From Curvularia clavata (lineage: Eukaryota): a DNA stretch of 64,000 nucleotides. The stretch spans positions 4,402,001-4,466,000 of the forward strand of contig CP089275.1 in the NCBI GenBank assembly GCA_023920165.1. The letters are read 5' to 3'. This document shows, piece after piece, positions 1 to 64,000 of the stretch. The translations under genes were made by a program, and so were the position numbers. Below the pieces are notes generated by a model. It was given only the letters and a program-made list of their open reading frames with translations, searched no databases and was not told the DNA's origin. Numbering within the stretch: position 1 is the first letter of the stretch; the number at the start of each line of letters is the position of its first letter.

Positions 1-30
1 ACGAAACACGCCTCGACCAACGCCTCCACA

Positions 31-2295
31 ATGGTCTCTCAAGCGCCTCTATCCGCCGACTCGTCGCGCGACCCATCACCACAAAGCCGCCCCGAGCCCT
101 ACGACCCTTTCCGCTCCGAATCAGACCCCATCGAACTTGCCCACCTCTCTAGACCCTCCCTCGACGGCAGCGACACGTACGGCAGCCATGGGCGCTCCCC
201 GCCTCAGGACTTGGGGCAACGCACCCGCGATGGCCAACGCCCTGCCCTCAACTTTGGCTTCTCACAACAAAGTACAGAGTACGAACCCGTTCACCAGCGA
301 AATGGCAGCTCCAGTCGGCCCTCTCTCTTCTCAAAGGGAGAGTCGTCATACACAATCAATCGGATGCTGTACAACAGCAAATCGAGAGACGCCGATACCC
401 AAGCCCTAGTGGACCGGAGATCGGGAGAGCTGGCGCAATGGCATATCTACTGGACGACCCCCGCCCTTATTCTACTGCTGTTCCTGTCTGGTTTCGCTGC
501 GGCAGTGGGCCATCATATGTTCTATTCACATCTCAATGGCGAGCCGGCTACAGCACAGCTGAAAATGGTCAGATATGGCACAGCGCTGGCCTTTTTCGTC
601 AAAAGCACGCTTGCCGGGGCTGTCATCATGTGCAATCGTCAGCGCATCTGGTATACGTTTCGACGAAAAGCCATGACCATCAACGGCATCGACGGCCTAT
701 TCTCGGCAACAGAAGACCCTACGCAGTTCTTCTTGAACTGGGAGATGACTCGAAATGGCAAGCTGGCAACACTAATGGCTGCTTGCACATGGTTGATCCC
801 ACTAGCTTCTGTTCTTTCTCCAGCCTCGCTCACGTCCCAACTCCGTACCCTGCATGAGAATGGTACCTGCTCGGTGGGTAACCTCGACTTTGGCCAGGAG
901 GCTACCTATGATTTTCGAGACACAAAAGACTTTTACAAGAAGTCTCTGAGTTTCTCCAACACAACCGACATCAAAGCTCAGCAACCAGGATGGTTTGATT
1001 ATTATGACCAGCCGTCCAAGGCCGCTCGGCGCCTGGCCTTCAGCAGCGTATACACCCAGAAGCCTCAGGCCCGTGATAGGGCGTCTGCATCGTTTTGTGG
1101 TCAGAGCTGGAACTGCACTTTTTCAATCAATTTCTTGGGACCAGGATACAAATGCGATGATATTAATGCCGGTGATGGCACCAAGACACCGTTTTCCATG
1201 GACTTACTGGCGCCAAAAGGAAACTTCACCTATTTTGCGGACGTAGATGAGGGTGACTATGGCTACCAGGACCCCGATGGTGACAAAGACACTCTAGGGG
1301 TCTTTAAGAGCGAGCCCAGCCTCTGGATAGGCTACGCGATCAATACCTCTGAGCCATACGAGCCGGATTCTCCCTACTACGCAACATGGGGAAATGTCCA
1401 CGAACCGAAAATGTTCAGATGCGTCATGCACTACACCAACTACACTTTTGAGATGAAATACGACCCAAAACAAAACGTAACTCGCAAACAGCGTGATTTT
1501 CTTGATCCAGTAATAGACACTACGGTTGAGTGGGACGACAACACAAAGAAGTGGACGGCCTCTCCGGAAAAGAACTTTATACGACCCACTGATGTTAGCA
1601 AATACAAGGTGACGAGTACCTATCATACGCTTGGTCTGCTCCTACGGGGCTTCCTTCGAGGCAAAATCGAGAAGAACAACGTCCTGATTACCTACACTGA
1701 TCTGTCTGAAACACGGCTGGTCAATAGCAGCACATCGTACCCGTTGGTCGACCTAAAGACCGAGATGCAAGACCTCTTTGAAGACATGCTCATCACGCTA
1801 CTCAGCGAACCGCTCCTCGTCGCCGCCAAAACCCAAGACGTGCCTTGCGACAAATCCCGCACCATGATGGTCTACGTATACTACATGCAATCCCTATGGG
1901 TTGGCTACGCCATTGTCATCGCCGTAACCTTTGCCTTCGTCCTCGTCGGCGCATGGTCCCTGTACAAAAACGGCGTCGCTTCCGATGTCCTCTTCTCCCG
2001 CATCATGGTCACTACGCGCAACCCGACACTCGACCATCTCAGCGTAGGCGCTTGTCTAGGCGGCGACCCTTTCCCAAAGGACTTGACAAAGACCAAGCTT
2101 CGGTTTGGCGTCTTGGTTGAGGATGATCCTAGAGAAGGCCCACTCGGGAAGGTCGAGCATTGCTGCTTTGGCACTGTTGGTGAGACAAAGGAGATTGTTA
2201 AGGGGGGAACGTATGCGGGGTTGAAGAAGTGGAGAGGGGATCCGGAAGAGGGCACAGCAGAGATGGAGGAGAAAGAACCGCTGCTTGAGAATTAG
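31..2295 (+). CDS. Uncharacterised fungal integral membrane protein (754 aa)
   Basis: Intronless ORF. It has a disordered S/P-rich N-terminus, about 3 hydrophobic segments (PALILLLFLSGFAAAVGHH, YGTALAFFVK, LMAACTWLIPLASVL), a large N-glycosylation-site-rich Cys-containing luminal region, one C-terminal TM (LWVGYAIVIAVTFAFVLVGAW) and a conserved-looking FSRIMVTTRNPTLD...LRFG tail. Function unknown. Confidence 0.75.
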   Translation: MVSQAPLSADSSRDPSPQSRPEPYDPFRSESDPIELAHLSRPSLDGSDTYGSHGRSPPQDLGQRTRDGQRPALNFGFSQQSTEYEPVHQRNGSSSRPSLFSKGESSYTINRMLYNSKSRDADTQALVDRRSGELAQWHIYWTTPALILLLFLSGFAAAVGHHMFYSHLNGEPATAQLKMVRYGTALAFFVKSTLAGAVIMCNRQRIWYTFRRKAMTINGIDGLFSATEDPTQFFLNWEMTRNGKLATLMAACTWLIPLASVLSPASLTSQLRTLHENGTCSVGNLDFGQEATYDFRDTKDFYKKSLSFSNTTDIKAQQPGWFDYYDQPSKAARRLAFSSVYTQKPQARDRASASFCGQSWNCTFSINFLGPGYKCDDINAGDGTKTPFSMDLLAPKGNFTYFADVDEGDYGYQDPDGDKDTLGVFKSEPSLWIGYAINTSEPYEPDSPYYATWGNVHEPKMFRCVMHYTNYTFEMKYDPKQNVTRKQRDFLDPVIDTTVEWDDNTKKWTASPEKNFIRPTDVSKYKVTSTYHTLGLLLRGFLRGKIEKNNVLITYTDLSETRLVNSSTSYPLVDLKTEMQDLFEDMLITLLSEPLLVAAKTQDVPCDKSRTMMVYVYYMQSLWVGYAIVIAVTFAFVLVGAWSLYKNGVASDVLFSRIMVTTRNPTLDHLSVGACLGGDPFPKDLTKTKLRFGVLVEDDPREGPLGKVEHCCFGTVGETKEIVKGGTYAGLKKWRGDPEEGTAEMEEKEPLLEN

Positions 2296-2612
2296 TTATG
2301 ACATGTCTGTTTGAATACATATGTAAATGTAGTTTTAGAGCGAACCTTTTTGTTTCTCTCCAAAGGTCAACGATGTAACGAAATGTAGAATTTACAGTCA
2401 TCTCTGAATCCGAGACATATAGATTGACTTCCTTGACTGTTTGCAACGTTGCTTACTCCAAGTCACAGGAAAAAAGAGTTTCGCTCTGGTAGCGTGGGCA
2501 TCTATATTTTCTCGAGTAACAATGCACATGTAAACTGTTTTTTTTTTTCATTTTCTCGTCACCCTCTCTGTAGCAAGACTACATGCAAATGCATCTTTTC
2601 AACTATCCCAAT

Positions 2613-5055
2613 CTAAAATTCCAAAGCCGCCGCCATCTTGTTCTGTCCATTCGTCTGCTCACCCTCTTTCACCTCTTCCACCTTTGGCCCCTTGCCCTTC
2701 CTATACACCCTCGCATCCCTAGGATCAAACCCGCCATTCCCCCACAGCGCCCACTCAGGCGTCTCATCCCCGACATAATCTTCCGGGCGCCAACCAACCA
2801 GCTTACCCTCTTCAACTCGGGTTCCCTGGACTTTTCCCTCGCACAAATCAAAGAAGCGCTCAAAGTCGATGCGAGTAGCCCATTTGCCGTTCTTCATGAA
2901 GCGCGTGCGGTCGGCCAGGAGAATACAGCAAGAATGTGCGTGCTCAGCTCCAATACCGTAGTGCAGTCCGCGACTATTAAGCTCCTTTTCCAGCTCGGTC
3001 ACAAATTCGGCTACTTCTTCGTAAAAAGGCACATTTTGCATGGTGAGGCCTGCGGAGCCGGCGGCTGAGGTACCACAGTAGGTTACGCCTTTGACCTCGA
3101 CGAAGCCGGGCAAGGCGCGCTCGACGAGGTCGGCGTAGCCACGCACCTCCTCGGCCATGTTGAAGCCCTTGACGAGCGTCAGGCGGAAGACGGTGCGTTG
3201 CTCGAAGCGGCGGTTGCGGAGGATGTCCAAACATGCGCAGAAGCGCTCCCAGAAGTCTCGGTGTAGCGGCCGGTCGATCTTGCGCAGGCTGTCTTTGTTG
3301 GATGCGTCGATAGAGACATAGAGTTGCGTGACAGGGATGAGAGAAGCAAGTTGTGCAGGGTGTTGCGCGTTGCATACCAAGAAAGTCGAGATGCGGTTCT
3401 TGTGCATAATTTCCAGGAGTTGGTTGATGTGGGGATAGAAGATGGGTTCGCCGACGAGACTCAGAGCACAGTGGCGAATCCGCATTGCTTCGCTGAATCG
3501 CTCAGCTCGCACGCCGGGTACACCTTTCATCATTTTGATCTTCTTGTAATGAGCTGCCGTGATGCCGTCAAAAATCATCTCGGGGGGATCCGTGACCCAG
3601 CGCCAGGTAGTGCCAACAGGGTTTGTTCCGTGTCGCCAGCAGAAAACACACTTGTTTGAGCAGGATAAAGATGGGGTAGCCTCCATACACAGGTGCGAGG
3701 CAATGCCGTAGAAAGAGTACTTGTAGCAGGATCCTCGGCCACGTAGTGCGGATTTCGTCCATCTACAGATCTTCACACCAGAATGCGAACCGATAATGCT
3801 GTAACCCTGTTTTGTGAGAGCGGCATGCGTAGGCGAAGTAGTTGGAACCATCTCCTTTGGAGCCGAAACAGGTTTAGGCTTAGGGGCGGATTTCTTGTAA
3901 GTCGTAAAGTCAATGGGTATCGGTGCCGATGAAGAGTTGACCATAGAGCCCAGATCTTCAACATCGTCAACTCTTGGAGTCTGGCTATTTTCGTCCTCGG
4001 CATCGTCGATATCCTCTTCGTCACTCTCAGCAGGGTCACCACTACCTGGAACTCCCTCGCCAAGTCCTCGTCCTTCGGCAAGCTCGACCAACGCTTCCTG
4101 AACACCCACTCTCCATTCGTCCATCCTCTTTTCAGCATCAGTCTTAACATCGGCCATACCGAGTGGGTATGCTCGCTTCCTGCCAGTCAGCCTCGCCATC
4201 CACTTGTCAATTTCCCTGGCTTGGCTACAGAAACCCTCCTCTTCAGTTGGCCATCCCTCCTTGTCTCCGAATCCAAACACAGAATATCCAAGCAGTCCGC
4301 TTAGTGGCGATGTGTCGATACGGAAATCATTGTGTGTTTCTTGTAGACTCTCAATAAAGATATCAAGGACAGTGTCGATGTTATAGGTCGGTACGAGGAT
4401 AATATAGAAATACTTGACATTGGCGTCGGCCTTTGGTGGGCTCACGAAATAGTCATCGTGCTCAATGTACGAGATGTCGTGGGTCTGGGGCGCAAGGAAC
4501 GAGGAAGACTGGTCACAACCGATCGTCCATTCAGTGATTGATTTCGCGAATTGTGCGGCATAGCGCTCGGTTGTACCAGAGAGCGACTGGAAGAAGATCA
4601 AGGGTTGTATTTTGTCCGTTTTATGGTCAAAGGTAGAGACTGGTGCAACATTCTTCTTTGGCGCCTTCCTGCCTTTGACCGTCTTGGGTCCTTTCTTTGC
4701 CTTTGCGGCGACCACCACTGCGCCTGTGTCGTCCTCGGCGTGATTATCTACATTGAGATTCGAGGAGGAGCCGATGGTGGTTGTGTATTCTGGAAGCCAT
4801 TCCGGCTTAAGCTCAACTTCCCGCTTCTCGATCGGCGACAGAGGTGTGGGCGACGTAGGCAATTTCTCCCTCCGGTCGCGCGAGTAAATGACGAGGCGAG
4901 CAATTGTCGCCACTATAAGCGCTGAGAGCAAAATCGGGAGTCGATGGTCGTGCCAGATGAGGAGCAACTCTACACCCAAGTCAGCAAGACGTACTAAATT
5001 TAGATTGAATGCACCTACCAGCCGGCAGCTGTCCCACCAACTCGAGCAAAGTCAT
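2613..5055 (-). CDS. TYW1: tRNA wybutosine-synthesising radical SAM enzyme Tyw1
   Basis: N-terminal TM anchor, flavodoxin-like domain (QSLSGTTERYA, SVFGFGD), HSGVKICRWTK, radical-SAM CSNKCVFC and VEVKGVTYCG. The true start is ATG 5055: exon 1 5055-5019 (MTLLELVGQLPA), intron GTAGGT...GCTGAC...TAG 5018-4970, then in frame into ELLLIWHDHR. Confidence 0.95.
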
Positions 5056-5443
5056 GGCGTTGTGGTGCGGTTGCGCACAGGATGTTGTGCATGAGCACGA
5101 ACTTTTGGCAAACCGCTCGCGTGGGGTTGATTAGCGGGGTCAAACTGCAACTCATCCCATTGGCGCACCGCATCTGCAGGAACAGCAGACCGCGGCAATC
5201 TTTTTTCAACATGGATGCCCTATGCTCGGTCTATCTCACGCGTTATGCAAGCGAGGGCGAGCTATGGCTATACAAATTGCAGACGGTCCTGCTGCTATCG
5301 AAAATTGGTACATGCTCAGGAGTCACGCAAAACCTCAAAAAGTGGCAGCAGCATGCGTTGAACAGAGTTTCTTTTTGTTATTCTAGTCTAGCATAGCATT
5401 CGTAAAATCATAATCCTCATCGACCTGATGCTCGGGGTGCTGT

Positions 5444-6640
5444 TTATAATGCCGCCCACTCAACGGAGAACGCCCTCACGGGCTCCTTCTCATCCGCATC
5501 AATCTCTGGATCTTCGCCACCGACCATGTAGGCCTTCTTGGTTCCTGTACCAAGGCGTCCGCCACCAACAATGTCCAGAAGCTCAAACTTCTGGTCCCAG
5601 CCCAAACCCGTCGCAGCGAAGTGACTATGGTATCGGAGTGGATCGTCAGGGTACACATTGTAGTGGCAGCCAAAGCGCAGACCAGGCATGGCGTAGTAGC
5701 CTTTGGAGTGCAGGTAGCGGAACAGTGGGTAGCTGTCCGGCACCTTAGGTGGAGGGGCCGCAGTCTCTTTGGCGGGAGCTGCGAGAGGGGGATAAGAGGT
5801 TGTGGGTGTAACATAGTGCTTTTGACCCGCAACCCCCTTGACCGTACTGCTCTTCGTGGAGGGTTCTGGCGAAGGAGCAGGCACCGGCTCGAAGAGAGAC
5901 TCTTCGGGTGCGGTAACAGGGACAGGCGCAGATAAGGGAGCGTCAATCTTTGGTTGCTTGACCTGCACCCACGACTCTGAGAAGCTTGATCCCTTCATAA
6001 TGAATCCAAGACCGGAATTCGCTACATCGGAACCATTGGCTTCAGAGCTAGCGGGACTGGAGCTGGCAATAGGACTGGGAATCGAATCGACCTTGGCGGG
6101 TTTCACCACCGCCGGCGAGTCGGAAAAGTTCGATCCCTTCATGATAAAGCCCAAACCAGAGTCTGAGAGACTCGAGGCATCCACCTTGAGTGTCTGTTCT
6201 GATGTCGAGCTCGCAGCAAGATGACCTTGATCTATCTTCAAACCCTTCTCACGAAGGGCCTTTTCCTTTCTCAGCTCAGCAGCCTCCCTCTGTTGCTTGG
6301 CCACTTCCTCTCCTCTCTTGTCCATCTCTGCCAGGTACTTGAGTCTGTCTTCCCTGCTCATCTCCGCAAAGTTTTTCTGATGAAACTGCGCATCATCCAC
6401 GATAAACGCAGCGCCTTTATCGACGAGTACCCGAGCCTCTTCCGGCATGAGTTCCAGAGGTATACCCTGCTGAACGTTTTGCTGACTGAGATTCGGGAGC
6501 GTGCCCACCAGGAGCCCGCAGATGTTGTGCGCGCGACGGCAGTGCGCAACCACGTCCGCATCAAAGAGGAGGTAGCGACTGCCGACAAGCGAGATGGGAA
6601 ATGGTTCCTTGACTGGTTTAGGAGCTGGCGCTGGCGCCAT
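5444..6640 (-). CDS. SEN34: tRNA-splicing endonuclease catalytic subunit Sen34
   Basis: N-terminal HNICGLLVGTLP...GIPLELMPEEA. C-terminal endonuclease motifs GLRFGCHYNVYPDDPLRYHSHF and GRLGTGTKK carry the Y/H/K catalytic triad. ATG 6640 (MAPAPAPK). Confidence 0.93.
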   Translation of the reverse strand: MAPAPAPKPVKEPFPISLVGSRYLLFDADVVAHCRRAHNICGLLVGTLPNLSQQNVQQGIPLELMPEEARVLVDKGAAFIVDDAQFHQKNFAEMSREDRLKYLAEMDKRGEEVAKQQREAAELRKEKALREKGLKIDQGHLAASSTSEQTLKVDASSLSDSGLGFIMKGSNFSDSPAVVKPAKVDSIPSPIASSSPASSEANGSDVANSGLGFIMKGSSFSESWVQVKQPKIDAPLSAPVPVTAPEESLFEPVPAPSPEPSTKSSTVKGVAGQKHYVTPTTSYPPLAAPAKETAAPPPKVPDSYPLFRYLHSKGYYAMPGLRFGCHYNVYPDDPLRYHSHFAATGLGWDQKFELLDIVGGGRLGTGTKKAYMVGGEDPEIDADEKEPVRAFSVEWAAL

Positions 6641-6648
6641 GGTGTGTT

Positions 6649-6849
6649 CTGAAGTAAGGCGAAGGTTAGCTTCATATAACGCAATGTAGCGGTGAGGCAA
6701 GATGCTGAGTTGGCTAGAGGATCAGAGTGTGAATACAATATTGGTTCACCATGGTCCCATGTTGTGGGAGTCAGGGGATTGACAGATTATTGGGTATTCA
6801 TCATATGGGCTTACGCGGCGAGAGAGAAGAGGAAGAAGATTTTGCTTAC
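6649..6849 (-). other. 5'-UTR intron of SEN34 (snoRNA host intron)
   Basis: Donor CAG|GTAAGC at 6849, with an alternative GTAAGC at 6814. Branch point GCTAAC ~6670-6665. Acceptor TTCAG ends at 6649, 8 nt before the SEN34 ATG. Confidence 0.75.
6718..6808 (-). ncRNA. Intronic dual-guide box C/D snoRNA
   Basis: On the minus strand in order: C box ATGATGA (6804-6798), guide AATCTGTCAATCC (6788-6776), D' CTGA (6774-6771), C' ATGGTGA (6752-6746), guide TTGTATTCACACT (6738-6726), D CTGA (6725-6722). The guides are complementary to conserved rRNA segments GGATTGACAGATT (18S) and AGTGTGAATACAA (25/28S), recalled from memory. Confidence 0.88.
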
Positions 6850-6852
6850 CTG

Positions 6853-6870
6853 TCACTTGTGAGGTTTCAT
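6853..6870 (-). promoter_or_regulatory. uORF MKPHK* in the non-coding first exon of the SEN34/snoRNA transcript
   Basis: ATG AAA CCT CAC AAG TGA is followed directly by CAG|GTAAGC. The upstream pyrimidine tract CTCTTCTCTTCTCCTC may mark the start region. Confidence 0.45.
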
Positions 6871-7022
6871 CGTGGAAAGTTCCTGAGGAGAAGAGAAGAG
6901 TTAAAGGTAAAGCTCGACTTTTCACCAGCCTCGCTTAACTAGCGCGACAAGGGCAAGGACCCCCGCTACACCAGAGGCGGACGCGACGAGCTGCCACAAC
7001 AGATCAAGACCGCGGCAGCAAC

Positions 7023-7427
7023 ATGGCACCAACGTATTTTCCGGGCTCGACCAATGGCCAGGAGGCAGCGCCGCCCAAGACATACTACGAACAGCAGCGT
7101 GAGATGCTGGTGACGGAGATTGCTCAAGTGCGTTCACTCTTGTGGCCTGCACACCGACATTGTGGCCCGCGAATGTCGCTGCAACAACCTAGCGCAGCGT
7201 GCTAACCATGGTCGCAGAGCCTAGAGATTGTCTTACAGAACATCAACAAACTCAACCGCTCGCTTGAAGAAGTCACAGCAGTCGGCAACGAATTTGCGCC
7301 CGTTGAGTCGCTGTGGAGTCACTTTGAGAACGTCATGGCCAAGGATCCAAACGAGCAACATGAAAGTACGCAGGAGGGGACTACTGAGCACGAAGGCGAG
7401 ACAGAAGTACCTGAGGAGAGGAAGTGA
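7023..7427 (+). CDS. DAD1: DASH/Dam1 complex subunit Dad1 (104 aa)
   Basis: Exon 1 7023-7127 (...[15 protein letters not shown]), intron 7128-7217 (GTGCGT...GCTAAC...CAG), exon 2 7218-7427 ([40 protein letters not shown]). This matches the Dad1 signature. Confidence 0.92.
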
Positions 7428-7832
7428 AAAGCGTATAGAGCATATAAACAGAACAGGGCTCAACGGAAACATGATGTAATGATACCCCTGAGCAAATCAC
7501 TAGTAAAATGTATGGGGTAGGATTGGAAACGGCACACAGTTTCAAAAAAAAAAAAAAGTCCTGCGCTTCATTTACTTCTCCGGCGCAGGCAAAGCCAAGA
7601 AAACAAGTTTCGCTATGCGCTCATACTAAATACCGAATACAGATACAAGAAAAAGGAAAATGCAGATGTAGGCGTTTTGGACTCGCTATGCCCATTGCCA
7701 TGCCAGAGAAAACTCGTCAGGCCCCTAATTACGCGGCAGTAAGAGTCATGCCGGGACTGTGACGGAGGGTGAGCAGCGTGTGGTCATTAAAACATATTGA
7801 TCGTGTCGTCCAGCGTCGTCGTCATATGGAGT

Positions 7833-8785
7833 TTACAGGACCAGGCAGCCGCTACGCTTCTTCTTCTTCTTGCCAAGCCCGGCCGGGTAGGGTGATGATG
7901 TGTTCCCTCTTGATGCCGAGTTGACTGTGCTAAGGCGACGGTCTTGCTCCTTGTGCTCCTCGCCAACAGCCATGGTGACGGCCATGTCAAAGATCTCCTC
8001 GACACCGTCCTGCTCTTTACTGCTGCACTCCATGTAGACGGCGCCCATCTTGTCTGCGACGGCACGGCCCTGCTCCGACGTGACGGGCGTAAGGCCTTGT
8101 GTCTTGAGGAGCTCGATGCAGTTTTTCTTGTTGCGCAGGTCCGACTTGAGGCCCAGCAACATGAGCGGTGTGGTTGGGCAGAAGTGGAGAACTTCGGGGT
8201 ACCACTGAGTCGTGTCAGTGCATGCATGGATGTGCTGGCTCAGCTAGCTCTCTTACCTTGTCCATGACGTTTTCCAGCGAGTTGGGGCAGTCAATGGCGA
8301 AACAGACAAAAATGACATCGGTCTCGGGGTAGGAAAGAGGGCGCAAACGGTCGTATTCCTCTTGACCGGCCGTGTCCCACAGGGCCAGCTCGACCATCTT
8401 GCCCGTGGGGGGATGGGGTGTGTGGGTGATGTAGTTCTCGAAGACGGTAGGGACATATTTCTGCGACGCATTAGCAGGTGGGTTTGCTGCTGCTGTTGTG
8501 TTGCGAGCCTACCTCTGGGAAGTTGCCGGAGCTGTAACTGATCAACAAACATGTCTTTCCGCAGCCACCGTCGCCAACGACGACGAGCTTCTTGGAGTAG
8601 GCGGGCGGCTCAGTGATGGCAGTGTCGCGCGTGTTTGTTGTTCCGTATGAGCTGACGGTGCCATTGCTGTTGCGCTCACTGGGGGTGCGGGCGTGGCCGC
8701 GGGCGGGTGCAACAGAGGATATGGGCGACTTTGTGCTCTGCTTGCGCCGCAGGTAGTCGTAGTTCTGCGAGGGAGCGGTGGCCAT
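7833..8785 (-). CDS. RHO4: Rho-family GTPase Rho4/RhoD (282 aa)
   Basis: Exons 8785-8513, 8460-8257 and 8204-7833. Motifs [45 protein letters not shown] and GLKSDLR; N-terminal extension; polybasic tail with CAAX box CLVL. Confidence 0.92.
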
Positions 8786-9234
8786 GGTGTGTCGGGTGTG
8801 CGATGATGGTGATGATGATGCGGATGGGTGTGGGTGCGAAGAAGATGGGGGCGGCTCGAGGGAGGCCGGAGAGCAGAGTGTATGAATACGGAGTCTGGGT
8901 GCGTGTGGGGAGCGTTGGTCGGGGCTTAAGAGAGGTTCATGTTGATTGTTGGCAGCCGTCGGTCGCATATGGCAACGACGCCCGGGCCACCCGCAGCTCG
9001 CCAGCCCGGCGCCACAGCGCCACATATGCACCGCCCCTGGCAGCTCGGCCGTTCCGAGCGAGCGCTTACCTGGAATGCACTTACAAACACTACACCAGCA
9101 CAGTATACCACCAACACCACCGCCGCCGCCGCTACCCCTTTGCGCGCACGCACACCTTGCCTCGCGCCTGGACATGCGCAATCGACTGAATCGCCTTCGT
9201 CTCCCCTGCAACTGTTGCGACCCACGCCGCCGCC

Positions 9235-11045
9235 ATGCACCCGCCGCAACAACATGAGGCGGGGCCCCGGCCGGACTCGACGGCACCCCCAAAGCCCAAG
9301 TTGGACGCAGGCAACCAAGGCCACGACCACTACGCCCAGCGGCTGCCCAAATGGCGAAACTCGCTGCGAAACCGCCTCATCCCCATTGTGCGCTGGGAGA
9401 CGCCCTGGCTGGCGCTGCTGCAGGACAAGCTGCGCTCGCCCTTTCTCGATTCCTACTTTGCCTACACTGCCAACCTCGGCACCCACACCTTCTTCATGAT
9501 CTTCCTGCCCATCCAGTTCTGGTGCGGCTACACCAGCGTGGGCCGAGCGTATGTCGCGCCCTGTTGTCCTTGGCCGTGCTGCCATGTCTGACGTGCACAG
9601 GACTGTCTTCATGCTTGCCGCCGGCGTCTACTTCACCGGCTTCCTGAAGGACCTGCTCTGCTTACCTAGGCCGCTGTCGCCCCCTCTTGCCCGTATCTCC
9701 ATGTCTGGTTCCGCTGCGCTTGAATACGGATTTCCCTCGTCTCATTCGGCCAATGCTGTCTCCGTCGCCTTCTACGCCATTTACATGTTGCGCCAGTCTG
9801 CCCACGAAGGCGGCACCACTAACCTCAACACGGGCCTCCAAGCCCTCTTCTACTTCTACGCTTTGTCCATTATTGCCGGCCGCCTGTACTGCGGCATGCA
9901 CGGTTTCCTCGACGTCATAGTGGGCAGTGTCATGGGCGCGCTCATTACAGCATTTCAACTTGTATATGGCGACTGGATGGACTCTTGGGTCTTTAGCGGC
10001 AGTTCCCTGCATATCTTCGTCGCCACCCTGGTAGTCTGTGTTCTTGTCCGCGTCCACCCGGAGCCTGCCGATGACTGTCCTTGCTACGACGATAGTGTGT
10101 CGTTCGCTGGTGTCGTCATAGGTATCAACCTCGGTGCCTGGCACTATGCCCAAACTGGCTACGCCCTCCAAGATGCATATCCGTCTTCGGTTCCATTCAG
10201 CTTGGAGGAGATGGGATGGTTGAAAGCAACAATTCGCATCCTCTTGGGTGTTGTCGTCATCTTCGTTTGGAGGGCAACCATGAAGCCTGCCCTCTTCACC
10301 GTACTGCCTCCCATCTTCCGTTTGCTCGAGCAGGCTCGTTGGAATATGCCGCGCGCCTTCTTCTTGAACGCTTCCAAGTACAGTTCCATTAAACCGTTCG
10401 CGGATGACGATAATGTCATTCCGCCTGCCTCGGAGCTGCCGCACATGCTGAAGAACCTCGCCCACCCCCGTAAGCGATCTGTTTCAGTCGGCCCACAATC
10501 TGCCGCAGATGCATATGAGACGCTTGCATACCGCAACCGCCGGCGACGAGAAAGCGTTAATTCGTTGGATGGCGCTGTTCCAGAGAACTCTACCTGGGTC
10601 CCAAGCCCAGCACCTCTTGATACGCCCAACGCGGAGAAATCCGACCCGCTGCTTGGTGCTGGCCTCCTGCCAACACCAATGGCGTCTCGCGTACACTCGT
10701 ATGAGCAGATGATGGGCACTGGCAAAGTCCAACTACCCGAGAAGAGCACTATGACGCCGCCAGAGAGCGACACAGACGTTGCAGGCAATGTCTATGAAGT
10801 CACGCGGGAGCCAACCGAAGAGGAGAACGAGAAGCGCGAAATTTTCATGAAGCTAACGACGCCACGAGTACGTTACGACGTCGAGGTTGTAACAAAGTTG
10901 ATTGTTTACGCTGGTATGTCAAACGTGTCAAAAGAAGTAGCCCAAACGCACCTGCTAATGTACGTCAGGTATCGCATACATAGCTGTTGCAGGAAACCCT
11001 ATTTTGTTCGAGTTTCTGGGATTAGGCATGGGCATCGAGGCATAG
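9235..11045 (+). CDS. LCB3: Long-chain-base (dihydrosphingosine) 1-phosphate phosphatase, PAP2 family
   Basis: [39 protein letters not shown] and [14 protein letters not shown]. Introns ~9549-9600 and ~10914-10968. The last exon encodes [25 protein letters not shown]. Confidence 0.9.
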
Positions 11046-11541
11046 GTTTCGTGGCTCTCTTGTTCCGCTTTCCACTTTGTATATATACCAGTATTAATTT
11101 TTTGGTCCTAGATAGGATGCACCTAATAAAGTATTATTCCAGTGCATGATGTCCAAGGTACTCGCGCCAAAATCCACCAGCATAAATCGTGCCGGGAATT
11201 CAAGATTAAAAGACACGGGTCAAGCGGATTAGGGATGGCGGGTATGCGGAAAAGGGAAACGGGGGTAGTAGCTCAGCCGCCGAACTACTCCAGTGTCAGT
11301 AAGCATGGCGAATACAAAGGGACTTATCACCATAGCAGAACCACATCGGGAAATCTGTGATCCAACACCACCAAATCCCGATGGAGCGTCCGAATCGTTG
11401 TTCACTGCCTGGCCGCCTGAAACCCGCTTGCACTAGCATTCATTGACGTCATTGACTTGGCGATGCCTTGGTACAATATACCGTTTGCACAAGTACAACA
11501 GACTCAATCTATAGTAATAACACAGGTATAGACACGCCATT

Positions 11542-13119
11542 ATGTCGACAGATATCACTCAAAACCGTTCTGGTCTGAAAGAGTTTCTCGCCTCCATTGC
11601 AACCATCTCGGGGGACTTGTCGAACATCACTGCTCCACCATTTGTACTCGCTGACAATTCGACTGTGGAAATACCGCAGTACTGGGCAGACCATCCATAT
11701 CTATGGGCCGCCCCAGCAACTGAAGAAGACCCGGAAAAGCGGGCCCTCCTGGTACTAAAGAACTTTCTTGGCTCACTACGAGGCCAGCAGTATGGAGGTC
11801 GCAAGGAAGAGGATGGTGTGAAGAAGCCTCTGAACGCTTTTCTCGGCGAAATATTCCTTGGAAGCTGGAACACAGATGAATTCGGTGAGACAAGATTGGT
11901 CTCAGAGCAGGTTGGCCATCACCCTCCAGTGACCGCATGTTACCTGTGGAATAATCATGCTGGTATCCGGGCCGAAGGTTTCACAGAGCAGGAAATTACA
12001 TTTTCTGGAAATGTGGTTATCAAGCAAAAGGGCTATGCAATTGTCCATGTCGACAAGTATGACGAGGATTACCTGCTACCTTTGCCCAATATCAAGGTCA
12101 AGGGCCTGCTTAGTGGCGTTCCACATCCTGAACTCTACGGCGAATATTCGCTGATCTCTTCCAATGGGTACATATCTCACATACACTTTGAAGGCAAGTC
12201 CCTGCTTGGATCCGGCCAAAAGAACGGCTTTCATGCACGCTTCTTCCATAAGGACAACCCTTCTGATATCATCTACACTCTTGATGGCATATGGAGCAGT
12301 ACTTTTGTCATTAAAGACGCACGAAGCGACAAGGAGATTGAAACTGTTGACGTACGCACCATCAAACAACAACCCATGACTGTCCCCGACCTTGCCGATC
12401 AAGATCCGTGGGAATCCCGAAAAGCCTGGAAAGACGTCATTTCCGCACTGCGCAGAGGCGACATGAAGGGCGTTGCCAAAGCAAAGAGCGAACTCGAGAA
12501 CGGCCAAAGACGAATGCGCAAAGACGAGCAAGCAAAAGGCGAGACCTTCAGCCCTATCTTCTTCAAGCGGGTCGAAAAAGACCCCATATTCGAGAAATTG
12601 GTCCAGTACGACCCACAAGGGTACACTGTCGACCCCAAAGGCGGCATCTGGAAAGTTGACAAGGACGCCGCGGAGCACAAGTCGAGGCCCTTCCACGGCG
12701 ACCTTACACCCTCGAACTACCGAGGCATGAGTAGTGACGGTAGTGCGTCGCCGCCACCGCCACAGGGACCACAACAGCACCTAGATGCAAAAAACAACGA
12801 CTCCACGGAGAGCAAACCGCACTCTCCAAACGGTGGAGCAGAAGCTGTCTCGGATGCTAGCAGTCGTGGTCGACTAACGGCATCTACGGGACCGCGGTCG
12901 TCGCCGTCGTCCTCGGAAGCATCGCTTCGACCTGGTGCACCGCTAACACCACCCGCTCATAACGCTACGAGTGATAGTCCTCGTCGGCCGACCCAAAGCG
13001 CTTCTGCTAGTGCTGCTACTCCGACTGCCGAGACTAAGCAGAACCAGCGTCATCCTGTCGAGCCATCCGATCAACAAGTCGAAGATTTTCTACGAGCAAG
13101 AACAGGAAACGTGCATTGA
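11542..13119 (+). CDS. Oxysterol-binding protein, Kes1/Osh4-like
   Basis: GDLSNITAPPFVL, KKPLNAFLGE, the OSBP signature variant EQVGHHPP, ESRKAW and KSELENGQR. It ends in a long low-complexity S/P-rich tail. Confidence 0.9.
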   Translation: MSTDITQNRSGLKEFLASIATISGDLSNITAPPFVLADNSTVEIPQYWADHPYLWAAPATEEDPEKRALLVLKNFLGSLRGQQYGGRKEEDGVKKPLNAFLGEIFLGSWNTDEFGETRLVSEQVGHHPPVTACYLWNNHAGIRAEGFTEQEITFSGNVVIKQKGYAIVHVDKYDEDYLLPLPNIKVKGLLSGVPHPELYGEYSLISSNGYISHIHFEGKSLLGSGQKNGFHARFFHKDNPSDIIYTLDGIWSSTFVIKDARSDKEIETVDVRTIKQQPMTVPDLADQDPWESRKAWKDVISALRRGDMKGVAKAKSELENGQRRMRKDEQAKGETFSPIFFKRVEKDPIFEKLVQYDPQGYTVDPKGGIWKVDKDAAEHKSRPFHGDLTPSNYRGMSSDGSASPPPPQGPQQHLDAKNNDSTESKPHSPNGGAEAVSDASSRGRLTASTGPRSSPSSSEASLRPGAPLTPPAHNATSDSPRRPTQSASASAATPTAETKQNQRHPVEPSDQQVEDFLRARTGNVH

Positions 13120-13967
13120 GCTTTTTTTTACGCCACCATGTCACTGCACTTGTCTGTGGCTGAAATTTGGGTTTGTTGTACTCATATGTAAAGTCAAAAT
13201 CGTTCGAGATCTCGCAATCATGACAACGACTAGTCTCTTGCACACTAAGACTAAAATGTGAAATATGGGCCCATAAGGCACACCAATAACAATTTACCCA
13301 CCACCCACCATCCACTACCCACCAAACCCCCTAAACTGGCGCTGAATCCTAATTCATATGCCGTTTTCGCCGCCGCCCCGTCCCCGTCTACACCTAGCGT
13401 GCGGACACCGGGTATCATTTCCTTCAATGACAAAACAAACACAGATGAGGCGTGCAGGAATCAGGGTCCAGACTGGTATCCTCTTTTTTTCTTCGCCTTC
13501 CCGTGGCGTCCGAAGGCTGGTTTTCCCAGTCAAATCGGAGGGTTTTGTTCTTTTGCGTTCAGGGTACACGGGAGCCGCCGCGACGTTGAGTCCTTTTTTC
13601 CTGTCCGTCTCTTTTTGGCCTTTGTCTTGCCGTGTTTTCTTTTGGGAATAGCCTCTTTCCAAAACGTGTTGCGCGGCACTGCTAGGATGTCCTTGCACCG
13701 CATCCTTCTCGTATCGATCGAGCTGAGTCCGTAGAAATTCGTCCATGACGTTCAACAGAGAAAAGTGATTGAGATGAATATATGTTTGTATTATCTTTAT
13801 GCTGTGTCTCTATCTAGACAGAAGATGTGTGTATTATCGTAGAAAAGTAAGGTTCAATTCTATAAGCGCTTTCGTGTCTGTCATTATCAGATCAAAATAC
13901 TCCGATTAGACGCTCTCCCTTTTTTTTGGTCTTTTATTCTTTTACTTTTGTTCTTTTATTTTTGTCA

Positions 13968-15300
13968 TCATCGCCTCTCGTGCTTTTGGTTGATGTGTGT
14001 CTCCATAGTGATCTCACCGACGCGGCATTCCTCATCCGATACTTTGCTTCCACCACCTTTTATCCGCCATGTGCTGAACACCTTGTCACCCTTCTCGTGC
14101 TCTGCAGAGAGGTCGTCTCGTAATCGTATGGGCGCCAGATTTCCCATGCCGTAGTCTGAGTCAATCTCCTTTGGCGCAGACCCATTTTCGGGTTGGAAAA
14201 GGGATTTGAATGAGTCCACAAAGGTAAGCTTCTTGCGTTCCTCTTGAGCTGTTGGGTCTCCGTTCCACTGTGGCGTGCGCATGCCTGAGGGGTTCGAAGG
14301 GCCGTTCGTTGATAAGAAGCCGAGGCTCGCGGAGATTTGTCGCCAAAGGGGGCGCAGAGTGGCGAGGGAACCAGCAGTGATGGCCAGACCTTGCTCGATG
14401 TCAGACCAGATGGCAATGTCCACTGTCGCCCACAGGAAGTCTGGATCTTTGAAGTCCATGACATAGCCCATTCGGACAACGACTGCTACACTAGCACTAT
14501 GTAACTGTCAGTAACTGTGAGTCAGTGGCGGAGTGTATTCTACTCACACACAAGCCATTCCCAAAATCGGGATCAACAAGGCCCGAGTCTTGAGAGACAT
14601 GTTCAATCCCCAGATGAGGAAAAATGGCAGGATAGCAAATGTGAAGTCACTAATAACCGAAATGGCGCTGTACAAGAAAGTGAGGCCAATAATGATGTCC
14701 ACATTGACGCAGTAGCCGCCCTTGATTGTTCTGTCCCAGAAGAAGGCGATGGGTGTGCATTGGAATAGTGTGACGAAGAAGAATACCAGTCCAGTGAGAA
14801 CGGTGAGGCCCATTGCGATAAAGATGATCCATTTGTGCATTTTCTTGACGGTGACGCGGAGGAGGAAGAGACCAATGGAGATCTTGGATGTGATCATAGC
14901 CCAGCAATAGGCAATGTAGCATAGCCACCAGTACTGTGTCTCTTGTTAGTCTGGAGTGGTTTTAAACTACAAGTTCGAGGGCTTACCCGAAGAGCCTTGT
15001 ACTGCTGTTCACCTGAGAGAGCAGCCATATGCCGCCCAGTACCATAGTGAATACCGCCAATTGCACATGTTGCAAACATGACATGGAAGCATAGTGCAGC
15101 CACCATCCACCAGTCGTCCGCACCGAAAGCCTTGACAATGCGTGTTCGTGTGTAAACCCTCAAGACAGTGGCTACAAAGGCCAAGGAAACGAATGTCGAG
15201 CAAACCTGCCATCATCAGTCCCATACAAACTGAGTCCATCTTCACTGACTCAACATACCGCCTGGAGCTCCGGTCCCCTGTTGTCGTAAAGTGAAGCCAT
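13968..15300 (-). CDS. Pth11-like (fungal rhodopsin-domain) 7-TM integral membrane protein lacking CFEM
   Basis: MASLYDNRGPELQA / VLRVYTRTRIVKAFGADDW / GTGRH / SKISIGLFLLR / FQCTPIAFFWD / DFTFAILP / IWSDIEQGLAITAGSLATLRPL. Three GT-AG introns. Confidence 0.88.
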
Positions 15301-16520
15301 GGTGCTGGCGCAACGTCGGGAAAATCTGGTTCAGATCCAAGGATCCATGGAACCTGGCGAACTCATGCTCCATATATTCCCATACCGGACCCTTGGGTGT
15401 CAATCAAGATCGAGTCAAACTGGTCGCTTAACGAGCTTCGATTGAATAGGTGCCCAGGGGAAGGCGGCCCAGGGCGCTAGCCTACGACACGGGAGGGGGG
15501 CACTACACCCCGGCCCACGACATGCTGTATGGCCCGTGGCTTATTCAATGCTGATCTAACAGCCCATGCGTGGCACGAGGGACCAGGGATTATCACGTTG
15601 CGTGTCCCAGCGTTCGTGCGAGCAAGTACCCGCATTAACCGTGTCTAGGCCTAATGAGGCGAATGCTCGCAATGGATGGGGGGTCGCAATTTTGCGTACA
15701 AGGGGACATATACCATGAGGATACAAAAGATAGGTTTCAATAACGTGCAATCTACTGGTCGAACTACGGCTGTCAGAGACTTCGCTCCAAGTGCGGCCGC
15801 CTCGCATGTCTAGTTGCAGTATCCTAAAGGTGGGTGGCTTGCTGTGGAGCCTCATTCTTCCGTATGACAGACAGGGCAAGGGATCCGCATTTCCTAGGAA
15901 CTGCCGGCGAAGAGGTGCATGGCCGTCGACACTGTGTAGGGACGATATTTCCGCTAGAAGAGCTAAGCGAGCGCATCTAACGCAATGGCGGCAAGCAACG
16001 TGGGAGTTGCAGGGATCCAAAGTCGGCGACCATGGTCCCAGGTCAGCCGCGGATCGTGAAACACGTCCCCAAGTGCCGGAGCGTTGATCGATATGATTGG
16101 GCGAGAGAACACGGCTCAGGGACAGGGTCTTTTCTAGGCCTCCCTATCCTCGGCTAGACCAAGTCGCGAACGGGCTATTGTTCAAATTACTCGTTGGCCT
16201 CTCAACGCCTTCGGAGTATGACTCCGACGTGTCCGTGTGGTTGCTGCCAGCGTACCTACCAAATAGAGTGTAAGGGGAACCATGTTGACAGCTCGGTACG
16301 CCTCAACAGTCATTCGACAGGATGATTGACCCGACATGACATCGAGCCAAACTCTCTCCAAACCATGGATTAAGCCAACTATGCCCCGCTCACACCGCAT
16401 AAGAATGCTTTACGGCCCATGTTGCTGGGAGATCGCCCTTCAACACGAGTCGAGCAGCGACGGAAGCAATCATGCGGCTGTCGACGATCGTTGCATCCGG
16501 TCCCAACACCATCTTACCCA

Positions 16521-18309
16521 CTATGCGTTCCTACTACGCCGACAGTAGCAGCTGGCATCGACAGTTACATCTGCTACAGCAAGCGCGATCCGCAACTGCT
16601 GCCCAACGATCCCTGCTTCGTCGATTTTACCCATCTTTAAAAGACACTCGTGATAGCCGTGTAAGGCCCAGACGTTGTTAGGATGCTGCCTTGCTCTTGG
16701 AAGGGAGTCGTCGAACCCCAGATCAGCCTTGTAGGCGGCTGCCGCATCTTGTATTCGGCCCTGTTCCATCAACAAAGCCGCGTACGCATGTCTGGTTGGC
16801 TGCATCCATGGCCACGGCTCGGCACTAGATAAATCCAACATCAGTACTGTATATACACGTCTCATAGACGTAACAGAATACGTACTATGTGAGCGCATCG
16901 TCTCGTTCAATTGCGGTTTCGAGGTGCTTGAAGGCCGCCTCGTAGTTGCCCTTGCGATACTCAAGCTCGCCCTCGAGCATCGCCAGACCGACCTTCAGCA
17001 CCACATTGGATTTGTTTGGAAAGTCCCCGCAAATCCGGGACGACGGTATCCGCCCTATCGCCTCATCCAGGGCGGCAAGTTCCTTCTGGGCATTCTCTAT
17101 ATGGCCAGTAGCGGCATAAGCAACTCCTTTGCCGTAATGAATCATTGCAGTCGTCACGCAATGCAAACTAGTGTCCTGAGGCATCGGAAGCGCGATGAGA
17201 TCCCCCCATCGTCCAAAGCGCACCAGAACATGGATACGTACCGATGAGAAGTTCTCAAGCCAATCTGCCATTGGTGGACTTTCAACACGCAGGAGGGACA
17301 CGGGTAATGAGGCTTCCATACGGTCAACCGCGTCCAGAGCAACTCTGGATTGCCCTGCAAACATTGCTGCATAAATGAGCGAGTGATAGTCGTGCATCAT
17401 GTAAAAGGAGTAGAAGTTCTGCGTCCCGTGTTGGGCAACAAACTTCTCGTCCGCCAAGCATGCGTCGATGTTCGAGTCAATAGCACGCCCATAGTCACCA
17501 GCTAAGATCCATATGTGGCTTGGCATATGAACCAAATGACCCGCGTCTGGGGTAAGCTTTCTCAGACGATCTGCGCAGGCCAATGCCGCTTCTGGGGTCC
17601 TTGACATTTCCATCAGATGGATGTACAGATGTAGAATCCCTGGGTGTTGGTAAGCACTATCTTGTCGCAGTGCTTTTTCGAGTATGGTCTTGGCCTCTGG
17701 TGAACGGGATCCAGGGGTGGGTTCGCCAGTCTTGAGGTCCCACAAATTCCATGCTGAGAGGTTCATGAGAGAGTCGGCGTAGAGAGAGGTGATGTCGAGG
17801 TCATCGGGAAACCGTCTGTATACGTCTTCCATGGCTTTCGCATATTCTTCGTTACAAGCACGGAACGCAGGTTCGCTAAGGTTCTTGGGAACCCGTACTT
17901 GGATTGCGTTGATCATAGCCCTTTCGGCATCTGTCATGCCCTCTGCGTACTGTTTAGCCTTTCGGTTTGCTTCGTTTATTTTGTCTAGTGTGGCCTTCAA
18001 TTCCCTCTCATCAAACAAATCCCAAGGTTTGTTGTAATTCGGACCGAGAGCGAAAGCAAGCTGCGACGATCAGCTACCATCCCGTGCGCCATCTCGAGGC
18101 CGAAGTGCTATACATACTCCCCAATATGCCATAGCGCAATGTGGGTCTTCGTGTATCGCCCTCTCGAAGCATCGGACTGACTCTTCGTGGTTAAACGCAT
18201 AGCTCCACACAAAGCCGCGATCCCACCATGTCTGTGCGTGGGAACTGGATGTGGTGACTTTGCGATGAAAAGAGCCTAGGTCGTATGGATAGGAGCTTGG
18301 CTTATCCAT
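16521..18309 (-). CDS. TPR-domain protein (conserved uncharacterised fungal/bacterial family)
   Basis: YDLGSFHRKVTTSS..AQTWWDRGFVWSYAFNHEES, HPGILHLYIHLMEMS, PDAGHLVHMPSHI, AEPWPWMQPTRHA and HPNNVWALHG. Two introns (~18061-18117, ~16827-16884). Confidence 0.85.
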
Positions 18310-19376
18310 TTTGGCTAATGTTGGAATGCTAGATACGTCTTCAAAAGTGAGAGGTTGGTGTTTGCTAGACACTTGGCCCCTTGGAGTGGAGTGGGGGAAG
18401 TCAAATGCAGGTCCCCGCACTGCTAACTTCACTCCTAGCCCAGTCTAGCCTCATAGAGGCAGGCCAACTGGATCCGTCGCGTTCTCTTGCCGTGGCGTGT
18501 ACACGCCAGCTTGCATGTTGTTTTTGTTGAGTGTAACGTCTATTTGAACATTACATCTGTTTTTGCGATCTGCAGTCTCGCGTACGGTAGGTATGTAGAT
18601 CACGGGTGGTCTCACCAACCTCACCGACTATTCCTTTCACCGACGCATGGGCGAGGTGAGTTGTGCTGAGATGGTGTAGGTTTGCCCGACTTATGCAGTC
18701 TGTGAAATTTGTCCTTACTTTGACAAGACTTGGAGTCTTTGTTTGCATGTTGGCCGTCTCCCGACACGAGACCCTCTGCCCAAGAGCATTATCTCCAGCA
18801 ATACTATACAGGGTTGACGATAGACCTTCAACCCCATCATTTTCCAGGCTTTAGAACACACGGCTAAAACGAGAATTTATACAACAAGCCTCATATATCC
18901 AGCATTCTGTCTCCTGGTGTGCACAAATCTGGCGCAATGAGGATAACAGCAATAACATAATCACTCAATATGTAGTTCAGCGTTACTTGATGGAGTAGTG
19001 CGTTTTATTTCTTTCCTCGGAACTCCACTCTCAGCAGCATGGATCTTTGCTACAGCTAGCTGACGACTTATCCGTGAATAGTTTCTAGTTGAAAACCCAG
19101 ACGTGTAGCTTCAAATGTTGATTCAGACGGCCCTTCTGGAAAACGTCCTCATTCTAGCTGACTGCAACATCAATTTCGAAACGGAGACCACCACTAGTGA
19201 GACGTTATTTAACATGCGTCGGTGAGTAGTAGTGCTCACGAAAGACCCCGCTAGCAGTTCGTTACGTCACCCCACTTTATCCCGATCGCAAGAACGACTC
19301 ATCAGTCCACCGAGTCACGCGGTGTGAACAAAAATCTCGTGATAGCTTCACCCTCGCATCTTTTTAGAACCACTCA

Positions 19377-20231
19377 ATGCTGGCAACTCGGATACAAAAA
19401 GCCTTCACAAATCGAGCAACAATCTCCACAAAAAGAGTCATCAGCCTCTGCAACAAGCAACCCACGCTTCAACAGCATCGATTCTACATCAGTAACCATA
19501 GCAACAACAGCAAAATGCTGCACTCAGCCACCGAAACCGCGAAAAAGATTTTCGCCCCAACATCCAATTCCGACGACCCAGGCCACGCAACACAATACAC
19601 TAAAGGCGCTCTCGACCGCAACGACCTGCTCCCCTCTCCAACCGACCAATTCCACAAATGGTTCCAAGAAGCCCAATCCAACAACGTCTACCAACCAGAA
19701 ACCGTCACCTTCTCCACCGCCGAGCTGCCCAGCGGCCGAGTGTCCGCACGCGTCGTGTACATGAAAGAGCTGGATGACCGGGGCTTCGTCATCTACTCCA
19801 ATTGGGACACGAGTCGCAAGGCTAGCGACGTACGCAGCAATCCGCATGCGGCGCTGACTTTTTACTGGCGCGAGCTCGAGCGCCAGGTGCGTGTTGAAGG
19901 CCGCACTGAGCGCCTTACCTCGGAGGAATCTCAGGTCTACTACGATACGCGCATTCGCGGCAGTCGCATCGGGGCATGGGCTAGTCAGCAGAGTAGTGTT
20001 ATTGAGAGTAGAGAGGAGCTGGAGAAGAGGGTGGACGAGGTGGAGAAGAGGTTTGAGGGCAAGGACAAGATTCCTGTGCCAGAGTTTTGGGGTGGCCTGA
20101 GGGTTGTGCCGGAGACGGTCGAGTTTTGGCAGGGAAGACCCAGTCGGTTGCATGATCGGTTTGTGTATAGGAAGGTTGGCGGAGAGGGTATCAAGGAGGC
20201 GGAGTGGAAGATTGAGAGATTGAGTCCTTAG
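19377..20231 (+). CDS. PDX3: Pyridoxine/pyridoxamine 5'-phosphate oxidase
   Basis: SARVVYMKE, SRKA, LTFYWRELERQVRVEG, SRIGAWASQQS, EFWQGRPSRLHDR and terminal RLSP. Second in-frame ATG at 19515. Confidence 0.95.
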   Translation: MLATRIQKAFTNRATISTKRVISLCNKQPTLQQHRFYISNHSNNSKMLHSATETAKKIFAPTSNSDDPGHATQYTKGALDRNDLLPSPTDQFHKWFQEAQSNNVYQPETVTFSTAELPSGRVSARVVYMKELDDRGFVIYSNWDTSRKASDVRSNPHAALTFYWRELERQVRVEGRTERLTSEESQVYYDTRIRGSRIGAWASQQSSVIESREELEKRVDEVEKRFEGKDKIPVPEFWGGLRVVPETVEFWQGRPSRLHDRFVYRKVGGEGIKEAEWKIERLSP

Positions 20232-20805
20232 GTTCTTTGCATTCATCATGTATTTTGCTCGTCTGGGTGAAATCTATATTGCTATCACTCTCCGTCCTCA
20301 AAACCCAGCTTATAGTAGGCAACAACTTTACATGCTTAAGTAATACGGAGATTGTTCTACCTAAAGGAAGGTTATCAAATATCCACTCCAGAGCCACGCA
20401 AGATCATGTAACCCCTAAGTCTGGTCATCGCTACGGCGAGCACGTCATTTGGGAACACATAGGACCAATTACTTTGCTGAGATGCTTAGTAACAATGACA
20501 TGCAGTTCAATTTCTTTTTTCCTTTGTGAGAAACTCTCTGAGAACAGATGGTCTTGCTCTTCTCTTGTGATGAATATCTTCTGCAATTGCTCATTTTATT
20601 GCACCCCTGAAACCATCAATGAAGGTCACATAACAACGCCACGATCTCTTTTGGTAGCCTTGAGTAAGCTTCAAATGTTTATGCACCAAGACCTAAGAAA
20701 ATAAGAAAAGAGAAATTGGTCATTCCTATTCAAAAATCCGGAAACTGGATATGACCCGAAAAATGTAAAAAGGCTCTAATTGGTATCCGTCAAATGCCGT
20801 TGGGC

Positions 20806-23800
20806 TTACTCTGCGTCTGATTCGGCTTCAGCAGTCTGTGTTGTTGTTAGTCATCTTCCTATCTATAGGTTGTCATTAGAATCTACTTACGTTGTCGTGG
20901 AAGTTCGTTCCATGCGTTGTCTCGTTGATGTAGCCCTTCCTGATGACAAAGTCACCAAAGTGCTCGCCCTCATTCCTCTCCTTGGCGTAATGCTTAATCA
21001 GTGGCTTCATAATCTCAAGGATTTCATCTTCCTTGATCGAACTCCTGTAGAGCTTGTTCAACCGTTGGCCATGGTAACCACCTCCAAGGTACATGTTGTA
21101 TGCACCATAAGCCTTGCCGACGAATGCAACTTCGGCGAGCCAAGGACGGGCGCAACCGTTGGGACAACCCGTCATACGCATGACAATGCTATCTTGACGG
21201 AGGCCAGCCTCTTCAATTGTTCCCTCAAGCTTGCTAATAAGCTCAGGTAGGTAGCGTTCTGACTCAGCCATAGCGAGACCGCAAGTTGGGAAAGCAACAC
21301 AAGCGGAACTAGACAGCCTCAGTCCCGAGAAGTTGGTGTTGTCGAGTTTCCACTTCTTGAGGAGCTCCTTCATGGCTGGTAGGTCTTCATCTGCGACATT
21401 GGCCAGGATCAGATGTTGGTTACCAGTCAGACGGAACTCGCCCTTGTGTGCCTTGGCTACCTCCACCAGACCAGTCTTCATTGGGAAGTCAGCCGTGTCC
21501 TCGATACGGCCGTTCTCAATGAAGAAAGTGAAATGGTTAAGGCCGAGCTCATCCTTTTGCCAACCGAAGGTATCGATATTGCTCTGGAACTTGAATGGCT
21601 TAGGTTCGGCGAACTTTTGGCCCCAAAGGTCTTCGACCTTTCCGCGGAAGACATCCACGCCCATATCGTCGATGGTGTACTTGAGGCGAGCGTGCTTCCT
21701 GTTCTTGCGGTCGCCGTGGTCGCGCTGAACAAGCATGATCTTCTCGCAGACAAGGTGCACCTGGTCGGCTGCAACATAGCCGAACATGGTTCCAGTGCGT
21801 GGGTAGGTCTTCTTGTTGTTGTGTGTTACACCCATACCGCCACCAGCAAGGACGTTGAATCCTGCAAGGTTGCCATCTTCGCCCTTGATAGCAATGAGAC
21901 CAATATCGTGAGCGTAAACATCAGTGTCGTTGTGTGGAGGAATAGCAATGGTAATCTTGAACTTTCGGGGAAGGTAGAGAGGACCATAGAGCGGCTCATG
22001 ATCTTGGACAGCCTCGCCAGCAATCTTGCGCTTTTGTTTCGTTTCATCATCCTCGAGCCAGATCTCGTGATATGCTGTTGTAGAAGGGAGAAGGTGGTCG
22101 CTGATTTTCTGCGCATAGCTGTGGACTTGACCGTGGTACTTGGACTGTGTAGGAAGGGAACTGCACATGACGTTTCGGTTGACATCGCCGCAAGCAGCGA
22201 TAGTGGTCATCAAAGCCTTGTTGATGGCCTGCATGGCAGGCTTGAGCTTGCCCTTGACGACTCCGTGGAACTGGAAGGTTTGTCGAGTTGTCAGCTTCAT
22301 GGTCTCGTTACCAAGCTTGGTACTGATCTCATCCATCTGTAGCCATTGCTTGGGTGTAGAAACACCTCCGGGAAGTCTGCAACGGATCATGAAAGAATAA
22401 GCTGGCTCAAGACCCTGAGCTTTGCGCTCATCGCGGAGGTCACGGTCATCCTGCATGTAGGTACCATGGAACTTTGTAAGCTGCTGGTCGCTTGCTGAAA
22501 TGGCACCAGTGCTGGTATCAGCCAAGCCCTCCTCGATAGTACCTCGGAGGTAGTTTGAGGCAGCCTTCATGTCCTCGTTGGTAAGCGGCGCCGGTTCCTC
22601 TGGCAGATTTTCAACGTTGGCAACACCTAGTTTCTCCCAAAGCTTGGGCTCCCACTCGGCGTATGCGGTCTGGTAAGCATCCGGATCTTGGTCATCTCCA
22701 AGACCACAATCGACCAGAGGCTTGGCACCGAGAGTGAGGAGACGAGCATGAAGATCCTTGGCAGGCTTGTTATAGTAGATCTTGTCCTCTTTGCGTGGCC
22801 AGTAGTGGCTGTCACCAAGACCAAACACACCAAAGTTGACTGTCGCAAGATCCAGATCAGTAGAGTCCTTGACAGCCTCCCAGAAAGCTCGGCCGTTCTG
22901 AGGGAACTCTCCCTGACCAGCTACACTAGTCATCAAGACAATATTCTGTTCATTGGGGAGATCCTCAAGTGGGAAGTCGTCCATAGCCATAACTATGGTC
23001 TTGAGACCTCTCGCCTTGCCACGGTTTCCTAGCCTCTTGGCCAGGTTTTCGGCATTGCCGTTATCAGAAGCGAAGAGAATCGTCAGTGGGTCGCCCTGAA
23101 GGCCTTCCAGTAGCTTGCTGTATGCATCCTTGGCCTTGCGCTTCTGCAACTGTCTGACCTCGGTTCCGTAAGATCCGGAAAGATTGGACGAAAACTCGGG
23201 ATGACGCTTCATGACCTGAGACATGTAGTTGTCACGGGAGAGGAACTCCTCCAGCTCTTTCTTGATGCGCTCAGAGTCAAGCTTAAAGTTTTCTTCACCC
23301 TTCTCTTCGGCGCGGGGGTCCCAGCGGTATAGTGGCCAGTAGCCCAGGTCAACCGCCTTCTTGGTCTCTTGCAGGACGGTAAGAGGGGAATCACTTTCCT
23401 TCTCGTAGGGCAGATAGGCAAGCACAACAGAGGGACCGTTGAACTTGTCAGCCTCAATCATGGCCTCCAGAACCTGAGTGTAGGAACTGTATACCGCGAC
23501 TGATGCTACGTAAGCATTGCCGAAGTTCATAGCGTACAGCCCGATATCCTTCTTGCGCCTCGCTGCATCTGCGGCAGCGCGCTCAGAGTAGGGGGTAGAG
23601 TCAATGATAAGCATGTTGACATTCTCGCCAGATGCTAGTACGTGGTGCACACCAGAGTTTCCTAGGTCGTACGCCCAAGCATCGGACCCAATCAACCAAG
23701 GAGATTCCTTGTAGAACAACTTCTTGGAGGAAAGGAGTTGGTTGGCAATGGGTGAGCCATCGGTGGCCAAGCGAGAAATGACCTCAGGAGCCAGTTCGTT

Positions 23801-25594
23801 AGCCTTGTCAGCATCGTCGGCGCTAAGAGCCCATTTAGACAGCCATTGCTGAGGCGCCTGGGTGGTAAATGTGTTATCCTTGGAAGCGGCAGCAGCCTCG
23901 TCCACGAATCGCTTTCGGTGCTCCTTGCGTGCAACTAGCGATCCGAAGCCATACTCCGGAGTGGAAGAGACCTCGTTGGAGATGCCAGTATGCTGAGATG
24001 CCAGCTGATTAGCGATGTGGAGCTTCTCACCGAAGACCTGGTTCAAGATCTTCATGTAAGCGTTCTCCAGAGCTGGTTGCTCGACCTTGGTGGGCTGTGC
24101 CTCGGGTCCGTCAAGGTTGCCAATGACAAGGTTCTGAACAGGCGTCTCGCTCATGAGATTCTGCCAGACACCGCGCATTGCTTGTGAAACAGTCTCCTCA
24201 TTGATATAGCCTAGTTGATATCCGACAACGGTAGGGGAAGCACCTCCAGCCGATTTCAAAGACATGAGAAGGTCGAGCAGTACTGGACCCCACCTGGTAG
24301 TCTTTCTCCGAACTTGCTCAATCACAGCAATCTTCTTGAGTGAGGGAGGTAGCATAGGAGCAAGTGACGCGCCCAACCATGGGCGGTACAGCCGGGCTGT
24401 GATGATGGCTGTGTTCGCATATGCTTTGGTCTCGTCAACGCTGTCCAACTCAGTGGCAAAGACAGCAGTGTCGGCACCAAACAAGAAGATAGCAGCCTCT
24501 TCTTTGCCTGTACCGGAGAAGGCGAATGCGTCGTAGCTTCGTCCAGTCATATCCTTAATGGTGGCCCATATTTGTGTGGCGAACCGGTAGATGTCCTCTG
24601 ATGAGACTGGCTTTGATACCAAAGACTCGACAGTAGTAGCAGAGGATACTGATGCGCCGCTTGTGCTAGCCTCACGCTGTGATGACCCGGATGAAGAGTC
24701 TCCTCGCTGGCTGTTCCTCTCCGATACTGGCTGCGACTTGGCCCGGTCTGGAAGACTGGTCAGGGCTGCTGTAGGTGCAGCATTGACGGCTTGACTCCGG
24801 GCGAAAGACAGAGAAGGGTTCCTGCCATCATCGGCGTACAAGGTCGTCTCTTGCGACTTTGAGTTTTGGTAGGCCGCCACAGCGTCCATATCAATGACGC
24901 TTCGAACCAGAGCCTCATCCTCCACTTCGACTGTCTTCCTGAATGCGCTCGCGCCAGAGTCGAAGAAATGAATAACACCCTTGCCTGACTTGATAGCCAG
25001 AGCATGTGCTGTGAGGGCAAGATCTTGCAGCTCTTGTAGAGTCTCGGATTGGATAAAGGCAAAGCCGGACTGCCTGATAGAGGTGATGTCGGAGAAATCT
25101 GGGTAGCCTGAAGGAGCGACCGATACATGGATTACGACGGGGTATTGGGCGAGCTTGTAGAGGTGGGGTATCGACTTTACAAGGATAGAGGAGGTTGTGG
25201 TCACGCTGGTAAGTCTGCCCGCGCGAATGGGCTGGAAGACTGAGAGGAGCGGGTCGGCATTTTGGCGGACAGTGATGACCTGAGAGATAATGAGCGAATG
25301 GACTTGTTGGACATTGCTGTGTATCCAGACATACCTCTGGAAGTGTCTTGCACACGACGCTAGGCGCATTGTGCTTCTGGAGACCCTTCAACGTCTCCGA
25401 GAACTCGGACTCGTCTGCGAGGGAAGGAACGACTGAGACAATTACGTCGGAGGCCTGGTGGGCAATGCGGGCCACTGGGAAAGATTCGAGTCAGCACACA
25501 GAATTCCAGTGTAGCATGTTGGGGTATGGCGATGGTGGGGCGCGTGGTTGCGGGGGAACATACCGGCCTCTCCTGCAGTCGAGACAGACCCCAT
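20806..25594 (-). CDS. MET5: Sulfite reductase (NADPH) beta/hemoprotein subunit Met5/Ecm17
   Basis: ATG 25594 (MGSVSTAGEAVARIAH). PFOR-like N-terminus with IGSDAWAYD, flavodoxin ASDNGNAE, KFHGTYMQDDRD, ACGDVNRN, LPRKFK and siroheme/4Fe-4S cysteines CVAFPTCGLA...TGCPNGC. Three introns; the last exon encodes TAEAESDAE*. Confidence 0.95.
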
Positions 25595-26240
25595 GTTGAC
25601 TGCAAAGATTCAAAGTGGACAGTAACAACGAAGGAGAGTCTACGGGGGAGACGAGCAGTAGTAGTAGTCGTCGAGCTTCGGGCCGTCGGCGACAGTCCTC
25701 ATAATCAGCGGCAACGGCAGTGGAAAAATTCCCTTTAAGAGGTCATGACAAGGTGCGCCGAAAGCACGCAATATTTTAGTGCACTCCAGCGCCTGGGGCG
25801 AGGTCCGATGAGCGGCGAATCAGGTGACACTTGATTGTAGCCCGGAGCACCTCATCTGCTTAGGCCGGAATGGCAGGCTCGAGGCGAGGCCCCAGACAGC
25901 CTGACAGGTCATGTCCATGTCTATGGAGCCGTCCTGGCTGAGAGTGGAGCACTTGTGAGCTTGCAGTTGGTGATGCCTGCTTACTTCTCCGCCCGTTGAG
26001 TGGTCGCCCGGGCCCGATGGCGCTATCCCCCATGCGGACTTGCCGAGGATGGCTGCCGTTATCGATAGGCGAGCGCAGCCAACCTCCACCCGTTCGCCTT
26101 GCGGGCAGCGCAGACACATTGCCATCATGTGGTCTGAAACAGTACGCCCTGTACGACCAATCGTCGACACGTCTCTTCTCCTTTTGCATCCGTAATCGCA
26201 TTCACCCGCGTCTGATGTCGACATTAGCGCGCCTCTCGCA

Positions 26241-27183
26241 ATGAACTCTGCCTCCGGATTCCCAGACCCCCTCGTCTCTGATACCCCGCTGCCTTTCCAC
26301 CAGCTGTGCACACGCATCAATGACCGCATAACCGCCTTCCTTGACGCAAAAAATGTACCTGACCGCGTCAAAAACGTCCAAAATCAGACACAGACGTCGC
26401 TGCAAGTAATCGCAGAGGCCCTGGAGCGCTATACGTGAGTGTCGACAATGTGGGGTATAGGCACCAACTGCGTGACTGACGGCCATCAAGTCTCCCAGAG
26501 CTCTCCCTATCATACAATGGTGGCAAGGACTGTCTTGTTCTACTCATACTATACTTGTGTGCTATACACCGCAAGGGCCTGAGCCAAACCTCAGACCCCA
26601 CTTCCAATATAGAAACCGCCGTGCAATGCGTCTACATTCAAGATGCACATCCCTTTCCCGAGGTTGAGCAGTTTGTTGCGCACAGCAGCAAGATATACTC
26701 GCTGTCTCTGCTGGAGTATGCAAAACCCATGAAAGCTGCCTTCGCAGACTACCTGCGAGACGCACCCTCCGTAAAGGCAATCTTGGTCGGCACCCGTCGG
26801 ACAGATCCCCATGGCGAGCACTTGACCCATTTTGACCCCACCGACTCGGGTTGGCCGGCATTCGTACGGATACATCCTGTGATAGACTGGCATTATGTCG
26901 AGATTTGGACAGTACGTAGTTATCCATCTCCACCAGCGTTGTGGTTACTAACACTGCCCAGTTCATACGATACCTCAACATCCCATACTGTTCTCTTTAC
27001 GATCTTGGATACACTTCGTTAGGCGGAACCACCGATACACATCCGAATCCGAAGCTAGAGCAACAGCCATCGTCGCAAGACGCATCACAAGCTGAGAGTG
27101 AAAATGGAACATCAAAGCCTAAATTTAGACCAGCCTATGAGCTGATAGACGACTATGAAGAACGACTTGGAAGGGATAGATAG
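26241..27183 (+). CDS. FAD1: FAD synthetase (FMN adenylyltransferase), PAPS-reductase superfamily
   Basis: Spliced LSLSYNGGKDCLVLL, ILVGTRRTDPH, FDPTDSGWPAFVRIHPVIDW, YCSLYDLGYTSLGG, HPNP and ERLGR. Two introns. It lacks the C-terminal ECGLH motif of PAPS reductase. Confidence 0.92.
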
Positions 27184-27817
27184 AGATAAAATGCTCAAGA
27201 GACTTGCATCTGCTTGGAATCGTGCACCAAGTACGATGACTGTGCAACTTTTCAGTCCGCTTTACACTTTAGATGTGACCAGTATTCCACATTCACAGTT
27301 CTGTGATATTCCGAAAAGGATGTAATTACACTGGCCAGTAGCACTCCACGGAGTCATTCACTAGCTAAACCAAACATTCGCAGGGTTTTTCGAACGCCAG
27401 CCGATAACTGTTTGACCGTCAGTCTTCGTCATTGCCAACTCTGTCATCACATGGTCGTTGGGTTGGCCCGTCCTGTTAGTTTGTACTTGGGCCACATACT
27501 ACGAGTGCTAGCAAACAACATTTTCAAAGATGATTGGCGTTTTGTTTCTCTGCCCCGGCGATCGCCAATGCATAGGACGTGTACAAGCACACAATCGCAA
27601 GATATCCACCGTTTCTTTCCCAACCAAGTAGCGCTGAACAGCAGACACAGGTGCCGTAGTTTCTGGTTCTGTTAATGTGAGCACGCCGCGCAATGCCGTC
27701 ACCAGACATAGTATAAGTTGCCATATCCCTTTCTGAAGCGGAATGAAATCGTGACCATTCCCCATCTCTCTAGCGTGGAATAGTTCTCGTACCACAGTCT
27801 TGGTCATCCCTTTCCAG

Positions 27818-28554
27818 ATGCATTTCCATATTCCTATCCTGCTAGCATTTGGCGGGTATGCAGCCGCCTTATGCATAGAACATCCCGACATGATTTCCGG
27901 CCCCGGCCTTCCCAGCCTAACATCACTGAACCTAACCACAGCTGATATCGACAAGCTGTCTGTGACTGAAATATCCACGGGTAAGACTTGAACGGCGAAA
28001 AACTCACGTTTGAGGTAGCCTTTCAGCTAACATGCTAGTAGGCCAAGTGCGCACGTCTAATCCTCAATGTGGACCAGTAGATGACGCATACACAAATGTC
28101 ACGAGCCTTATTCACTGTTTCCACTACCTGCTCAAACTGGGTACCACACGCTGCGAGTTCAAGAGGAATGAAGTGTCTATGCTGTGTCGATATGGAGGCA
28201 TCGGCATTGTGATTGGAATGGGGATTAGTGGTGAAGTTGAGAGTGGTCATTGGTAAGTCCGGTCAAGTTCGTCGAAAATCTTAACATAGTGTTTTCCCAA
28301 AACCACACAGATTTTTATTATTATGAGGGGTAGCTGACATATCTAATCCCCATAGTTCGGATGTTGCGTTAGGGTTGCTTACCGTTATTGATGGGTGTAC
28401 GAGACCCGACATGAGTGTTGCTGGATTCGCGAGGGCAAACGGAAATGGAAACATTGTTGTTGGTGGGACAAATATTGAGTATGCTACCCATGCAACGGGT
28501 ACGGCAAATTTTGGTCGATTGGTCATGGATTCGTTGGGAGAAGAGGCATACTAG
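27818..28554 (+). CDS. Small secreted cysteine-rich protein (191 aa), candidate effector
   Basis: Exons 27818-27980, 28039-28252 and 28356-28554 sum to 576 nt with GT-AG introns. Signal peptide MHFHIPILLAFGGYAAA, a GPGLPSLTSLNLT pro-region and a six-Cys core ending CSDVALGLLTVIDGCTRPDMSVAGFARANGNGNIVV. Confidence 0.8.
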
Positions 28555-29616
28555 AATCCATTCAAATGGAAAATCTTCCTAGTTTTCATATTTCTTGGTC
28601 CAGAATGTTTCTCGGTGGATATCATACGCATAAGCAACCTTTCGAATGCGAGGCAATGCAGCGGGATAAAGCACCATTCATGCAGGGCAGGTGATTTGTT
28701 ACCAAACGCTACTGGGGACTGTGAACCAGTAGCTTATAGCGTCGTTGCCAAACACGATCGCTAAAGGGATACTACTTCAGAACTGCCATCCAAAAATCTT
28801 GGTAGCGACAAATCTCACCACAATTGAAGCAGTGAAAAGAGGAAAAAGAATAGATTGCTAACACGCTACCAACTGGCCAGATGTTGAAGCTCAGGGGCCA
28901 CACGCCACGCTATCATGGACGGAGAAAGCCCCGATGAGCGTTCTAGAGAGATGGAGTTGCCGCCGAGATTGCTCTGTCCAAACACGAAACCTGGGCTGTG
29001 AACTCAGCGTTGGGCTTATTCCAAATAAGCATTACGCTAAACAAGTGCCAGTGCTGGTCTGCCAGTTGGGTTCCGGGCACTAACTTTCGGTGGTCTGGTA
29101 TCCATTCCCCCTTCCACTCCAACAAGAGTAGATTTACGCCATGAATAGCGCATAGTTGCTAGTATGGGTTTGCCTTTCTAGGGTATCAAAGAAGATGCTT
29201 TTGGATACGGATCCAGGGGAGCGGTGCGCCAACTTGGCAGTGGAGCTAAGCTTCACCAGCAACAAATTACTACTTACGTGGCGGACTAACAGGCGTACCA
29301 GGAAACCCTCAACACTAAATTCGCCTCAATAGTGCGTTGGATGTATTAAGTGCATACGTTGTTAGCGCACGAAATGTTTCCAATTCATGACCAGAGATCT
29401 CGTTAGTACTGAACAGCTTTGTTTAGCACTGAGGTCAGCGTCAGATTCACCAAAGACACCATGTAATAGGAAGGATTGTATCTACAATTTACTCGTGCTG
29501 GTAATAGACGAGAGGAATATTATTACATCTAATAATGTTGGTGTCTAATCCGCATACTGACATAATTACAAAGTGTAACGAAAAAGTAGCCTATTCTACA
29601 AAGGGTAGAGTCAAAG

Positions 29617-31471
29617 TCAAGCACCCTGCTTATGGTCGTAATAGTGGTAAACAGTTGGTGACTGGCCCTCACCGCCGTAGGCGTTTCCACCAAAATTCAA
29701 ATATCCCTGAGCACCATTATATGGAATCGACGCGATATCGTTGTAGTCGCCGAAAATCCAAGCACTCGACATTCCCATGGTCATGTGTGCCAGGATATGG
29801 CAATGCAGCAGCCACACTCCTGCAGCCTCGACGCGGATTCTCCAGGCTCGCCATGATGCTACCTCTCCAGCAACACCTTTTGGAGCGTAGCGGTACAAAA
29901 GAGTCGTGTCGCGTTGCACAGGGGTGTAGTTTGCTAGTCTCTGTTCGTTCTCAGTAGCATTGTATTTGCCTTTTCCGCTTCCACAGTCGTAAAAGTGCTT
30001 TCCGTGCAAATGGAAAGGATGGTAATCCAATCCGCTGTTGTTATTGACTAGACTTCCTGTATTTTCAATAATGATCTCTAGGACTTCTCCGAGCTTGGCA
30101 GGCCATGTCAAAGTGTATGGGTCCCAGTCGTTGTTTGCAAGGGCCGCAGCGTAGTTCGGCATAGCGGAGGGTCCGTTTTTGTAGATGTCGACCAGGTAAG
30201 GGGGGCTGTTCTCAGGAGCCAGTTCCGTCCAATTAAGGCCGTCCATTTGCCAAACAACTGATCCTTTCTGAATCTGCTCATTGGTGATGTGGATGCGGCG
30301 GGTCACCTCGGATGCCTTCGGGAAGTTGTTGGGCGTCAGGGGCTCTAACGCATATTCAAGAAAGTCGTACGTGGCATTGGTAAGGGTTAGAGGGTTCGTC
30401 GTTGGTATCGTAGTAATGTGGTTTCCATTAGTGCCAGGATAGCGAAGGATACCAAAGCCAGTGTAGACAGCAGGTCGGTCTTTCGTCTCATACTGGATAT
30501 AGTAGTCGGTTGTATTGGATGCCGCAAGTTCCGCCACTGTCTTTGTACGAATTAGTGCATCAAAGCGCTGTCCAGATGCCACTTGAATATAATCAGTTGG
30601 ATGTGGTTTCGTGTAATGACCATCTGCGGCGATGATTTCCAGGGAGTGGTCCTCGATAGCAAGTGAAACCAGTGATATGGCCAACGCGCCGACGAACCTC
30701 AAGCGGTAGACCTTTCCCGGCTCTACATCAATGACTGGGAGCTGGCAGTCGCCCTGTCCAGCTGTTGCATTCTTTGCCACGCCAACACCGTTGATTAACA
30801 CTGCGTCTACTTCACCAGTCCAGACGAAGGGGATTGCGGTAAGGCCGTGTTCGAGTATATCATCCGTTTTCCTGTAGTAATCCTGAAGGAAGACATACCG
30901 CTCTTCATCGTACGCGATTGGGGGCAATCCAAAGTCCTCAATGACAAGCGGTCCGGTAGCAGAGATAGCTTGGAAGCCGATATGTGAATGGTAGAAATAG
31001 GACCCGGCATCGCTCATCTCGGGGTGTATTTCATAATCGAAACACCTGTGAGGTGCAATTGGCCACTGACTGACTGGGCTGCCATCACTGAACGGTGCTG
31101 TACGTTGAGTGAGACCATGCCAATGCTGGTTCTGCGTTAGACGTAGTTTTGAAAAAATTTGAAAAAATTCATACCATGGTCGTGTTATACTCATCCATGT
31201 CGTTGCAGACCCGCACCCAACTCGTCTTTCCACCAGGAAGTCGCAGTTCCGGTCCGGGGGATGTGCCATTCACCAACACAGACATGCGCTGCTCGCATGC
31301 TACATTTTGGAGTCCGTATGTGATTGAAAGATAGAAATCTGGGTGAAAGTTGTCACCATGGTTAACCACGCAGGTATCATTAGCGCCTCTGTGGCCCTTA
31401 TGTGACTCTTGGTTGCCCACGACCGAATATGCTGTGGCTAGCAGTAAACCAAAAGTTAGTTTAGAAAACAT
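29617..31471 (-). CDS. Secreted multicopper oxidase, fungal ascorbate-oxidase-like (AA1)
   Basis: Signal peptide MFSKLTFGLLLATAYSVVG and intron 31174-31126. Copper motifs HWHG, FYHSH, HPFHLHG and HCHILAHMTMGM (axial Met). APFSDGSPVSQWPI is typical of fungal ascorbate-oxidase-like MCOs. Confidence 0.92.
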
Positions 31472-32177
31472 CTCTAATGAATGAATGGGTCGAAACACGA
31501 GAAGATGCTCACAGTTGGCAGTGAACAGAGATGCCGACTATTATAAGAACAGTCATGTTTAACTTTAGACATCTCGACACCCGATAGTTCCGTGGATTGA
31601 CTAATTTACTTCGATGGTGTTTCGACAATGCCAAAGCTAGGGGTATGCATGCGTAGGCCTGCCGCGGGTGCGCGGACGCCACCCCAGACCCACCGAGATT
31701 GTGCCGATCATACTATACCGTCCTCTTGCCCTATAGTACGTCTCCCACCACTGCAAGGGCCTCATAACTTCACGTGTTTTACAAAAGTGTTTGCTTCTCT
31801 AAAATCTGGGCAATCTAGCAGAATATTTGTCTCACAGCATATCGTTCACGTACAGCAACGATATCAAACTTTCGTCCAACTGATATACTGTCCAACTAAG
31901 GTTCACATTCGGACCGAAGTCAAGTGCTGACTTCCCTGTGGCTATGCTCCCGCAAGGTCCGGTAATTTGCAGACCCAAAGATATGGTGGAAAATGGCCGC
32001 TTCCTTGGACTACCGAAACAATCACGCCAATGTCACTGGCTCTGGGCATTGATCAAAACATTTCTCCCCGAACTCAACCCTCGTCCTCACTCTTTCCGCC
32101 TCGACTACCATAACATTCACTCTGAGTAACCCTGTCATCCACACTCGTTTACACCGAAGCGCAACCTTGTCGACAAA

Positions 32178-32694
32178 ATGATCTACCAAGTCATCCTACC
32201 ATTCTTTACTCTGCAGATGTTGGCATCTGCAATGCCCCAACAGCACCCCAGGGCCAGCGGCGTTGAGATCACGAGCCTAGCGAAAAACGGCACATCTACA
32301 GATGGCTCGGGGAATGTCGCGGCGGCGGGTAACCTTACACCGTTTGGCGACATTGGCATTGGCTGTGGCATCAACTGGAAGGCGGACACTTCGTATGGAG
32401 GTGGGCTAGTCTCCACCTTATGCAATCTACCAAAACTAACATCTCGTGTTAGGCGGTCTCCAAGCCGGCTCTAGCGACTTTGGTTTGGGCAGTGGCTTTA
32501 CGATGACTCCGAACAACATCGAGATAGGTGCAGGCATCGGAATGAACACCGCCAACGCCAGCGCCAGTATCAACTTCAAGGGTGCGAGGAACGGTAGCGT
32601 CGAACTCGTTTTCGAGAGCACAACCCCCATTATTTGCACGCCAGGAACTAAGGACGGAAAGTCAGTCTTGACTTGCAAGACGATCAATGCTTAA
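32178..32694 (+). CDS. Small secreted Gly-rich protein (154 aa), unknown function
   Basis: Exons 32178-32400 and 32453-32694 (465 nt), with intron GTGGGC...ACTAAC...TAG. Signal peptide MIYQVILPFFTLQMLASA. Confidence 0.78.
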
Positions 32695-33178
32695 TCTGCT
32701 ACAAGGGGAAGCGGGATTTTTTTATTGGTGAACGCAGTCTTACGGAGCAACGGCAGTTGGGGCAACTGAACAGAACCGAGCAACCACCGCTCCCTGCGAA
32801 CCTACGTCATTACGGGCCTTCTGCGATTAATATTGGGTTATTTTTCATCTTGATATGTCTGAATGTTTGATAATCTTCTCTTCTACGGCTGAATATTACT
32901 CTTATCCCCGTTCTCAATCGCTACTTTTCCTCATGACAAGAGCTACGAGACGACACTACGACGTCCGCATTTAGTTCCGTCACAAGGTGGAGATCACATT
33001 TAGTCAAAAATTAAGCTTTCGATACGGGGGTCTTGCAAATAGGCTAGGTAAGCTTCTTTAATAGCATCGAAGAATGGAGGCGGCCAAATAGTGAAAACTA
33101 GGATCCTACTCCATATGTTCGGCGAATTCTAATAAACAGGGTACAGCTAACCTGGACTACAAACTAGTAGTGCCTGCG

Positions 33179-33200
33179 TCGGCGTCGGCACCGACGCCGA
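33179..33200. repeat. Perfect 10-bp inverted repeat with 2-nt spacer
   Basis: TCGGCGTCGG-CA-CCGACGCCGA in intergenic DNA. Confidence 0.8.
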
Positions 33201-34183
33201 AGAACACACCTGGTTAGTTGCGACATTGCTTCTATTGAGGGCGTATACTAAAACAAATTGAGCCAGTTTAGCTGGTATTGTCTAGGCAGTCGTTTTCTGT
33301 CCTAACGCACAGCCTCCAGCATGAAACATATACCTAAAATGGCACTGTAATGATATGAGCGCCTTCCTATAGTAAAGCAGAGACTTAAACTTGATCATTC
33401 TTATTTGCTTGTATGGTCATAAATTACCATTGCTACCTAGTGATGCTATCTCCCGCCCTTCTTGAACCCACGACTGAGTCTGTCGGGTCGTGGTTAGACC
33501 ACAGCGGTTTTACATGTCCACGCGGCCGAAGTTGAGCTTTTGCTTCGAGATCTAACCATAAGCAGAAACTCGACATCGTTTCAATGCACCAACGCATTAG
33601 CTCGTACTTTTATTCTTGGTTGGAAATAAACCGAGTTGTCGCCAACAACAATAGCTTCCAGCCCTTGAAACCACCACGATTAGCTAGTATCTGTGCTACC
33701 CGGATGTGGCGGCTTTGAAAATGACGCCGTGGTCTAAGGGGGCGTCTTTAATTATTATACGAAGTAAAAACACTCGCCATATCAGAGGCATTCCTGCACA
33801 ATGCTTAGGTGACCCCCAATACACTGATGTGTCATGCGGATAATATTCTCGACAAGTTTCATAAGATTGCCGTTTTCTTTATCTCTGTATCCGAACTAAA
33901 GAGACTCAACAAGATATCTGAATGAATTATCTTGGCGAGCAGGCCGATAGTTTCTTGTATTGCAGCGCTGTTTACGGTATCAGGCTAACGACTGAATAGA
34001 CCAATTCGGCTGAGGCAACTTTGGTTGCCATTGCTGGTCCGACACAGATGCTGAGGATATGCTTCGCTATGAGGCAGATTGCGAGATACCATATCTTAAT
34101 ATTTATTTTAGAAGTAAGTTCACTATTGGGGAAGATGTACATCACTGCCCTTTCGTACAATGTCCAGAGAAGAATGTTCGCGT

Positions 34184-35659
34184 TTAGTCGTCACTCTCCC
34201 TAGTAATGTCGTCGTCATCCTCTTCCTTTCCACCAAGAAAAATTGCTGAAAGTATAGCTGTAAGCGCACATAGACAAGCCAGGACCACATTCATATTTCC
34301 ATAACCAATCTTGTTTCTTAGTAACCCAGCAATCAGTGGACCTAAAGTCAGCCCAGCGCCCCATACCATGTTATTGATGCCATATAGTTGTGCATATGGC
34401 GCATGCTCAAATAGGTCTTTGTTGGCTTTGTAATACTTCTCAACTACGTTTCCTGCTTCTACAATACCAGGGCTGCCGATACCTGCTAGTCCCACTCCAT
34501 TGGCCGCTAGCAAGCCAGCGTAGAGCGCAATAAGACGTGAGGGTTCCAACTTGTCGACAAGATCCGACTCGGTGGGTAATCGAAGCAATATCAGGGTAGG
34601 TATGAGCCAAACAAATCCAAGGAAAGCAGCAGGCTTCGTGCCGAAACGATCAACACACCAGCCGAATATTGGCCCAAGGAAGAAATCTGCCCCGCCTAGT
34701 GGCAGAAAGAGTAGACCTGCTTTCAAACTGTTGAAGCCAAATTGTTCGGAAGCTACCAGAGGAACTGTAGCGTCGAAAGAGCCAATCAGCAGGGCTTGCA
34801 TGAAGCCAATCCAGATCGCGGTCAAAAGGGCGGTATTCCGTAGGAGCATGAGCATCGGTACACTGCGGGTGAATCGATTTGCCGGTTTCGAAAGACGAAA
34901 ATGATCAGATGTGACAGAACTGTTGGGTATGAGGGGTGTCTCCTCAGTATTCTCTTGAGTGTTGCCCGAATTACGGCTTGCATCTGGCTCTGGACTGGCG
35001 TATCGTGCCGCAACTTTTGGCTCTACCATGAAAACACGCAACATGAAGTCTACAACGATCAATGCAAGTCCGACTCCAAAGACACCTGTGTACCCCGTCT
35101 TTGTGTAGAGGACTCCTCCAACGATGGGTGAGAAGAGGCCAGCAACAGCGACGAAACTCAGCAACACTCCCATTGTTTTGCCCAAGTTCTCCTGCCCCAC
35201 GGTCTCTACCACGATAGCACCGCCAATAGTCCACACAACGCCTCCAGAAGCACCCTGTAGAAATCTTGCAATAGCCAGGACGGCCACGCTGCGTCCAACC
35301 GCAAGGAGAATGGTAGAAAGAAGGAGTAATATGAGTCCAAGGAGAAACGGTAATTGTCGAGACTTTGAAAATTTATCGACCAATATTCCGGCTATTGGGG
35401 AAATGGTACAAGAAGCGGCTGCGTATATGGCAAGTAAATAGGATATCGTACTTTGTATTTGCGAATCCGGTAAACCAATTCGGTCTTTCAGCAGGAAAGG
35501 AAGCACCGGTACGATGATTCCATAGAGGAAAAGATCGATGAATGCTCCCATACTAACAGTGAGAACGATGAACAATGTGTGAGATCGCCATCGGAGCCCT
35601 GGTGGTGCAGCTGAGCCACGGAGGCCCATCATTTCGAGCATGTTTGACGCGAAACCCAT
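34184..35659 (-). CDS. MFS transporter (vesicular amine transporter/SLC18-like), 491 aa
   Basis: About 12 hydrophobic segments. Motifs WRSHTLFIVLTV, DLFLYGIIVPVLPF, ARFLQGAS, GWCVDRFG and APYAQLYG. Confidence 0.9.
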   Translation of the reverse strand: MGFASNMLEMMGLRGSAAPPGLRWRSHTLFIVLTVSMGAFIDLFLYGIIVPVLPFLLKDRIGLPDSQIQSTISYLLAIYAAASCTISPIAGILVDKFSKSRQLPFLLGLILLLLSTILLAVGRSVAVLAIARFLQGASGGVVWTIGGAIVVETVGQENLGKTMGVLLSFVAVAGLFSPIVGGVLYTKTGYTGVFGVGLALIVVDFMLRVFMVEPKVAARYASPEPDASRNSGNTQENTEETPLIPNSSVTSDHFRLSKPANRFTRSVPMLMLLRNTALLTAIWIGFMQALLIGSFDATVPLVASEQFGFNSLKAGLLFLPLGGADFFLGPIFGWCVDRFGTKPAAFLGFVWLIPTLILLRLPTESDLVDKLEPSRLIALYAGLLAANGVGLAGIGSPGIVEAGNVVEKYYKANKDLFEHAPYAQLYGINNMVWGAGLTLGPLIAGLLRNKIGYGNMNVVLACLCALTAILSAIFLGGKEEDDDDITRESDD

Positions 35660-35903
35660 CGATTTTGAATCATGAACAGAGAAATGAGAAGTAGCTCATG
35701 ACACGATAATGATTATGCATCTCAAATGTCAAACGGACAGGATCAGGCAGACAGCGTCAGACAGAGACACGGTCACGTGAACGCGCAGCCTAGCGGGCTT
35801 GGCACGTATCTCGCATCTGCTAGGTAGGACGTGGTGAGCTTCACTTCCTGTCCGTTGAAACTACGCCAAACCAAGCCACTCCACCCACAACAGTCGCTTC
35901 AGA

Positions 35904-36807
35904 ATGGCAGACAAGATGGAGGGCGTAGTCCCGGGCAGCAGCCTCATAGATCCCGGCAAATATCCTGTGCCCATCGAGACGTAAGTGCGATCGTGCTGAA
36001 AAGGTAGGTCCCTATGATGCTAACCAATTGTAGAATCTATGTGAGTTGAGGCCACCATGCGCGTACCAGCGACGCGTTGCGCACGGCTGGCTTGCTGACA
36101 ATACTAGGTCAATAACCTCGAGGAGCGTGTCAAGATCGATACCCTAAGGGAAGCCTTAACGCGAGTCTTCAAACACTATGGACCGATCCTCGATATCATT
36201 GCGAAGAGCAGTCTGAAGCGCAAGGGACAGGCCTTTGTTGTATTCGACAGCGAGAAGGCATCGCTCGAGGCTGTGGAGGAGATGGACGGATTCGAAATGT
36301 ATGGCAAAGCCATGAAGGTACGGAGGGCCAAGACGCACAGCGACGAAACGGTCAAGCGCAAAGCGCCAGACATGTTTGAGGACCATAAGCGGAAGCGCCT
36401 GATGCTCAAGGGTACGATGCGCACCTCTGTACACGCCTTAGACTGCATGCCTAACCTGTACAGATTTCAAGCGCGCAGAAGAAGATGCGAAGGCGGCAGC
36501 CAACCCTGTCGCTGCGGAGAAGCCTCGCGCGGCCAAAACTGGAGCGGCAGCCATTCCCGACGAATACGTCCGACCCAACAAGACGCTCTTCCTGCAGAAC
36601 ATTCCCCGCGACGTCACCGAGGAGACTCTTACGGAAATCTTCGAGCGCTACGAAGGCTTCAAGGAAGTGCGCCTGGTTTCGGTCAGGTCCGTTGCTTTTG
36701 CCGAGTTTGAGAACGAACAGTTTGCGATTACCGCGAAAGAGGGGGCCGTCAACATTCGCATTGGCGCTGAGAACAAGCTGATGAAAGTCACGTACCAGCG
36801 GCAGTAG
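35904..36807 (+). CDS. U1A/U2B'' family spliceosomal two-RRM protein
   Basis: Spliced RNP2 ETIYVNNL (via a 7-nt micro-exon at 36034-36040), RNP1 KGQAFVVF, and a second RRM PNKTLFLQNIP...VAFAEF...MKVTYQRQ*. Three introns. Confidence 0.9.
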
Positions 36808-37181
36808 GTTGATGTACATGGATTTGTCGTTGTGGAATTATGCATTTATGATACCTTGTTCAAGATTGAACGCCACATCCGGAGCAACTCGACGCAATAC
36901 AGGGCCTCTTGGCTGAATGCTTACTATCGCAAAATACTATGGTACAATACTCATCTCGTCTCTAGGGCAAATGAAGCAAAGCAGAAGTGGTACGACAAGA
37001 TTGCCTGGACTCCGGACGCTTGCGAAGCATATTGGCAAGTTATGGGCTACCTCCAGTCACAACGCGGATATCTAGTCGATGTGAGGCAGGTGGAGCTCGA
37101 GAAGTTCAGGGAGCAGGGAAGGCTGTACAAGCGGATGTATGGTAAGCGAGGCTGCTGACTTTGAATGGGTCGGCAGAGTGC

Positions 37182-38199
37182 TCAGAAGATGACATCCTCA
37201 TTGTCCTCATCGGCGAGCATGTCCTTGGTCTCGACAACTTGCTCAGGGGCCTCCTTCTCCTGTGCTTCTTTCTTCTTTGCGATCCTTGCAGCCTCTTCAT
37301 CTGCAGCATCATTCTGCTTCTTCTTGGAGACTTTCTTCAGGCGGTAGAACTCTTCTCGGTCCAGCTCGTCGAGCTCGGAGTTGATGTACTTGATGGTGTT
37401 TTCGGTTCGGGGGATAATGACGTGCTCACTGGGAGGGATTAGCGTGGACAATTGTTTGGGGGCGAGAGGGGAAGATACTCACATGGCGTTGACACGACGG
37501 TTGACGACCTTGATGACCTCGTCCAATATAACAAAGGCTGTCTGCAGACTGGCCAATTCAACTAGTGTTTCGACGGCTCTTGCATATGTTTCTCTGCACC
37601 TCTGCACCTGCTGACCACCTTTTCCCAGTCCCGTTAGGGCAAAGTCGTTGTTCTGCTCGACGGTGAAGCTTTCAAACTGGGGGAGAAAAACACCAGACAC
37701 GTTCTCCTGCTTGGTGCGCACGCGGAAGCGGGCCTGCTTTGCGGATTCCTGGATTTGATAGCCAATGTCGCCGCCAACCGCATACGTGACTTCGGCTAGG
37801 GAAAAGGCAGCCACCTGCATGACCCTGCCCATTTTGCGCTTGGCCTCATCGATGCGGCGGGTGATTTCTAAAAAGACGTTTCAGCTACCATGGGGAGGGC
37901 GCGGTGCAGAGAAGGGTTGGGCGTGGACGTACCTCGGAAACGCCTGGCGGCCGGTTAGCAGAGCTTCAGAAACATGGCGCAGAGAGAGGGTCATGCGTAC
38001 TTTGTCAGGGCTTCACTTTTGCGCTTCAGCAGGTCGTGGCCCGTCTGGGCCCCCTTGAGCTTGCTTTTCATCATACCCAGCGACTGGCGCGTCGCGAAGA
38101 CGGCCTCTCTCGCCTACGGGTGGTGTTAGCCTCAGCTGTTCATGGCGGTAGCACTGCATCGAGTGGGACGGAAGCTGCACATACCCCACTGCCAGACAT
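37182..38199 (-). CDS. VMA8: V-ATPase V1 subunit D
   Basis: MSGSG|AREAVFATRQSLGMMKSKLKGAQTGHDLLKRKSEALTK|RFRE|ITRRIDEAK...GLGKGGQQVQRC...NRRVNA|IEHVIIPRTENTIKYINSELDELDREEFYRLKKV. Four introns, including an 11-nt micro-exon at 37943-37933. Confidence 0.95.
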
Positions 38200-38606
38200 G
38201 GCTGCAGCTCGCGGCGGTGGTGTTAACGGAGGGAGATGTGGCAGAGACGGGTCCGAACAAGGGCGTGTAGATGCAGTGGCCGAGCAGGCGACGGGGACAG
38301 AATGGTTGGATGTCTCGAGCCCAGTACGGCAGCGCAGTCGAGTCGGCTTGGTGGTTAGCCAGGCGGAACGTGACGCAGCACTGCCGGGGAGCTGTCTGAG
38401 CCCGCCCGTGCACCCGCACCTGCCAACTCTACTGCGCAGTGCGCGCTCCCCATTGGCTGCCGCCGTATGCTGACCGCTCGGACTCCCATCGCTCTTTCCC
38501 TCAGAACTTTACCCCGGCGACACGCTTCACGCAGTCCGTCGTGACCCGAACCCCCTCAGTCTCCTGCCCATCGAGGGCCTCTACACGCCCTGGCACTGGC
38601 GCAACC

Positions 38607-41173
38607 ATGCCCGGCGAACTCCTCAGGACCGTGACGGCGAGCCTCTCGCGGCCCTCCAAGCGGAAGATGGAGCCCTCGACGGACCTTTTCCTCATCACCG
38701 ACCAGGACGTCGCGTACGAGCAGGACATCCAGCGCAACCCCGGCAGCGTCAAGCCCTGGCTCGACTACTACGGCTTCAAGAAATCCCGCGGGAGCATCCT
38801 CGAGCAGGCTTTTGTCCTCGAGCGCGCCGTCACCACCCTCCCGCGCTCCTACAAGCTGTGGAAGCTGTATCTCGAGCTGCGCACCAAGCACCTTGCCAAC
38901 AAGAATCCCGCAAAGTTCGCGCCTCATTATGTCAAGGTCAATGCTCTCTTCGAGCGTGCACTCGTTCTGCTCAATAAAATGCCGCGTATCTGGGAAATGT
39001 ACCTCAAATTCCTCATGCAGCAGCCGCTCGTTACCACGACCCGCCGCACCTTCGACCGAGCCTTGCGCGCGCTCCCCCTGACCCAGCACAACCGCATCTG
39101 GGATCTCTACCGACCCTTTGCCACGTCTGCATCCGGCGAAACCGCCGTCAAGATCTGGAGGCGGTACATGCAGATTCATCCTGAAGATGCCGAGGATTTT
39201 ATCGAGCTGCTCAAGGACATGCGCAAGTACACCGAGGCGGTCAAAAAATACATGGAAATTCTTAACAATCCGCGTTTCAAGAGCAAGGAAGCCAAGGGGC
39301 CCTTCCAGTTCTGGACCGAAATGATTGATCTCATCATCGACCACGCAAAAGAAATCGACACCACCGACGACAGCGGTATCGACGTCGAGAAGATTATCCA
39401 GAGCGGCATCGCCAAGTTTCCTGACCAGCGAGGTATTTTGTGGGTGGGTCTGGCCCGGTACTGGATGCACAAGGGTGAATACGAGAAAGCACGCGATGTC
39501 TTTGAAGAGGGCGTGACTACCGTCATGACTGTGCGCGACTTCTCCATCGTCTTTGACACCTACGTAGAAGCCGAGGAAACCATGATTGGCATTAAGCTCA
39601 ATGAGGCCGCTGTACGGTCAGAGAAGGGCAAGGTTGACCAAGCCGCCGACGCCGATCTCGACATCCGAATGGTTCGCTTCGAGTCTTTGATGCAAAGAAG
39701 GCCATTCCTGCTCAACGATGTCATGCTGCGACAGAACCCGCACAACGTCATTGAATGGGAAAAGCGCGTTGCTCTATGGGGCGACAACAAAAAAGAGGTT
39801 GTGCAGACGTACACGGATGCTATTGCTGCAATCAACCCCAAGAAGGCAGTTGGCAAGTTCCACGAGCTTTGGACCAATTACGCAAAGATATACGAAGCCG
39901 GTGGCGACCTTCAGAATGCGCGCGTCATCATGGAAAAGGCCGTCAAGGTCCCCTTCAAGTCCGTCTCCGAGTTGGCGGAGATGTGGTGTGAATGGGCAGA
40001 GATGGAGCTCCGCAACGAAAACTTTGACAAGGCTGTCGACATCATGGCCAAGGCTACGCAAGCACCAAAGCGATCGAATGTCGACTACTTTGATGAATCA
40101 CTATCGCCACAGCAGCGTGTACATAAGAGCTGGAAGCTTTGGAGTTTCTATGTTGATCTTGTCGAGAGTGTCAGCACTCTGGAAGAAACAAGGAAGATAT
40201 ACGAAAGGATCTTTGAGCTTCGAATTGCCACACCACAGACTATTGTCAACTACGCGAATCTGCTGGAGGAGAACAAGTACTATGAAGATTGCTTCAAAGT
40301 ATACGAGCGAGGACTCGATCTCTTCAGCTATCCTGTCGCTTTCGAAATTTGGAACCTGTACCTCACCAAGGCCGTCGACCGGAAGATTGGAATGGAGCGC
40401 CTACGAGACTTGTTCGAACAGGCTGTCGAAGACTGCCCGCCCAAATTCGCCAAGGTTCTCTACCTCATGTATGGTGCACTCGAGGAAGATCGGGGTCTGG
40501 CTAGACACGCCATGCGTATCTACGAGCGTGCTACCCGCGCCGTAGCGGACGAAGATAGGATGGAGATGTTCAACTTCTACATTACGAAGTCGGCATCTAA
40601 CTTTGGTCTTACTTCCACTCGACCAATCTATGAGCGCGCCATTGCCGCTCTGCCTGATGCCGAAGCCAAGGAAATGTGCCTCAAGTTTGCTGAGATGGAG
40701 CGACGTCTTGGAGAAATTGACCGAGCGCGAGCCATCTATGGTCACGCCAGTCAGTTCTGCGATCCAAGGACAAACCCCGAGTTCTGGAAGAAGTGGGAGT
40801 CTTTCGAAGTCCAACACGGAAACGAAGACACCTACAAGGAGATGCTACGCATCAAGCGGAGTGTCCAGGCTCAATACAAGTATGTACTATGCCTCTTCAG
40901 AATGATGGATATCATTACTAATACAAATACAGTACCGACGTCAACTTCATCGCTTCCCAGGCTGTTGCCCGCGGTCAGCAAAACGGTGCGCCTGCCAACG
41001 AAGACGGGACTACAGAAAATACCGACGAAGACGCAATGGCTGCCCTCGAGCGCCAGGCTCGCGCACCGGCTGGCTTCGTCGCTGCTAGCACAGGCCCACA
41101 GGGCGGAAACATCAAGCCCGCCGAAGAGCCAACCGCAAACCCCGATGCGATCGATCTAGACGACGATCTATGA
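38607..41173 (+). CDS. SYF1: Pre-mRNA splicing factor Syf1/Cwf3 (XAB2), HAT-repeat protein
   Basis: LPRSYKLW, KMPRIW, LRQNPHNV, LWSFYVDLVES, EIDRARAIYGHASQFCDPR and HGNEDTYKEMLRIKRSVQAQY. Intron ~40880-40932, then NTDVNFIASQA...IDLDDDL*. Start is ATG 38607 or 38667. Confidence 0.95.
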
Positions 41174-44101
41174 TTCACGACCGATGGTTTAGGGTGGGTG
41201 GATTTAGGATGAAGATTTGCATTTTCCACGGCGTTATATCCCAAGGCTACTTGCTACCTAGCACATTCCTATTGTCTCTGCGTGTACCATTGGGTTGACC
41301 CAGTATCGGTCTCCCTTACCTCGGCCTCGCTTTGAGGTTTCGACAGTCTGGTCCTTGCGCTTTCTTTTCTTTCGACTTCGATCGATACCTGGGCAAGCTT
41401 TGTTCCCCTACCTTTGTTTTGCATCTATGGCGTTTGTCATTTGTTGAGAGGGGAGTGGGTGGAAAAAAGAACGTGTTTTTATAACCGTGCTTAACCCTAG
41501 AGGAGAGAGAAACACACAGACAGACAGACTTGCTTTCCTATGTCATGCTTGAGAGGCACAATTTGCCGGGTTCTCTACTGAGTTTCAAAGCTACTTATCT
41601 TCGCTCGCACCTTGTCATATACAAAACATTCTCCTCACACTCACATAAACGTACACAAGGAAAAGCAATCATCTGACACTTCTCAGTTAAAGAGGTCCCT
41701 GCAGCGTTCTGATCCAAATACCGGGCTGCGGTTCACCGCTGGCATCCAGACTAATCCTACATCGGCACAGCCGTTACGAAAAGGAAACTCTAAAATCCTA
41801 GCATGCTGCCATACTCACGGCACCCTCGGATGAACAGGTAAGCTGATTACGTATATCGCTCTTCGCAATCGCTCGATGAATTCCAAAGCCGTTCTTGGCA
41901 TTCAGTCCAGTCATCTCAGCTTTAGGCAGCAGCCATCCTATGCACGTGCTTTCATCTCACCTTCCCGTCAGATCCCACATTTTCTCCACCCGTCCTGTCC
42001 TGTTGATAGTATTTCGAGTATATATATTTTGAAAATCCATCGTTCTTCCAGGAAAGTAAGCTACACAAATCTGCTTCGGCACGGCTTTTTATGCTGCATA
42101 CCCCATCACCCACATCCGTCAAAAGGTGTGGGTACTTTCCTTTTTTGGAAGCCAAGGATGAGTGATTAGGCAGATACACGTCGGTTCGAATCTAGATTCT
42201 AGCAGCTTTCTGTGTGCTTACTTAGGTTTCTTTTTGAGTTCTTTTTTCTCAACGGGGGCTACGGACGGTGGCTGCTTGGTGGGTTCTTTTTGTCGTTGTC
42301 GCTCAATGAAGATGCAGAGTAGGTTGTACTGATGGATGTTTGTGTTCCTGTGGCATCCGCATGGCCTTTAGTTACTTCAATTGTGTTGATGGACGAGTTG
42401 TGTTAGAGAGTTGATCAGAATAGCCGTAGTTCATCGACTATCATATAATTGTCCGAGGCAACTCCTCAAAACATTCGCTGCACTCTCTGTCCTTCTTCTC
42501 TCCGATTTCTCTCAATGGTTTCCGAAAACCTTTGCAACGTAAATTTTGCTTCATTTTTACACACTTGACAAAGTGTGAAATAGCTAGGTAAAAGAGATAG
42601 TGCATGTTCTGACGAAAGTACAAAAAACCTGTTGGTATCACATCTCCCAAAAACTTGATCACCGCTACTTTTGCTTTATCCGACTCAGAGTTTCCTTTTT
42701 TTTAATTCTTGTTCTTACAAGTAACATGTAGTCAACTACATGTGACCTGTACGATGCTGCCCACCAACAGCCGGGTTTTTCATCTCAAATGGAACAGGGT
42801 AGTGATATTCAACATATGGTATGTACCTCCGGACACTACCATTGCCTTTTCGGTACATCAATTGCTGGAAGTTCATAACAATATGTTCACCCAGGGCATG
42901 CGACTGGAATTGCTGGCGAAAATCCAGGCAAGAAGTGACGCTGATCTTGAGCAATCCAGCTTGCCGAGCCAACGGGAAGGGTCACTCTCCCAGCCCCTTG
43001 TAATCTCAATATCTTGAAAATCGCGATCGAACAATGTGATACACGACTTGCAGATCAGTACTATACGAGGATCTGTTCCTTGTATTCAGCTTTGAACCAT
43101 TGCTACCAATTGAGAGAAACACGTATGCTTGCTACCTACCAGGAGCAGGAATACACAAAAATAGGCCGGACACGAGCGTGAAATGACGATAGTTGCTTTT
43201 TCGTTCGAGAAAAAAAGTTCAGGAGGTCGTCGGCGGCTGCATGCATGCTTCCATCTCACGCAGGACCGACCAGGTCTGATGCTGACTCGTATTTCTTTTT
43301 CCCAGCTCCGCACCGCGCCCAAAACGACCTCGTCACCAGCATTCTCTTTTCAATAGGTCCGTGCTAATGCCCGTTGGCAGTAGCTGTGGCATCAGTCAGG
43401 AGCTTTTATCTCCACATTTCTCTTCTCGTCTCACGGCCAAGTCCTCCCGAAGAGCCGCGCTGTGCGACGTTTCGCGACGAAAAGAAAATACCTAAGAAAA
43501 GTCAAGCCAAGTCATACAATTGCCGGCGAAGTAGCACAAGCCGCGAATCTCGGGCAGGGGGGGCCTAGACATCCCTGTGCAACTCCCTGATTTAATCTGC
43601 AAGGCTGAGCTAATACCACGATGCGTGAGCGACAAGAAAAGTGGAGGTGGCAGGAGCCATTGGGAGGAAATTGGGGCCAAAAACATATGCCATATGGACG
43701 CTTTGATCCGAAGTTGTATTAAGAAAGGAGCAGTGATGGGGAGAACGTCACTGTTTCAGGTGGCACGTAGGGCTGATAGTTAGAATGGGGGCTGAGGTAA
43801 GGGGCTTGACCCTAGCACCGGGTTGTGGGCTAGCGCTTCTTGAATATTGCCCTTTGGGCTCAGTTCAGATGGATGCTGGCAAGCGCTGAGGGCAATGGAA
43901 GATGTTGAACAGCAGAATAACTGCTGGTGGCACCTAGTAGGTATTAAAAATGCAAAGTCAAGAAGATGCACTGGGTTTCGGGGTGGATGGTGCGTAAGAA
44001 TTGACCCTATCTGTTACAGGCGTGTAACAGAATTCGTGGGGAAGGGGGATGGGAAATAGAATTTGGTCTGCAGTGCAACTTCAGAACTGTCAGTCAACAC
44101 G

Positions 44102-45340
44102 ATGAACTCTCTAAGGGTCCTTTTTGCTTTGGGCGGTGCATGCGCCTTTTCGGCATCTCATGTTCACGGACCATCACAATGCTCAAATCCGCCGCTACAG
44201 GTTGTAGCACAGATACAAACACCACTACAGTTACAACAGTGTCTAAAGGGAGACACGGAGTCGAGACCACCGGAGTCCACGCCGTCATTTAAACACCCGA
44301 TATGGTCACACGAGCCGCTGTGTGTCAAAGGGACAGAGAAGGTTTACTGCACGCACACAACCGCCAATTCGGGTAATGGTCATGGCCTGAGCATCATCGC
44401 GACATCGATCGCCGCGGGAAAGATATCCACAAGCTTTAACGACCAGACGAAAAGATTTCCAATCTCGAGAGACGGTCTCCAAGTACAATCTGTAGCAGGC
44501 AAAGGCAAAGGTCTTTTCACCACGAGGCTCATCAAGAAAGGAGAGACCATACTGTTCGATCCTGCACGCATAATCGCAAGCTCTCACTTCCCCGCACGCG
44601 TATCGCACTCTCAGGGCCGAATTCTCTTTAACTCTGCACTTGATCGACTTCCTGAAAAAGACCGTGAGATGGTGGTTGCATTGGATCAGAGTCTGGGTGG
44701 CAGCCCAATCGAGGATGTCATGAAGACCAACTCGTTTGCTTGTAAAATACCAGATGGCAATGTCGATAACGCCTACCTCTGTCTGTTCCCTTCCGTTTCA
44801 CGGATCAACCATGCGTGCCAGCCAAACGCGCTTGCACGCTTCGTGTCCAAGACACTCTCCATGGAAATTAAAGCCAAACGGGACATTGCCATAGGAGAAG
44901 AAATCAACATATCATACGGAAGAGTCGACTTGACTCGTGAAGAAAGACAAGAACTATACAAAGATGGGTGGAACTTTGAGTGTACGTGCTCCTTGTGCAC
45001 TGCGTCGCACGAGCATGTCACAGCAAGCGACGAGCGCCGGATAAGGTTTGCTCGTCTCAAGAAGACGCTCCAGAATCTCACGGCGGAAACTTACAACGCA
45101 CAAAAAATTGTTGAATGGGAACAGGAAGTTTTGTCGATTGCGCGTTCAGAAGGCTTGGAGGTGTTACTGGCTGAGGATTACGAGAGACTGGCATACGTGT
45201 ATGCCGGGCATGGCATGGTCAAGGAGGCAAGGTCTTGGGCTGAAAAGGCTAAGCAGAACCTCTTGGATTGGACCGTTGAAGATGATCGTCGAGAGGAGAA
45301 CGTTAAGAGGGTAGATGAAACGCTCAAAGAACTACAATGA
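44102..45340 (+). CDS. SET-domain protein with predicted signal peptide
   Basis: GKGKGLF, RINHACQPN, GEEINISY and post-SET FECTCSLC, followed by a helical TPR-like tail. Hydrophobic N-terminus MNSLRVLFALGGACAFSAS. Confidence 0.85.
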   Translation: MNSLRVLFALGGACAFSASHVHGPSQCSNPPLQVVAQIQTPLQLQQCLKGDTESRPPESTPSFKHPIWSHEPLCVKGTEKVYCTHTTANSGNGHGLSIIATSIAAGKISTSFNDQTKRFPISRDGLQVQSVAGKGKGLFTTRLIKKGETILFDPARIIASSHFPARVSHSQGRILFNSALDRLPEKDREMVVALDQSLGGSPIEDVMKTNSFACKIPDGNVDNAYLCLFPSVSRINHACQPNALARFVSKTLSMEIKAKRDIAIGEEINISYGRVDLTREERQELYKDGWNFECTCSLCTASHEHVTASDERRIRFARLKKTLQNLTAETYNAQKIVEWEQEVLSIARSEGLEVLLAEDYERLAYVYAGHGMVKEARSWAEKAKQNLLDWTVEDDRREENVKRVDETLKELQ

Positions 45341-47009
45341 GGTTCTGTGGCTGAACTACTTTGGGGTACTGGCTTCTGCTTCGGGCCTTCCCTACTACTA
45401 TGATCTGCTCATTTTAGCTAGCAACATGGCTTGAGGCGGTCATCGACGCGTTCTTGTAAAGTTTGAAAATACGACCAAGGCTCTTTAGGCAGGGTTTCAC
45501 CTGTCATTGTTTCGAAATAGGCTCTAGTTTTGCATGTTAGCACGCAATTGTGGCCACTGGCGGAGCCCGGATCATTGAGTCGTTCTAGTGAACATGGACA
45601 AGGCAGATGGGAACATCGCAGTCAGTCTTCGGAAAGCCCTGGTTGATCCAGTTTGCTCCGGAATCGGTTTGTTCGGACATGCGCTGACGGTGTCGTATAC
45701 GCCTCGTGAGCATGTACGCGTTCGCGCGCGCATGGATGTCAAAAGTATTGGAGCGTGGGCGCTTTTCGAACGGAAGCAGGAGCCCAACCTTGTGTACGCT
45801 TTGTATCAATAGTCTAGAACAAAGGTTTAGTAACCAATTCCAGAAACGACAATCAACTTGACAAAAAGGATCACAGATCCAATTTCCAAATAGGTCTGTG
45901 ACGTAGGGTACTTCTTGGTTGGGTAGAAATCCCAAGCTAGGGGGTCCAGTTTGCGGGTGCCGGCGGATTGAGATCTCACTGGCGATCTTCATATCAGAGA
46001 AAATCCTCGCCAACCACGAGGCTGGGGCCCACAGCGCAAAGCAATTACAGGTGGACGCTGTGATGACATCGCCTAGCAGACGGGCTGAAGCCGCCGTTGT
46101 GAGCTCGGTCGGTGGCTAGCTTGAGTTTGCCGAGCTAAGGGGAAAGAGGCTGGCCGTTGTCTCTAGCCAACAGGACAGTTACCGGTGCCGTTAACAACGG
46201 CATTGGGTTGCATGGCAAAGCGAACAAAGAGCCGCGACGATGACCGTATGGTAGCGAAGGGCTGGCGAAACCTTTGTGGCTGGGTGGCCGAATCGAGGCT
46301 TGACCTATCATCTATCTTCTCTCCCCTACCTCACCTTGCATCTCAAACCTTCCCTTTGTCCCCCTGGACATACCAATCCCTTGGTCGCCCATTTGCTGCG
46401 TAGTGCTCCCTCGTCCTGTCTACCTGCTGTTTGCGGCCAAAGCCAAGCAAAAGCAATTACTAACAGCCAGCCAAGCGCACGTCAAAATAGACCTCAAACA
46501 CGGCAAGGCTTGCAGCAGGATGCGCTTGTGCTTTGCAGCTGCATGGCCCTTGAAATGAGCCAGACAGCAGCGCCCAGACGACCTGTCTGTCTTTGCTTTT
46601 TTTTCTCGACTCCGAACTCGAGGCTTTACCAGACCTGGTTACAAGTGGCCGGTCCGCTACGTTACCCCAGCCGACTGCTAGGCTTGCGGGACTATGCCGA
46701 CCGGGTTTGCCCGCCTTGTTTCATGGCGCGACTGGGTTTGCCCTGCTAATCCGTCAGCTCAGCCAGCGCACGTAAAGTTGCACAGGGCTTCGTCGCATAA
46801 CACTGCAGAGTAGGGACCGCACACTAAATATGGCCCTGCAATCCTTTCCATGCCATATATGTGGTGGTTAAGGCATCTGTCTGTGTACCTCCGTAGCACT
46901 CTCAACACCACCAGTTCACTCACTTGTTTTTTGGCTAGTCACCGCGACTTGTTTTAACTAGGTCCCTTAGTCACTCCTTTTGCTTTTTCACTATTGTCTT
47001 TTGTCTAAT

Positions 47010-47842
47010 ATGGTTGGGTGCCGGTCTCTCCTAACGGTCTTTGTGACCTTGGCGGCGGTTGTGAAGAGCCAGCAGTGCTACGGCATTGACGGATCGGTGC
47101 TCGATAAATCATACACACCATGCAATCCTGGTGCAAAGAACAGTGGTTGCTGCGCCAGCGGTGACTTGTGTTTGAGCAATGGACTGTGTATGGGAACTCA
47201 AGGGGCCTCAATTGGCATGATCTTCTCAAGAGGTTGCACAGATGCCACAGGAAAGGATGTGGCATGCCCGCAACAATGTCGTGGTGGTACGTCTACAGGA
47301 GCCTGTATTCAATATATGAAACCCCTAACAATCCAATAGTTTCCAACATAGCCACCAACACCAACACATTCCCAGCATGGCAACTCCAGACTTGTAACTC
47401 GGGCGAATACTGCTGTCGCGCAGCCAACTCGACAGAAAGCTGCTGCAACGATCCTACAGCGCCCCAAATTACAACACTGCTCAACGCAACCCTCCAAGTA
47501 CCAAGCCCAGTCCCAACAGCAACCCAAACTCCCAAGCAAGAGTCCCCATCTCCCAACTCGTCTCCCTCAACATCCGCCTTACCCGTATGTAACAAGCAGA
47601 ACAACCACACTGCTGCTGTTGTCGGCGGTACCCTTGGAGGTATCCTCGGTGGCATCATCCTTGGACTAGCTCTGACTGTACGATACATGTACAAGCGCGA
47701 GCGACGCCAGCGCCGCCTCAAAGAGCACTACGAGACGCAAATGTCAAAGACCAATGCGTACAGAAAGGCGCTGGAGTCGTCGGCTGGATCCGCAAGACCC
47801 AGTCTATCCGTCGATGAAACAAAGTCTGATTCTTCCGACTAA
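47010..47842 (+). CDS. Cys-rich type-I membrane protein (Mid2/Skg6-like architecture)
   Basis: Signal peptide, then CY...PC...CC...CLSNGLC...RGCTD...CP..C, intron ~47287-47339, YCC...CC, an S/T/P stalk, TM AVVGGTLGGILGGIILGLAL and a basic stop-transfer KRERRQRR. Confidence 0.82.
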
Positions 47843-48983
47843 ACAGCCAGAACAGCCAGGAAACTCTTCATATGTATACTACCAATTGATACCCGACTTT
47901 CTTTTTGTTTTCCTGTTGAGTTGTTGATTCTCGACATTCTTTTCCTTAACTTTCTTTTTTCCTATTAAGATTAGCGCCGGTGTTTTCCATGGATATTATG
48001 CAAATGGGATGGATTAGATTCTTCAGGCAGGCATGGAGTCGACGATTACTAACGATCCGGACGGAACGGTATGTGGTGTGTGTTGGGTATGGCATTGGCT
48101 TCGGTCCGGCATCGGCCTTGGATATCACCGACTTTCTTCTGCCCAAATCCCCCTTTCCCTTTCTTTGCTCTATTTGGGTACTCCTTTTCTTCCCCTCTGG
48201 AACCTAGACTCGGTTTGTCAGCGAGGAATGCGGGAATCCGGTCTCCTCACCCTCCGGGTCTGCGGGCTTACATCTTAGTCAGCCCTAATTTTCCTTTGTT
48301 TGTATCATTGACTTTTATTACCTTCTCATATAAGAGTAGTGCTTCCTCTCTGTAGGTCGCGTCAACTCTCCTATTGTAGATCCGAAAGTAAGCGGGCGTT
48401 ACCCGTGCTGCTTTTCGACTTGCCTCACAGCACTTTTCAGGACTTTATAGCGCAAAAAGCTAAAGCCAAATGAAGATAAAATATCGACGGGATCTTAGAC
48501 CAAGGAAAAGCTATTCCTCTTAAGACCCGAACGTAATAGATAATGTTTTGCTACGTATATAGATGGGCCGGATAGAACGAATAATTGATAACGCAAATAG
48601 AAATATTACTAAGAAATCGTCCCAGGCTGCCCTCGTTATCACACTTCTTTACAAGAGAAAAGAAATAAAATAAAAAAAGTTTCGTAATATGTCGCGGTGT
48701 CAACTGTACCCCTTCATAATATACTTCTGTCTGCAGAAGACAGGCCACGGGTCACAGAATCCTTCAGAAGAATTACAATTTGATCAATTTGTGTTCGGTT
48801 AATGTAAGATGGTGCAATCTGACAAGGGCATGCTGTAACATTCTGAATGAAAGCCAATTGCGCATATATCAGTGCATATGGCAAGAACAAAAACCACTTT
48901 GAGATGACAAGCAAGACGAGGTAACGCAATCACACATTCAGAGAATATAGATCCTTTCCCAATCTAGGATCGCCACAAAATCT

Positions 48984-51289
48984 TCAGCGTTCCACCTCTC
49001 CCAACTTACCCATAAGCAGTGCGTCTACTCTCCCCCCTTTAGCCATACTTCCCTCCCCCTTCGGCATACACAACAAAGCATTTGCACCCCTAAAACTACC
49101 AATGCGACTGCTCCTCTGACCTCCTGTGGAGCTTGCATACAAGAGTCCGTCTTCCTTCGTGACCACAAGTGCACGATGGTACTCCGGCCTCCCTTTGTCC
49201 ATCCTGATATCTTCTTCCAGCACAACCTTCACGCGCGGCAGTCCTACAGGCTTGATGCCCGCCTGCTGGTGCAGTGCCGGTAGCACAAACAGGTGAAAGC
49301 AAACGACAGCTGAAGCGGGGTTACCCGGTAGAGAGAAGATAGCCTTGGTGACGGAGTTGCCGGCATTGTCTTTCACAGGGACTGTGGCAAATGTGGTTGG
49401 TTTACCAGGTTTCATGTTGACGCGACCAAAGTGGATTGTGCCGCCGAGGGAACGCTCAATGGTCGGCTTGAGTAGGTCGAGCTCGCCCATGGAGACGCCA
49501 CCTGAGGTGATGATCACATCGCATCTGCGCATAGCATCGCGAAGGGTTTGTTCCAGATTACCTGGCCTAGCGGGGGAAGAGATTGTTAACTTTACTCAAT
49601 TAGAGATGGCAAAAACGTACTTATCTGAGACAATGCCTAGATCGATGACCTCGAATCTATGGCTTCGAGCAGCAGTAATGAGCGTAGGGCGATTGGTATC
49701 GCGGACTTCTCCCAGTCGGAGTGGGCCTTCCCTGTCGTGTGGGATAATTTCGTCTCCTGTACTTAGAACACCAACTATGGGTCTTCTGTACACTGACACT
49801 TCCCGTGTGCCGACCGAAGCGAGCAGTCCAAACTCTCCGCCTACGACTGTGACGCCTTCGCCCTTCTTCAGAATAATCTCGCCTTCCTTCACATCGCTAC
49901 CTACTTCACGCACATTTTCATTTGCTGTAATCTCGTCCGTGAGGATCTCGATTTCCTTCTCCTCTTGGCCGTCGTCTGTCAGGGTCTTAATCACCGTGTC
50001 TTCTACCATGACTACAGCATCGGCACCAGGCGGAAGCGGTGCGCCTGTCGTAATCCTCGCAATCTCACCCTCTTTCAATTCTTCAACCTCACCAGGCTGG
50101 GCGTGTGAGATGATAGAGACTGGGTACACGCCTTTTTCAAACTTGCCAGAAGATGGGATCTTGATTGCGTAACCATCGACGATGCTAGCCCTGAAAGCTG
50201 GAACAGACTCGGTAGCCTTGACGTCTTCGGCAAGGACAGAACCTCCTATTTTCATGTTTACAGGGACCTTCTCTACGACAGGAGCTGGAGTCTGCTCTGC
50301 AATGAGTTTCAGCGCCTCGTCGACGGCCAACATAGGATATGGTGAAGAGCGGTATCTTCTACTTGGTCCCGCTGAAGGATCGTTTGACTGCGGACGATCT
50401 TCTGGCCTTGTGTGAGCTCTTGGTCCTGCATGACCACCATGAGCATGGGAGTGTCCATGTCCATGATGGTGGTGGTGATGATGTCCACCTCCATTTCCGG
50501 TCCCTACCATTGTCCGTTAATACTGATCAGATAGTAAGCACGATATTTTACATACCAGAAACAGAGGCACTGCCAGATGAGACGCCTGCCTCCTTCTCCA
50601 ATTTCTTTACCCCACCGGCATGAAGCGGTCGTGAATCTGCACCAGCTGCTTGAATGCATGCGTGTGGTAGCAACTTCAGCACTGCCTCTAGATTCTCTTT
50701 GGCACCTTTGGGTGAACCAGGTAGGGTCAAAATTAAACTTTGTTTCCGTACTCCGGCAACAGGCCTTGCCATTAGGGCAACTGTCAATCATCAGCACCTG
50801 TACTTGAAAGAAGGATCGCGTGACTAACAAGGCGTGACAGCATACGACGTCGTGAGCATGCCATGACTGACCAAGCGTTAGTTTCGGAATTCATAATTCA
50901 TTCAATAATATTTGCATACATGAGGCCTGGGGCATGTCTGTCTATCAATGGTGTAACTGCCTTCTTCCGATCAGCTCTTCCGTCTCCACTATGTCCGGCC
51001 GCGTCGTGCGTACCTCTGGAGTAACATCTTTCGTAGCAAAACCAGTGCCTCCACTAGTGACGATTAAATTGACAGGCTCAGGCCCATCGGTCCACTTTTT
51101 GATAGTTTTCTGGATCGTAAGAGCATTGTCGGGTACGATGTCCGTCTCGCTAACGTCCCATTGGTTGTTTCCGAGATCACGGAAGACTTGCTTAAGGGTT
51201 GGGATGCATTTGTCGGTTGTCGGGTCTTGCGAGGCAGTTTCAGATACTACCAAAATCGCTGCCCTAAGCCTGGAATCAGTAGCGGCCAT
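48984..51289 (-). CDS. cnxE: Molybdenum cofactor biosynthesis protein CnxE/gephyrin (MogA-MoeA fusion)
   Basis: G domain (AAILVVSET, TSGGTGFATKDVTPE, TLPGSPKGAKE), a His-rich linker, and an E domain (RASIVDGYA, TTGAPLPPGADAVVMVEDT, STGDE, SGGVSMG, KPGKP, LPGNP, GGQRSSR). Five introns. Confidence 0.95.
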
Positions 51290-51668
51290 TTCGGAAGCTG
51301 GTGAGGACGAGACCAAATAGAGGGAGATGGTTTAACATCCCACTTCCTAAAGACCAAGCACGGACCACCAATCTTACGTCGAATGATTACATACTCAGAC
51401 CTCAACTTCACGCAAGCAGGATTTTTGGGTTATTCATTGATGAATGACTGGTATTTAACGCCGGTAATTGCTCATAGTACATGCATTATACAAACGCCTC
51501 CCAAATGTACATCGTACATCTTCTACAATAGTTCTCAGTAACGTCTGAACCAGCTGCCTGTGCTGGTGTCTGAAAGCACCTCTTCATTGGTTGCCTTCAA
51601 ATTTAATCAAAGAGGGACCCGATGTGTCATTTTAGAATATGGGGTAAGTCAGTGAAGTCAACCCAAGC

Positions 51669-52479
51669 TCATTCGAAGTCCTTCGCATTGCTTTGCATCA
51701 GCAGTCCAATGATGAGGCCAAACAATCCTAGAATAGCGGCGAAGATTTCAATTGTGAGGATCTTAACGAAACTAAAATGCAGTTAGTAAGAGGTATGAGC
51801 TTGACTGCATCTAGAACTAACAGTGCAGGGTCGGCGGCGTCAGCTAGGGCAGCGCTGCTTCCGTTGATGCCTACACAGACACCGCAGATCAGATTGCACA
51901 TGCCCACAGTAAGTCCAGCCCAGAAGAGGGCGTATCCAGTGAAGTAGTTGGATCCGGAGTAAAGCAGCTCCGGGTCAGTAAGCTGCGTCATCTTGGAGGA
52001 AAAGATGATGGCCATGATGACGCCGTAGATAGCGACGACTTCGCAGAAAATGATGGAGATAAGGTTCTTGGTTCGTATCCGGGGTGCCTTGACACCACCA
52101 CCAACGATAGACACACCAGTTGTCCAGATGCCCCTTTGCGACTGTCAGATGCGACCCATGTGTGCGTACATCTTCCCTGTATAAAGACATACCATGCGGA
52201 TCCTACGACGGAGAGACCGATGCATAGCGCGATTCCAAGACTAGCCCAGGTGTACGGCGATACGGTTTCGAGAAAAGCTCCAACCTAAAGCGCGATCAGT
52301 CAAATTCGCGTCAAAGATGTGTGGCGCGTTCGTACGTTGAAAGCCTCTCCTTCGTTGTGGAAGAGCATGTCTGGTCTTGGTTAGCTATGCCGTCGCTGAC
52401 GCCCCTGCGCGATGCACATACACAGGGCGACTACACCAAGGGCGGCAGTTGCGCCGCCCGTTCCGTATGTGAGAGACAT
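51669..52479 (-). CDS. VMA16: V-ATPase V0 proteolipid subunit c''
   Basis: Five exons: MSLTYGTGG...[49 protein letters not shown]...[22 protein letters not shown]...[18 protein letters not shown]...AKDFE*. Confidence 0.95.
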
Positions 52480-52706
52480 GTTGGATATAGAGTGGTCGTA
52501 GAGGCGGAGATGGATGGACGAGGTTGGCAGCTGGAGCTTCGTCGTGTTGGACGGGCTGCGAAGCTGGCGATGATGCAGGCGGAACAAGCCGCGGCGCGCT
52601 AACACCATCGGCTTAGTAACCTCCGCTCCGCGCTCCCCAACCCTCCTCGCACTCACCCAGACGTCACCTCTCTCACCAAACTCAATCCGCCGCAGACACT
52701 AGCAAC

Positions 52707-53160
52707 ATGGCCACCGATAATACCAAGTACTACGAACTCTACCGTCGAAGCAGGTATGGCATGCGACCGTGGTGACACTCTCTGGACAGCGTTAGCTGAC
52801 ATACTGCAGCCTGGGCGGCTCTCTCACAGACACGCTGGACCACCTCATTACCGAGCGCCGAATAGAGCCTCAGCTTGCCATGAAGATCCTCGCCAACTTC
52901 GATAGAGCTGTCGCCGATGTGCTTTCGGAGAAGGTCAAGGCGCGGTTGACGTTCAAGGTCGGTTGTGCTTGCGCAACACACAAGCCTCGCCATACTAACT
53001 TGGGGCGCTCTAGGGACATCTCGACACGTACCGTTTCTGCGACGACGTCTGGACATTCATCATCAAAGACATTAACTTCAAGCTGGATAACACCCACCAA
53101 ATCCACGCCGACCGAGTCAAGATTGTTAGCTGCAATGCTAAGCGACCTGGCGAAGCTTAG
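52707..53160 (+). CDS. TOA2: Transcription initiation factor TFIIA gamma subunit
   Basis: [19 protein letters not shown]...[12 protein letters not shown]...[21 protein letters not shown]...[13 protein letters not shown]. Two introns. Confidence 0.95.
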
Positions 53161-53737
53161 AGAGACCCGTCTTTTCGCTGCTGGTTGGATATGTTTAGAA
53201 GTATACAAGAAGGCCTGGCGATGGTCTGTAGCTGAGATTGCACGGAAGAAGGGGAATGTGGCGTCGCCTGCCTCGAAAGTGTCTGCCTATCGGGTTAATA
53301 TTCTGGGACGTTCAATCGGAGTTATGATATGGACAAGGAACAATCACGATACCTCTGGCATAAAAGGAGTATGGAGTTTGACATTTGTATTTGCATCAGG
53401 ACTAAGGTCCTCAGAATGGAACTAGCATAAATCGTGCGCATATCAATACTATACTTTTCTTCAGAATTTGGATACATCATGGCCCAGTGTAACGAAGCGA
53501 TGATATGACATGCGCTCAATGTGCCGTCGTTGTAGGTATGCACTCAAATCGTGGTACGAGCAATATGAGGCTGAGAGCTGCATGAAGCTACCCCATGTTT
53601 TCTGACTAGGTTCGGCACGGCATCCGTACCTTGCAGATCGTTAACCCTATCTCAATTCGAATTAACCTTCCTACTAACCCCATCACTACCTCCCACCCCA
53701 GGTCTCGCGCCCTCTCAACGAAACAAGGCTTTCGGTA

Positions 53738-54453
53738 ATGTCTCTCCCACAAACAAGATCAGCATGGCTAGTTCTTGCCATCTCTAGCGGAGCATGCGCT
53801 GCCTTCAATGGAGTTTTCGCCAAGCTGTAAGACAACCCCGCGTCATTGTCAACCTCCATGCGTACTGAACGATGTTGCAGCACAACCACGACTCTGACGG
53901 CCTCTTGGTCGAGTTCCATAGCTGTAGCAATCGGCCTTGACGCTTCTAATAAAGTCGTCGAGTATGTGATTCGTGGTGTACGTCTCCGCGCGCCTCTCCG
54001 CCTCAGCCAGATTTATCAAAACACTAATCCCACTCGCAGCTCTTCTTCGGCATGAACCTCCTTTTCAATGCCATTATGTGGGGTCTCTTTACTCGTGCCC
54101 TAACTCTTGCTTCCTCTACCGTGCGGGTCAGCATCATCAACACATCTGCAAATTTCATCGTCACAGCGGTGCTAAGCTTCATTATCTTCAGCGAGAGCCT
54201 CCCGGCACTATGGTGGCTAGGCGCAGCAATGCTAGTAGCAGGTAGCGTGATTATTGGAATGAGAGAAGAAACAGAGAAGCAAGGCGTAGTTGCCACAACG
54301 GGCGAAGCTCCACTCCTCGACCGTAATGGCGATGCAAACACCGAGACATTTAGAGACGTCGACGATGATGATGACGACGAAGACCAGTTAGAATTGAACA
54401 GCGTCAAGAATGGGGATGGCGATAGCAGCGATGAAGACGGTGTATTGAAATAG
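53738..54453 (+). CDS. TMEM42-like small DMT/EamA-related membrane protein
   Basis: WLVLAISSGACAAFNGVFAKL|TTT...|NAIMWGLFTRAL...VSIINTSANF...FSESLPALWWLGAAMLVAGSVII, with an acidic tail. Two introns. Confidence 0.85.
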
Positions 54454-54779
54454 GTTGGATCCTCACGTCGTCAACACAATACATCATAATCGTCATTCGG
54501 ACCATCCTTACTGGGTCCCGGTGATTTGAAAGGCACCACTCGCACCAGCGCAGACCAGCCCAACTTCTCGCTTCCTCACTACACAAAACACGAAATTGCC
54601 AGCGACGTCTCTTTCAACCCTCGTCAGCGAGCAGCCCGACTGCGCGCTGTCGACGTCTTTGGGATTGGTCCATCAGACAACTCCATTTCTTCCGCCCTTC
54701 TTATAGCATACAACGAACCCCTTCCTGTTTCTTCCCCCACATCAGCATACATGGTCAGCACTCGCATTAGCTCAGCAAG

Positions 54780-55850
54780 ATGGCCAACGATATTTCATCC
54801 AAGGCGCTTAACCCTAATAGTCCTGATTTCTCCCCAGCCAGAATATCGTCTCCCAGAACGATTGCAGCAGGCGGCGAAGTTTCTATGAGCGTATCACGTC
54901 TGCATTCATCACAGAACCCAGTTCCAACCCCGCTCCATGCGAATGCCAAAAACAACGGGTTCTCTTTTCCGTATACCTATCAAGGTACCACATACTACAC
55001 TCGTCCGCCACCGCCACTACCACCACCACTACTGCCGCATGACAGCTGGGTTCCGTTCTACGTTATGAACCACATGATGGAAAATGGATACAGCATTGCT
55101 CAAAGCAACGGATACAGCCACCACCATGGCAATGGCAATGGTTACGTCCAGTCGTTCAACACTGATTACAGTAATCAATACCATACTGGCTACACTGTTC
55201 CCCACTACAACAACAACTTCCATCAGCACTTCTACAACTACAACTGTAGCAACACCTTCCCATTTACCACTCCCTATATCAATGGAAACCCAAATTCTGA
55301 CCTCTCCGCGCCCTTCACAAACCAGATCAGCCACGTTCATGGTATTCGCTCTGGTTTAATTGGCCAACAAACCACACCAATCAGGCAAGATAATTTGATC
55401 AGCGACAATGGACAAGCCGGTAACGGTGAGTGGAAGAAAAAGAAGAACAAGCGGAACAAGAGGAAGAAGCCCAAAAAGAACAAGGACAAGAAGAACGGCG
55501 ACGCGGCCAACAGCGGTGACGAGGTCGATATAGGTGAGGATGTTCCCGTTGAGGCCAACGGTAATCAGGCCGACCGGAACGGAGAATTTGAGGCCCACAG
55601 CGACGGCAACCAAGTTCATGACAATGGCGTTGTTGATGTTCAGGCAATCAGCAATGGTGAGGTCAACGGCAAAGTCAACTCTGAAATTGCAGTGAAGCAG
55701 AACGCACACGTTGATACCGAGGTTAAGAGCAACAGCAAAGCCGACCTGTCCAATCTACTCAGCGGCGACCTATTTTATGAGTACGCAGAAGTCAATGATG
55801 AGATCAACGGGATGAACAATGGCAACGACGAACAGCAACGGCAGCATTGA
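54780..55850 (+). CDS. Low-complexity hypothetical protein (356 aa) with a PAM2-like motif, N/Y/H-rich region and polybasic tract
   Basis: Uninterrupted 1071-nt ORF with coherent compositional blocks: SSKALNPNSPDFSP, a poly-Pro stretch, an N/Y/H/Q-rich middle, WKKKKNKRNKRKKPKKNKDKK and acidic NG repeats. Confidence 0.7.
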   Translation: MANDISSKALNPNSPDFSPARISSPRTIAAGGEVSMSVSRLHSSQNPVPTPLHANAKNNGFSFPYTYQGTTYYTRPPPPLPPPLLPHDSWVPFYVMNHMMENGYSIAQSNGYSHHHGNGNGYVQSFNTDYSNQYHTGYTVPHYNNNFHQHFYNYNCSNTFPFTTPYINGNPNSDLSAPFTNQISHVHGIRSGLIGQQTTPIRQDNLISDNGQAGNGEWKKKKNKRNKRKKPKKNKDKKNGDAANSGDEVDIGEDVPVEANGNQADRNGEFEAHSDGNQVHDNGVVDVQAISNGEVNGKVNSEIAVKQNAHVDTEVKSNSKADLSNLLSGDLFYEYAEVNDEINGMNNGNDEQQRQH

Positions 55851-56300
55851 TAGAACTAACGGTAATAGTGGCGTGGATGCTGATGCACACCGCGAGTAGA
55901 AGTAGAGAAGCTGCTAAGATTTAGAGCCTAGACTAATACGGGATAGAATATATGGTTTTTTCTTTTGTGGAGTGAGGAAGTTAATACGTGTCCATTGCCT
56001 CTGCGGAGGGCTGCAGACTGATACGCATTCTCAGTAATCGTCTTGGGCTTTTCTTCTGTAGAGGCGGTGGACTATTCGGTTGCAGGGACAATACATTTGC
56101 ATAATCTGGGTTCTTAGTTTCTCGTTGTTCATTTCATTTCATTCAGAATTGCGACTTTTTTAATCATTGTGGGAAAATGGCGTGTTGATGGTTTCTCTTT
56201 CGGTGCTACTAAAGGTAATCCTTCCTTTAATAATTTGATTTCCTTTCTTTTCCCTTATCTATTTCCAATGGAATCATACACACACACCCTCTCTCTTTGC

Positions 56301-59300
56301 TCAGTGCAATCGTCTCAGTCCCTCAATCAACGCCTTCACTTCTTCCAAATCGACGCCCAACCCTTCAATCGCCTTCTTCTGCACGTCCTCACTCACATCC
56401 AAGAACCTTTCCACCAGCTCCCCGTCCACAAAGCGCATGGGCTCTTCCTCCTCACGCACCGCATTTTTGAACGCCCGGAATTTGGCAAACTGCATATCGC
56501 CAGGTGCGACAACGAGAGAACCCAGGTTTAACTGCAGCGTCATGAGCAGATTTTGGTAGTCGGGCGATATAAGACCGAAAAGGTAGATGGAGCCCTCGAC
56601 CTGTTGTTTTGGAAAGATCAGCACAAGTTACAGCGCATCAAGCGAAGATGAAGAGTAGAAACTGCGAGGATGCATGAGGAGTTGGTTAAGACTTACCGTG
56701 CCGACAAAAGCTTTTGGTACGATGACCGCATCTGCAGCTGTCAAGACGTCTACCCTGCGTATTCTGTTCACCATCTCGCCGAGGAGCATTTCGGAGCTCA
56801 CATTCAGTCGCCTTTTGTCGTCGTCTGTGACGCCGTTGGGATCGCGGTATAGTACCATGAGATTGCCTTCTGCATCGCTTTCGAGGTATGTGTTTGTGTC
56901 CACCTCTGCCACGGCTGTCGCCCATGAGGTCTGGTAGTGCCGCGCCACTTCCACGAGCTTGTCTGGTAAGCCTGCCTCCCCCCTTGTGTATTCCACCACG
57001 ACAAGCGATTTCATTAGGTCTGCTATCGCGATCAAAGGGCCATTGACCGTGACATCTATCGGAGCAGTTGAGCACCGGAAAGATGCGAGTTTAACGAGAC
57101 CAGGTGTGCTGGGAGTTCGGTACTCGACATCGTACACGACGATTGTCTTGATGAGTGCTGCGACAATCTTGCCCTGACACATAGCTAGGCACCGGCATCC
57201 ACCTTTTACGGCAATCTCAGTGACGGGCTTGAGTATGCGCTCTGGCGTGACCTCCAAAACGATGATGCGACCTCGTTCTGATGTCGTGTTCTGGTCATCG
57301 ACATATGCAGTGCCAACGACAAAGCGCTCTGCTAAGCCCCCGGAACCGTCTGGTAGCTCGCAGCGCATAACACATTCGACTAATTCTTCTTCGTTGAGCG
57401 CATAGGTATCTAGTTCTTTGAACTGAATCTCATCGACAAGCTTGAAGTGGCTTATCATAATCTCCTCGCCGTTTTTGAGTATACGCTTTATTGTGCCCAG
57501 ACCAAAGGCTTTCAGATTCGGAGAGTACGCTATCCGTCGTACTGTCTCATCGACCTTGAGTGTCTGCACGTGTGTAGTCCTTTCGGTGTCCACGAGTGCA
57601 ATGCGGAGGTCGTCTGACGTGGCAATCGCTACAGAGCCAGGGTATGCTTCTGAATCGAATGGACAGACGGTTGTCGCTTTTTCCGCGGTGACAGCAGAGT
57701 ATACGAGGCGACCTTCGGATGCGTAGATCAGGGATGGGTGTTCACATGTTGCAAAGACATTGTAGAGACCATCTCCTCGCGGTAAGGCGCGGAATGTGGC
57801 TTCGCGTGTTCCGAGTACGATACTCTTTCTTCCAGATAGCTCGTAGTTTGACTCGTCGAAACTGTATGTGACAACGTTTCCATCCGCTAGAGCGACGAAT
57901 AGTGAAGGCGGTTGCTCAGGGAAGATTTGTGTGAGGAGTAACGACCGCGGAACGGAATCCTCGGATATCTGGACAGCTTTAACTGCCTCGAGAGTATCGA
58001 GTGAGCATATAGCAAGCTGAGCGTTATTCCAGAAGCCAACGAAGCAAGTAGGGCTGGTTCCAGAGGGCAAAGCAACGCACGCGACCTGGCTTTCAGCACC
58101 AAATGTCTTCTCCTTGACTACCTGCAAACCGCCAGCTATGCTCAGGGAGACAATGGTGACACCACCCAATGATACCAGAACATGGGTCTCGTTGACTGAA
58201 GCAGCGGTGATAGTCTTTTCGTCTGTGGGTGCCCATTCTGATGTGATCATGCCGCCGTCTAAATCACAAATCCGAGCTCGGCCGTTGGTAACTTGAACGA
58301 TACGGCCTTGTGGAATATTCGCTGCAGCCAATGTTGTCTCATCGAGGGCTAGTGAGGCAAAGTCGTCCACCTCCTCTACTTCGCCTTGAGAATCAAATCG
58401 GAAAACGCGCGATTCACCCACAAAGCTCACGAGCAGCGTGTCTACATACTGAGCGGACGCAGTCGACTTCAAACTGAATAGCTCGGAAATATGCTCCATT
58501 TCACCCAGCACGCCAAGGTCTTCTAGCCCGACTCCACTCCTAACGCTTCGAAGACTGCCATCCTGGTATGCACCACTACCAGTGACTATCCGCGCCTGAC
58601 CAGAAGAGTATTCGTTGGTCTGACCTTCGCCGGACCTGTTTCCCATATCCATGATGGTAAAGTCAAGAATAGGGGCGATGTTGGAAAAGGTCTGAACAAT
58701 CTCCATGGATCTTTCAGCAATCCTGATAACTTGTGAGTCGCCTTGATGTGAGCCGACAAAGACATAGCCTGCGTCTAGGTATACCAATGTGGATGCTCGG
58801 GATGTCTGACCGATGGCGTCAAACTTCCACGATTGCACTTTCCCTTGAGCGTTCAAGACCAGCATAAGCATGTATAGGCGACCATAATCATCGGCGAGTA
58901 TGAAACGCTGGGCGTCGATGCGTTCCCAAGCTACGAAAATAGTAGCTTCATCAAGCGGCTCTGTCTGCAACTCCCCACTCTCGTCATCGTAGTAGCCGAT
59001 CGATGTTTCTCCGATTACGACCAGGCCATGCGAAGGTTCCTCGAGAGGGATCAAATGGCTTGCACCGAGCTCTATTTCACTCTTGCAAGTCTCGCCTTCT
59101 TGAAGATCGACCTCGTCGCCAGCATATACCAGTTCTCGTAACTTGAGCTTGACTTGAGAATGTGTGTCCTCGTATAGCAGCGCCATCTTGGGCTTATCGT
59201 CCGTGGATCGCGGACGCAGGAAAGCAGACGAGCGAACAAACATTTCCGGCAGTCGAACTGGCTGAGGATCGCCTAGGTGGGCAATGTCCGCCTCTTGCTT

Positions 59301-59802
59301 TCTCTTTTTGCCCCTCTGTACCAAGGGTATTACGGTGATGATGCCCTCATACACCTCGACTGTCATGAAGCGTCCAGAGGGGTCGATATGACATCTTTCG
59401 CCCGTTTGTGACTCTCGTGCCGCATTGTCGGCGACACTTGCGAACGACTTTTCGGTCTGAAGCTGTTTCTTCTCGGCGTTCCATGACAGGGTGAAGTACA
59501 TAAAGCGGTCGGTACCTACGAAGAGGTGATCGGTGGGCGATAGCGCTGGTCGCAGCTTCTGGAGCATTGTGACCTTGCCATAAATTGCCTTGGAGTGTTT
59601 TAAGACCAATCCATCTGCCTCGTGTGTGTAGAATTCCAGCCTGTTGGACTTGCTGTCTTTGTGTTAGCCTGGTACTTTTGCTCTCTTACTCTATATGAGT
59701 TGCATACGCGACCACCAGGCAATCCTCTTCGGGTGCAAGGAAGTTGAGCTTGAGCGCATGCCTGACGCTGCTTGGCCGATGAATGGGTGCGATGTAGGCC
59801 AT
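56301..59802 (-). CDS. DDB1: DNA damage-binding protein 1 (CUL4 adaptor)
   Basis: MAYIAPIHRPSSVRHALKLNF, VFVGSHQGDSQ, NIAPILDF, TGSGAYQDGSLRSVRSGVG, IADLMKS, GTVEGS and FVDGELVERFLD...LRRLH*. Two introns. Confidence 0.95.
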
Positions 59803-59955
59803 GGCGATGTCGAACGAATGCTCTGAAGCCTATTGATTGCTTGCAGAATCAAAGTCGGGTTTGTCACTGTTGCCGGATTAGAGGTATCGGATGCATTCCG
59901 TCATGGAACTGCACGGGCCGCGGCTCCACGCGACTTCGCGTTGCGGGGCGGCGCT

Positions 59956-59982
59956 AACTTTTGGAACTTTTGGAACTTTTGG
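59956..59982. repeat. Perfect 3x tandem 9-mer AACTTTTGG in the DDB1/RPC37 bidirectional promoter
   Basis: aacttttgg aacttttgg aacttttgg, read directly from the sequence. Confidence 0.9.
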
Positions 59983-60021
59983 TCCCAGCGAGTCCTTTTG
60001 TTTGCACGCCGTATGCACACC

Positions 60022-61186
60022 ATGGCTCGTAAGTTGGGCCTCTGATCACCTTCCGCATACACTCAACATTGCTAACTTCACGGCGACTCCAGCAGCCATG
60101 GACGTCCAAGACGACGACCCTGTCGTGGCCGAGTATGATGTCTACATCACGCCTGATATGGCCGAACAGCAACTCTACGTCCTTCAGTACCTGAACCGCT
60201 CCCCGAACCTGCCTTTTACCAAGACTACCAACAGCCAGCCTTCTGAATTGCGCATCAAGAAGGACTCCGGCTTCATCGAAGTCGATGTCCCCATCGACAT
60301 CCACCAAAACTATAACCGCCTCGCCGGCGTGCGATGGGGCGAGGCCATGCGCAAGACCAAGGGCTTTGGCCAGAAAGCTTTTGGCATCGCCTCTGGCTTT
60401 GAGCGCACCATGCCTCGCAGTGGGAACCGGCCTGGTGCTGCTGGCGAAGGAGCCCCCGTAGCTCCCGTCACCGCCGATGACGATGACAACATCGAGGAAT
60501 ACGTGACTAATTTCGAAGACGCCAACGAGAAGGGACATGTTCTGAATACACAGACGTTTGGAGGTCAGATTCTGCATGAAGACGGCAAGGGCCCTAGCTA
60601 CATGCTCGGAACATTTCGTGACAGTAGGTCATCGCAACATGAATCATCCCTATGATCCTGCGCTGACTTTGGGTAGACGAACTCCACCTGACACGTATTG
60701 ACGGTGTCGTACAACTTCGAACCCAGTTCCATCACATCGACGCCTCTGCCCAGCTAGAGGCAGTCCAGCGCCGCCGCGAGAAGGAGTCACAAGAGGGCGC
60801 AAAGCTTGCCGAGCCGAAAGCTTTCCTCGCACAAGTCAAGAAGACTGGTGGTGACACGGCCGCCGAGCTGACACAAGCTTTCATGAAGGCGACAAATCAG
60901 GAGCCGTGGCAGCGGCTCAACTATTTTGACGAGGAGGTAAGCAGTCTACTTGGAACCAACTGCGCTTGCCAACTAATTCTTGTAGGACGAGAGAGCCTTT
61001 GAAACCTACCACGAGCGACTGTTCATCCAAGACGTTGCGTCTGCGCCCAAGCTACAAGCCAAGGTTGACAACAACGGCTTTCTCGATGCTATCAGCACGA
61101 GCGGCAAAGGAGGCAAAAAGAAGCCCAGGCGCAGTACTCAAGAGCTGGTAGAAGTTTCTGACGAATCCGATGAAGAAGAGCAATAA
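60022..61186 (+). CDS. RPC37: RNA polymerase III subunit Rpc37/RPC5 (Sin-like)
   Basis: 7-nt first exon ATGGCTC (60022-60028), intron to 60092, then DDDPVVAEYDVYI, LYVLQY, ELRIK, YMLGTFRD|ELHLTRIDGVVQLRTQFHHID and EPW. Three introns in total. Confidence 0.85.
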
Positions 61187-61324
61187 GAAAAAGAGACTAC
61201 AATGTCGTGGCAAGGTTGAAACAAATGAATCTTGACCTTACCTCGCCGCAAATTTACTAGATACCCCTAAAATACCATTTGACCATACCATGAAAACTAG
61301 CAGCACAGCCGGAGCTTCACCGCG

Positions 61325-63637
61325 TCAGCAACGCTCAAAGACGCGATACAGGCCCTTCAAGTTTGCCACTTCCGTGACCCCATTCTTGAGCATCCCCTTT
61401 GTCCCTACCAGCCGTGCCTTGCATGCAGGAAAGATGGTATACTCGATCGCGTGGAGCAACTCCTGGCGCCTCTCCGCCGCTTCCGGATCCTCATCCAAGC
61501 CACTCTGTACCTCACCGTCACCATTTTCACCGTCGCCCGCTTCGGGTGCAGGTGCAAATGGCAAGCTCTCTGGCACATAAAAAGACGCTATTTCCCGCAA
61601 AATTGTCCGAAAGCAGCTCTTTTCCTCGTCCCAGTTGACGTGGGGCCCTAGACGCAGCAGAAATTGCGGTAACTTGCCCATAGATGGCGTGTAGTCTTTC
61701 AGCAGAAGTGGGATCGAACAGAGTTCGCCTTCTGGGGTAATATCTATGGCGAAGTACTCGCTCAGCAGCGCCGCTTTAGTTATCAGCTGCTCTCTGACGA
61801 CGTCGACTACTTCTTCCCAATCTACTTCGTCCGCTGAGTTGCCTGCGTTGGCTTTCTCCTGCTCGACTGCTACCGTGAGTAGCTCGTGTAGCGATAGGGG
61901 TGGTTCAAATCGTATATATCCGTAGTTGGCAAAGTCATGCACACCGATTTGGTAAAATAATTCGTTGGAGAGCATTCCGTAATCAATGAGGAAGAGTTTT
62001 ATCCCGCCTTGGATGGCTGCGATACGTTTTTCTTCGTCGACGATGCCTACGAACGTATGTGTCGAAATGATATCAGTGAGTTCATTGTGCATTGCGCTAT
62101 GCACCTCAGCACGCAGTTCTTTGACCGATGTGAGTCGAGTTGCTATTGGCACCTTTTCTGTGGGCTCGTCTTCCATCTCCTCATCCTCTTCTTCACTAAT
62201 CTCCTCATGTGACTGTTGAGGCTGGAGCATAGTTGTGATTTTGCGAGCTGATTCGTCTGTTCGCACAAGACTAGTTTCGTTTCGTTTCCTGGTCGCTGTT
62301 TGGGGTGCATGTGAGGCGCTTCGATTTGATGCCTCGCCTTTACTTGGAGTCACAGGTAAAATCTGTTTCACAGGCGTTGCTAGTGGGACTTTGGGATTTG
62401 ACATGAGCGAATGTGTCGGGAAGATCCTGCTTGTGTCGACTTTGCTAAGGGTGTCGCGGATCGAGTCGCATATCATGGCAATGATTTCGTCTTCGTTCAA
62501 AAAGTGAACTTCCCGCTTTGTAGGGTGTACATTGACATCGACTCGCTGCGGCTCGATCTCGAGACTTATGTAGAAGAATGGATGCCCCCCTTTTGGCAGG
62601 AATGTCGCATACGTCTGCTCAACACTCTTCTTGATCACTGAAGACTCAACCGAGCGGTGATTGATGAACAGCATCATCTGCGTCTTTCTCACACTGTAGT
62701 TTGCATTGCTTATCCAGCCGTCGCACTTGAACCCCCAGCGATCGTCTTCAATGTTCAAGGCCACCAACTCATTAGCAGCACCACTACCATGGATCTGTCG
62801 TATGCGATCTTGTACAGTAGCAGATACGGGTACTGTCAAGCTGTTGCCAGAACTTTCGTTGACCCTTTTGCAAGAAAAGGCAACCCCTTGGCAATGTACA
62901 GCATAACGCCCAACGATGTCAAGTATTTTTGCATACTCCTCACTAGGTGAGCGAAAAGCTCGACGCCGAGAGGGGACGTTATAGAATAAGTCTTCAACCT
63001 AGCATTGTGTGAGTGTCGTTGCCTATGCCCAAGGTCTATCTCAGCATACCGTGATAGTGGTACCTTGCCGTCCTGCCTTGGGCTTTGGTTCTGCACTTTG
63101 GCCTGGTTTTGGACTGACAAGTTTGCCATCGGCGTAGTGAGCCTCCCAAGCACAGCTTGATTCTTTCGTCCTCGTGGTGACTTTTAGATGGGCAATGTGG
63201 CTAATACTCGCCAACGCCTCACCACGGAAACCGTACGTGCCGATAGACGTTAGATCCTCGAAAGCCTTGAGCTTGGAGGTGGTAAAGCGCTCACACAAGA
63301 TCGGCAAATCTTCTTTCTGGGACGGTTAGAATATCGTCTCCCTGTAAGGCGCCAAACATACGTCGATGCCATGGCCGTTATCCGTGATCTGCAGAAGCTT
63401 GAGACCGCCATCTTTCACCAAAATCTCCAGTGCAGTCGACCCTGCATCGACGGCGTTTTCAATCAGCTCTTTTAGTGCATGTTGTGGCGCAACAATGATC
63501 TCCCCAGCAGCAATTTTATTGACGACATCTTGCGAAAGTGCCTTGATTCTGCGCGGCGCAGGGAGGGAGAGGCTATCGTCGCCTTTGCGCTTGGTTCCAC
63601 GCGGTGACGATTCAGAAGTGTCCATGCTGTCCGTCAT
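61325..63637 (-). CDS. MLH1: DNA mismatch repair protein Mlh1 (MutL homologue)
   Basis: [54 protein letters not shown] and the diagnostic C-terminal VFERC. Two introns. Confidence 0.97.
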
Positions 63638-63651
63638 TATTGCAAACCAGC

Positions 63652-63947
63652 ACGCGCAGAAAGTTGTGTCTCATAAGATAATAACAACGACGCACATAAG
63701 ATGGAGGAGACGGAAGGCGCGACAGATAAGCGCCCCACTTTCGCGCGCTCACGTGCCAGTTTACCTCTCCATTAGGCATCCCTCTGCTCGCCAGCGGTTC
63801 AATACTTGTTTTTGATCTTCTATCGCGCAAAGATAAGCGATGACTGGTAGTGAAACAATCGCATCGGAACCTGCTTGTGAACCTCTCCAGAAATTTAACA
63901 CTGGCCTTTCGTCGCCACAGCTAGGGCACGCTCAGCCGAGCACGCGT
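63652..63947. promoter_or_regulatory. MCB/SCB-like cell-cycle elements upstream of MLH1
   Basis: ACGCG at 63652, TTTCGCG (CGCGAAA on minus) at 63739-63745 and ACGCGT at 63942-63947. These are short motifs and function is inferred. Confidence 0.35.
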
Positions 63948-64000
63948 ACCTCAAGCACTTCGATAGAGATAACCCATCATTCTTAGGAGTCATTCGGAAT

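Follow-up and report, generated by a model that had tools for sequence, protein, structure and literature searches.

Does the short intron that precedes the start codon of SEN34, a gene of the tRNA-splicing endonuclease, give rise to a box C/D snoRNA, and if so, which rRNA nucleotides would this RNA modify? For the 64-kb stretch of Curvularia clavata DNA analysed here (hereafter, the window), a reading of the letters alone had proposed that a dual-guide box C/D snoRNA resides within the spliced SEN34 5'-UTR intron, and this proposal is supported by the boxes themselves, by RNA contigs that carry the splice junction, by the PF01974 domain of the downstream product and by both predictions made with the D+5 rule. 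We consider it highly probable that the intron encodes a box C/D methylation guide, in which the D' guide would address the counterpart of Neurospora U1227 in 18S rRNA, and the D guide that of yeast U2731 in large subunit (LSU) rRNA. The features on which this conclusion is built are collected in Table 1.

Table 1. Features of the SEN34 snoRNA locus in window coordinates. Identities are mean pairwise values among the four dual-guide lineages of the five-lineage alignment described in the text; those of the C box and the D' guide arise partly by construction, both having been part of the search pattern.
Feature	Position	Strand	Mean pairwise identity	Remarks
SEN34 coding sequence	5444..6640	-		398 aa, uninterrupted ORF; start codon at 6640
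SEN34 5'-UTR intron	6649..6849	-		201 nt; GT-AG; from spliced contigs and sequence
Intron flank 3' of the snoRNA			0.43	
Box C/D snoRNA gene	6717..6810	-		approximate ends; C start to D end 6804-6722, 83 nt
D box	6722..6725	-	1.0	CTGA, from sequence; invariant in 5/5 lineages, outside the search pattern
D guide	6726..6739	-	0.89	ATTGTATTCACACT, 14-nt element; predicted to pair with LSU rRNA; register from Nc CD6 and Nc CD49 duplexes
C' box	6746..6752	-	0.93	ATGGTGA, from sequence; not in the search pattern
Internal D'-C' hairpin	6755..6769	-		5 bp TCCCA/TGGGA, 5-nt loop; from folds
D'-C' loop			0.44	
D' box	6771..6774	-		CTGA, from sequence
D' guide	6775..6788	-	1.0	AATCTGTCAATCCC, 14-nt element; predicted to pair with 18S GGAUUGACAGAUUG; same as Nc CD44 guide and SNORD110 consensus
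C box	6798..6804	-	1.0	ATGATGA, from sequence; invariant in the five-lineage alignment, though the search selected for it
Intron flank 5' of the snoRNA			0.31	
SEN34 exon 1, non-coding 5' UTR	6850..6873	-		reaches at least 6873; RNA contig ends at 6873 (X12) and 6870 (X14)
Upstream ORF	6853..6870	-		ATGAAACCTCACAAGTGA (MKPHK*), from sequence; 3-nt gap to the 5' splice site
DAD1 (DASH complex subunit)	7023..7427	+		exon 1 7023-7127, intron 7128-7217, exon 2 from 7218

The identity of the host gene is clear. The Sen34 product matches the Pfam tRNA-intron endonuclease catalytic domain (PF01974, 50.8 bits), and its top matches in the PDB are all Sen34 subunits (E 1.6e-21). Upstream of the coding sequence, the minus strand presents a GTAAGC donor, a CTAAC branch sequence (6669-6665) and the AG of the acceptor. 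With exon 2 beginning at 6648 and the ATG at 6640, the distance from acceptor to start codon is 8 nt, exactly as the letters alone had indicated. Evidence on splicing comes from assembled contigs of four public RNA runs, aligned over positions 5300-7700, with contig parts without cover excluded. In contigs of two of these runs (X14, recorded as a metatranscriptome, and X12, which belongs to a different study), position 6648 is joined to 6850, skipping 201 nt with CT..AC borders on the plus strand that correspond to GT..AG on the minus strand; the exon 1 side of the two junction contigs comprises 21 and 24 letters, which is below the 31-letter bridging rule. Of the two junctions proposed at the outset, 6849/6649 is the one seen in these contigs, and the alternative donor at 6814 is not used there. 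The latter is part of a second GTAAGC (6814-6809, minus strand) located directly 5' of the C box, in place of which the spliced contigs employ 6849.

The intron is also found retained, namely, in contigs of X6 (5357-6842) and X5 (6627-6862; 236 nt, depth 2.1), a state that could result from abundant snoRNA or precursor reads, or from inefficient splicing. The neighbouring gene DAD1 (Pfam PF08649, 64.5 bits), which is divergent from SEN34, shows its joint (7127 to 7218, GT..AG) in all four runs, so the runs contain RNA; in X6 and X5, the SEN34 snoRNA intron is unspliced while the adjacent DAD1 intron is spliced. A mechanical list of open reading frames includes a TTG-started frame that extends from 6700, within the intron, across the acceptor and into Sen34, which confirms the suspicion that such a list misreads this region as an N-terminal extension of the protein. 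The corrected SEN34 gene model for this species and its relatives consists of a non-coding exon 1, a 5'-UTR intron and a start codon at 6640.

Within this intron, all four boxes lie at the positions at which they had been read, in the order C-D'-C'-D and with the canonical spacing that characterizes the box C/D class, covering 83 nt from C to D, close to the ~85 nt of the first estimate. Directly upstream of both D and D', there are antisense elements of at least 10 nt that are complementary to rRNA and position the target opposite nucleotide 5, as is required of guides of this class. When both strands of the 64-kb window were scanned for boxes only, 30 RTGATGA sites were recovered, seven of which are followed by CTGA 60-120 nt later, and the sole four-box candidate in the window is the one in the SEN34 intron. 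The chance that a fixed 13-mer matches the ~5.4 kb of rRNA is ~8e-5, and for two 13-mers it decreases to ~6e-9. A terminal stem of the kind that, in this class, brings the C and D boxes together in a k-turn context is not clearly seen in the copy of the window, and the consensus fold reports none; the intron as a whole folds no better than shuffled sequences (z -0.52). Flanking complementarity at the C and D ends is present in two of the related loci described below, L046 (ATGCTT/AAGCAT) and L069 (TTTTC/GAAAA).

The placement of the snoRNA within the intron is constant between lineages. The D box is separated from the 3' splice site by 73 nt in the window and by 71-77 nt in four other lineages (the 71 nt of L046 was counted by hand and the remaining values, 72-77 nt, by script), and from the branch A by 56-61 nt across the five lineages. 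Splicing-dependent intronic snoRNAs are said to function best with ~70-80 nt between them and the 3' splice site downstream, an optimum reportedly established by Hirose and Steitz in 2001. The SEN34 intron, with one snoRNA per spliced intron located ~70-80 nt from the 3' splice site, displays the arrangement by which splicing-dependent intron-encoded snoRNAs are recognized. On the opposite side, the 5' splice site is 45 nt away from the C box, the modal distance in Neurospora being 41-60 nt (PMC2780460).

The 18S guide can be assigned to a known family. We judged the rRNA pairing against published Neurospora duplexes. The D' guide forms 13 base pairs plus one G-U with the 18S segment GGAUUGACAGAUUG, such that A6779, the nucleotide at +5, stands opposite the first U of GGAUUG. 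The same duplex has been published for Nc CD44 (EU780967), an 85-nt intronic snoRNA that was detected by northern blot and RT and the D' guide of which pairs with 18S GGAUUGACAGAUUGA to specify Um1227 (Liu et al. 2009, PMC2780460); the site GGA[U]UGACAG, anticipated for the window by the D+5 rule, is therefore reproduced by that duplex. Listed homologues of Nc CD44 are snR82 in S. pombe, snoR14 in Arabidopsis and HBII-55 in human, with none in S. cerevisiae (PMC2780460 Table 1). In human, SNORD110 resides in NOP56 and has 18S U1288 as its target, according to the tabulated data of PMC5025248 (Table 2). The yeast modification table contains no 18S methylation at the SNORD110-type site (PMC5199042 Table 2), and no snoRNA with this 18S target is reported in the screen of A. 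fumigatus (PMC2377427 Table 1).

The search of Rfam, put forward at the outset as a check, returned no match at the gathering score anywhere in the window. The sole sub-threshold match was SNORD110, which scored 22.9 bits where 64 are needed for gathering (E 0.26 when 4 kb were searched and 0.0085 when 131 nt were searched), and the 3' half of the snoRNA had no match at E up to 10 in the 131-nt search. Nevertheless, the D' guide and D' box of the window are identical to the Rfam consensus of SNORD110 (RF00610, HBII-55). Because the SNORD110 score is under gathering, we group the window RNA with the fungal Nc CD44 by guide identity and not by membership in RF00610. Judged by its sequence, the D' guide is a member of the SNORD110/HBII-55/snoR14/snR82 (C/D)/Nc CD44 guide family, with the 18S U1288/U1227-equivalent uridine as its predicted target. 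Accordingly, the initial idea that the guide pairing might be specific to filamentous fungi has to be abandoned with respect to the 18S guide, which is pan-eukaryotic (SNORD110, HBII-55, snoR14 and Nc CD44). Assignment of the D' guide to snR55/U33 (yeast 18S Um1269) was considered and rejected, given that the guide of Nc CD34, the snR55 of Neurospora, differs and that Neurospora Um1265 lies 38 nt downstream.

The resemblance to Nc CD44 goes beyond the guide: both RNAs are intron-encoded and ~85 nt long, the D' guide together with its box (AAUCUGUCAAUCCCCUGA) is identical, and the 18S-Um1227 target and the register of pairing are common to the two. By contrast, Nc CD44 has a D guide of its own, predicted for 26S-Cm776, and outside the boxes and the D' guide, its sequence bears no relation to that of the window. 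The accessible portions of the text and supplements of PMC2780460 give no host gene for Nc CD44. Human SNORD110 shares its D' antisense element and its D' box with the window RNA, but is hosted in NOP56 rather than in SEN34, whereas the window RNA adds a second, LSU-directed guide.

For this second guide, the local 26S context (GAUUUUCAGUGUGAAUA) and its numbering are fixed by two published Neurospora duplexes taken together, namely, that of Nc CD49, the D guide of which pairs with 26S GAUUUUCAGUGU to specify Um2682 (the snR67 site, yeast U2724), and that of Nc CD6, the D' guide of which pairs with 26S CAGUGUGAAUA to specify Um2687 (the snR51 site, yeast U2729; PMC2780460 Additional file 4). 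Set against this Neurospora context, the D guide pairs free of mismatches from the nucleotide adjoining the D box onwards, and A6730 (+5) faces U2689, the equivalent of yeast U2731, which lies 3' of both known sites, by 2 nt in the case of snR51 and by 7 nt in that of snR67. Of the 13 LSU pairs, ten are confirmed from the published Neurospora 26S duplexes, and the last three are based on the rRNA segment as given in the sequence-only reading. By the D+5 rule, the D guide predicts an LSU 2'-O-methyluridine at the yeast-equivalent position U2731, the same site, AGUG[U]GAAUAC, that the sequence-only reading had derived. That reading had also placed the site near the snR67/snR51 target region; the proximity is borne out, at 7 nt and 2 nt, respectively, but equivalence with either site is not. 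Indeed, identity of the D guide with snR51/U41 or with snR67 was rejected on the grounds that its +5 position falls on Neurospora U2689 and not on Um2687 or Um2682. An alternative placement of U2724/U2729 some 20 nt downstream of the D-guide target conflicts with the duplexes of Nc CD6 and Nc CD49 and was rejected.

Similarly to snR51, Nc CD6 and human U41, the D guide pairs with the LSU segment that contains CAGUGUGAAUA, and the core UAUUCACAC is common to the D' guide of Nc CD6. However, the register in the window is shifted by 2 nt, which brings +5 onto the next uridine, Neurospora U2689, and these RNAs represent another snoRNA family: in the window, the guide is located at D rather than at D' and is not accompanied by an 18S A100-type guide. 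Methylation at the U2731-equivalent position is absent from the yeast modification table (PMC5199042 Table 2), the corresponding target is absent from the snoRNA target tables of Neurospora (PMC2780460) and A. fumigatus (PMC2377427 Table 1), and a full-text literature search for methylation at U2731/U4278 found nothing.

Changes of this kind have precedents among fungi. As far as the main text of ‘The fungal snoRNAome’ goes (Canzler et al. 2018, PMC5824354), second guides have been gained and lost among fungal snoRNAs, and the 25S-2724 target is served by three snoRNA families in different fungal lineages; because this target switches between three families, guide turnover on this LSU segment counts, on the strength of that text, as documented, and the turnover described there is of the same kind as that seen in the family of the window RNA. 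The same main text includes neither this guide family, nor the +2-position target, nor SEN34, and its supplementary tables may list the family and its targets for Dothideomycetes. If true, the LSU site would represent a further case of fungal snoRNA guide turnover.

To place the locus among its relatives, we scanned metagenome contigs with a pattern consisting of the C-box hexamer, the D' guide and the D' box, which yielded 93 loci (L001-L093) with the D' guide, ranging from marine algae to fungi. The D' guide is invariant over these 93 loci, as the search pattern selected for it, whereas the D guides are lineage-specific, with 21 different 20-mers across the 89 of the 93 loci in which a terminal D box was found. 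A single D guide ending with GGTGCCCTTCCA before CTGA is carried by 58 of the 93 loci, mostly on marine contigs, and several other metagenome loci have D guides of the CCTCTAAGAAG type. The Neurospora-type D guide of Nc CD44 occurs in none of the 93.

The D guide of the window, by contrast, recurs in eight of these loci, which represent three lineages (L051/L063, L039/L056 and L053/L062/L069/L086). All eight dual-guide loci are located directly 5' of a Sen34 homologue that, depending on the lineage, is 76%, 68% or 55% identical to the window Sen34 (tblastn). A ninth SEN34-linked locus, L046, encodes a Sen34 with 46-54% identity and carries a different D guide. Thus, as judged from these contigs, the SEN34 host is not peculiar to the window genome, but recurs in four other lineages.

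We aligned the window with the three dual-guide lineages and L046, and calculated identities as means of the pairwise values among the four dual-guide lineages (Table 1). Boxes and guides are 89-100% conserved as opposed to 31-43% for the intron flanks, which is the kind of excess in related species that the sequence-only reading had called for, and the host and the position within the intron are conserved alongside the guides, the boxes and the hairpin. In L069, the most distant of the dual-guide lineages, positions 1 and 13 of the D guide have changed, with positions 2-12 and the register kept; changes confined to the edges in this way are what a constraint imposed by the rRNA duplex would be expected to leave. 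The D'-C' stem covaries, being kept with other sequences elsewhere (CCCCA/TGGGG, CCACC/GGTGG, CTC/GAG and CCAG/CTGG).

Against this background, the notion that the resemblance is accidental, the 5'-UTR intron being an ordinary one from which no snoRNA is made, appears scarcely credible. It would sit well with the negative outcome of Rfam at the gathering score, with the missing obvious terminal stem and with RNA evidence in the form of contigs, in which a mature ~90-nt RNA and its ends would not be visible, but it would require two rRNA 13-mers to have arisen at the right positions among four boxes, with the joint probability of ~6e-9 applying per candidate, and would have to accommodate the selective conservation of boxes, guides and hairpin in four other lineages as well as the identity of the D' guide with that of Nc CD44, a snoRNA detected experimentally by northern blot and RT. 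A genuine snoRNA could, in principle, also be driven by a promoter of its own or stem from a non-coding isoform instead of the intron of the SEN34 pre-mRNA, a scenario to which the intron-retained contigs of X6 (5357-6842) and X5 (6627-6862) and the second GTAAGC (6814-6809), which closely precedes the C box, lend some substance. Yet the spliced form takes 6849 as its donor, the gap of 45 nt between this donor and the C box offers little room for a promoter, and the distance to the branch point and the 3' splice site (71-77 nt) is nearly constant in five lineages, as in splicing-dependent snoRNAs; we regard such an independent origin as very improbable.

The alternative that concerns the D guide is narrower, in that the snoRNA and its 18S guide would be functional, but the D guide would not methylate the uridine at +5, engaging instead in non-catalytic or chaperone pairing, acting redundantly at the snR51 site or recognizing some other RNA. 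Methylation at the U2731-equivalent position figures neither in the yeast, Neurospora and A. fumigatus tables cited above nor in any full-text literature match; second guides vary by lineage, as illustrated by the 21 20-mers in 89 of the 93 loci, and the D guide of Nc CD44, directed at 26S-Cm776, is a different one. What speaks for methylation is that guide positions 2-12 and the register relative to the D box have been kept at 55% Sen34 identity, with intron flanks at 31-43%, and that the duplex runs without interruption up to the D box, as in canonical guides. On balance, a D guide that does not methylate its +5 uridine is unlikely.

Under the preferred reading, that of an intron-encoded methylation guide with two rRNA targets, we infer the processing route, the assembly of the snoRNP and both methylations as follows. 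Box C/D snoRNAs, as a class, are stable nucleolar RNAs of 70-120 nt to which fibrillarin/Nop1, Nop56, Nop58 and Snu13 bind. Pol II would transcribe SEN34, and the snoRNP proteins would assemble on the C/D and C'/D' boxes of the intron; the spliced lariat would then be debranched and trimmed by exonucleases, with trimming halting at the snoRNP. The D' guide would direct 2'-O-methylation of the 18S uridine that is targeted by Nc CD44, snR82, snoR14 and HBII-55/SNORD110, whereas the D guide, apparently a lineage-specific addition, would direct methylation of the LSU U2731-equivalent by the D+5 rule. The initial suggestion that the snoRNA is co-produced with SEN34 from one transcript is physically true by virtue of the gene structure, any functional coupling of the two being hypothetical. 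A more elaborate scheme would combine the upstream ORF (uORF) of exon 1, the snoRNA intron and the start codon 8 nt past the acceptor into a device that ties Sen34 output to snoRNP assembly or ribosome biogenesis, with the D guide also installing, in a clade of filamentous ascomycetes, an uncatalogued LSU Um at a distance of 2 nt from the snR51 site; we deem this scheme quite unlikely.

Much of what is found at this locus is already known, including the guide family and the intronic hosting, which is the rule in filamentous fungi: in Neurospora, 45 of the 55 C/D snoRNAs are intron-encoded (PMC2780460). SEN34 as a conserved host and the predicted LSU site appear to be new, both being increments of a kind described for fungal snoRNAs. 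In a full-text literature search, in which relevance was assessed by title and abstract, we found no paper that presents SEN34 or the tRNA-splicing endonuclease as a snoRNA host, in agreement with the sequence-only reading, which knew of no such host. What is gained for this fungus and its relatives is a snoRNA gene that had not been annotated, along with two predicted rRNA ribose methylations without a counterpart in S. cerevisiae, that is, the SNORD110-type 18S site and the LSU uridine beside the snR51 and snR67 sites. The finding leaves the snoRNA mechanism, as understood, unchanged. From a practical standpoint, the association with SEN34 has been held down to ~50% Sen34 identity and can be used as a synteny anchor for finding the snoRNA in other ascomycetes.

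Several minor observations pertain to the region immediately upstream of the intron. The uORF in exon 1, ATGAAACCNCACAAGTGA (MKPHK*), has equivalents in L063, L039 and L069, with a gap of 2-3 nt between its end and the 5' splice site, and survives in four of the five SEN34-linked lineages, with one synonymous change of the Pro codon and one deletion of a whole codon. The ~25 nt upstream of the uORF are likewise conserved, and conservation around the uORF may reflect constraint on the core promoter or the start site rather than uORF-specific constraint. In L046 (L046:617-843), which is the SEN34-linked lineage furthest from the window, the exon 1 ATG is directly followed by the intron (ATG, then GTATGT) and, once spliced, is in frame with the Sen34 homology, with the exon 2 ATG being out of frame. 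Because the exon 1 ATG of L046 enters the Sen34 frame after splicing, the uORF ATG of the window may be the remnant of what was the start codon in an ancestor. Finally, in X12, the contig ends of DAD1 and SEN34 are 14 nt apart (6887 and 6873), and the head-to-head arrangement of the two genes, with DAD1 upstream of the snoRNA, is found in six of the 93 loci, which belong to three lineages.
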